Shown here piece after piece: positions 1 to 37,949 of a stretch of DNA of 37,949 bases (within the stretch, counting starts at the first letter, position 1; the number at the start of each line of letters is the position of its first letter). The position numbers were made by a program, and so were the translations under genes. Under the pieces are notes generated by a model. The model saw only the letters and a list, made by a program, of their open reading frames with translations, made no database searches and had not been told where the DNA came from. Source of the stretch: a virus (taxonomy: Duplodnaviria; Heunggongvirae; Uroviricota; Caudoviricetes); the IMG/VR virus record IMGVR_UViG_3300032214_000615. The stretch is one strand, 5' to 3'.

Positions 1-567
1 TACATTACCACTTATACTTACTGAATATCCAAAATAATCACCATCAGCAGCATCACTAGCTGTTAATTTTTGTTCTTGTACCCAACTAGTTCCGTTATAT
101 CTATATACATACGCACTACCAGCCTCAGTAAATCCGCTATGATCGGAGTATGATGATCCAACTACAATAAGATCACCACTTATACTTATTGAAACTCCAA
201 AAATTTCATTACTAGCAGCATCACTAGCTGTTAATTTTTGTTCTTGTACCCAACTAGTTCCGTTATATCTATATACATACGCACTACCAGCATCAGTAAA
301 TCCACTATGATCGTTGTAAGCTGATCCAACTACAATAAGATCACCACTTATACTTACTGAATTTCCAAAAATATCACTTTCAGCGGCATCACTAGCTGTT
401 AATTTTTGTTCTTGTACCCAACTAGTTCCGTTATATCTATATACATACGCACTACCAGCATCAGTAACTCCGCTATGATCGTCGTTTGTTGATCCAACTA
501 CTATTACATTACCACTTATACTTACTGAATATCCAAAATAATCACTACCAGCAGCATCACTAGCTAT
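1..567. repeat. Tandem 168-bp coding repeat, more than 3 copies
   Basis: CATCACTAGC recurs at 51, 219, 387 and 555 (period 168). Bases 1-40 are identical to 505-544. Confidence 0.95.
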
Positions 568-645
568 AATTTTTCTTTCTGTGTATTTGTATTTAATAGT
601 TTCAAAACTACTATAAGAACTTGCGGCTAAAAGTGATCCAGACAT
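1..645 (-). CDS. FG-GAP repeat (beta-propeller) protein, 3' end truncated by window edge; absent from ORF track
   Basis: Manual translation from ATG at 645-643: MSGSLLAASSYSSFETIKYKYTERKIIASDAAGSDYFGYSVSISGNVIVVGSTNDDHSGVTDAGSAYVYRYNGTSWVQEQKLTASDAAESDIFGNSVSISGDLIVVGS... Frame stays open to base 1. The 56-aa unit FGxSVSISGDxIVVGS...AGSAYVY...W..EQKLTASD is the FG-GAP pattern. Confidence 0.9.
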   Translation of the reverse strand, partial: MSGSLLAASSYSSFETIKYKYTERKIIASDAAGSDYFGYSVSISGNVIVVGSTNDDHSGVTDAGSAYVYRYNGTSWVQEQKLTASDAAESDIFGNSVSISGDLIVVGSAYNDHSGFTDAGSAYVYRYNGTSWVQEQKLTASDAASNEIFGVSISISGDLIVVGSSYSDHSGFTEAGSAYVYRYNGTSWVQEQKLTASDAADGDYFGYSVSISGNV

Positions 646-662
646 TTTTTTACCTTATACTA

Positions 663-670
663 TATTTAGT
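663..670 (-). promoter_or_regulatory. T4-type late promoter (ACTAAATA) for the FG-GAP gene
   Basis: Variant of TATAAATA 17 nt upstream of the ATG; the window encodes gp55. Confidence 0.55.
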
Positions 671-674
671 ACAC

Positions 675-706
675 AAATAAAAAGAGGAACCATCTCTGAT
701 CCCTCT
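675..706 (-). terminator. Rho-independent terminator
   Basis: Minus strand AGAGGGATCA-GAGA-TGGTTCCTCT-TTTTATTT: 10-bp stem with two G-U pairs, GNRA loop, U tract. Confidence 0.8.
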
Positions 707-736
707 AGTCTTCCCATCCCGATTGTGAAGATACAG
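675..736 (-). ncRNA. Candidate ~60-nt small RNA between a late promoter and a terminator
   Basis: AATAAATA (737-744), then hairpin TCTTC-ACAATCGGGATGG-GAAGA, then terminator; no ORF. Confidence 0.35.
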
Positions 737-744
737 TATTTATT
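737..744 (-). promoter_or_regulatory. T4-type late promoter (AATAAATA)
   Basis: Intergenic match to the late promoter core. Confidence 0.55.
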
Positions 745-819
745 CCGTTTGACCAAAATAATTGATTTAACATGACGGATTGTGTATTTTGATATATATT
801 ATAGAAAGCAGATACGTCC

Positions 820-2277
820 ATGCGTGATCAAGTACTTGAAATTATTAATAATCATCCGAAACACTATAGTTTACTGATTAAACGAAACACTGCTCTACAT
901 AATTGGGTAAAAGATAACTCGCAGATTGATTGCGATCATTTTCCAACTATGATTTACAGCGCTGTATACGGAGTTAATCCAATCTGTAATAATAATAAGC
1001 TAAAAAAGCTAACAAGATGGTCAAGTGGGCTTGTTAACTGCGGCGCGGCAAATGTCTGTGCGTGTACTAAAGCTGATATCTCTAAAAATGTAAGCACGAC
1101 TAAACAAAATTATAGTGAGCGGCGCAAAACAGAAATAGAAGACAAAAGAAAAAGCACAATGCTGCTCAATTACGGGGTTGAATATAACAGTCAGCGTGAA
1201 TCAGTAAAGACAATATTAAAAACATCAAAATTAAAAGAGCATCAATTCAACACATTAATTGATCGTGACTGGTTACAGCGTGAATATGTTGATAACAAAC
1301 GAACCGCAGTTGATATTGCGAAAGAATTAGATTGTCACGATAGTGCGGTTAGACGATATGTAGCACTACACGGATTTGAAGTTAGAAATTACAGTCTTCG
1401 TAGCTCACAAGAATCAATGATTTGTCGTTGGCTAGATCAGCATAATATCAACTATGAGTTTTGTAACAGAACTGTATTAAATGGATCAGAAATAGATATA
1501 TACATACCAACTCATAATTTGGGCATTGAAGTTAATGGGTTGTTGTATCATAGTTATAATCCCAATTCCTTTCATATTCTGAGACAAAAAACTCAAAAAG
1601 AAGAACGAACGAGACATCTAAATAAAACTTTACTAGCCTCAGAAAAACAAATTCAATTACTACACTTCAATGATCATCAAATAAAAAATAAATGGGATAT
1701 CGTAACCAACATACTGTCAAGTAAATTAAAGTTACAAAATAAAATATGGGCTAGAGAATGCGAAATTATAGAAGTTAATTCTGCTGAGCAACGAGAATTT
1801 TTTAATCGTGTTCATATTCAAGGATGGGTAGCAGCAAAAAAAGCGTATGGACTATACTACAACGATAAGTTAGTTCAATGTATTAGTGTTGGAAATAATC
1901 GGTATCGTTCTAATGAGTTAGAGATTTTAAGATTCGCTAGTGAAATGAATACTACGGTAGTTGGCGGATTGAGTAGATTACTAAAACATATTCAATCAAT
2001 ATTCTCAAATATCACTATAACAACTTACTGTGATAGAGATATCAGTAACGGTAACGGGTATATCAGCGCTGGATTTAAAATTATTGAGTATACTAAACCT
2101 GGATATTTTTGGACTGACGGCACAGAGATTATTAGTAGATACAAAACTCAGAAGACTCAATTAAGTAAATGGCTACCGCAATACAATCCTAATGAGAGTG
2201 AAAGTGTAAATATGTTTCGTGCTGGGTATCTTAGATATTGGAATACTGGTAATGTAGTATTACGCTATGAGAAATGA
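820..2277 (+). CDS. Hef-like free-standing homing endonuclease (YGVEY-type DNA-binding motif, HTH, PD-(D/E)XK/DUF559-like nuclease, C-terminal GNAT-like domain)
   Basis: NYGVEYNSQ motif; HTH (TAVDIAKELDCHDSAVRRY); EIDIYIP...GIEVNGLLYH nuclease core; ILRFA...VVGGLSRLLK...TYCD...GNGY GNAT-like segment. Lies opposite to the flanking late genes. Confidence 0.7.
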   Translation: MRDQVLEIINNHPKHYSLLIKRNTALHNWVKDNSQIDCDHFPTMIYSAVYGVNPICNNNKLKKLTRWSSGLVNCGAANVCACTKADISKNVSTTKQNYSERRKTEIEDKRKSTMLLNYGVEYNSQRESVKTILKTSKLKEHQFNTLIDRDWLQREYVDNKRTAVDIAKELDCHDSAVRRYVALHGFEVRNYSLRSSQESMICRWLDQHNINYEFCNRTVLNGSEIDIYIPTHNLGIEVNGLLYHSYNPNSFHILRQKTQKEERTRHLNKTLLASEKQIQLLHFNDHQIKNKWDIVTNILSSKLKLQNKIWARECEIIEVNSAEQREFFNRVHIQGWVAAKKAYGLYYNDKLVQCISVGNNRYRSNELEILRFASEMNTTVVGGLSRLLKHIQSIFSNITITTYCDRDISNGNGYISAGFKIIEYTKPGYFWTDGTEIISRYKTQKTQLSKWLPQYNPNESESVNMFRAGYLRYWNTGNVVLRYEK

Positions 2278-2301
2278 AAAAGGGACCCGAAGGTCCCTTT
2301 T
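2278..2301. terminator. Bidirectional terminator between the Hef-like gene and gp23
   Basis: AAAAGGGACC-CGAA-GGTCCCTTTT perfect 10-bp stem; reads C(UUCG)G on the capsid strand. Confidence 0.9.
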
Positions 2302-2319
2302 GTGTGATGTATTCCAATA

Positions 2320-3516
2320 TTATTGGAATGTAACATTGGAAATGTTAATTTCGCCAACGTAGTCGGCGGCATTGCCAAAACTGCTTGCGGTATTGGTAAG
2401 CTCAACGTAGCCATAACGTGTCATAAATGATACGACTGGCTCAAATGTTGCTGGGTCTAGAACAACACCACTGCTCATCAATGGGATGTATGGGCAGTAG
2501 AACGCTGCGGCATCAGTTTCTGAAGAACCCTTGTAACCAACTAGTACAGGAGTTGAATCAGAAGCGTAGCTGTCAACGAATACGCGCATAGCGTTGTTTA
2601 GTGTACCAACTAGCTTGGTGTTAGTTGGAGCCTCAAATGTGCCCTCTGTTGTACGAGCGAAAGCACTTGTTGTAGCACTTTGTAGAACAGTTAGAGCTTG
2701 ACTACTTACAACAGCCCAGTTACCAGCGCCACGACGAGTACGCTGAGCAATTAGGTTAGCAACACGATTGATTAGAACAGCTAGAGCAGCGTGTTCGTCA
2801 CCAACGAATGTAGCGGTACCACTTACGGTAGCCTGGTTGTATGTGAACTCAGTAGCAGCAAGACTGCGTAGTGATAGGAGAATTTCCTGATCAATTTCAG
2901 CAGTGATTTCTTGTGCTAGAGCGGCCATGATTTCAGCTTCAACGTCGATGCCGTGCTGTGACTGTGCGTCTTGAGCGGCTTCGAATGTCCAGCGAGCTTG
3001 TAACTTGCGTGACTTGGCTTCAACAGCCTGACGTAGAATCTGAACGCTGATTTGCTTACCGCCATTGCCTTCTAGTGAGGCTGTATCAGCACCAGTGTAT
3101 GCGCTTGTAGAAGCGGCGCCACTAGCGGTGCGTGAGTAAGCCTGAGCAATCTTGAATGGGCTTAGTGCCTCTTCGCCAGCCTGTACACTTGTAGCTGCTG
3201 CGCTGTTGTCTGTTAGACTGTTAGCGTAGCGAACACGTAGTGTGTGAATCTGACCAACTGGTCCTGTCATTGGCTGAACGCCTACCAATTCGTTAGCAAT
3301 AACGGTTGGCATAACACGACGAATAACTGGTAGAATTACACGATTTAGTGTAGCAATGTTACCAGCTACGGTTGTACCAGCTGAACTTTCAGCTAGTAGC
3401 TGCTTGCGAGTGTTTTCAAGAATAACACCCATCATTGAACGACGAGTTCCTTGGAGACCTTCTAGGAGGGCTTCCTTTGTTTCGCCCCAACGGCTCTCTA
3501 ATAGTACTTTTGACAT
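2320..3516 (-). CDS. gp23: Major capsid protein (T4 gp23 family)
   Basis: VIRRVMPTVIANELVGVQPMTGPVG, KSRKLQARWTFEAAQD, FYCPYIPL and MTRYG motifs; GGAG RBS. Confidence 0.97.
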   Translation of the reverse strand: MSKVLLESRWGETKEALLEGLQGTRRSMMGVILENTRKQLLAESSAGTTVAGNIATLNRVILPVIRRVMPTVIANELVGVQPMTGPVGQIHTLRVRYANSLTDNSAAATSVQAGEEALSPFKIAQAYSRTASGAASTSAYTGADTASLEGNGGKQISVQILRQAVEAKSRKLQARWTFEAAQDAQSQHGIDVEAEIMAALAQEITAEIDQEILLSLRSLAATEFTYNQATVSGTATFVGDEHAALAVLINRVANLIAQRTRRGAGNWAVVSSQALTVLQSATTSAFARTTEGTFEAPTNTKLVGTLNNAMRVFVDSYASDSTPVLVGYKGSSETDAAAFYCPYIPLMSSGVVLDPATFEPVVSFMTRYGYVELTNTASSFGNAADYVGEINISNVTFQ

Positions 3517-3544
3517 TTATTTAATCTCCTTATTAATGTCTGTA

Positions 3545-4645
3545 TTAAAGCCCTGCCAGACGCTTGAAAGCGATCAGATTTTCTTGATCTTCACCCTCAA
3601 TTTCTGTTTTCTTGGCAGATTTATCACCAGTCACAACACTTTCGGCAATTACTTGTTTCTTTTCAGCAACAGATTTGCTTTTACCATTGTTTAATACGGC
3701 TGGTAGATACTTATCAAAAGCGTACTTTAGCTTTGGTGTTTGTACGCTTTCTAGTAAATTACGCATTACTTCGGACTTTTCTTCATTTAGTGTACCTAAC
3801 AATTCTGTCATGGTACGCTCACGTAGATTAGATTCCTTAATAATACGAACTTCACGTTCCTTTGATTCAACCAATTTCTTGGCTGTACTAACTTGCGTGG
3901 CAGATTCGGCTAATTGTTTATCCTTTTTAGCTAATTGTGCTTGTAATTTACGTACTTCAGCTTTCTCATTGAGATGTGTAGCACCAAATTCAGCAGCAAA
4001 CGCTTCAAATAAACGACGACCAAAGGCACTCTCACGAGCAACTTTAATGTCTTCCTTCAATTGTCCGATTTCACCCTTTAACTGTCTAGTAACATTTTGG
4101 TTGAGCTTTTTGGCACTTTCAACAATAAAATTTTGTTTGAGTGATTCCAATTGTGTTCTTGCTTCGGCTACTAGTTTAACTTTAGCCTCAACTACCGCAC
4201 GCTTGTCTTGCTCAAATTCTTTGATTTCACGAGATAGAGCGTTCACTACGAACTTCTCTAGTTTACCACGGCCTTCCATTTGTGTTTTACGATCTGTACG
4301 TAATTCACGAATTTCTTCTGCCAATTTGGTTACCATGAACTCATTGAATTTTTTAGCAGCTTCTTGTAGTCGTGTTTGAGCACGAACTCTGTCTTCATTC
4401 ATTGCTTTGCGTTCCTCGCGAAACTCGGCAATTTCTGCTGCTAATCCTGATGATACCATTTTGTCAAGGGCTTCTACCATCACATTTTTATCGTGCTCGT
4501 ACTTGTTAGCGAATTCTTCACGCAATTCAGCACGAACTTGTTCACGAGCCTCGTTTAACTTTGACTGCCAAGCTTCGTTAATAGCCTGAGCAGTTTCGCT
4601 ATTAACGATTCCGCTTTCTAGTAATGGTTTGATAGCATCTAGCAT
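3545..4645 (-). CDS. gp22: Prohead core scaffold protein (T4 gp22-like)
   Basis: Long coiled coil, C-terminal KRLAGL, many (I/L/V)xE-S putative gp21 sites, positioned between gp21 and gp23. Confidence 0.85.
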   Translation of the reverse strand: MLDAIKPLLESGIVNSETAQAINEAWQSKLNEAREQVRAELREEFANKYEHDKNVMVEALDKMVSSGLAAEIAEFREERKAMNEDRVRAQTRLQEAAKKFNEFMVTKLAEEIRELRTDRKTQMEGRGKLEKFVVNALSREIKEFEQDKRAVVEAKVKLVAEARTQLESLKQNFIVESAKKLNQNVTRQLKGEIGQLKEDIKVARESAFGRRLFEAFAAEFGATHLNEKAEVRKLQAQLAKKDKQLAESATQVSTAKKLVESKEREVRIIKESNLRERTMTELLGTLNEEKSEVMRNLLESVQTPKLKYAFDKYLPAVLNNGKSKSVAEKKQVIAESVVTGDKSAKKTEIEGEDQENLIAFKRLAGL

Positions 4646-4659
4646 AATATGCTTTCCCC

Positions 4660-5295
4660 TTATTTAATTTTCAAATCCTTGATGAGTCTCATTACTTCCT
4701 CACGCAAGTATTTTTGAACACGAGCATCATTACCAGCATCTTTAATGTTATCCAACACACGATGACCACCACGCATGTTCATTAAACCTTCGTATATGGC
4801 CTTTGGATAAGCATTTGGAGCGCTGGGCTGAGCCACAATGTCCACGGTTACAATCTCAAAGTCACTAACTTTGCCAGAAGAATCGTCAACGTTACCGCTT
4901 CCTCTGCTACTGACTCCAAGTTTGACTCCACTTTCCAACATAGTGCTAACTAATTGCCCCATTGGAGTAGGTAGAATTTTTAATTTTCCAAAGCCATTGG
5001 GTCCATCCATCCACATATTACTAATAAGATGACTTACCCGATCCAAATTAATTTTAAGATCGTCTGGGTGATCTACTTCACCCAATACACTGTTTCCTTC
5101 GGAAATTTGTTTGTTTAAATCTTCAACGGCTCTTTGAATTTCAGCAACGGGATAAACACGCTCATTAGCGTTGCGTACCCCGCCCTGAATGAAGATGCCC
5201 TTCATATAGAGCGCCTTCTGTTCACCTTCTTTGACACTTTCAACGACCATGCTAGCACGATCAAATGTCAAATTTTCTTTTAGATACAAAGCCAT
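4660..5295 (-). CDS. gp21: Prohead protease (T4 gp21 family)
   Basis: GIFIQGGVRNANERVYP, LGEVDHP, GVSSRGSG and DIVAQPSAPNAYP motifs. Confidence 0.95.
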   Translation of the reverse strand: MALYLKENLTFDRASMVVESVKEGEQKALYMKGIFIQGGVRNANERVYPVAEIQRAVEDLNKQISEGNSVLGEVDHPDDLKINLDRVSHLISNMWMDGPNGFGKLKILPTPMGQLVSTMLESGVKLGVSSRGSGNVDDSSGKVSDFEIVTVDIVAQPSAPNAYPKAIYEGLMNMRGGHRVLDNIKDAGNDARVQKYLREEVMRLIKDLKIK

Positions 5296-5307
5296 TTTAT
5301 CTAAATC

Positions 5308-6171
5308 TTACTTAACTATTCTTTTAGTAGCTTTTTTGGATTCTGCTACTGGGCTCTTAGCCTTGTGATCTTCGTTCTTTGGCGTAGGAGCGGCTTCGCC
5401 CTGTCCCTTAGATAACTTGCCTGCGCCAGCAACAGTGTTCTTGAATGAACCAGCGCCTGGCAGATTACCTTGACCCTTTGTGTAAGCATTGCTTGGGGCT
5501 TTTGGACCGGTTGGAACAGACTCTGTGCCTTGAGTATGAACTGGCTTAACGTGTGCGCCAACTGAACCTTTTCCGCCAGCATTAGCAGCTACTGGGCTCT
5601 TAGCCTTGTGATCTTCGTGCTTTGCTTTAGGAGCAGCTTGTAGATCAACGCTTTCCATAACTTCTTCTGAATCTTCTTCATCGGACATTGGCGCTGGCTC
5701 TTCTTCATCACCGCCATGCATCATTGACTCAAATTCGGCCATTAATTCGTCTAGCTTGTCTTCTAGATTCATAATGTCGTCTTTTGTTGCTGGCTCGCCC
5801 TCAGACTCATCGTCCATGTCCATTTCTTCGTCTTCTTCGTCGTCCATGTCCATTTCGCCGTCAGCCGATTCTTCATCGTCCATGTCCATTTCGTCGTCCA
5901 TGTCCATTTCGTCGTCAGCCGATTCTTCGTCGCCCATGTCCATTCCGTCATCCATGTCCATTTCGTCATCGGCTTCCATCATGTCGTCACTGCCAACAGA
6001 TTCTGCTTCTAGTTCGCGGTATAGATCGCCTACACGTGGCTCTTCGTCCATTAAACTTTCATAGATTGCGCGACTTTGCTCAACGACAATCTCATGAAAT
6101 AATTGTTCTGCTCGTTCTTGATCCTCGTTTAAAATTAGATCAATTAACTTTTCATATTTTGCTGTAGACAT
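5308..6171 (-). CDS. Acidic prohead core protein (positional analogue of T4 gp67/gp68)
   Basis: Very D/E/M-rich central region; lies between portal and protease; own late promoter. Confidence 0.7.
   Translation of the reverse strand: MSTAKYEKLIDLILNEDQERAEQLFHEIVVEQSRAIYESLMDEEPRVGDLYRELEAESVGSDDMMEADDEMDMDDGMDMGDEESADDEMDMDDEMDMDDEESADGEMDMDDEEDEEMDMDDESEGEPATKDDIMNLEDKLDELMAEFESMMHGGDEEEPAPMSDEEDSEEVMESVDLQAAPKAKHEDHKAKSPVAANAGGKGSVGAHVKPVHTQGTESVPTGPKAPSNAYTKGQGNLPGAGSFKNTVAGAGKLSKGQGEAAPTPKNEDHKAKSPVAESKKATKRIVK
5808..5975 (-). repeat. Coding tandem repeat encoding (E)MDMDD(EESAD) units
   Basis: Recurrent CCATGTCCATTTC-type units; about six MDM[DG]D copies. Confidence 0.9.
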
Positions 6172-6205
6172 TTTTTCTCCTTTAGGTAAATGGCTTTGCG
6201 TTGAG

Positions 6206-6213
6206 TATTTAAC
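6206..6213 (-). promoter_or_regulatory. Late promoter (GTTAAATA) for core-gp21-gp22-gp23 transcript
   Basis: Lies just downstream of a terminator and inside inverted repeat TGCGTTGA-GTAT-TTAACGCA. Confidence 0.6.
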
Positions 6214-6221
6214 GCATAGAC

Positions 6222-6252
6222 AAAAAAACAGCGTAATAACTGCTGTTTTTTT
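6222..6252. terminator. Bidirectional terminator after the portal/small gene
   Basis: AAAAAAACAGC-GTAATAACT-GCTGTTTTTTT, 11-bp inverted repeat. Confidence 0.8.
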
Positions 6253-6285
6253 ACATTTTTGTGTAAATTTGAGATATTCTAAAGT

Positions 6286-6507
6286 TTATAGACCTGGACC
6301 AGCTGCTGGTGGGCTATACTGCTGTCTAATCTTTTTGAGATTTTTTGCTCTCTCGTAAGCAGACACTTCATTCATACGACGAATTTTATTTATGGCCGAT
6401 AGCGTTAATCTAGTCTTGCGGCTTTCCAACCAACGTGCTTGACTGTTATCAGCTTCAACGTCTTGATAATTTGTTGGAACTTTATCGTAAAATTCTAAGA
6501 GTAACAT
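6286..6507 (-). CDS. Small head-module protein, 73 aa (start reassigned to ATG at 6507)
   Basis: MLLLEFYDKVPTNYQDVEADNSQ...; ATG lies 5 nt after GATAAATA. The track start at 6573 overlaps the portal gene. Confidence 0.7.
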   Translation of the reverse strand: MLLLEFYDKVPTNYQDVEADNSQARWLESRKTRLTLSAINKIRRMNEVSAYERAKNLKKIRQQYSPPAAGPGL

Positions 6508-6512
6508 AAATC

Positions 6513-6520
6513 TATTTATC
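6513..6520 (-). promoter_or_regulatory. Late promoter (GATAAATA)
   Basis: Intergenic, directly after the portal stop codon. Confidence 0.6.
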
Positions 6521-8287
6521 TTAAACTGGCGGAGGAACTGCTGCTGGACCACCAGCTTCACCTGGTGTAGCAACCGGGGCAGTCGTTTCTGGAGGAAGTC
6601 CTAGTTGCTGCTCGGCACCCTCTGGCGGAACATTTTCGGCAGTTTCTAAATCGCCTTCAATATCACTAGTGCTTAGACCAATACTACGAAGATCGGTTCC
6701 TTTTGCTTCTGTTTCCTCATCTTCTGGTTTGCTACGCTCTTCATGCCACAACTTCTCATTTTCTTTAATCTCTTCTTGGCTTAGACCCAAGAATCGTTTC
6801 ATAGCAAATCTAGTACTCATATAGGGCAATTGAGAAACAGAACCAAACACGTTTACTCTAACTTGATCTATTTCACTTTGACGATAAGCGGCAAAATTTT
6901 GGGGAGGATTAAAAGCTAAGTCAAACAGACCAGCATCTATATTGAATCCACGCCAACGCAAGAACAATTTAAATTCTTCATTTAATTTACGAGCCATGTA
7001 ACTCTGTAATCTTTCGCAGTACTGATTGAATCTATATTCTTGTATAAGTGCTGTTCCTACCTTGCCATCAACTAATGGACGCTCACTATCTTCTGGTCCA
7101 GTAGGTAAATAACTACTTGGAACTCGCAGACCACGAGCAAGACGATTATTGAAATATTTCAGATCGTCAATTTCTCCAAGATTGCTTCCGCCCGCCAGAG
7201 TAGTAACATCACTTCCACGACCGTCTGCGGTAACTGGAAAGAAGTAGTCCTCATTTATGGAAAGTGGATTGTATGTGGCATCTAGCATGCTTTGACCACC
7301 GTGTACGCTGGGTATACGACGTTGATGTATTTCGTCTTTAATTCTATTGACGAATGCCATAGCTAGATGACTAGGCATATTTCCTACGTCAATTTTAAAT
7401 ATTCTACGCTCAGGAGCACGTTGAACACGATAAATTAAGATAGCATCTTCTAACAATTCTTTTTGTTTATATACTTTAAATATGTTTTCTAGTATGCTTT
7501 GACCAAACGGCCAGTATCTATCTAGCCCTTCAGTTAAACTAAGATGCACAACGTGTTTTGCGTCAATGGCACTTTCATTTATACCTAAGCTAAATCTACT
7601 GCCAGTGGTTCCATACGGCTCATTTGGAACAGTGTAGCTGTAAGGAGCACTGTATCCAGCAGTTGGTGGTTGTGCTTGAAAGTCAGTGGTGGTTTTTTCT
7701 GCTACAGTTAAATTTTGTAAATTTGGATTAATATCCTTCAGCACATACTGTTCTGGTTCTTTGCCTTCGCTTTCATTTACTATGACTTTAACTACCTTAG
7801 TCATATCAACCCAATATAGTTTGAAATTTTCTGGGTCGCGAACAAATACCTGATCACCGTACTTTACAGTGTTTCTAAATATTTTGAAGATTCTGGTGTT
7901 CATTTCATTTAGATTACACCATTGCTGTAGTTGTTTGCTTATTAAATCAACTTCAGTAGTAGTTGGCTCTTCGTGAAACTGAATCTCAAATGGAGTTTTG
8001 TTATGTTCATTTTTTTGAGTACTAAACTCCGATAGTATATCAAGACAAGCATTTATTTCTGGGTCAACGTCCATCATTTCATACTGATTGTAACGCTCAA
8101 TACGATTTGGGTGTCCTGTGTAAACTTCTGGCAGTCTACTTTGATAGTTTCTAAACGCAAATTCGTTTGACCAACCACCAGTTGGTTCCTTACCCATACC
8201 AGCATTCCAAGCTCCAGTATTACTATTGTTGCCGCTTATCGGACTTAATGCTCCGTGTATGTTTGTAAATTTGCGTTTGTACGTCAT
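6521..8287 (-). CDS. gp20: Portal vertex protein (T4 gp20 family)
   Basis: IYRVQRAPERRIFKIDVGNMP, EDYFFP...GRGSDVTTLAGG.NLGEIDD..YF, L.VPSS motifs. Confidence 0.96.
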   Translation of the reverse strand: MTYKRKFTNIHGALSPISGNNSNTGAWNAGMGKEPTGGWSNEFAFRNYQSRLPEVYTGHPNRIERYNQYEMMDVDPEINACLDILSEFSTQKNEHNKTPFEIQFHEEPTTTEVDLISKQLQQWCNLNEMNTRIFKIFRNTVKYGDQVFVRDPENFKLYWVDMTKVVKVIVNESEGKEPEQYVLKDINPNLQNLTVAEKTTTDFQAQPPTAGYSAPYSYTVPNEPYGTTGSRFSLGINESAIDAKHVVHLSLTEGLDRYWPFGQSILENIFKVYKQKELLEDAILIYRVQRAPERRIFKIDVGNMPSHLAMAFVNRIKDEIHQRRIPSVHGGQSMLDATYNPLSINEDYFFPVTADGRGSDVTTLAGGSNLGEIDDLKYFNNRLARGLRVPSSYLPTGPEDSERPLVDGKVGTALIQEYRFNQYCERLQSYMARKLNEEFKLFLRWRGFNIDAGLFDLAFNPPQNFAAYRQSEIDQVRVNVFGSVSQLPYMSTRFAMKRFLGLSQEEIKENEKLWHEERSKPEDEETEAKGTDLRSIGLSTSDIEGDLETAENVPPEGAEQQLGLPPETTAPVATPGEAGGPAAVPPPV

Positions 8288-8307
8288 TGTTATGATACCA
8301 GTTATAG

Positions 8308-8315
8308 TATTTAGC
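8308..8315 (-). promoter_or_regulatory. Late promoter (GCTAAATA) for portal
   Basis: Overlaps the upstream stop codon, 20 nt before the portal ATG. Confidence 0.5.
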
Positions 8316-10947
8316 TCATAGTATGAGTTAGTAGATTTCCTTGAATGCGTTTGCTAGCCATCAGTGTTTCATTTACATTACTGACATGTTGATTATTGAC
8401 TTTGGATTCTTGTATTAGCTCCAACAATCTAGCATTGGTTGCTTCTTGTTGTCGTTTAAGCTCAGCTATTGATTCTTTGAATGTGTTTGCCAAATTTTGA
8501 ATTTCAAAGTTATCCAAATTCCCAACATTTGAATAACGTTGATTTTTAATCTCAACCGGTATTGTTCTGCCGTCTGGTAGTGGTACTACTGCCTCTGGAC
8601 CACGTTCGCCTGCTATTGATATGCCGCGTGTTATGCCGCCTTTTGCCATCATTTCTGCGTGAAAATGTGGGCCGGTCCAGTTCGGAGATTTTTTAAAGTA
8701 TTCTTCACGATTTTTTCCAGTAAATCCCATATCTCCTAATAGTTTTACTATCTCGTCGGCTTCTTTTTCAGTTTTAGGCGCAGGATCAAGAGTGAAGTCA
8801 ACTGCTTTTCCTTTAAGATGCTTGCTATCACTATCACGCTTAGCTAAATCATTAAAGGCTGTTATTCTAGTTCCAGGAAATTGTTTAGCAAATTCTTTTA
8901 TTTTTGCTAGCAACATTTCATCAGTGTCGGCTCCGCCTTTTGTGGTTCCTCCGTATACTTCCGTGGATTTTATATTTAATCCTTCATATTTTCCAGTTCC
9001 GGGAATATATTCTTTACCTACTGTGGCAGGTGAACTGTTTGGGTTAGTCTGTCCAATACCAGATGCTTTTACAGTGCTAAGAGTTTGAGTTTTTTCTAAA
9101 TCTGTTCTATTAGTTTTTATATCGTTTTGAACTCTGGCTAATTCAGATTCTGCTTTTGTTAACTCGATGTTCGCGTGTTTTAGTCTGGTCTCAGCGGCTG
9201 ACACAGCCTGCGCCGTACCTGGCGTCAGGTTTTTCTCTTCTTTGCGGCTTTCTTGATGTAAGGCGTTGATTTGACTCTCAAGTTTTTGAATTATTTCTTT
9301 ATCGTGTTCTGAATCTAGCGATTTTTTTTCTTTATTTAGCGTTTCTATCTCTGATTCAAGCGTTTTTATACGTTTCACGCTTTGTTCTTCTTCTTCTTTT
9401 GTCGGTATTCTTCTTAAATCTTTAACTGTTTGTTGTTCTTTGTCTCTTGTTGTCTTTGCTTTCTTTAATTTTTCTTTAGCTTCTACCTCTTCTTTCATTG
9501 AGTCTATCAATTGTTTTTTAAGTTTTATTTCTTTAGGAACTTCTTGTCCGGCGAACTCAAACATCTTAGTAAGTACAGTGTATGTCCCGTCTGCTAATTT
9601 GTCCATTGCCCACGTGGCGGTTTTACTACTTACCATAAACTTTTCTATTTCTACTCCTAGATCGTATAATCGCTGTTTAGTGTTTGCCAATTCTGCGTTT
9701 TGTCCAGTAGTGGATTCCAAAGTCTCTTTTCGTTTTTTTAAAATAGCATCCATTTCTTGTGGGGTTATTTCTTTACGATTAACTAGATTTCTTAATTCAG
9801 CGTAAGATTTCGTGTATAGAGAAGCGTCACCCACGTGTTGCGCTAGCTGTCCCATTGGTCCTATCACAGTGCCGGCAGCTTTTTTAATTTCGTTGAATCC
9901 GTCAATAGCACCCAATGTGCCGTTTCTAATTCGTTGAACTATTTCTACGCCCATACCCCCAGTTTGTTGAACAAACTGTTTGGCAGCATCCGTACTAACA
10001 CTGCCGCTCATCATATCGCGCAAACCCTGTGCTATAGACTCGGCGCCGGCTGATTTTAAGACTACGTTTAAATCGTTCGCTGATTTTTGAACGTGCTCAG
10101 GCAATTGAGCCATGGCGGCGGCAAATCTAGTTTCACTCATTGCCTGATCGCGCATTGTTTGAATGTCTTTTTTCTGTAATCCAGTTAATTTAGTAAGAGT
10201 GTCTAATTCTTCAATGTAAGTTTTGGTGCCATCGCGCAGGTCTTTAGTATTTTTATTTCCAATCAACCCCCATTTTTGCTGCTGTGAGATATAAGTTAAT
10301 TGAAGATCGTTGAAATCGCCTACTGATATGCCCAACTTTTGAAAATCGTCTCTAATTCCTCTGGATGAAACTGCTACTAGTTCAAAGTCTTTACGACCGG
10401 ATATTACAGAACCGCCATACGCACCTAGTTCTTTGCTAAATTTTGCCAGCACTTTTCCAGTGTCTGTAACATTCATTCCAGTTTTACTAATTGAAGATTC
10501 TAAATCTTCAAATTGCTGTAATACACCCGTATCTGCTAGTTGTTCAAAAATTCCATAGGTTTTGTCAAACGTTTTTATTAACTCAAGAGCTATATCGCCG
10601 CCGGCGTTAATAATACCCTGAGCTACACCACTTAACGGTCCTAATAATGAAGCAAATCCGGAAAGAGTTTTAGTTGCTAATCCTACAACCGTATTTAAAG
10701 ATGAAAAACTTCCAGCTCCAGATGTCAATTGAGAGCTAAATGCTAAAGCACTATTTCCCAATCTTTGTAGTGATGCGGCAGTTTTTTCGTGTCGTGCTTT
10801 ATTTGCTTCGTCTAATTTCTTAGACTGTCCAATAGAAGAGTCAATCGCACCCCTAACACTGTTGCCACTTTCACGCGCAGCGGTTCCAAGTGTACGTAAG
10901 CCATCAACGATAGCTTCAATGTCTTGCGGATCTAAATTTTGAGCCAT
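8311..10947 (-). CDS. Tape-measure-like tail protein with C-terminal Zn peptidase (M15/LAS-type) domain
   Basis: Long Ala/Gly-rich helical N-terminus and coiled coil; SKHLKGKAVD (Hx6D) and PHFH (HxH); AKGG...IAGERGPEAVVPL motif common at the end of tape measures. Confidence 0.75.
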   Translation of the reverse strand: MAQNLDPQDIEAIVDGLRTLGTAARESGNSVRGAIDSSIGQSKKLDEANKARHEKTAASLQRLGNSALAFSSQLTSGAGSFSSLNTVVGLATKTLSGFASLLGPLSGVAQGIINAGGDIALELIKTFDKTYGIFEQLADTGVLQQFEDLESSISKTGMNVTDTGKVLAKFSKELGAYGGSVISGRKDFELVAVSSRGIRDDFQKLGISVGDFNDLQLTYISQQQKWGLIGNKNTKDLRDGTKTYIEELDTLTKLTGLQKKDIQTMRDQAMSETRFAAAMAQLPEHVQKSANDLNVVLKSAGAESIAQGLRDMMSGSVSTDAAKQFVQQTGGMGVEIVQRIRNGTLGAIDGFNEIKKAAGTVIGPMGQLAQHVGDASLYTKSYAELRNLVNRKEITPQEMDAILKKRKETLESTTGQNAELANTKQRLYDLGVEIEKFMVSSKTATWAMDKLADGTYTVLTKMFEFAGQEVPKEIKLKKQLIDSMKEEVEAKEKLKKAKTTRDKEQQTVKDLRRIPTKEEEEQSVKRIKTLESEIETLNKEKKSLDSEHDKEIIQKLESQINALHQESRKEEKNLTPGTAQAVSAAETRLKHANIELTKAESELARVQNDIKTNRTDLEKTQTLSTVKASGIGQTNPNSSPATVGKEYIPGTGKYEGLNIKSTEVYGGTTKGGADTDEMLLAKIKEFAKQFPGTRITAFNDLAKRDSDSKHLKGKAVDFTLDPAPKTEKEADEIVKLLGDMGFTGKNREEYFKKSPNWTGPHFHAEMMAKGGITRGISIAGERGPEAVVPLPDGRTIPVEIKNQRYSNVGNLDNFEIQNLANTFKESIAELKRQQEATNARLLELIQESKVNNQHVSNVNETLMASKRIQGNLLTHTMS

Positions 10948-10956
10948 ATATTACCA

Positions 10957-10980
10957 AATAAATATTTATAAGTATTTATT
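10957..10980. promoter_or_regulatory. Cluster of overlapping divergent late promoters
   Basis: Plus strand AATAAATA 10957-10964 and TATAAGTA 10967-10974; minus strand TATAAATA 10963-10970 and AATAAATA 10973-10980; lies between divergent genes. Confidence 0.75.
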
Positions 10981-11011
10981 CTTTTGAATTTTACTAACTT
11001 AGGACTAATAA

Positions 11012-11836
11012 ATGAGCAACAACCCACTTCAACAATATTTTCGTAGACCCGCAATTTACATCAAACTTCCAAGTCTTGGTAGATACTACGATGATACAGT
11101 GATTGAACGAACAGAAACAGATGAGCTTCCTGTTTACCCAATGACTACCATAGACGAAATCACTAGTAAAACTCCAGACGCAGTTTTTAATGGACACGCG
11201 GTAGTAGATATTATTCATAGCTGTGTTCCAAATATTAAAAACGCCTGGAAAATCAACACCATTGACTTAGACGCTATTATAGTAGCCATAAAGGTAGCCA
11301 GTAACGGAGAAAAAATGGAAATAGAGTCGGTTTGCCCTAGCTGCGAAACTGACGCTACGTATGATATCAATCTGATAAGCGTACTTAGTCAGCAAAAAAA
11401 TGTTGACTATGAGCGCACATTGAATTTAAGAGAACTGGAAATAAAATTTAAACCTATAACATACGCAGAAGCAAATAAAAATGGTATGGCTCAGTATGAG
11501 TTACAGAAATTTTTACAGGATCTACAACAAGCCGAAGAATCGGAAGAAAAACAAAATATGATTCGTGAAACCGTTGCTAAACTAAATGAAAAATTTTCCG
11601 AAATAGTAGGCGGAACCGTTGAGTATATTAAAACGCCAGACTGTACCGTTTATGAAGCCGAGTTCATAAAAGAGTTTTTAACTAAGTGCGACCGAAATAC
11701 AAGCACCGCAATTAGAGAACACAGTGTGCGATTAAAAAACGAAAATCAATTAAAGCCCTTAAAAATCAAATGTATGAATTGTTCACACGAATACGAACAA
11801 CAATTAGTACTGAATATCAGTGATTTTTTCGGTTAA
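11012..11836 (+). CDS. gp26: Baseplate hub / tail assembly chaperone (T4 gp26-like)
   Basis: NPLQQYFRRPAIYIKLPS N-terminus, YPMT, CPSC and CMNC motifs, ends in DFFG. Confidence 0.85.
   Translation: MSNNPLQQYFRRPAIYIKLPSLGRYYDDTVIERTETDELPVYPMTTIDEITSKTPDAVFNGHAVVDIIHSCVPNIKNAWKINTIDLDAIIVAIKVASNGEKMEIESVCPSCETDATYDINLISVLSQQKNVDYERTLNLRELEIKFKPITYAEANKNGMAQYELQKFLQDLQQAEESEEKQNMIRETVAKLNEKFSEIVGGTVEYIKTPDCTVYEAEFIKEFLTKCDRNTSTAIREHSVRLKNENQLKPLKIKCMNCSHEYEQQLVLNISDFFG
11824..11830 (+). promoter_or_regulatory. Putative -1 ribosomal slippery heptamer T TTT TTC
   Basis: In-frame X XXY YYZ two codons before the gp26 stop. The -1 frame is open from here to 12060 and closed by TGA (11821-11823) immediately upstream. 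Confidence 0.65.
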
Positions 11837-11862
11837 AGCTTCTTCATTTAGACCACGATCAA

Positions 11863-12060
11863 ATGAAGAAGCTGGGTGAGCAAATGTGGAATGATGCCAC
11901 TAGTCTCAAGGCTCTATCAATGAAGTTAGCTTGGTACACTCGTGGTTCAATGAGCTACGCAGATGTTCTTAACTTAAGCAAAGAAGAGATGGATCAGTTG
12001 AATAAACTAATAGACCAAAACTTAGAAACTACTAAGAAAACTAAGTTGCCTTTTTTCTAA
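11863..12060 (+). CDS. gp51-like baseplate hub assembly protein; possibly expressed as a frameshift extension of gp26
   Basis: KLAWYTRGSMSYADVLNLSKEE...LPFF; directly follows gp26 in the -1 frame; no clear SD before ATG 11863. Confidence 0.65.
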   Translation: MKKLGEQMWNDATSLKALSMKLAWYTRGSMSYADVLNLSKEEMDQLNKLIDQNLETTKKTKLPFF

Positions 12061-12110
12061 TATGTTTTTATAAAAATGGAACCTTGAGTTCGCCATAAGT
12101 CCAAAAAGAT

Positions 12111-12138
12111 TAACCGATTTTGATATCGGTTATTTTTT
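12111..12138 (+). terminator. Rho-independent terminator of gp26 operon
   Basis: TAACCGAT-TTTGAT-ATCGGTTA followed by TTTTTT. Confidence 0.75.
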
Positions 12139-12170
12139 AAGATAATGATTTAGATGAGTGTTTAGTTTAA

Positions 12171-12380
12171 GAATGGGTCGCAAGACCCATTCGCCAGTAG
12201 ACCTAACGGCTACTGGCCTTTTTCTTACTTTCTTTTACTTTAAGATTACTTTTCTTTGACTTCACATCTCAGATAGATGTGATAGATATTAATAAAAAGA
12301 AATTGTGTTGTTGTCAGCCGCAACGAGTGAAACGAGTTGTATGACAACAACACGGGTTGTTGAGTGAAACGAGACAACCC
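12171..12380 (+). other. Array of five near-perfect hairpins in non-coding DNA (candidate origin or ssDNA/RNA structure)
   Basis: GAATGGGTC-GCAA-GACCCATTC; GCCAGTAG..CTACTGGC; TCACATCT..AGATGTGA; GTGTTGTTGTCA..TGACAACAACAC; GGGTTGT..ACAACCC. The last two share the apex GAGTGAAACGAG. Confidence 0.8.
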
Positions 12381-12462
12381 TTGATACTAAGAAATATCTC
12401 AATGAAGAAATCTCATTTAAAAATATTCAAAAGAATCTTGTTTTAAGAATCTCCAAAGAAAA

Positions 12463-12880
12463 GACCTACAGTTCAAAAACCGCATGCTCTAGGACTCTTC
12501 ATAGTTTATCAGGCTATAGTTTTGATGCCATCACGCATCTATGTTGTTTTGTTCTCGTAACGTTTTGCATAACAGCCTACCTTCATTACACGATGGCTGA
12601 AACGGCTCTGCGCCGCGGCTCACAGTCCGGCTACACTCTCATCCAAGAGTGTCCTGACGATACATCAGGCCTATCACTTCACAACACACTAGACAAATCA
12701 TTTTACGCTGTTTATCACGATAAGCGGGAATCGGCGCAGTTGTAGCATTTGTAAGCTCTGATCCTCATCCATTTGTCGCCTGTTTATTCCCTTGGCTGTG
12801 TCTGCCGCCTATATCCGATACTGATATAGTGTTATAAATCCGTTGATCGCTTTCGTCCATATAACCGGGAGGGCTAGGTC
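12463..12880 (-). ncRNA. Candidate large structured non-coding RNA (~420 nt)
   Basis: No ORF of 60 aa or more; several hairpins whose G-U pairs form only on the minus strand; 8-bp long-range complement (12608-12615 / 12732-12739); 6-bp terminal complement (12463-12468 / 12875-12880). Confidence 0.6.
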
Positions 12881-13160
12881 AAAGCCCCTTTTTTTCTTTG
12901 CGTTCAGTAAAAAGAGATGGCTCTCTGCGCCTTAGCTCAGCGACTAAATCATTGAGTAAATGATCATCCTCAAAATTTAGTATAGCCCACTTGAGATAAC
13001 CGTCTGGTAAAGAACGATACTCCCAGTGTTTGTATTTTCCAAATCTCATTACTTTACGTCTTAGTGTTGGGTTTGCGTACTCTACTTTGGGTCCATTTAC
13101 AACTGGCTGTTTTGACAGACGTTTTTGTCTTGCTGCTCGTTGATAATTTAATTTTGCCAT
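12879..13160 (-). CDS. Small DUF3820/QSregVF_b-like protein with basic N-terminus
   Basis: MRFGKYKHW...SLPDGYLKW resembles the MPFGKYKG...lP..YL.W signature. Confidence 0.65.
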   Translation of the reverse strand: MAKLNYQRAARQKRLSKQPVVNGPKVEYANPTLRRKVMRFGKYKHWEYRSLPDGYLKWAILNFEDDHLLNDLVAELRRREPSLFTERKEKKGL

Positions 13161-13181
13161 AGTAGAGAGTTAAACTCATAG

Positions 13182-13691
13182 TTATTTTTTTGATAATGTT
13201 CTCACATTATCAATATTTAACTCAAAAAAACTCTCTAGTGAAAAAAGTATCCATCCTCCCCATTTCTTAGTTTTGTAACGTAGTGTATTACAATCTTGCT
13301 TCCACACTATAGTATCTTGTACAGCAACAAAGCGTCCACGACGATTTATCTTAATAAACAATATGTTTAGATCGTCACTATCAGCGGCGATCATTAGTTG
13401 TTCTATCCAATCTTCAAGTTGCTTACACTCTGTAAAAAGTTGATGAAATCCAAAATCAGAATAAAATTTGGCCTCGCAATTTAGTAGAGGGAAATTTTCT
13501 CCTGGGACAATATCTCCTTTGAAACTGCGAACTTGGTTTTCGTGTAGTGATTTGCGACGATAGCTGTTGCTACCACCAGTGTAAGCGCCGCTACCAGGAG
13601 CACGAATAAAAGATTCGCCGTACAGAGTACTTAAGTATTTGGCAATTTCCCTTTCAAATCCGGAACCTTTAATTTTGCTAGCAGAGGGCAT
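13182..13691 (-). CDS. Holliday junction resolvase (Hjc-like PD-(D/E)XK)
   Basis: SKIKGSGFEREIAKYL, GSGA, GDIVP and CEAK motifs; next to gp46/gp47. Confidence 0.8.
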   Translation of the reverse strand: MPSASKIKGSGFEREIAKYLSTLYGESFIRAPGSGAYTGGSNSYRRKSLHENQVRSFKGDIVPGENFPLLNCEAKFYSDFGFHQLFTECKQLEDWIEQLMIAADSDDLNILFIKINRRGRFVAVQDTIVWKQDCNTLRYKTKKWGGWILFSLESFFELNIDNVRTLSKK

Positions 13692-13695
13692 ACAT

Positions 13696-13703
13696 TACTT
13701 ATT
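13696..13703 (-). promoter_or_regulatory. Late promoter variant (AATAAGTA)
   Basis: 4 nt upstream of the resolvase ATG. Confidence 0.45.
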
Positions 13704-14461
13704 CAACAACAAACACTCTCTGAAATTTTAGATTCAAATTTCCATCCATTCTTATTTTTTCTGCACCAACTTATTATGGTTGCCTTGTCTTTTACTCCAG
13801 CAAATTTTGCCGCTTTTCTAGAGGAATCAAATTTTTCTCCACATGGAGATATCCAATATCCTATGAATCCTGGATTTTTGTTTCCTTTAACTCTTTCTAT
13901 TAATTTTGGATTTCCTTTAAGGCTTTTAGCGATGTTTTCATTGTGTTTAGCTGGTCTATTACTACTATAAATTTTTAAAGCATTGCTTTGTTTTTGTTTT
14001 ATTTCTTGACTATGAGGTATACCGTAAAGTGGGGAATTAACTCCTGTTTTCCCATACATTGGATTTTTCTCTCCTAATCTGGCAATGCTTTTTTTCTTTC
14101 TGGTTTCGTCTGATTCTTTTATACCTGTTTTTGTATACCAGTCTAATCCCCACTCTGGAGTAAGATTGGCCCACATAGGAGAATTTACTATATCGTTTTC
14201 GCGTGAAAAGTGTATGGCGACATCATGAATTTCTTGTGGGCAGTAATACCAGTCTGAGACACACAACGTTTGTATTTTTTCTTTTCCGTATTTCTTAATA
14301 AGACTCTTCCATTTACATCCAGAACCTTTGTATTTGTAAATATCCTTTTTTGTGCTTTTACAAAAATAATAAACATTGTTTATTTTTTTGATGCAGAGTC
14401 TAGTTGGTTTGAAATTTTGTATTATTGTATCGGATAAGACTAAAGACTGATAAATATTCAC
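13703..14461 (-). CDS. Seg-like free-standing homing endonuclease (divergent GIY-YIG domain plus NUMOD3 repeats)
   Basis: YKGSG.KWK..IKKYG and WANL.PE.G motifs; NUMOD3-like SDETRKKKS, GEKNPMYGK, HSQEIKQKQS; GTG start with GAGG 9 nt upstream. Confidence 0.75.
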   Translation of the reverse strand: MNIYQSLVLSDTIIQNFKPTRLCIKKINNVYYFCKSTKKDIYKYKGSGCKWKSLIKKYGKEKIQTLCVSDWYYCPQEIHDVAIHFSRENDIVNSPMWANLTPEWGLDWYTKTGIKESDETRKKKSIARLGEKNPMYGKTGVNSPLYGIPHSQEIKQKQSNALKIYSSNRPAKHNENIAKSLKGNPKLIERVKGNKNPGFIGYWISPCGEKFDSSRKAAKFAGVKDKATIISWCRKNKNGWKFESKISESVCC

Positions 14462-14520
14462 GCTGATGATCCTCGTAATCGTTAGAGTGAGTGGGTGTTG
14501 GTAGCACCGCGACTCACACT

Positions 14521-14528
14521 TATTTATT
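14521..14528 (-). promoter_or_regulatory. Late promoter (AATAAATA) for the NUMOD3 endonuclease
   Basis: Overlaps the gp46 stop codon; followed by a structured leader. Confidence 0.6.
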
Positions 14529-16605
14529 CTTCTATTTCGTTAAAGGACGTAAATCCGTTTTCTTTTACTACTTTTAGAATATTATTGACTCTGCTAGTTA
14601 GCTCATCGCGATGACTTACTAGCCATACTGATTTGTTTCGCGCTCTGCAAAAATCTTTTAACAGCGCTAATCCATTTTCAAGACCGATAATGTCTAATCC
14701 AGAATCCATAAGTTCATCAATAAACAACAGATTACAACTGTGATACAGATTCTCATACACATCACGAAATGCGAATGACAGTCCTAGAACAACTCTTGTA
14801 CGCTCTCCTCTACTAAGTGAGTCAAAGTCCAACTCACGACCTAATTCGGTAATCTCAACGCTCAAATCATTCTGAAACACTACACGATGCGGCAATCCCA
14901 TCTTGTCTAGATAGTGTGTCAGTCTGGCATTCAGATAAGACAGATTCTGCTCAATGATCTTCTTGCGAACAAATGACTTCTTGTTAGTCAACAAGTCAAG
15001 CAAATAATCCTGATGCTGTAGAACTCTAGTCAGGCGATTCATCTCTGTAAAATCAACCGCAACAATAGCGTTGTTCTGCATGTCAGCAATTTGATCAGCA
15101 TATGGATCCTCTTCACTGTGCTTCTTTTCAATCTGGTCCAACAGTGTTTGAACACGACCACTGTGCTTGAATGCCGCTTCTTCAGTGTCGTAGTGTGTAG
15201 TTGGAATTGTACCTAACACAACACCACTGTTCTCTAGCAGTTGCTCAGCATAGGGATCAGTCTCACTACTCTTTGCTTTTATTTGAGTCTTGATATTTTC
15301 CAACTCACTACTATGTTTGATTGCTTCTGTTTCTGTTTTATAGTGTGTGATGGGCTTAGTAATTACATGAATCGGATTTTTTACTAGTTCATCTAGTTGA
15401 AACTTTAAATCCGATAGAGTGCTTTTACACTCACTCAACAAAGAGATTTTGTTTTCTAAAACGGTGGTGTGTTGATCGTCATGAAATTCTTGACCACAGG
15501 CGTAACACCGGTGTTCTTGTAATGTTTTTACTTCGGCTTCAAGTTTCTTTAGATTTTTGTCTTCACGCGCAATATCTTTGCGTAAACTTTCTAGCTTACT
15601 GTCATACGCAGCCTTTAGTGTGACTTGATCGTTATAAACTTTCAGATCAGTGTGTGCTTGTAATTCAGCAGCAATGTCAATACTGCTGAGACTATCAAAC
15701 GACTGTTGTAAGTCGGCGATTTCATTGTCTAACTTTTGACGCCAGACAGTTTGTCTAGCAAGCAGCGCGTTATAACGATTCAAACGCTCTACATTGGCTG
15801 AGTATACTGCTAGATCCTTGTGCGCACGTAGTTCAGCATCAATATCAATCTTACACAGTTCATCATACTCAGTGATCAACTTAGTCAAGTCTTCGTCGTG
15901 TTTTGCTACCCATAATTTCTGACGCTTCTTCAAACTGTCAATCTGCTCAGTGATGCGCTTGTTGGCAGTTTCAATACCGTTGACTCTAAACTCTTCACGC
16001 TGAATATCTTCTTTTGTTTTTCGGTTTAGTTCTTTGATTGCTTCTGCCTTTTCGCTAAGCAGAGTAATACCAAGCAACTGCTCAATGATTGCTCGTTGAT
16101 CACTGACCTTCATGCTTAGAAATGGCGTAGTGTAACTATTGAGCCCAACGATGTGCTGAAACATATCATTCGTCATAGCAAGAATACGTTCAATCGCTTG
16201 TTGAGTTTCTTTGTTCTCACCCTGAGCATCACTGTCAGTATCACTCTGCTCTCTCTGCTCTTTGTCATTGACGAAGAACTTTAGCACATTTGGCTTGCGA
16301 CCACGAATGATTTTATAATCAACGCCATTGACACTGAACTCAACCGTAGCAACCATATGCTTGCCATTGGTTCGGTTTATCAGATTGTCTTTCTTTATTT
16401 GATTAATCGGACTACCGAATAGAGCATAACTAAGCCCCTGTAGAATAGTAGTCTTGCCAGTTCCATTTCTAGCACCATCTCCGCCCAAGTCCAAGTTCTC
16501 GCCTAGAATCAGTGTCAGATTCTTACGATCAAACTTTATTTCTTGAGCAACATTTCCAATGCTTAAGAAATTCTTAAGAGTTAAAGTCTTGATTATAATA
16601 GTCAT
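14524..16605 (-). CDS. gp46: Recombination ATPase (T4 gp46 / Rad50 / SbcC)
   Basis: Walker A NGTGKT, zinc hook CYAC, signature LSRGE, Walker B LLFIDE, H-loop VSH. Confidence 0.95.
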   Translation of the reverse strand: MTIIIKTLTLKNFLSIGNVAQEIKFDRKNLTLILGENLDLGGDGARNGTGKTTILQGLSYALFGSPINQIKKDNLINRTNGKHMVATVEFSVNGVDYKIIRGRKPNVLKFFVNDKEQREQSDTDSDAQGENKETQQAIERILAMTNDMFQHIVGLNSYTTPFLSMKVSDQRAIIEQLLGITLLSEKAEAIKELNRKTKEDIQREEFRVNGIETANKRITEQIDSLKKRQKLWVAKHDEDLTKLITEYDELCKIDIDAELRAHKDLAVYSANVERLNRYNALLARQTVWRQKLDNEIADLQQSFDSLSSIDIAAELQAHTDLKVYNDQVTLKAAYDSKLESLRKDIAREDKNLKKLEAEVKTLQEHRCYACGQEFHDDQHTTVLENKISLLSECKSTLSDLKFQLDELVKNPIHVITKPITHYKTETEAIKHSSELENIKTQIKAKSSETDPYAEQLLENSGVVLGTIPTTHYDTEEAAFKHSGRVQTLLDQIEKKHSEEDPYADQIADMQNNAIVAVDFTEMNRLTRVLQHQDYLLDLLTNKKSFVRKKIIEQNLSYLNARLTHYLDKMGLPHRVVFQNDLSVEITELGRELDFDSLSRGERTRVVLGLSFAFRDVYENLYHSCNLLFIDELMDSGLDIIGLENGLALLKDFCRARNKSVWLVSHRDELTSRVNNILKVVKENGFTSFNEIEE

Positions 16606-17615
16606 AGATTTTGATAAATGTCTAGGAGTAATTTCTTGTCAAATGCGCCTTCAGATAATTGCTGAATCTGTTCTTGTATGATACTATCAACCGACTCAAA
16701 TTTCATATTTGTGTAGTCCGTATCGTCTTGTTCTAAATCAACCTTCATGGGAATTAAGGTCATCTCTCGTAGTTGATATTTTGGAAGTAATTGCTCACGA
16801 ATGAAGTTGCTTTCTTCGTAGGTAACATCAACATCTAAGTTAATACGCACATGCATGTCCCGTTCCAATAGTGTTTCGTCTGAAAGTATGTCGCTTAATT
16901 TATATACACGAAATTTAGGTTGATTGGGCCAGCTAACGAATTTAGCTTCGCCACTCCAATCCAGTATCATCATACCGCGATCATCATCGTTCACATCAGC
17001 GTAGTTATGTGGAAATGCGTTTCCAATATAGGTAATGTTTTTACGAAACTGTCGCTTGTGAAAGTGACCGCTGAACACTCTTTCAAAACCACTCATGTGT
17101 TCTGCCTGTAGTTCTCCGTGATCTGGCATTTCAACCAACGCATTCATATAAAAATGTGGAAGCTCAAAATGTCCAAACATATACTTGCCAGACATGTTCT
17201 TGAGTTTTTTCCAATCTTCTTGAACTAGCCACGGAGCAATTGTTACGTCACCACTATGAAAAAAGTCATTGATAATTTGTACACGAGACAAATGCTTGGC
17301 CCATTCTACGCTGTGAATGTCGCGCTTATCTCTGTAATAGAGATCATGATTCCCCGGAATGAAAAATACTTGATCAAAAGCAGCATTCAATTGCTCAAGT
17401 GCTCGCAATCCAAATTGTAGTGTTTGAATATTGATGCTAGCGCGATGATGGTTCCAATCTCCAAGAAAGAAGCATACATCACAGCCGTGTTTCTTGGCGG
17501 TATCTATAAACCATTCTACGAAATTGGTACAGTCTAGATTGTGTTGAACACTGTTGCTCTTAAGTCCCCAGTGAATATCAGAGCAAACTGCCGCACGATT
17601 AAAAAGTTTTCCCAT
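16602..17615 (-). CDS. gp47: Recombination nuclease (T4 gp47 / Mre11 / SbcD)
   Basis: Metallophosphoesterase motifs SDIHWG, LGDW, PGNHD, GHFE, GHFH. Confidence 0.95.
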   Translation of the reverse strand: MGKLFNRAAVCSDIHWGLKSNSVQHNLDCTNFVEWFIDTAKKHGCDVCFFLGDWNHHRASINIQTLQFGLRALEQLNAAFDQVFFIPGNHDLYYRDKRDIHSVEWAKHLSRVQIINDFFHSGDVTIAPWLVQEDWKKLKNMSGKYMFGHFELPHFYMNALVEMPDHGELQAEHMSGFERVFSGHFHKRQFRKNITYIGNAFPHNYADVNDDDRGMMILDWSGEAKFVSWPNQPKFRVYKLSDILSDETLLERDMHVRINLDVDVTYEESNFIREQLLPKYQLREMTLIPMKVDLEQDDTDYTNMKFESVDSIIQEQIQQLSEGAFDKKLLLDIYQNL

Positions 17616-18372
17616 TTATTTCCTTTAAAAAATATCCATTGTGAAACAAGCCAATCGCCGATTTTTCTCTGATAGTACACATCCATTGACCTGTTTTTCG
17701 TTGAAACTCGCTTACACTATTGTATACTTCTATGCTACCATCTTCACGCAAAACGGTAACTTTCTTTGAATTTTTTTCAGCTCCCTTTAGTCCATTTTGA
17801 ATACTATAGTGCTTTACGAGTTCAGGATTTTCTTCTCTCCATTTTTTAATTCCAGCACTATGTTTATCCTTTGATCCCGGCACATATTCATAGTATCGCT
17901 TTAACGTTTCGGACCTATTTGTGTTAGCCTCATTAGTGTGACAGTGCTTTATCATTTCTTTTCTTTGTTCAAATGTAGTATTACTCCACCGTTTTTGATT
18001 AAATACTCTCCATTGTTCTCCTAATGCTTCGCGTATGATTTCTATTTCATCATCGTTAAACATTGTTAGATCGTTATTTAACCCATCACCGCCTGGAGTA
18101 CTGTTTAATCCATTTTTATAAGAATCGTAATGTTTGATATACTTTATTTCGGATAATGCAAGTTGAGAAATTGATGTAAAACCGCTATCAATTACTTCAT
18201 ATACACAATTTTTAGAACCGTATTTGTGTATAGCCTGATGAAATTTTCCTTTTGGATTAGTGATAGAATTTTTGAGGTGAGTTTTCCATCTACTCATTTT
18301 GTATTCTGGCTTTGTGTCTAAGCCAATATAAACTTGATTGAGTGGAATTATCGTGACTTTGTATATAAACAT
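17599..18372 (-). CDS. GIY-YIG (Seg-like) free-standing homing endonuclease
   Basis: FIY...VYIG, RWKTH, SEIKYI and GLNSTPGGDG motifs; inserted between gp55 and gp47, overlapping the gp47 start by 17 nt. Confidence 0.88.
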   Translation of the reverse strand: MFIYKVTIIPLNQVYIGLDTKPEYKMSRWKTHLKNSITNPKGKFHQAIHKYGSKNCVYEVIDSGFTSISQLALSEIKYIKHYDSYKNGLNSTPGGDGLNNDLTMFNDDEIEIIREALGEQWRVFNQKRWSNTTFEQRKEMIKHCHTNEANTNRSETLKRYYEYVPGSKDKHSAGIKKWREENPELVKHYSIQNGLKGAEKNSKKVTVLREDGSIEVYNSVSEFQRKTGQWMCTIREKSAIGLFHNGYFLKEINGKTF

Positions 18373-18374
18373 AT

Positions 18375-18420
18375 TTTATCCCCAAATGAATGATAGGTTT
18401 ATTTATCACTCAGGGATAAA
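18375..18420 (-). promoter_or_regulatory. SD-sequestering hairpin containing a late promoter (GATAAATA, 18400-18407)
   Basis: mRNA UUUAUCCC-UGAGUGAUA-AAUAAACC-UAUCAUUCA-UUUG-GGGAUAAA-AU-AUG. Confidence 0.8.
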
Positions 18421-18431
18421 GACATTACCAA

Positions 18432-19316
18432 TTATTCGTCTGAATGATGACCTTCGCTATTCTGTCTGCTCCAACTTGGATTCAATCCATTCATTTCCAA
18501 AATATCGTCGCGAATGTTTTGATTTCGTTTTTCCGAATTTAGTACTCGTCTAAAGCTGTTGTTTATGGCGGCCGTGTAGTATGCAAATGGATTTTGACTT
18601 TTGGATTCGTTGAATCTCAGCCCAACATATGTTAGCTGAAGTATTGCAGAGCCACGCATTTCATCTACATAAGTATAACCTCGCCAGTTAAAACGCATGG
18701 CGTATTTCTCGCACAGCATCAAATACATCTTGGCTAATTTGTTTGTGATATGACCGTGATCCTTTGAAAAAGAACCAGTGCTTAAATCTCCAGCCCAATG
18801 ACTTTTACCAACACAAATTAGATTATCGTATTCGTCAAACTTGTAATGCTGAAATGGAGGAAAATTAACACGAATATGAACCATATCATCCATACCCATT
18901 TCTTTTGCCAATTCACTATCTTCTAAATCATCAAATGATACTGCTGCTGCTTCATCATCGTCAAAGTCAAAAATTTCTTTAGCGCTCTTTGGTTTAACTG
19001 TTTTTCTTGGTTGTTTGGGTGCTAGTGGAATATGATCCCAAGTCATGACTCTGAATATTAAGTCTGTTTTCTTTATGTCACTGATATCTATTTTTTCTTT
19101 ATCCGCTTTTGCTTCTATTGCGTTTTGAATAGTGCTGGGACGAGAAGTGTACTCTAGATTTTTTTCTAAACTACTGTTGTCTTCGTAGTCAATGATATAG
19201 TCATACTTGTGATATTCTGGGTCACTATACACGCAGTAGGTGTTTTTGCTTAGATGAATCTCTTTGAGAATATCTTTATTGTTTAGATAGTTTACGGGTT
19301 TTTTTTGTATACTCAT
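18432..19316 (-). CDS. gp55: Late-transcription sigma factor (T4 gp55 family) with large insertion
   Basis: YLNNKDI N-terminus; RFNWRGYTYVDEM; RFNESKSQNPFAYYT...SFRRVLNSEK core. Confidence 0.9.
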   Translation of the reverse strand: MSIQKKPVNYLNNKDILKEIHLSKNTYCVYSDPEYHKYDYIIDYEDNSSLEKNLEYTSRPSTIQNAIEAKADKEKIDISDIKKTDLIFRVMTWDHIPLAPKQPRKTVKPKSAKEIFDFDDDEAAAVSFDDLEDSELAKEMGMDDMVHIRVNFPPFQHYKFDEYDNLICVGKSHWAGDLSTGSFSKDHGHITNKLAKMYLMLCEKYAMRFNWRGYTYVDEMRGSAILQLTYVGLRFNESKSQNPFAYYTAAINNSFRRVLNSEKRNQNIRDDILEMNGLNPSWSRQNSEGHHSDE

Positions 19317-19340
19317 TATTAAAGGTTGTTATATGTTAGT

Positions 19341-19368
19341 AGTGTATCATAAAGACAACACAAGTCAA
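19341..19368 (-). promoter_or_regulatory. Host sigma70-type promoter for the gp55 operon
   Basis: TTGACT, 16-nt spacer, TACACT with an extended -10 TG. Confidence 0.6.
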
Positions 19369-19395
19369 TAGAAGTGGAATGAAAAAGTCGCATAT

Positions 19396-19411
19396 TATTT
19401 AGGACTAAATA
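19396..19411. promoter_or_regulatory. Palindromic back-to-back late promoters
   Basis: TATTTAG-GA-CTAAATA perfect inverted repeat between gp55 and the baseplate operon. Confidence 0.65.
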
Positions 19412-19432
19412 TGTTATAGGAATCTATAGATT

Positions 19433-21211
19433 ATGGCCGACAATAAAACTGCTAATGAATGGAAACAATCTGCTACTACTCTGAATGCTCAAATTGATAA
19501 ACTTCAAGCAGATCAAGATAATGTTGCGGATAAAATAAGTCAGCTCACTCAACAGCAAATTAAATTATTAGGGGTAACTAGAAATCTTCCAGCTGGCAGT
19601 GCTGAGCGTAACGCTGCCAATAAAGAATATGGCGAGTTAACGTCACAGATTCAACAATTAACGTCTCAAAAAAATCAATTAAGTCAACAAATAGTAGATA
19701 TAGATTCACAAGTGCAAGCTGCTGAGCGTCAAGCCGGTATCGCCAATGCTGCTGTTGATGACACTAAAAAAAATACGCCGCCTGCCAATTCAAACCCAGG
19801 AAATAATACTGACGTAGCTACTACTTCTGAACCATCATCAAGCACTGGTACTACCGCACAATCAGTTGATTCTCCGACAAACAACAATACAACTGAAAAC
19901 CCAAATTTAGTTCGTCCGCCGACCGTGGCAGAAACTAGTCCCGATACTTCAACTCCTTCAGTACAATCTCTGTCTAGTGGCACTAATTTAGAACCATCGC
20001 CTCCAGCAATACAAGTTCCTGACGAATTATCTCAGCAAGCTTCGTCGAGTGAATCTGCTAGCACTCCGACAGTAAGTGAAGCGCCTGCGGATGAGCCATA
20101 CACTGATCCTAATCAAAGAATAGATATTACATATCAAATCACTGGAAGATATCCAGGCATACAAAAAGCTCCACTGCCAGTACTGACACCGAATCTGTCG
20201 GCCACTGGTGACATTCCAGTAAATATAACTATACCTCCAGTAGTCCCGGCCGAGGAGCCGCAAACTCCATTTACAGCAGAAGATTTACAACCAGGAAGAA
20301 CAGGGGTAAATCCACCCATCCCAGACGAGCCGCCGCAAACTCCATTTACAGCAGAAGATTTACAACCAGGAAGAACAGGGGTAAATCCACCTGCGCCTCC
20401 ACCGGCCCCACGTTCACCGCCTCCAATCATAGCTACTAAGAAAAAAACAGACTGGAGATTTAGAATCAGTTTATCCGATAAAGCAGAGTACTTCTATAAA
20501 ATAGCCGAGCGTGGACACTTGTTACATCCACTAAAGACAACCAATGGAGTTATATTTCCGTACACTCCGGACATATCAGTATCATACGTGGCTAATTATG
20601 AGCCTACTGAAATCACACACTCAAACTACAGAATTCATAACTACAAGAGTAGTGCCATAGAAAACATTACTATTAATGGAGAATTTACGGCACAAGATTC
20701 GATAGAAGCGGAATACGTATTGGCGGTAATACACTTTTTTAGATGTGCTACTAAGATGTTTTACGGAAAAGACACTAGCCCAAAAGCAGGAACTCCACCA
20801 CCGCTGTGTTATATGAGTGGGCACGGAACATACGGGTTTGATAATCATCCAATAGTAATTACTAATTTTACTCTTAGCTATCCAAACGATGTTGACTATA
20901 TAAGTACTGGTGACAATACCAATTACGCTTTACCGACGTACAACAAACCAATAATCGGTCAACCAACTAGATTACAACGTCTTATGAAATCCGGATTGAA
21001 ACCTGATGGCAGCGCAGTCTCCGCGCCAAAAGTAAACACACAAACAAGCACTACGGAAATAACAAGAATTCCGTCTAAATTAAAAATAAGTATAAGTGCT
21101 ATACCGATAGTAACTAGAAATGATATCAGTAATAATTTTAGTCTAGCTGAGTACGCTAGTGGAGCGTTATTACGTGCGGATAAAAATAAAACAAAAAGAG
21201 GAATGTGGTAA
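19433..21211 (+). CDS. Baseplate tail-tube initiator (gp48/gp54-like C-terminal domain) with long coiled-coil and Pro/Ser/Thr-rich N-terminus
   Basis: FPYTP..., ITINGEFTAQD...EA, PPPLCY, VITNF...YPNDVDYI; immediately upstream of gp53. Confidence 0.7.
   Translation: MADNKTANEWKQSATTLNAQIDKLQADQDNVADKISQLTQQQIKLLGVTRNLPAGSAERNAANKEYGELTSQIQQLTSQKNQLSQQIVDIDSQVQAAERQAGIANAAVDDTKKNTPPANSNPGNNTDVATTSEPSSSTGTTAQSVDSPTNNNTTENPNLVRPPTVAETSPDTSTPSVQSLSSGTNLEPSPPAIQVPDELSQQASSSESASTPTVSEAPADEPYTDPNQRIDITYQITGRYPGIQKAPLPVLTPNLSATGDIPVNITIPPVVPAEEPQTPFTAEDLQPGRTGVNPPIPDEPPQTPFTAEDLQPGRTGVNPPAPPPAPRSPPPIIATKKKTDWRFRISLSDKAEYFYKIAERGHLLHPLKTTNGVIFPYTPDISVSYVANYEPTEITHSNYRIHNYKSSAIENITINGEFTAQDSIEAEYVLAVIHFFRCATKMFYGKDTSPKAGTPPPLCYMSGHGTYGFDNHPIVITNFTLSYPNDVDYISTGDNTNYALPTYNKPIIGQPTRLQRLMKSGLKPDGSAVSAPKVNTQTSTTEITRIPSKLKISISAIPIVTRNDISNNFSLAEYASGALLRADKNKTKRGMW
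20257..20391 (+). repeat. Perfect 60-bp direct repeat (20257-20316 and 20332-20391)
   Basis: Encodes PQTPFTAEDLQPGRTGVNPP twice. Confidence 0.95.
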
Positions 21212-21510
21212 TGGCATATCCAGCAAACAGTGTGTACTTTGATAGTAGTATAGTTAACAATCAATATCTGGATGTAATGATTAATCGTCCAGTGCTTGGC
21301 GATCAATCGGATGTGTATTGGAAAATTACGTCCACATATAACTTACGACCGGACTTACTAGCTTATGACTTGTACAACGATAGTAAATTATGGTGGATAT
21401 TTGCTCAGCGAAATCCAAACACACTTAAGGATCCATTATTTGACTTTGTAACAGGAGTCAGTATATATATTCCAAATCAAACTCAATTAACTACAGCACT
21501 AGGACTATAA
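21211..21510 (+). CDS. gp53: Baseplate wedge protein (T4 gp53-like, LysM fold)
   Basis: RPDLLAYDLYNDSKLWWIF..RN; ATG 21211 overlaps the upstream TAA. Confidence 0.85.
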   Translation: MAYPANSVYFDSSIVNNQYLDVMINRPVLGDQSDVYWKITSTYNLRPDLLAYDLYNDSKLWWIFAQRNPNTLKDPLFDFVTGVSIYIPNQTQLTTALGL

Positions 21511-24033
21511 ATGACTGTTGTAAGCGACGAAAATCTAAAGTCTCAGGCTGCTGCTCCCGAGAAATCAAAAGATGTAATTACAACAGCCTTAAGAAGAAAA
21601 AATCCACTAGGGCACTATAGTAGCTACACTTATAACATTACGTTGTATATGGCAACACCAGAAGCCATAGCAAAATTTATAAATTCTGGAAAATTTGAAA
21701 GACGCGGTGGAGGATATTATATAGTAGCTCAGAGTGGTGGCATAAGTCCAGCCGAGCCGCGATTAATGACTTCAAGCGGTAAACTAGGCCCGGGTGCTGG
21801 TCTAGATTTTTACATAGATGATTTAGATTTTGAAATATTAATGCCAGGTGGAGACAAAACTCCATCTGTTGGAACACAACTAAATTTCAAAATAATTGAG
21901 CCAATTGGATTTACATTGTTCACTAAATTGTCTCAGGCGTGCGCTCTTATAAATCAAGAAAGCGATATACTTAAAGAGGGTCCAAAACCAAACTTGTTTC
22001 AACAGCATTACGTTATTGGAATAAGATTTTATGGGTACGATGAGGCTGGAAATATTATTACAGGAAAAGAATTCAGCAGAAAAGAACAGTCGGGTTACGT
22101 AGACGCTGAAACCGCTATCACTGATGATTACGCATCGTTTGAAAGATTTTTTCCTATTGTAATGAACAAAGCCACGTATAAACTAGATGGACGCACAGTG
22201 ACCTACAATGTAGAAGCATCATCTCTAAATCTACAAGCTAGTTTCGGCGCAAAACGTGGCATGGTAAAAAAACAGTCTACTATAGTGGCGGGAACAGTAG
22301 ACGAGGCACTACAGTCGGAAGGAAAATCAAGCGCTACTAGTCGAGGACTCATGCAGATACTAAACGAACAAGAGCTTGACGAAGTGTCTAATAAGTTAAT
22401 TAATGAGCCTTCCAAGTACTCAATTGAATGGAACTTAAAAGAAAGTATCAAAACTGAAAAATTAAACAGTGATAAGGAGTATCAAAATCAGCTAGCGGTT
22501 CTTCCAGGAATAGCAAGAACGTCGGATGTTGATGTTAAAGCGTCAGCAAGCTCACAATCTATTCCATCTGGAAAACAATTAATACCAATAGCAGCGGGAA
22601 CATCTATACTAAGTGTAATAGACAATGTAATTACAAAAAGTGAATACGTAAGCAAGGCATTGATAGCACAAAACACTAGTGCGATTGAAACTGCTACGAA
22701 GAAAAATGAAACCACGTTGGAATTGAATTGGTTTACGGTAAATCCCGTTGTTTATCCACTGAAATTTGATCCAAAGACAAATGACTGGGCATACAACATT
22801 ACCTATCAAATACAAGAGTACAAGGTTCCTTATCTTAGAACACTGTACAAGGCAAAAAATACCAGATATTACGGCCCGCATAAGGAGTATAACTTTTTCT
22901 TAACTGGTAAGAATACCGAAGTAATTAGCTACGAACAAAGCTACGATAATCAATTTTATATTATTGCTGCTATGTCTACTTCAAATGATGTGGACACTAC
23001 AGCAAACGTTGGATCGGTTCCAGTTAGACCACAAGTCACTAGCACTGGATCGCCAGCTATGGGTAAACAGAACAAGGGTAGTGAAATTAACACAAATGTA
23101 AGAGCTAATTTATTCAGCGTTGCTGATCAGGCTATGGCCAAAATAAGAATATTGGGCGATCCCGATTATCTCATGCAGAACATCAGTGCTGCGCCAAAAT
23201 TTACTAGCGACAATTTTAAAAAGATGTACGGCGGCGATGGGTTCAGTATTAATCCATACGGCGGACAAATATTTGTCGAGATAATTTTTAAATTAGCAGA
23301 AGATTATCAAGACAATGGATTGCTAGATGTTAATAATCAAATAAAATTTTACTCTACGTTTGACGCCACTCAGAGCAAAATTCAGGGCGTAGTATACAGA
23401 GTTGCGGGAGTAAAGAACTTGTTCAGTCGTGGACAATTTACTCAGGAATTGGACTTGATTCTCATACAAGATAGTCAGTTAAATCTAGATGATAAGCCAA
23501 ATGGAATACAAGCACCGCGCGCTGAACCTGGGGCTATTAATTCCTCTACCGATAGAACATCAAAGCAAATAGAGGAAGCAAAAAGAGTGGAACAAGAGGG
23601 TGGATGGAAATATAGAACGGTCTTAACGGATCAGCAAGCAAGGGATGCCGATAAAAGAGTGGTTGGAGCCCCGCTAAATGATATTAGACAGCGAGAGACT
23701 AACAAACCGAACTTGGCTAATGCTTCATCGGTCTTTAAACAAAGTTCTGATAATTCTTCAAGACCGAATTACACAATTACCGATACTGTTCCGAGATACA
23801 ACCCAAAAAATTTTTACTCAGTGCCGGTAAATATAGACACTCCGAATGGACCAGTCGTGGATGAAGAGGGAACTATTACTAAAAAAGATGATAAAAAATC
23901 AGATACTCAATCGGTGTCTGTTAACCAACGACTCACTGAAGCTTTTAGTGGGGGAAATAAGAATCTCATCAATCAGTTACGCTCTAAATTAGGAATACCA
24001 GTAGGCGGTACTGGTGGGGGTCGCGGTGGATAA
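21511..24033 (+). CDS. Baseplate hub protein (gp27-like position)
   Basis: Between gp53 and gp5; ILGDP motif and late VAGVKNLFSRGQFTQEL strand typical of hub proteins. Confidence 0.6.
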   Translation: MTVVSDENLKSQAAAPEKSKDVITTALRRKNPLGHYSSYTYNITLYMATPEAIAKFINSGKFERRGGGYYIVAQSGGISPAEPRLMTSSGKLGPGAGLDFYIDDLDFEILMPGGDKTPSVGTQLNFKIIEPIGFTLFTKLSQACALINQESDILKEGPKPNLFQQHYVIGIRFYGYDEAGNIITGKEFSRKEQSGYVDAETAITDDYASFERFFPIVMNKATYKLDGRTVTYNVEASSLNLQASFGAKRGMVKKQSTIVAGTVDEALQSEGKSSATSRGLMQILNEQELDEVSNKLINEPSKYSIEWNLKESIKTEKLNSDKEYQNQLAVLPGIARTSDVDVKASASSQSIPSGKQLIPIAAGTSILSVIDNVITKSEYVSKALIAQNTSAIETATKKNETTLELNWFTVNPVVYPLKFDPKTNDWAYNITYQIQEYKVPYLRTLYKAKNTRYYGPHKEYNFFLTGKNTEVISYEQSYDNQFYIIAAMSTSNDVDTTANVGSVPVRPQVTSTGSPAMGKQNKGSEINTNVRANLFSVADQAMAKIRILGDPDYLMQNISAAPKFTSDNFKKMYGGDGFSINPYGGQIFVEIIFKLAEDYQDNGLLDVNNQIKFYSTFDATQSKIQGVVYRVAGVKNLFSRGQFTQELDLILIQDSQLNLDDKPNGIQAPRAEPGAINSSTDRTSKQIEEAKRVEQEGGWKYRTVLTDQQARDADKRVVGAPLNDIRQRETNKPNLANASSVFKQSSDNSSRPNYTITDTVPRYNPKNFYSVPVNIDTPNGPVVDEEGTITKKDDKKSDTQSVSVNQRLTEAFSGGNKNLINQLRSKLGIPVGGTGGGRGG

Positions 24034-24035
24034 TT

Positions 24036-26693
24036 ATGGCAAATGACATACAGAAAAAACTAGGCACAGTAGAGTCATACAAAAATGATCGTGACGGCGC
24101 GGTATTAATTACTCACCCTGTTATAGGTATTGTAAAAAACAATATTGATCCTACGCGTAATGGAGTGGTGTGGGTATATATAGAAAATTACGGCGGTATA
24201 GACCCAGACGATATAAAAAATTGGTTCCCAGTAAAATATATGAGCCCTTATTTTGGAAGCTCTTCTAGTGGAGAATCTCAGCGCGGTGGAGAAAATACTG
24301 GATTTGGGTCTTATATTAAAAACCCTCACAGCTATGGAATGTGGACTGGTTCTCCCAGTATAGGATCTAAAGTAATATGTATTTTTATCAATGGAAGAAC
24401 CGAACAGGGCTACTACATCGGGTATGTGCCTGATGTTGGCTCTCACTCTATGGTTCCTGCTTTGGGAGCATCCAGTAATGTAGTCCCGAATGAGTCAGAG
24501 TCTAAGAGTTATGGAGGAGCAACTAGATTACCAACTACCGAGGTTAATTTACAGAACTCGTCTATAAAAAATAGCAGAACTATAAACACAGAACCAAAAC
24601 CTATACATAGCTATCAAGCATCTATATTGAGTAGTCAAGGATTGGTTCGAGACAATATTAGAGGTGTTATAGGTAGTAGTAGCACTAGAGAATCTCCTAG
24701 CGCAGTAGTGGGTATTAGCACTCCTGGGCGACCAATATACGAGGGTGGATATAACAGCAGCACTATACAAGATGCTATAAAGACTGGTGATCGTAGTAAA
24801 TTAAAACAAATAGGTAGTCTAGGCGGGCATAGTTTTGTAATGGACGATGGCGCACTAACTGGCGAGGATCAATTAATTCGCATAAGAACTAGTGCCGGAC
24901 ATCAAATAACAATGAGTGACAGTGGACAATCATTGTTTATCATTCACAGTAATGGTCACAGTTGGATAGAATTAGGTAAAGAAGGCACCGTTGATATATA
25001 TGCTGCCAACAGTTTTAATGTAAGAACAGTAGGGGATATAAATTTTCACGCTGATCGTGATATCAACTTACACGCTAAGAGAAATCTTAATATGTACGGA
25101 GAGTCAGTTAAAATAGACAGTGATAAAAACACAATGCTGTATGCCGGAGGAAATGTCGCCACTGAGACTGTTGGAAAATACAGTGTAAAAGTCGGCGGCA
25201 CAGTAAGCATTGAAAGCGAAGGAAATAGTAACTACAGCAGCAAGGGAACTAATTACATAGTGGGTAAGCCAATACACTTAAATACTGGCTCGGGCCCAGC
25301 CGCGGATTCAGTTCCAAAGGCTAGTTTTAGAAATCACAAAGACGCCACTTACAGTGAAGAAGTGGGTTGGATGCAGCCAGCTAAAGAACCACTAATCAGC
25401 ATCACTACTAGAACACCTACACATCAACCCTGGGATGCCGCAAACAAGGGCGTGGATGTTGAGATAAAACAAACTGCCGGCGCCGCTGATCCCGAACCTA
25501 CTAAAGAAGTTCAAGCCGCTAATGATAGCGCCCGGGAAACGCCTAGAATCACTACTACTCCAGAGGCAGCGCAAACAGTGCCGGCACAGCCAGCGGTAAA
25601 GGCTGGATCTGACACTCTAATGAATGCTTCTACGGTACAAGCGGCCGTATCGCAACAGGCAGCCACCAACACTACTCTTAGTGCCGCGGAAAAAATCGCA
25701 CAGGGCGTAGTGCCCGGACCAGCAGGCTTGACTCTAAAACAAATTGAAGGAACGGTTACCAAGCCTGGGACAGCAGACTTTATAGCAGACAAAATAAAAG
25801 TTGGAGTTCCTCTAGCAGAGGCAATGGGTAAAACGTTAATGACTGGAGCAGAGGGTGCTAAAACAGCGCAGCAGCTAGTATCAAACCCAATGGCTCAAAT
25901 TAAGACGGTTGCCGGCAGTCTTCAGGAATCTGCCACTGGATTAATAGCACGTGGCATTTTAACTGGAAAAGAGATGGCATCAAAGGCCACCGGTGTTGTT
26001 ATGGCCGCCGCATCGTTTGGACTAACAACTGTAGCTAACGTACTAAAGTCTCCCGCTAATGCTGTACTAGGGGCAGTCACTGGTGGAATTCAGAAAGTAA
26101 AAGCAATAGGTGATATGATAGCCGGAGGAAACGCGGTCGCTGGAATGGCAGATAAGCTAATGTCCGGAATGAAGGGCGTGGCCGCGCTAACTGGAGTGGC
26201 TGGGTTAGCTAGTAAATTACAGGATGTAGCAAAACAAGCATTTAAGATGGTAGAGTCTTCGTTTGGAAAATTAAAGGCAGGTCTACCGAATCCTCTTGGA
26301 GGACTAAAGCAAGCACGCGAACTAAGTGAAGCCGAAAAAACTGTATCCAAATTAAATGCTGCTGCCGACGAGGTATCTCAAGCTCAGTTTAATTTAAGAG
26401 AAATGAAAAGGCTAGCTAGAAGTTCTGGTGATCAAGATAGTAACGTAGAGGTACAAAAGGCAGAAAGTGCTCTAGCACAAGCGAAGCAAAAAGTGGCGCA
26501 ACTGTCATCACAAATAACTAGCGGAGCTAGCAACGCAGAAACTGTAGCAAAATCAGTCGAAAGCACCGGTATAAATTCGTTGCCTGGTGGTATAGGTGCT
26601 TTTGCTGCGCAGATAAAGAGTGGCGTCTCAAATGCTATCGGTAATCTTAAATCGGCAGCGTCAAACATACTTGATAACTTAGGGAAAAAATAA
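24036..26693 (+). CDS. gp5: Baseplate central spike (T4 gp5 / VgrG-like) with long Ala-rich C-terminal extension
   Basis: OB-fold GSKVICIFINGRTEQGYYIG; GGHSFVMDDG; IRIRTSAGHQITMSD; beta-helix repeats ending in PIHLN. Confidence 0.85.
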   Translation: MANDIQKKLGTVESYKNDRDGAVLITHPVIGIVKNNIDPTRNGVVWVYIENYGGIDPDDIKNWFPVKYMSPYFGSSSSGESQRGGENTGFGSYIKNPHSYGMWTGSPSIGSKVICIFINGRTEQGYYIGYVPDVGSHSMVPALGASSNVVPNESESKSYGGATRLPTTEVNLQNSSIKNSRTINTEPKPIHSYQASILSSQGLVRDNIRGVIGSSSTRESPSAVVGISTPGRPIYEGGYNSSTIQDAIKTGDRSKLKQIGSLGGHSFVMDDGALTGEDQLIRIRTSAGHQITMSDSGQSLFIIHSNGHSWIELGKEGTVDIYAANSFNVRTVGDINFHADRDINLHAKRNLNMYGESVKIDSDKNTMLYAGGNVATETVGKYSVKVGGTVSIESEGNSNYSSKGTNYIVGKPIHLNTGSGPAADSVPKASFRNHKDATYSEEVGWMQPAKEPLISITTRTPTHQPWDAANKGVDVEIKQTAGAADPEPTKEVQAANDSARETPRITTTPEAAQTVPAQPAVKAGSDTLMNASTVQAAVSQQAATNTTLSAAEKIAQGVVPGPAGLTLKQIEGTVTKPGTADFIADKIKVGVPLAEAMGKTLMTGAEGAKTAQQLVSNPMAQIKTVAGSLQESATGLIARGILTGKEMASKATGVVMAAASFGLTTVANVLKSPANAVLGAVTGGIQKVKAIGDMIAGGNAVAGMADKLMSGMKGVAALTGVAGLASKLQDVAKQAFKMVESSFGKLKAGLPNPLGGLKQARELSEAEKTVSKLNAAADEVSQAQFNLREMKRLARSSGDQDSNVEVQKAESALAQAKQKVAQLSSQITSGASNAETVAKSVESTGINSLPGGIGAFAAQIKSGVSNAIGNLKSAASNILDNLGKK

Positions 26694-27373
26694 TGAATCC
26701 ATTAAGTAAAATAATTGATCCTTCAAAGTTGACCGGAGACTTGGTAAACAATTTTCAATCAGCGCTAACTGAAATGTCTAACAGTACAGCAGTTAATTTG
26801 CTATCTAAATCAAAAACCATATCGGATAATTTATCTACTGGAATATCAACTTTAACGGGTGGCATATCAGGCGCAGCGAGCGCACTGAATAAATTAGAAG
26901 GAGAGGGATCAAAGCTTTTAAGCGCGGTAACTGATCCAGCTGGAATGCTAGACAAACTGGCCAAAAATGCCACTGGAGCCTTCTCTCAGGTTCAAAGCTT
27001 GTTAGATAGCGTCGGCAATATGAGCGGACAAATAAAAGCTCCAGTATTCGCCAGTGGTACTATAGATACCAGTGCTATAACAGCAAAAATGGGCAAGCTG
27101 CTTGGAGACGCTAGAATTTCAGTGCCGAAATTTGAGGAATTTCCAGCTGAGATGCCTGCCAACGCATTTCAGGAAGCGCAAGCTAGTGCTATCGGGAAAT
27201 TAACAGAGGTTGAAAGCAAAATAGAGCTACTAAAGATAAAACTTTCTGGGGTCAATACTAAAGAGAGTAATTTTGGAGACAAGATAGCTCAATTAAATCG
27301 AGAACTTAGTGCGTTGAGTGAACAACTAGGTACAGCGCAGCGAGCTTATGAGCGCACTATAACTGGATCATAA
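26693..27373 (+). CDS. Hypothetical helical virion protein, 226 aa
   Basis: TAATG coupling to gp5; Ala/Ser/Gly-rich with C-terminal coiled coil. Confidence 0.75.
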   Translation: MNPLSKIIDPSKLTGDLVNNFQSALTEMSNSTAVNLLSKSKTISDNLSTGISTLTGGISGAASALNKLEGEGSKLLSAVTDPAGMLDKLAKNATGAFSQVQSLLDSVGNMSGQIKAPVFASGTIDTSAITAKMGKLLGDARISVPKFEEFPAEMPANAFQEAQASAIGKLTEVESKIELLKIKLSGVNTKESNFGDKIAQLNRELSALSEQLGTAQRAYERTITGS

Positions 27374-27376
27374 ATA
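27369..27376 (+). promoter_or_regulatory. Late promoter (CATAAATA) for gp25
   Basis: 4 nt upstream of the gp25 ATG. Confidence 0.55.
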
Positions 27377-27380
27377 CTGT

Positions 27381-27833
27381 ATGGCAATTTACACTGGATT
27401 CAGCACTCAAGACGTAAACAAGCGTATACAAAATTTAGATCCAACGGTGGGCGGGGGAATATCAACTATTACTCAGCAAGCACAAATAGGAAAAAAATTT
27501 CGTCTTACTGATGATAAATTAATAATTAGAGACTTGATAAACGCTCTTAGTATAAAACAGGGCGATAAAGTGGGTCAACCCGAATATGGTACCACCATAT
27601 GGGAATATATGTTTGAGCCTAATACCGATGATGTAGTGGTTGAGATTGAAAAAGAAATCCGTAGAGTAGTTGGCTCAGATCCAAGAGTTACTCTGGATAA
27701 TATCAACGCATATAGTTATGAAAATGGGATTTTAGTGGAGCTACAGATTACTATATTAGTAATAGATACTTATCTAGAGTTCGGATTATTAATAGATAAG
27801 CAAACTGGTACAATACAAGCGCTTAGTGCTTAA
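27381..27833 (+). CDS. gp25: Baseplate wedge subunit (T4 gp25 family)
   Basis: LINALSIKQGDKVGQPEYGT.IW..MFEP and DPRV motifs. Confidence 0.92.
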   Translation: MAIYTGFSTQDVNKRIQNLDPTVGGGISTITQQAQIGKKFRLTDDKLIIRDLINALSIKQGDKVGQPEYGTTIWEYMFEPNTDDVVVEIEKEIRRVVGSDPRVTLDNINAYSYENGILVELQITILVIDTYLEFGLLIDKQTGTIQALSA

Positions 27834-27853
27834 AACACTCCAAATTTGAATAT

Positions 27854-27861
27854 GATAAATA
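27854..27861 (+). promoter_or_regulatory. Late promoter (GATAAATA) for gp6
   Basis: Inside perfect inverted repeat ATGATAAA-TAC-TTTATCAT (27852-27870). Confidence 0.6.
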
Positions 27862-27885
27862 CTTTATCATAGGGTAATTACAAAA

Positions 27886-30800
27886 ATGGCAACCAGCAGT
27901 AGACAAAGTGCGTTATTTGGCATACAAGATTGGAAAAGATTCTATCAAACTTATCGCGAGGCGGATTTTCAAAGCTATGATTATGAAACTTTACGCAAAA
28001 GTTTCATAGATTATCTAACTCAGTATTACCCAGAAACGTTTAATGACTATATAGAAAGCAGTGAATATGTAGCACTACTAGATGTTATAGCCTTTATGGG
28101 TCAGGCTCTGGCATTTCGCAATGATTTAAATGCCCGCGAAAATTTTATTGATACTGCTGAACGTAGAGATAGCGTAGTAAAGCTTGCCAACTTAGTTGGA
28201 TATACTCCCAAGAGAAACGTAGCTGGACAGGGCTTATTAAAAATAGCAGCCATAAGTACCACAGAAAACGTTATTGATATAAACGGCAATAATTTAAGTA
28301 ATACAACTGTACTCTGGAATGATAGTGCCAACAGAAATTGGGTTGAACAATTCAATTTAATAATTAATTCTAGTCTAGTTAATAGTCAGCGAATTGGCAA
28401 TCCTGGTAATTCTAACGATATTATCGGAGTTAAAAGCGACGAGTACAGTATTAATATATTACCAGATCAAACACCTGTGGTTCCATTTAAGGCAGAAATA
28501 GATGGAACCTCTATGAACTTTGAACTAGTAAGTATAACTAGTGCCAATAGTGAAAGCTATTATGAATTACCACCCGCGCCCAATGGTCAGTTTATTATGG
28601 TATATCGCAACGATAAGCTTGGGTATGGTAGCGCGGATACTGGATTCTTTTTTTATTTTAAACAGGGCACATTAAAAGCTTTTGATTTTAGTTTTCAAGA
28701 AAGAATAGAAAATAATATACAAAGTATTGATATTATGGGTATCAATGATACTGATACTTGGTTATATGAACTAGATGACGCTGATAATCCTAGATTTTTA
28801 TGGACTCAAGTTGATAATATCTTTACTAATAACTCAGTTCAAAACAGTAATACACGAAAGATATTCTCAGTAACTAGCAGATTTAACGATCAAGTAAATT
28901 ATTTGTTTGGAGACGGAACGTTTGGAGAGATTCCGGTAGGTACATTTCGCGCTTATACTCGTGCTGGAAATGCCGCGCAGTATACTATTAATACAAATGA
29001 AATGTCGGGCATAGTAATTAATCTAGAGTACGTTAGTAGAACAAATAAAACAGAAACTTTGACTATGACGTTGAATTTACAAACAACGGTCAATATCGCA
29101 CAAGAAAGAGAGCCATTAACTAAAGTAAAAGAACGCGCGCCAGCAAGATACTATACTCAAAATCGTATGGTCAATGGAGAAGACTATAGTAATTTTCCAT
29201 ATTCTCAATTCAACAGTATTATAAAAAGCAAAGCACTAAATCGTAGCAGTATAGGAATAAGTCGCAATTTAGACTTATTAGACCCTACCTCTAAGTACAG
29301 TAGTACCAATGTATTTGCTGATGACGGCGCATTATATACAGACGATGAGTATAGTATTTCTACATTTAGTACTCTTAGTATAAATTCAGCACTAGAATTT
29401 ATTAACAGTACATTATCTACTTTATTAGCTAAACCTTCTGCCATTCAATATTATCAAAAATACTACACCAGATTTAATCCAGATTCTAATAATTTAATAT
29501 ACTGGAATGCTTCTACTGTAACTGTTGGAATGACTACTGGATACTTTTATTTGCCAAGTCAGCCCACTGGAATCCCTATTAGTGCTGGTATAGCTTCCAG
29601 TACTAATATGCGTTACGTCACTAAGGGAGCGCAATTAAAGTTTGTAGCGCCCGCGGGAAAATATTTTGATAAGACTAATAGATTACGAACTGGTACTCCT
29701 AACTCAACAAATGAGGGTAAAACTTATATATGGGCTGGAGTATTGGATGTAGTAGGAGATGGTAAAAACTTTGGTTCAGGAAATTTAGCTGATAATACCG
29801 GTCCAGTAAAACTTAATATCTACGTACCGTCCGATGCTAGAATGACGTCAGTTATTCCTGTATTTGATAATACAGTTGGCTCAACCATTACCTCTCAAAT
29901 GCTAGATTTAATTAAGAAAGAACAAGAGTTTTATCTAGTATTTGATAATACTATTCCAAGTAATTTAACTCGTTGGTCATTATCAACCACAGTGCCCAAT
30001 AATTGGTTTGTAAAATTTGTACACAACAGTGTAAATTCTACATACACAGTATATATTCGCAATACTAATTATTATTTTGGCAGTGTATATGATGTTAGAT
30101 TTTCGTTTGACGAGAGCAAAAGAGTTTACGATCAAAAAAGCGGACAAATACTAAGTGATTTTATAAGCATATTAAAGACAAATTCAATTAACTACAATAC
30201 TGTATTAAATGTAACCGATCAGCCTACACTAAGTGACGGATATCCAGATGACTATCAGGTAAAGGTAAGCAGCGTTAATTCAGTGACTGGATTTAGTACT
30301 GATCCAGACTTTTTTACAAATATAGTAACTACTCAGAATGATTATGTATTCTTCAAAAAATACTACAGTAGTAATTCTTTGTATGGATCACAATTATTAA
30401 AAGACTCAAGTGTGATTTATGATTATAATACTTTAGCCGAAATGCTAACAGTGTTATATGAATATGCTCCTGGAACAGTTTTCTACGTAAGCGGAGAATC
30501 ATCGCCCGCATTCTACCAAACATATCAAGTGGCGGGTACTATTCCAGTGGTTCTTAAATACAAAGACGTTACTAATGAGTATCAACAAAAACGTGGGCGA
30601 GGTAGTATAAACTTTCAATACAGACATAATAGCGACAATACTACTAGAATAGATGCTGCTACCACCAATATTATTGACTTGTATTTGGTCACACAGAGTT
30701 ATTATACTCAGTATAGAAACTGGATAAATGACTCTACTAATACGGTCAAAGAACCCAGCAAACCAACGATTGATGAATTACAGCAGTTATATGGAAAATT

Positions 30801-31221
30801 AAATAATTACAAAATGATTTCCGACAACGTAATAATGAATAGTGTTACGTTTAAGCCCTTATTTGGCAGTAAGGCTATATCTGCGCTACAGGGTAAAATC
30901 AAAGTTATTAAAAATACAAATATAACTATTAGCGATAGTCAAATTCGCAGCAGTGTTCTAAGTGCGCTAAACACTTATTTTACGCTTGATAAATGGGATT
31001 TTGGAGACACTTTTTATTTCAGTGAATTATCAGCCTATTTACATCTTCAATTAGGTGGTATTATTAGTTCTGTTGTTATAGTTCCAAATGACCCCACTCA
31101 GACTTTTGGAGACTTATATGAGATTCGTAGTGCTCCCAATGAGATATTCGTAAACGGAGCAACTGCTAACGATATTATAGTAATCAGCGCTCTAACAAAT
31201 CAAATACTACAGCGTAACTAA
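27886..31221 (+). CDS. gp6: Baseplate wedge subunit (T4 gp6 family), extended
   Basis: DFQSYDYETLRKSFIDYL, ENFIDTAERRDSV..LA...GY.P, FGDGTFG, QNRMVNGEDY motifs. Confidence 0.9.
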   Translation: MATSSRQSALFGIQDWKRFYQTYREADFQSYDYETLRKSFIDYLTQYYPETFNDYIESSEYVALLDVIAFMGQALAFRNDLNARENFIDTAERRDSVVKLANLVGYTPKRNVAGQGLLKIAAISTTENVIDINGNNLSNTTVLWNDSANRNWVEQFNLIINSSLVNSQRIGNPGNSNDIIGVKSDEYSINILPDQTPVVPFKAEIDGTSMNFELVSITSANSESYYELPPAPNGQFIMVYRNDKLGYGSADTGFFFYFKQGTLKAFDFSFQERIENNIQSIDIMGINDTDTWLYELDDADNPRFLWTQVDNIFTNNSVQNSNTRKIFSVTSRFNDQVNYLFGDGTFGEIPVGTFRAYTRAGNAAQYTINTNEMSGIVINLEYVSRTNKTETLTMTLNLQTTVNIAQEREPLTKVKERAPARYYTQNRMVNGEDYSNFPYSQFNSIIKSKALNRSSIGISRNLDLLDPTSKYSSTNVFADDGALYTDDEYSISTFSTLSINSALEFINSTLSTLLAKPSAIQYYQKYYTRFNPDSNNLIYWNASTVTVGMTTGYFYLPSQPTGIPISAGIASSTNMRYVTKGAQLKFVAPAGKYFDKTNRLRTGTPNSTNEGKTYIWAGVLDVVGDGKNFGSGNLADNTGPVKLNIYVPSDARMTSVIPVFDNTVGSTITSQMLDLIKKEQEFYLVFDNTIPSNLTRWSLSTTVPNNWFVKFVHNSVNSTYTVYIRNTNYYFGSVYDVRFSFDESKRVYDQKSGQILSDFISILKTNSINYNTVLNVTDQPTLSDGYPDDYQVKVSSVNSVTGFSTDPDFFTNIVTTQNDYVFFKKYYSSNSLYGSQLLKDSSVIYDYNTLAEMLTVLYEYAPGTVFYVSGESSPAFYQTYQVAGTIPVVLKYKDVTNEYQQKRGRGSINFQYRHNSDNTTRIDAATTNIIDLYLVTQSYYTQYRNWINDSTNTVKEPSKPTIDELQQLYGKLNNYKMISDNVIMNSVTFKPLFGSKAISALQGKIKVIKNTNITISDSQIRSSVLSALNTYFTLDKWDFGDTFYFSELSAYLHLQLGGIISSVVIVPNDPTQTFGDLYEIRSAPNEIFVNGATANDIIVISALTNQILQRN

Positions 31222-31241
31222 AACTGCTAATATATAAAGAT

Positions 31242-31249
31242 GATAAGTA
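31242..31249 (+). promoter_or_regulatory. Late promoter variant (GATAAGTA)
   Basis: Intergenic, 21 nt before ATG 31271. Confidence 0.5.
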
Positions 31250-31270
31250 ATAGTATACAGACTTAAAATT

Positions 31271-34200
31271 ATGGTTAATAAAGTACGAACACTTGATTTC
31301 TTGCCCGAAATATTTAGAACTGAAAGTAATAGACAGTTTCTAAGTGCCACGTTGGATGTTTTAACGGCTCAACCAGAGCTAAACAGAGTTCAGGGATATA
31401 TAGGCTCTAAGTTTGGCTATGGTATTAACGCCGCTGATAATTATGTAATTGAATCTACAGATACCAGAAGTAATTATCAACTGGACCCAAGTGTAGTATT
31501 TCTAAAACCCGATACTCAAACTCCAATCGACTTTGTAAATTATAATGGAATACTAAAGTCTTTACAGAATGCTGGTGGTATAGTTAATAATCACAATAGA
31601 CTTTTTGAAAATGAGTTTTATAGTTGGGACCCATTCGTAGACTACGATAAAATAGTAAACTACTCTCAATACTATTGGCTACCATTGGGCCCAGATGCTA
31701 TTGAAATTAATAACGCTAATCTGGCTAAAGTCAGTGAGTATGTTTTTAAAAGCACTAGCGGCGGGCTAACATTATCAACTGAGCCAGGCGCAAACCCTAT
31801 AATCAATTTAGTTCGTGGACAAACCTACACCTTTAAATTAGAAACTACTGATGTAAATGAACAGTTATGGGTTCAAGGTATACCTGGATTATCTGCCGTT
31901 CAAGGTACTACCAATACTAGAAACGTGTTGGGTGTTACCAATAACGGAACTAAGACTATTACATTTACTGTTCCCGAAGTAGACGCTCAGAGCGAATATA
32001 ATATATTGGGCAATATCACTGTTGACTTAGTTACTACTAAACTATATTCAGAGATAAATGGATCATCGGTTTCTGTAATTGACGGAATCGGTTCTATACA
32101 CGATAAGACATTATTGTTTTTTAATTCAGAGAATAAAACTGATCTATATAAAATAACTGTAGATGGAAATGGAGTAATATCCTTAGGCATACAATCGCCC
32201 ATAGCACAGAATAAAAAGATAATAGTAAATGGCGGTCTTAATTTTGCTGGTCAAATATTCTACAGAAACTCCGCCGATCAAATAGTACAAATTCCTTATC
32301 TTAGCTCCGTACTTAATAAGCTATATTATCAAAGCAGTACTAATAAAAACTCCTACGGAGAAATCAATATATTTGAGTCAAATACTGTATCAGTTATTAA
32401 CGTTGATGATATAGTAGGTAGAAAGAACTATACCAGCCCTAGTGGTATAACATTTACCAATGGTCTAAAGATTAAATTCAATACTAACGTAATACCAGCT
32501 GAATTTGAAAACGGTGAATTTTATGTAGAGGGAGTTGGAGCCAGTATTAAACTGCTACCAGTCACAGACTATGTGGTAACTGAATTACATACCGATATAG
32601 TATTTAATTTATGGTCTAATATACCCTGGGACATCGATGGTAATAACTGGGACAGCGACGGATATGCTCCTACTACCCCAGATTATATTACTATTAATAG
32701 AAACAGTAGAGATTTAAATGCGTGGACTAGAAGCAATAGATGGTTTCATCAAACAGTAATTGATACCACTATCGCAGCTACTGGCGCAGTAAGTAGTAAA
32801 TTATCTAATATTCCAAAAAGAGCAGAGCGTCCTATAATTGAGTTTCGTGGAAATCTACAGTTATTCAATAGCGGGTTTATTAGTGCTGGCGCAGTTACTT
32901 ACGTAGATAACGTAACTACTGACCCACTAGTACAAATAAATGGAAATGAATCATACAGTGTAGATGAGGCATTATTAAAAAATAATGATAGAGTTGTATT
33001 TGCTAATGCCACTGATATTGATGTTCGTAGAACAGTATATCTAGTATCAGTGATACTATTAGACGAAGAACCGATATTAAACTTATCACCAGTAAGTACA
33101 GTAGAGGATAATTATCAAGTTACCGTACAGTATGGTACAAAAAATCGCGGCACAACCTGGGCTTGGAGTGAAAATACCAGCTCCTGGAGATTATCACAAA
33201 AGAAAACATCTGTAAATCAGCCACCATTATTTGATATTGTGGATTCTAATTTAATCAGCTTAAGTAATACCGATTACTACCCAAATACAACGTTTACGGG
33301 AACAAAATTATTTAGTTACACAGTTGGAAGTGGATCAAATGATACTGTACTTGGATTCCCAATTCAGTACAGTAGTGTTAATAACATAGGCGACATTAAT
33401 TTTACAGTTGACTTTAATAAAGATGATTACTCATATCTTGAAGATTTTATTAAAGTCAATAAGAGTGTAAATACTGGCTACGTTAAGCATAATGTAACTG
33501 ATACCGAATATGAGAAACTAACTGGATGGATAAGAGCGGCTGATAATAGCTTTCAGTATCAAGTATTCAAATACGATTTGAACGCAGAAGATACCAGGAT
33601 TGTTTGCGACATACCTGCCAAGTTAAATACTAATTGGAATTCTGTACAGTTGTATTTTGACGATACTGTATTAGATAGTTCCGAATATACAGTTACAGTG
33701 CTGAATAATAAAACTACAATTGAATTTACCAATTCAATTTCTAGTGCGGTTACAGCCACGCTATTAATATACAGTGATGTAGCAGCAGAAAATAGTTACT
33801 ACACTGTACCAAGTAACTTACAAAGTAATCCGTTCAACGCTAATATCACTACAGTGGATGTGGGCGATATTAGAAATCAGTATAGAACTATATACTCTAA
33901 CGCTTCAAACGTTACTGGAACTTTATATGGGTCCAATAATATACACGATTTAGGCCCACTATATCAATACGGCACCAGTATTATACAGAGTAGTTCTCCA
34001 ATGGTATTACCTGGACTATTTCTAAGACGCAATGACGTATCGTTCTTTGACGCACTACAGTACAACAGTAATGAGTACTACAATTATAAAGAGCTATTAA
34101 CTGATATTGCGTTTAAAAATGACTACAGTGTATATCAAACTCCGGCGCAGATTTTAGACAATATTATTGCTGAAATAATATCAATCAAAAGTAACTCTAG

Positions 34201-37200
34201 TTCATTTTTATGGACCGATGTATTGTTTACTGGCAGTCCATATGTTACTAATACCTACAAGTTTGAAGTAGCTCCGACCGCTCAAACATTCTCATTAAGT
34301 AGAGTATATGACTTTACTAAATCTAATTACAATGGTATAGGAGTTTACTTAACTAGAGTTGTAAATGGGCGATCAATAACTACGCAATTATTAAGAAATA
34401 TAGAATATACAGTAAATACCGACAGTCCAAGTTTAACTATAACTATACCATTATTGAATAACGATAGTCTCATAATAAATGAATACAATCAAACATACGG
34501 CAGTTATTGTCCAAGTACTCCTACTACGCTTGGATTATATCCAGCTACCGTTCCAGAGGTATATTTAGATACTACATATGGAGCTAATTCCTATTTTATT
34601 ATAGGACACGATGGTAGTTATAATAAGTTGTATGGAACATATAATAATGGAATCTTAGACGATTTTCGCGATATAGCACTGCTTGAGTTTGAAAAGAGAA
34701 TATTCAATAATATAAAGACCGACGGTCGTATACCACTAATTAGTGAAGCGGTAATTCCCGGTCATTTTAGAAAAACTGAATATGAGTATAGTGAAACACA
34801 AAACATATACTCTCCTAATTTCTTAAATTGGGTAGGAACTAATAGAGTTGATTTTAAACAGCAGAACTATAATCTACTTAATAAGTTTAGCTATAATTAT
34901 GGTCAATCCAGCAATAAATTAAATAGCTCTCAATTATTACAGGGTTATTGGAGAGGAATCTATCGTTGGTTATATGATACTGATCATCCTCATACTAAAC
35001 CCTGGGAGCTATTAGGGTTTACTATTAAACCAACTTGGTGGGATACTAGATACGGTGCCGCTCCCTATACCAGTGATAATCAATATATGTGGGAAGAAAT
35101 ATCTCGTGGATATATTTGGAATAACGGAGACTCATATATTGACGAGACGCGAATTCGTCCAGAGTTATTAAAGATAATACCCACAGACGCCAGCGGACAA
35201 CTTAAAAATCCATTTGACGTAATAGTAGGAAATTATAATAGCTTAACCTTTAATCGTGATTGGAAGGTGGGAGATACTGCCCCAACAGAGACCGCATATC
35301 TGCGATCAAGTGCTTGGCCCTATGATTTAATGCGTATATTAGCGTTAACAAAACCCGCTAAGTTCTTTAACTTATTCGTTGATATGGACTCGTATTCCTG
35401 GAATACTGAATTCAGTCAATATTTATATAATGATAGATATCATTTAGATACCAGACAATTGAGCGTATATGGTAATGGACAAGCCAAGCGCAGCTATATA
35501 AATTGGATAGTAGATTATGTAAATGTTCGCGGAGTTAGCGGGCACGATGTAGTAACTACATACTTACGCAACGTTGATGTTCGTCTTACTTATAATATAG
35601 CCGGGTTTAGCTCCAAGAACTATCTTAAATTCTATATTGAACGTGCTACCCCGAATAGTAAAAATACTAGCTTTTTGATTCCAGATGAAAGCTACACTGT
35701 ATTACTTTATAATAACGTTCCCGAAACAGTAATATCATATAGTTCCGTTATATTACAGCGTGTTAAAAATGGATGGACACTATGGGGTAATAATCAATCT
35801 CAGCAGTACTTTAAGACTTTAGTTCCTAAACCAACAGGCAAAGATACCATACTTAACGTAGACGGAACTAAAATAAGAATTACTAATTCTTGGTATAATG
35901 AGCGAGAGCAAATAATACCCTACGGAACATTATTTCACAGTCAGCAATCTGTGTGTGAGTTTATGAACGCCTACGGTCAATATATGATGAATCAGGGCGT
36001 CAAATTTGAAAACGTCGATGGAGTAATACAGCAGAATTGGACCAGAATGATTGAGGAATTCATAGCGTGGTCACAACAGGAATGGGATTATGGTAGCACT
36101 ATCTCTATTAACCCTAATGCTAGAAAATTCTCTGTAGAAAAGTCTGGACTAATTGTTCAGCCATTAGGAATACAAGATAAAAATTACATTTTAAATCAAA
36201 ATTTATTACCTGTTCAAACGCAAAATTCTGTGGTATATAGAGATAATCAATCGTTCAGTGTTGAAATATTAAATGAGGGCGATACTGTTGCTCATACTAA
36301 TTTGAATATGAATAGTATTGAACACGCCGTTATATTTGATAATAATACAGTGTTCAACGATTTGATTTATAGTTTACCTACAGGATTACGTCAGCAACGC
36401 TTAATACTAAAGGGATATAAAACCGCTAATTGGTCTGGGTACGTAGACGCAGCTGGCTTTATTTTGAACGAAGATAATATCAAAGAATGGACTCCCAATA
36501 CCAAGTATTCTAAGGGAATTATTGTTCTTAATAAGAATTTATATTGGGCGGCAAATAAGCTGATTGAACCTAGCGCCGTGTTTAATCAATCTGATTGGAA
36601 GCAAATTGATTACGAAAATGTAAAAACAGGGTTACTAAGCAATCCAAGTACTAATGCTTATGAAAGCTTATACTACTACGACACCTATAGAGCTAATCTC
36701 AAATTAGACGAAAACTTATTAGCTTATAGTTTAATAGGATACAGACCACGTGATTATTTGAATGCCGCTGATTTAAGTGATACCACACAAGTCAATGTGT
36801 TTAAGAATATAGTGACTGAAAAGGGAACACCAGCATTAGCTAATTCCTTCAAGGGCACACAATTTGATCAGGGTGCTATATCGTACAATATTAATGAAAT
36901 ATGGGCAATAAACACTGGAACTTTTGGAAATATTCTAAACAGTAATTTTGTGGATATACCACTGGACGAGTCGGTGTTGAATGGAAACCCAACGCTAATT
37001 GGTTTCAGTGAAGCTGACCCTATTCAAAATGTACAACAAACTGTAACAATTAGTCAATTTGAGAATTGGGAAAGACCTCCGCTAAGTAATAACTTCTTGC
37101 CAGAACTAAGTGCGAATGAGACTACTGATGCTCTACCAACCGCTGGTTATGTTGATATTAGAGACACCGATTATCAAGTGTATGAGTTTGATGATTTAAA

Positions 37201-37949
37201 TGAAGACTTGACTATAATAAACACAGTAACGGTTAATAAAACAATTTGGATAGCAAAGTATAATTCTAGTTGGAACATATTCACGATTAGACCAGTGGGT
37301 GCCAATCCCGTACAGATAGAAAATAATCAAAATGGTACTGTGACCATAGTTTTTGATCGTCAGCATAAACTTAAAGCTGGCGACCATTTTGCCATTAATA
37401 ATTTTGATACTCTAGTAAACAAGTTTTACACAGTTAGCTCAGTGACTTCATTGAATAGAGTTACGGTTGAATATAGTCTGGACGACACTATTATCAAATT
37501 AAATGGCTTTGGAACGGCAATGCGATTGGTATCACGTAGATACGCTCAGGCCGCCGACGCTGTTAACTCTACTCTGGAACACACTGAGTTTGATACTCGC
37601 AAGATTTGGGTAGATAGTGATATTGATAATCGTTGGGCGGTATGGCAAACAGCTCCAGTATTCGCAGAAAAGTCAATATCAATTCCTACTAGCGTAGATG
37701 TGGGCAAAACAGTTGATAGCGGTGACGAAATAGGACAATTATTTGGAGACCCAACCGCTGGCAACGTATATTGCTATCGCCCGAATAAAACAGTTATAAC
37801 AATATCTGGATCAAATAATTTTGGAGTGGCAATAAAGGCGACAAAAAATCGATTGTTTATTGCGTCCGACACTCAAGTAAGTTGCTATAACAATCTAATA
37901 ACACTTACACAAGTTCTTCCAGTCGCCAACATTACCAGTATTGCGATCA
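31271..37949 (+). CDS. Giant baseplate/virion structural protein (gp7-like position), more than 2,226 aa, truncated by window end; absent from ORF track
   Basis: Starts MVNKVRTLDFLPEIFRTESNRQFLSATLDVL. Frame spot-checked at 35036 (WWDTRYGAAPY) and 37862 (ASDTQVSCY); no stop-terminated ORF is reported in this frame. Follows gp6. Confidence 0.85.
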   Translation, partial: MVNKVRTLDFLPEIFRTESNRQFLSATLDVLTAQPELNRVQGYIGSKFGYGINAADNYVIESTDTRSNYQLDPSVVFLKPDTQTPIDFVNYNGILKSLQNAGGIVNNHNRLFENEFYSWDPFVDYDKIVNYSQYYWLPLGPDAIEINNANLAKVSEYVFKSTSGGLTLSTEPGANPIINLVRGQTYTFKLETTDVNEQLWVQGIPGLSAVQGTTNTRNVLGVTNNGTKTITFTVPEVDAQSEYNILGNITVDLVTTKLYSEINGSSVSVIDGIGSIHDKTLLFFNSENKTDLYKITVDGNGVISLGIQSPIAQNKKIIVNGGLNFAGQIFYRNSADQIVQIPYLSSVLNKLYYQSSTNKNSYGEINIFESNTVSVINVDDIVGRKNYTSPSGITFTNGLKIKFNTNVIPAEFENGEFYVEGVGASIKLLPVTDYVVTELHTDIVFNLWSNIPWDIDGNNWDSDGYAPTTPDYITINRNSRDLNAWTRSNRWFHQTVIDTTIAATGAVSSKLSNIPKRAERPIIEFRGNLQLFNSGFISAGAVTYVDNVTTDPLVQINGNESYSVDEALLKNNDRVVFANATDIDVRRTVYLVSVILLDEEPILNLSPVSTVEDNYQVTVQYGTKNRGTTWAWSENTSSWRLSQKKTSVNQPPLFDIVDSNLISLSNTDYYPNTTFTGTKLFSYTVGSGSNDTVLGFPIQYSSVNNIGDINFTVDFNKDDYSYLEDFIKVNKSVNTGYVKHNVTDTEYEKLTGWIRAADNSFQYQVFKYDLNAEDTRIVCDIPAKLNTNWNSVQLYFDDTVLDSSEYTVTVLNNKTTIEFTNSISSAVTATLLIYSDVAAENSYYTVPSNLQSNPFNANITTVDVGDIRNQYRTIYSNASNVTGTLYGSNNIHDLGPLYQYGTSIIQSSSPMVLPGLFLRRNDVSFFDALQYNSNEYYNYKELLTDIAFKNDYSVYQTPAQILDNIIAEIISIKSNSSSFLWTDVLFTGSPYVTNTYKFEVAPTAQTFSLSRVYDFTKSNYNGIGVYLTRVVNGRSITTQLLRNIEYTVNTDSPSLTITIPLLNNDSLIINEYNQTYGSYCPSTPTTLGLYPATVPEVYLDTTYGANSYFIIGHDGSYNKLYGTYNNGILDDFRDIALLEFEKRIFNNIKTDGRIPLISEAVIPGHFRKTEYEYSETQNIYSPNFLNWVGTNRVDFKQQNYNLLNKFSYNYGQSSNKLNSSQLLQGYWRGIYRWLYDTDHPHTKPWELLGFTIKPTWWDTRYGAAPYTSDNQYMWEEISRGYIWNNGDSYIDETRIRPELLKIIPTDASGQLKNPFDVIVGNYNSLTFNRDWKVGDTAPTETAYLRSSAWPYDLMRILALTKPAKFFNLFVDMDSYSWNTEFSQYLYNDRYHLDTRQLSVYGNGQAKRSYINWIVDYVNVRGVSGHDVVTTYLRNVDVRLTYNIAGFSSKNYLKFYIERATPNSKNTSFLIPDESYTVLLYNNVPETVISYSSVILQRVKNGWTLWGNNQSQQYFKTLVPKPTGKDTILNVDGTKIRITNSWYNEREQIIPYGTLFHSQQSVCEFMNAYGQYMMNQGVKFENVDGVIQQNWTRMIEEFIAWSQQEWDYGSTISINPNARKFSVEKSGLIVQPLGIQDKNYILNQNLLPVQTQNSVVYRDNQSFSVEILNEGDTVAHTNLNMNSIEHAVIFDNNTVFNDLIYSLPTGLRQQRLILKGYKTANWSGYVDAAGFILNEDNIKEWTPNTKYSKGIIVLNKNLYWAANKLIEPSAVFNQSDWKQIDYENVKTGLLSNPSTNAYESLYYYDTYRANLKLDENLLAYSLIGYRPRDYLNAADLSDTTQVNVFKNIVTEKGTPALANSFKGTQFDQGAISYNINEIWAINTGTFGNILNSNFVDIPLDESVLNGNPTLIGFSEADPIQNVQQTVTISQFENWERPPLSNNFLPELSANETTDALPTAGYVDIRDTDYQVYEFDDLNEDLTIINTVTVNKTIWIAKYNSSWNIFTIRPVGANPVQIENNQNGTVTIVFDRQHKLKAGDHFAINNFDTLVNKFYTVSSVTSLNRVTVEYSLDDTIIKLNGFGTAMRLVSRRYAQAADAVNSTLEHTEFDTRKIWVDSDIDNRWAVWQTAPVFAEKSISIPTSVDVGKTVDSGDEIGQLFGDPTAGNVYCYRPNKTVITISGSNNFGVAIKATKNRLFIASDTQVSCYNNLITLTQVLPVANITSIAI

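Follow-up and report, generated by a model that had tools for sequence, protein, structure and literature searches.

The gp26-like baseplate-hub assembly gene of an uncultured, giant T4-related phage very likely yields two proteins, of 274 and 349 residues, by a programmed -1 ribosomal frameshift just ahead of its stop codon. The gene lies in a 37,949-nt stretch of DNA, here called the window, whose source record is a 101.7-kb fragment from an uncultured virus. Slippage and its rate are inferred from sequence alone; the evidence consists of a conserved slippery site, a conserved coding extension in the -1 frame and natural proteins in which the same two parts are joined without a shift.

The assignment of the virus to the giant T4-related phages was judged from the surrounding genes, among which Pfam and PHROG profile searches identified a major head protein, a prohead protease, a gp20-type portal, gp46/47, gp55 and a gp5-like hub protein. 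The gp26-like open reading frame (ORF) occupies positions 11012-11836 of the plus strand and encodes, in the zero frame, the short form of 274 aa. It matched the Pfam family PF12322 (T4_baseplate) with an E-value of 8e-16 and 58.8 bits (cut-off 24.5), the match reaching position 218 of the 219 in the profile, and PHROG 150, "baseplate hub", with an E-value of 3e-16. The protein has two Cys-x2-Cys pairs, CPSC and CMNC, and four cysteines were invariant in alignment A3. No other PF12322 gene is present in the whole 101.7-kb record.

The gene ends with AGT GAT TTT TTC GGT TAA. This 3' end places a slippery heptamer, T_TTT_TTC (11824-11830, plus strand), in the zero-frame phase X_XXY_YYZ, and a 6-nt spacer, GGTTAA (11831-11836), that includes the zero-frame stop TAA at 11834-11836. 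Six nucleotides past the heptamer begins a perfect 13-bp stem (11837-11849 paired with 11861-11873) that encloses an 11-nt loop. In the -1 frame, a TGA at 11821-11823 is followed by 78 open codons (FFRLKLLHLDHDQMKK...LPFF) up to a TAA at 12058-12060; the extension proper (11830-12060, plus strand) has 76 codons after the slip and then this stop. The predicted products are thus a short protein of 274 aa and a long protein of 349 aa (273 + 76). The signal itself is shown. The original prediction, which had been made by reading the window without database searches, had described the in-frame heptamer, the TGA immediately before it in the -1 frame with 76 open codons beyond, and products of 274 and about 349 aa. 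The heptamer held exactly and so did the other two claims; the hairpin at 11837-11873 had gone unmentioned and was found here.

In this AT-rich window, TTTTTTC occurs 28 times against 15.7 expected. The heptamer alone is therefore not unusual, and its significance rests on comparative conservation. Searching the junction against cultured phages by blastn gave no match, and relatives were reached only by protein-level searches. The jumbo-type sample was made up of 80 uncultured relatives at 30-75% identity and ten cultured jumbo phages (Atu_ph07, Phosso, PA5oct, RaK2, 121Q, XacN1, CBB, Vibrio 2.275.O, Xoo-sp13 and Munch); the 91 jumbo-type loci represent 69 distinct junctions, with protein identities of 24-75%. 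An in-phase T_TTT_TT[C/T] was kept in 91 of 91 loci and 69 of 69 distinct junctions, 1-11 codons ahead of the zero-frame stop. XacN1 and Xoo-sp13 carry the variant T_TTT_TTT, a run of seven T's, and the other jumbo-type loci carry T_TTT_TTC. The in-phase heptamer was also present in all 76 distinct cyanophage-type junctions, where the Ser is encoded by AGT or TCT only, and was kept in Aeromonas phage Aeh1. Absence of the heptamer from homologues, or variation in its phase, had been named in the original prediction as grounds for rejecting it; both were kept without exception.

Some of this conservation is driven by the protein, since the two phenylalanines are conserved as residues even in T4 (KEFFELL). 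However, if the protein were the only constraint, the amino acids and each gene's own codon usage would lead us to expect heptamers in only about 6.5 of the 69 junctions. The codon before the T run was NNT in all 69, even though nine different amino acids are encoded there. As an internal control we used the equally conserved Pro-Phe-Phe at the C-terminus of the extension (PFF*), whose codons vary freely: the phenylalanines are encoded by TTC TTC, TTC TTT or TTT TTT and the proline by CCA, CCT, CCC or CCG. Collectively, these data show that the site and phase of the heptamer are conserved beyond what the protein requires, and, taken as a whole, the comparison argues very strongly for a programmed -1 frameshift.

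The RNA downstream of the heptamer also has a recurrent structure. A 62-nt stretch that includes the window hairpin folded at -18.7 kcal/mol (z = -3.3). In the 69 junctions taken together, the 80 nt that follow had a mean z of -2.1 and a median first paired base at +6. Stems began at +6 or +7, a 5-6-nt spacing, for the window and four further subgroups; nearly every subgroup has a stem at about this distance. The stems themselves have unrelated sequences and loops of different sizes: the arms are AGCUUCUUCAUUU/AAAUGAAGAAGCU in the window and GGCUUUUGAC/GUCAAAAGCC in another subgroup, and a subgroup with the 10-bp stem GCCUAAYWR/YWRUUAGGC and a 28-nt loop has compensatory changes at two pairs. 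Where no local hairpin was seen, in one subgroup, we found a long-range pairing, CGCCUCCUG/CAGGAGGCG. Varied 3' arms that fall on different extension codons, while the stem they close keeps its distance from the slip site, are as predicted by selection for a frameshift stimulator. It is likely that the hairpin at 11837-11873 has this function, an inference that again draws on sequence alone.

These features bear on an alternative in which the shift occurs at the level of RNA, the polymerase stuttering on the T6 run and adding a U to some transcripts, which normal translation would then carry into the extension. In favor of this idea, the junction contains a homopolymer, which extends to seven T's in XacN1 and Xoo-sp13, and the product lengths would be identical to those of ribosomal slippage. 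Against it, a run of six T's is short for a polymerase to slip on efficiently, the known bacterial cases having about 9 or more. Moreover, the invariant X_XXY_YYZ phase, the C or T at position 7 and the stem at a constant 6 nt are hallmarks of ribosomal tandem slippage that a stutter would not need. We consider an RNA-level shift very unlikely and favor slippage by the ribosome.

The -1 extension is coding from the heptamer onward. In every complete jumbo-type locus the -1 ORF was open for 72-90 codons, and the +1 frame closed quickly. An alignment of 44 extensions (A2) was almost gap-free and conserved from residue 1 (FFR.RL ... W[YF]MRGG ... ETTKK.G.PFF), and column entropy followed the order expected of coding DNA (position 3 > position 1 > position 2) already in codons 4-13, upstream of the first ATG in the window. 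The AlphaFold model of the window extension had a pLDDT of 87.8, with helices at residues 2-7, 11-38, 45-49 and 53-73. When the extension profile was compared with 1.84 billion representative proteins, 471 matched at E <= 1e-3. The window extension itself matched no Pfam or PHROG family, which is the point in favor of the view that it is non-coding or a decaying remnant and that the -1 frame is open by chance. The 471 profile matches, the frame that is open in every complete locus, the confident fold and the coding-type substitution pattern all but exclude that view, and show the extension to be a protein-coding sequence.

A coding extension could still belong to a separate gene. In this rival explanation the downstream ORF is translated alone, from ATG 11863 or ATG 11884 or by termination-reinitiation, as a free "gp51" of 58-65 aa, and the heptamer is a by-product of Phe-Phe and AT-rich codons. 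Several observations favor it. GGGTGAG stands just before ATG 11884; in Atu_ph07, Phosso, 121Q and most cyanophages an ATG occurs 3-5 codons past the heptamer and a separate small ORF is annotated; and the Phe-Phe is conserved in T4 gp26 too. The phiW-14-like phage Cygsa01, with one PF12322 gene, truly has a separate small gp51 gene that overlaps it at TAATG, and has no heptamer. There the extension is a separate gene without a heptamer, and fusion is therefore not obligatory.

By contrast, the start codon on which two separate genes would depend is not conserved. Among the 69 junctions the first ATG of the -1 frame lay anywhere from codon 3 to codon 38 or was absent; in 23 of them it was the methionine of the W-Y-M-R-G-G motif itself, and the PA5oct extension lacks any ATG, GTG or TTG. 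In the cyanophages, the methionine at codon 5 that annotators have used is missing from 16 of the 76 junctions. A start that varies in position or is absent among homologues indicates that neither ATG 11863 nor ATG 11884 is a conserved feature; a conserved independent start, for which the original prediction had offered ATG 11884 as the candidate that could refute it, was thus not found. Conservation of the peptide and of its codon-position pattern nevertheless starts at the heptamer, the NNT invariance and the TTT-TTC choice exceed the constraint of the protein whereas the PFF* codons vary, and natural in-frame fusions (below) are collinear with the slip product. A two-gene arrangement in the window is accordingly very unlikely, and a -1 frameshift remains the preferred reading, although the in-frame ATGs at 11863 and 11884 mean that a free peptide of 58-65 aa could also be made.

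Natural proteins in which the extension is joined in frame to a gp26-like body do exist. About 20 of the best 150 matches to the extension profile were proteins of 319-351 aa with the extension fused at their C-terminus. They have a PF12322/PHROG-150 body and a junction of the form ...D-x4-F-R-x-x-L..., and their mutual identity is only 21-39%. The DNA of one such fusion, on metagenome contig L118, is a continuous ORF that reads GAT TTT TGT AAT CTC TTT CGT at the junction, without a T6 run. Just upstream lies a paralogous gene in tandem that lacks the extension (E = 5e-10), indicating that this phage uses two genes. When the slip products predicted for the window and for 16 relatives were aligned with 14 fusions, no gap appeared from the second Cys pair, which also aligned, through the F|R junction and into the extension; this is precisely the register that a shift after the reading of both Phe codons would give. 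The model of the fusion formed one body (pLDDT 90.5, pTM 0.86), and its C-terminal helices (269-296, 303-307 and 311-331) matched those of the window extension model residue for residue, at an offset of 258. A Foldseek search of BFVD with the model of a related fusion returned 67 matches at E <= 1e-3, all of them named as T4-like baseplate hub, gp26 or gp51 proteins. Searching viral contigs for related loci yielded further frameshift-type marine loci and no fusions. For the long protein itself, the natural fusions are indirect support only, and there is no experimental evidence of slippage.

T4 gp26 (208 aa) and gp51 (249 aa) are listed as "hub assembly chaperones" (Leiman et al. 2010, PMC3004832, Table 2), and gp51 is needed for assembly and absent from the particle (PMC3004832), properties established in T4 alone. 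Residues 1-201 of gp51 matched PF12322 (E = 4e-52), the protein spans the whole of PHROG 150, and its C-terminus falls in PHROG 634, "baseplate hub assembly catalyst". Since gp51 is a PF12322 body with a C-terminal extension and gp26 aligned directly with it (E = 2e-6), T4 has a short and a long paralogue. T4 gene 26 ends with GAG TTC TTT GAG TTA CTA TAA, after which comes gene 25, and there is no heptamer. The frameshift that the original prediction had raised for T4-like gp26 and gp51 is therefore not used by T4 itself, which has two paralogous genes.

In other relatives of T4 the extension lies in the -1 frame behind a heptamer. The annotated 63-aa "gp51" of cyanophage S-SSM7 is the -1 ORF behind the GAT TTT TTC GCC TAA that ends gp26, and in Aeh1 the sequence GAT TTT TTC GAC TGA is followed by an unannotated 60-codon -1 ORF without a nearby ATG. 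The cyanophage -1 ORF and that of Aeh1 matched PHROG 634 (E = 2e-26 and 2e-14, respectively). In a family-versus-family hhalign comparison, the cyanophage extension aligned with residues 200-251 of T4 gp51 (probability 96.5%, E = 9e-10), and its FFRL junction fell on VFKLL of T4. The window-type extension aligned collinearly with the gp51 C-terminus and not significantly (hhalign probability 3-7%), and single-sequence hhalign comparisons of the extension profile with T4 gp51, S-SSM7 and Aeh1 gave no information. Homology between the window-type extension and the C-terminus of T4 gp51 is likely; it is unproven, the alignment being only suggestive. The label "gp51-like" that the -1 ORF had been given holds by position and is justified because what is annotated as the small "gp51" of cyanophages is the same -1 ORF, with homology to the T4 gp51 C-terminus; at the level of sequence the label is no more than suggested.

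The number of PF12322 genes complements the presence of the heptamer. Seven genomes with a heptamer (RaK2, PA5oct, Atu_ph07, S-SSM7, Aeh1, 121Q and XacN1) have one such gene, and T4 and the RB49-like KFS-EC, which lack it, have two. No joined coding sequence was annotated in the GenBank and RefSeq records of relatives that we fetched. With regard to the virion, the record of the PA5oct homologue has no mass-spectrometry note, although that of a neighbor does, and the CBB record labels the homologue "structural protein", although it is missing from the table in the CBB paper. The virion proteomics papers on CBB and phAPEC6 did not settle whether the gp26-like protein is present in particles.

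Next to the gp26-like gene, on the minus strand, lies an ORF of 878 aa (8311-10947) that we take, as a lead only, to be the likely tape measure. Its product matched no Pfam or PHROG family, also when its halves were searched against Pfam, and BLASTP against RaK2 ORF088 gave nothing significant. In the ESM Atlas, 17 of its 30 nearest named clusters were tape-measure families (score 0.92), and structure rows resembling M15 peptidases covered about residues 650-780. The RaK2 protein at the syntenic position carries a tape-measure-like annotation. The gp26-like gene adjoins this ORF and is divergently transcribed, with no adjacent tube gene, and the same divergent synteny is found in RaK2, PA5oct, 121Q, CBB and Munch. 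The claim that the frameshift locus lies next to the tape-measure gene, divergent from it, therefore held, with the identity of that gene probable. Such a neighbor fits the logic of the lambda G/GT chaperones and does not establish it.

In the mechanism that we propose, most ribosomes would stop at TAA 11834 and release the 274-aa short form. A fraction would slip by -1 with tRNA-Phe on UUU in the P site and on UUC in the A site of U_UUU_UUC; both tRNAs would re-pair one base back, the ribosome probably being paused by the 13-bp hairpin 6 nt downstream. Decoding would resume at CGG (Arg) and run for 76 more codons to give a minor form of 349 aa whose C-terminal domain has four helices. T4 gp26 and gp51, the paralogous hub assembly chaperones, would be the counterparts of the short and the long form. 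By inference, a division of labor like that of G and GT may apply, in which the shared body handles the tape measure or hub and the extension docks it, and the one-gene frameshift state may be ancestral to the two genes of T4. A G/GT-like chaperone role rests on analogy, with binding to the tape measure or tube inferred, and we hold it to be possible but less than an even prospect.

A bolder reading joins these inferences. Here gp26 and the gp26-51 trans-frame product would be the long-missing G/GT counterpart of the T4 superfamily: the body would escort the tape measure (the gp29 analogue) or hub, the helical domain would dock to the nascent hub or tube initiator, one gene with a frameshift would be the ancestral state in jumbo RaK2-like phages, cyanomyoviruses and Aeh1 alike, and T4 genes 26 and 51 would be a later duplication that resolved the frameshift. 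We offer this joint claim tentatively, as one slightly more apt to fail than to hold. If it is true, the rule that long-tailed phages produce their tail chaperones by frameshifting would lose its textbook "except T4".

The narrower conclusion has consequences of its own. If the slippage is real, the annotation of an essential tail-assembly locus is wrong in hundreds of T4-related genomes, among them those of the ecologically dominant cyanomyoviruses and of the RaK2/PA5oct-type jumbo phages used in therapy research, whose current records list, besides "gp26", either a small orphan ORF or a "gp51" whose start is arbitrary. The body would be the same in both forms, and the difference between them would be a helical docking domain; recoding would fix their ratio in most relatives, and two promoters or genes would do so in T4. 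The tail-chaperone frameshift, so far a property of lambda-, P2- and Mu-like tails, would extend to the T4 superfamily through an apparently unrelated family, which would be either deep convergence or a clue to a common logic in the handling of tape measures.

The kind of event is known, a -1 frameshift that gives short and long tail-assembly proteins; what appears to be new is its occurrence in the gp26/gp51 family, the equivalence of its products to two genes of T4, and its breadth. The original prediction had described a frameshift in T4-like gp26/gp51 as not known to be established, and this held as far as the open literature searched, in which we found no report; subscription journals were not covered, and prior publication is not excluded.

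One close known counterpart is the small "gp51" of cyanophages (for example, SSSM7_011 of S-SSM7, in PHROG 634), which shares with the window extension its position, its -1 phase and the invariant heptamer at the end of gp26. It differs in being annotated as an independent gene of 57-68 aa with a methionine start 5 codons past the heptamer; the cyanophage extension is also shorter than that of the window, and the similarity between the two is weak (hhalign E = 0.005). T4 gp26 and gp51 belong to the same family as the window gene (PF12322, PHROG 150), both with two Cys-x2-Cys pairs, and are likewise a short and a long protein that differ by a C-terminal helical extension from the same ...F|[RK].L junction. 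However, T4 has two separate, divergently transcribed paralogous genes where the window has one gene and a -1 slip, and the extension has 76 residues in the window and about 50 in T4 gp51.

A further comparison is with lambda. A conserved -1 frameshift in tail assembly chaperone genes is a feature of long-tailed phages, with lambda gpG/gpGT as the example (Xu, Hendrix and Duda 2004, Mol Cell 16:11); P2 E/E' is an example from a myovirus. The match to lambda G/GT that had been proposed for the window held in part: the frameshift is supported, no homology of the family to G/GT was found and the chaperone role is inferred. Neither the window gene nor the fusions matched a Pfam tail-chaperone family; no relative in the PDB was found by sequence, nor any solved structure resembling the family, and Foldseek and VIA-align returned only generic helical matches (Z <= 8.2) without similarity to a G/GT-type fold. 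The heptamers also differ, U_UUU_UUC here and G_GGA_AAG in lambda G/GT, and the window gene is divergent from the tape-measure gene, neither upstream of it nor between it and a tube gene. The likeness lies in the arrangement: in both, a -1 slip shortly before the end of a gene for tail morphogenesis gives a short protein and a C-terminally extended one, predicted in the window; the T4 members of the PF12322 family are assembly factors and not established parts of the virion; and the window gene adjoins a probable tape measure.

The extension, read in the -1 frame downstream of the gp26-like gene, ends in CCT TTT TTC TAA (window positions 12050-12060), which places a second in-phase T_TTT_TTC directly 5' of the stop codon. 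The codons for this terminal Pro-Phe-Phe served as an internal control for heptamer conservation. Homologues encode the same Pro-Phe-Phe at this site with every codon combination, and the terminal heptamer therefore appears to be there by chance.

Among the loci examined, the signal departs furthest from the usual form in the Xanthomonas phages XacN1 and Xoo-sp13 (loci L086 and L089). Here, the heptamer is T_TTT_TTT, the zero frame extends 10 further codons, and the -1 peptide opens with FFYSAIK rather than FFR.RL. Pseudomonas phage PA5oct has a -1 ORF of 75 codons (positions 2331-2555 of its locus, L083). Because this ORF contains no ATG, GTG or TTG anywhere along its length and is not annotated in the PA5oct record, the phage provides a good cultured test case for a trans-frame product.

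Whether the gp26-like protein is present in virions is unresolved for Pectobacterium phage CBB (L087). The RefSeq record labels this protein "structural protein", and the paper on CBB tabulates mass-spectrometry detections that include CBB_247 and CBB_251 but neither 249 nor 250.

The divergent neighbour of the gp26-like gene (8311-10947, minus strand) encodes 878 amino acids. Searches of Pfam and PHROG returned no match for this protein, and its closest clusters in the ESM Atlas are tape-measure families. Residues ~650-780 resemble M15/VanY peptidases, with Pfam Peptidase_M15_3 reaching only E 0.098. The protein could be a tape measure that has a cell-wall peptidase embedded in it.

T4 gp26 (L091:3806-4429) weakly matches the gp28 family in PHROG (phrog_1140, "baseplate hub distal subunit", E 9e-4), a hint that the small hub proteins may share a remoter kinship.

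The phiW-14-like Pseudomonas phage Cygsa01 has gp26 and a separate gp51 (L094:1072-1982). The junction reads AGC ATT TTC ACC TAA TG, without the heptamer, and the 57-aa gp51 overlaps the gp26 stop via TAATG. Cygsa01 represents a third type of arrangement; here the extension may be made as a free peptide. Finally, metagenome contig Ga0316221_1017412 (L118:51-2051) carries two PF12322-type paralogues in tandem. Of these, the first is missing the extension as well as the first Cys pair, and the second has the extension fused in frame. This arrangement is an independent two-gene solution, and the tandem pair resembles T4 genes 26 and 51.

Follow-up and report, generated by a model that had tools for sequence, protein, structure and literature searches.

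Large RNAs that fold intricately and lack a known function are rare, and new families of them have tended to reveal new RNA biochemistry. GOLLD and ROOL, which are carried by phages and prophages, are ornate RNAs of 400-800 nt with conserved A-rich junctions. Both have reportedly been examined in a cryo-EM study, and we know of no biochemical function for either.

Closer to the present locus in genomic position is the Polynucleobacter-1 RNA motif (Rfam RF01718; Weinberg et al. 2010, PMC2864571). Among 80 loci retrieved via the baseplate gene, 72 gave an nhmmer match, on the strand of gp46, to what we term the twin-box element; about 50 of these matches are near full length (~470 nt) and the rest comprise its 3' part only. 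The 141-nt RF01718 motif corresponds to the 5' third, the first ~140 nt, of this ~470-nt twin-box RNA, and it scores 69-112 bits in eight sister loci. The twin-box RNA is strongly covarying (alignments A1, A2 and A8; L005, L030, L036, L042, L053, L058, L061, L076 and about 60 more), and a 7-nt box occurs twice in its 3' domain; the two copies match within any one phage but vary from phage to phage, the variants including AGAUAAU, GGAUAAU, AGAUGAA, ACAUGAU and ACAUAAA. The PMC10690425 catalogue of phage structured RNAs describes motifs of 29-151 nt, each found in at least three IMG/VR regions; given this size range and this requirement, an entry there for the RNA described below is unlikely.

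In this study, we examine an element of a different sequence at the same genomic position. The window, by which we mean the whole 37,949-nt stretch of DNA analysed, lies on a 101.7-kb IMG/VR contig from an uncultured freshwater T4-like jumbo phage (CheckV 29% complete), whose gp46 homologue has at most 40% identity to those of cultured jumbo phages. Contigs 98-99% identical to window 12250-13200 occur in aquatic, riverine and freshwater metagenomes from at least four studies, and the lineage is thus widespread in fresh water. Convergent gene sets lie on either side of a gap at 12061-12878 that holds no ORF of 60 aa or more (Table 1). An earlier note on this DNA had singled out positions 12463-12880 within the gap as a candidate folded RNA of the minus strand, describing the stretch as ORF-free and locally GC-rich. 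Both descriptions are accurate, the GC content being 0.47-0.49 against a local composition of ~0.36. The gene immediately upstream, the 93-aa ORF, has a weak QSregVF_b/DUF3820-like FGKYK..YLxW motif (18 bits, under the Pfam cut-off), and its TGA stop sits in the P1 loop, the first hairpin of the RNA. Its homologue was found in locus L180 only, and a search of IMG/VR for relatives of the 93-aa protein found none.

Three independent metagenome homologues of the window RNA were obtained: L180/L172, L084 and L177. The first true relative, L084, came from loci retrieved via the PDDEXK gene, and a degenerate pattern taken from the block conserved between the window and L084 yielded L180, L172 and L177 in JGI metagenomes, L172 being the L180 sequence ended by a contig edge. 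The whole span 12455-12888 aligns to L180, L084 and L177, with 84% identity to L180 over about 443-444 nt; the RNA stretch proposed earlier stands, with ends slightly wider than first drawn. Two further IMG/VR pattern scans gave the L084 contig as the sole true relative, which indicates that the family is rare. Likewise, a model of the 5' half of the window RNA (R1), run on 98 sources (the window plus 97 loci), finds only the window, L180/L172, L084 and L177. A blastn search of window 12000-13200 against 50,697 cultured-phage records gave no match. In L002, the nearest relative by baseplate protein (75% aa), the flagged stretch has no counterpart by similarity, and the flanking hairpins alone are common to both phages.

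Several other candidates were rejected. The single match of a 19-mer scan of IMG/VR, in L082, lies inside a GC-rich gene and is due to chance, as are the pattern matches in L173, L174, L178 and L181, all in coding DNA. L179 is a bacterial contig in which the match sits beside or over an ORF's 5' end, and it was excluded on context; its R1 score (11569-11645) is just 11.1 bits, with E = 0.43. Two unrelated viral contigs, L175 (2081-2215, minus strand) and L176 (2116-2221, minus strand), both contain the core GGCAGACNCAGCCAAGGGUAUAAAC and resemble each other over a longer stretch. Their R1 scores are weak, 13.6 and 16.8 bits, and biased, since the contigs were picked by the core pattern. They might be distant relatives of the window RNA and were left out of the homologue count.

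Comparison of the window with L180 sets the RNA apart from its surroundings. Identity between the two phages is 67-73% in the baseplate, 93-aa, PDDEXK and gp46 genes, as against 84% in the RNA element, and the rest of the intergenic gap gives no alignment except for a 42-nt hairpin. The element is the best-conserved DNA of its neighbourhood in this comparison and these identities show purifying selection to be stronger on it than on the protein genes nearby. In all four phages it lies 3' of the gp46 operon, on the same strand and facing the baseplate operon. The gene immediately upstream varies, being a 93/98-aa ORF in the window and L180, the PDDEXK gene in L084 and a SegE-like GIY-YIG endonuclease gene in L177. 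The length from P1 to the pseudoknot is 426 nt in the window, 421 in L180, 357 in L084 and 294 in L177. The few variants among the 98-99% identical metagenome contigs fall in loops or change A-U to G-U; one of the latter, in P6b at 12757 in close relatives from other metagenomes, fits a minus-strand reading.

The same comparison bears on a coding explanation, in which recoding or read-through of four in-frame TGA codons would extend the 93-aa ORF to a 223-aa protein. Read with table 4, the frame is indeed open from 13160 to 12489, its only stops being TGA. In L180, however, the ORF stops at the same place, and every reading frame beyond it is interrupted, both by stops and by frame-shifting indels. 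The window phage uses the standard genetic code, with TGA as the stop of 29 of 91 long ORFs, Pfam gives no match past the 93-aa part, and substitutions track base pairs, not codons. The probability of this explanation is negligible; the TGA-only frame is a product of chance, refuted for practical purposes by the L180 frame breaks.

Helices were derived with RNAalifold from two, three and four sequences, and each was inspected by eye. Covariation was expressed as counts with shuffle and slide controls, for only four distinct sequences. In the 5' half (alignment A6), 16 of the 41 pairs changed on both sides and still paired; 95.1% of cells pair, compared with 32-43% after a shift of the 3' partners by 1-3 columns, and none of 500 shuffles attains the observed values. 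Over the full length (alignment A5; 101 pairs, 19 helices) pairing was kept through changes on both sides at 26 of 101 pairs, and 88.9% of cells pair, compared with 32-42% when slid; the observed values are matched by 0/500 shuffles on four of five measures and by 4/500 on the fifth. These full-length figures are depressed because L084 and L177 align poorly over the 3' half. The window and L180 taken alone differ by eight compensatory changes, seven one-sided changes that keep the pair, and three broken pairs. Helices P4, P12 and P13 are invariant across the four sequences.

Table 1. Features of the RNA element and its flanks in the window
Feature	Position	Strand	Remarks
Baseplate gene	11012-11836	+	Flank of the ORF-free gap; a 65-aa ORF is also on +
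gp47, gp46, NUMOD3 homing endonuclease (HE), PDDEXK nuclease, 93-aa ORF		-	Other flank
93-aa ORF	12879-13160	-	Final gene of the gp47-gp46-HE-PDDEXK operon; outside the RNA
Whole RNA element, ~430 nt	12455-12888	-	P1 through 3' U-rich tract; from alignment to homologues
P1, 5' hairpin GGGCU/AGCCC	12871-12887	-	C-G to U-A in L084 and L177
Pseudoknot 5' strand GACCU, in P1 loop	12876-12880	-	Pairs with 12463-12467
Domain I, four-way junction Pa/P2/P3/P4	12788-12870	-	Includes invariant CAGCCAAGGG
Pa	12867-70/12788-91	-	Encloses P2, P3 and P4; 1 covarying pair
P2	12859-65/12831-37	-	2 covarying pairs
P3	12823-29/12809-15	-	7/7 pairs covary
P4	12804-06/12794-96	-	Small hairpin of Domain I
Third AUAAAC	12782-87	-	Abuts P16 5' arm
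P16, long-range helix CAGGC/GCCUG	12778-82 with 12510-14	-	Brackets Domains II and III
Domain II, P5 enclosing P6/P6b and P7	12692-12777	-	
P5	12771-77/12692-98	-	2 pairs with compensatory changes
P6/P6b	12755-60/12737-46	-	P6: 3 pairs with compensatory changes
P7	12723-26/12706-09	-	1 pair with compensatory change
Box UGAUAAAC, copy 1, P7 loop	12710-12717	-	Identical in window, L180 and L177
Domain III, variable, P8-P15	12524-12688	-	Hairpins 12653-69, 12633-52, 12573-99, 12524-39
Box UGAUAAAC, copy 2, abuts P16 3' arm	12504-12511	-	In all four homologues
P17 hairpin	12480-84/12467-71	-	In all four homologues, with G-U/A-U changes
Pseudoknot 3' strand AGGUC, right after P17	12463-12467	-	Pairs with P1 loop
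GGUC then U-rich tract UUUUCUUU	tract 12455-62	-	Terminator-like 3' end with P17

All the helices listed in the earlier note are present in the sequence where it had placed them, and most are kept by the homologues. The hairpin at 12809-12829 is P3; CAGCC/GGCUG at 12573-12599 shows three compensatory changes, GAUGC/GCAUC at 12524-12539 an A-U to G-U change, and the abutting hairpins at 12633-12669 are kept in L180 with U-G to U-A. The contact proposed between the two termini, GACCU with AGGUC, is likewise kept in the four sequences. Its form is not a terminal helix but a pseudoknot that ties the loop of P1 to the 3' tail, the note having suggested in general terms that the RNA might be pseudoknotted; all 20 of 20 cells are paired, and a G-C to U-A change in L177 (UACCU with AGGUA) provides one compensatory change. 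Two other proposals failed. The 8-bp long-range helix CUGCGCCG/CGGCGCAG has lost its 5' partner in L180, which retains the 3' partner, and the ACAGCC near 12794, suggested as an alternative pairing partner, is really the 3' arm of the P4 hairpin. GGACU/AGUCC stays no more than a candidate pairing. In P16, L177 has CAGGU with ACCUG, as read by eye in that sequence, and L084 shows no clear pairing. Domain III is full in L180, shortened in L084 and reduced to a single hairpin in L177; relative to L180 it shows three compensatory changes in P14 and several wobble changes. An extra stem, UUAU/AUAA, inside the P7 loop is not conserved and was dropped.

The earlier note had set beforehand, as a point against a folded RNA, a folding energy no better than that of shuffled sequences, and this is what was found: the minimum free energy gave z = -1.07 for the minus strand and +0.11 for the plus strand, neither significant. 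Folding energy is a weak test for long RNAs, and the element was judged real despite it because the homologues show covariation. The comparative evidence supports the prediction of a folded, multi-domain non-coding RNA encoded at window 12455-12888 on the minus strand.

A conserved fold could in principle serve at the level of DNA, as single-stranded DNA folding in replication or recombination, for example at an origin or a recombination hotspot. The element lies between convergent operons beside gp46/47, DNA hairpins tolerate G-T wobbles, and a separate, unverified note proposes an origin in the adjoining hairpin array. An assembly of multi-domain junctions, long-range helices and a pseudoknot spread over 430 nt is, however, what one expects of RNA; the region is also rich in GC, not the AT-rich DNA of an unwinding element, and it has no iterons. 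We regard a role of the DNA itself as highly improbable.

The strand of the RNA was assigned from its wobble pairs. The minus-strand fold has 8 G-U pairs in the window and 6 in L180, compared with 0 and 1 A-C pairs, respectively (14 vs 1). Since the 14 G-U pairs would be C-A mismatches on the plus strand, the minus strand is the predicted RNA strand, in agreement with the original proposal. Plus-strand signals are also present. A promoter-like site lies at 12261-12290 on the plus strand, followed, by hand reading, by the two plus-strand hairpins at 12300-12380, and on that strand P1 takes the form of a terminator-like hairpin with a T run behind it (12871-12897). Together, the promoter-like site and the terminator-like hairpin would allow an antisense transcript over the whole element, and because P1 has this terminator-like form the element may mark the end of late plus-strand transcription too.

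The two hairpins at 12300-12380 have tandem G.A pairs in loops around a GAA/GNNA apex (GAGUGAAACGAG). G.A hairpins with covarying stems are found in L002, L180, L084 and L177 as well, on the strand of the baseplate gene every time. The Polynucleobacter-1-type and type C RNAs (see below) have the same G.A motif as their 3' end, there on the gp46 strand and directly ahead of a terminator hairpin. Other terminator-like hairpins, at 12111-12132 and 12167-12228, lie 3' of the 65-aa ORF, and the second of these blocks is kept in L002 (80% over 61 nt). Since this block is conserved, the late baseplate operon probably ends at these hairpins, upstream of the G.A hairpins.

An alternative reading of the element puts the functional RNA on the plus strand, as a transcript that begins near 12297, crosses both tandem-G.A hairpins and stops at the 12871-12897 terminator. 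It would account for the promoter-like and terminator-like sites, and for the plus-strand orientation of the G.A hairpins in the window, L002, L180, L084 and L177. Against it are the fourteen C-A mismatches that it would create, compared with a single A-C in the opposite direction, the positive z of the plus-strand fold, the degradation of the T run after P1 in L084 and L177, and the reading of the related RNA families, all of them on the gp46 strand. We consider such a transcript very unlikely to be the functional RNA.

Searches for known families support the earlier view that the RNA belongs to none of them. Rfam 15 cmscan at the gathering threshold gave no match in the whole window, the families covered including GOLLD, ROOL, HEARO, RNase P, SRP, 6S, tmRNA, group I/II introns and small ribozymes. 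The ribozyme families in Rfam had no match in the window either, and ARAGORN reported no tRNA and no tmRNA there. With E up to 10, nothing in Rfam falls inside the region, and only Arthropod 7SK overlaps its end (12794-12897, plus strand, 8.3 bits, E = 9.5).

The Polynucleobacter-1/twin-box RNA nonetheless resembles the window RNA in several respects. In freshwater T4-like phages it occupies the equivalent site, 3' of the gp47-gp46 operon and on the same strand, with the baseplate operon converging on it; it is similar in size (470 vs ~430 nt), multi-domain and covarying; and, as in the window RNA, a short A/U-rich box occurs in it twice. Its helix plan differs from that of the window RNA, however, and no sequence relationship was detected: RF01718 had no match in the window at E up to 10, nhmmer --max with a 19-sequence twin-box profile gave no match in the region, and R2, a covariance model of the twin-box domain run with filters off, found none in the window RNA or in that of L180, L084 or L177. 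The twin-box 3' end consists of a tandem-G.A hairpin and a terminator hairpin on the RNA strand, whereas the G.A hairpins of the window are on the opposite strand. As for the boxes, those of the twin-box RNA change jointly between phages; the two boxes of the window family are identical in the window, L180 and L177, show no joint change among the four homologues and in L084 are unequal, with UGAUCAAC in the P7 loop and UGAUAAAC in the second position. A role for the window box in promoter mimicry or as a pairing target was considered and discarded, there being no enrichment of the box or its complement in the genome. We have filed the window RNA as a separate predicted family, which has the position, size and character of the twin-box RNA in common with it, but not membership.

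Two further kinds of RNA occupy the same position in other phages. One, which we call type C, is ~430 nt long, follows the PDDEXK gene and was found near full length in 74 loci by nhmmer; 44 of its 87 predicted pairs show compensatory changes, with 54 G-U against 5 A-C (alignment A9; L085-L162 and L003), and it has no Rfam match. It shares slot, strand and size with the window RNA, and a PDDEXK gene precedes it, as in the operons of the window, L084 and L180. The type C nhmmer profile, however, had no match in the window, L084, L180 or L177, the R1 model of the window RNA found none in the type C loci, and type C ends in a G.A hairpin and terminator on its own strand, unlike the window RNA. 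The other, which has the look of a folded RNA, is a rare, GC-rich, ORF-free element at L002:5460-5786 (minus strand) and L083:3837-4164 (plus strand). The two copies are 93% identical, several of their few substitutions are compensatory in predicted hairpins, and they have no similarity to the twin-box, type C or window families. The resemblance to GOLLD and ROOL, which are likewise large, intricately folded and phage-borne, is one of kind only; we count as differences that no tRNA genes adjoin the window RNA and that it has no Rfam match to either family. The description of the RNA as novel thus holds for the family and less so for the kind, which is not wholly unprecedented, sister phages having other large RNAs at this locus.

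We think it probable that the element is a stand-alone, structured, ~430-nt non-coding RNA of the minus strand, putatively a trans-acting scaffold, the latter being at modest odds the most likely reading of its role. No promoter-like motif upstream of P1 is shared across the four phages, and the DNA there is coding in all of them, so the simplest origin is read-through from the operon. The RNA would be produced in this way from the gp47-gp46 operon and perhaps then processed. All four phages have P17 and a U tract at the 3' end, and the transcript would end there; as a terminator stem P17 is weak (5 bp). The closed, knotted fold would make for a long-lived RNA, which may work in trans, scaffolding a protein or further copies of itself. 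Its recognition surfaces would be the invariant single-stranded CAGCCAAGGG, ACAA, (U/G)AAAAU and the repeated UGAUAAAC box.

The main rival to a trans-acting RNA is a cis-acting 3' UTR, whose fold would do no more than shield the gp47-gp46 mRNA from 3' exonucleases or stop transcription where the late baseplate operon is met. The layout is compatible with such an element: the RNA directly follows the last ORF without a conserved promoter, it has a terminal hairpin and a U tract, and it stands at a convergent junction where P1 is terminator-like on the other strand. A stabiliser, however, requires one hairpin, not about 100 conserved pairs, invariant junctions and a pseudoknot that joins the ends. 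Nor would a 3' UTR be expected to be more conserved than the genes that it serves, or to stay while the upstream gene changes. The knotted architecture, the invariant junctions and the conservation above that of neighbouring genes lead us to favor an RNA that acts via its fold over a mere mRNA end, and we consider a purely cis-acting role unlikely.

A trans-acting window RNA may also be the functional counterpart of the unrelated large RNAs, Polynucleobacter-1/twin-box and others, at the same place in other phages. As far as sequence comparison can tell, the site behind the gp47-gp46 operon seems to be a single slot that different phages fill with large RNAs of unrelated sequence, and their recurrence suggests a shared task tied to early, recombination-phase expression. 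A stronger proposal, which we find doubtful and offer only tentatively, is that this is a dedicated slot for a needed large ornate RNA, in which, among freshwater T4-like phages, at least four families of no detectable kinship in sequence (Polynucleobacter-1/twin-box, type C, the L002/L083 type and the window type) replaced one another with one function kept. That function could be, for example, a self-assembling or protein-scaffolding RNA early in infection.

The window family is new: it is supported by covariation, absent from Rfam and located at a site of other unrelated large RNAs, one of which was only partly catalogued, as the unexplained Polynucleobacter-1 motif. If the families are interchangeable, their comparison would separate essential from incidental features, the candidate essentials being size, closed ends, repeated A/U-rich boxes and early expression with the recombination genes, and would offer several independent routes to the partner. 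Otherwise, the locus would be a hotspot for the acquisition of structured RNAs by phages.
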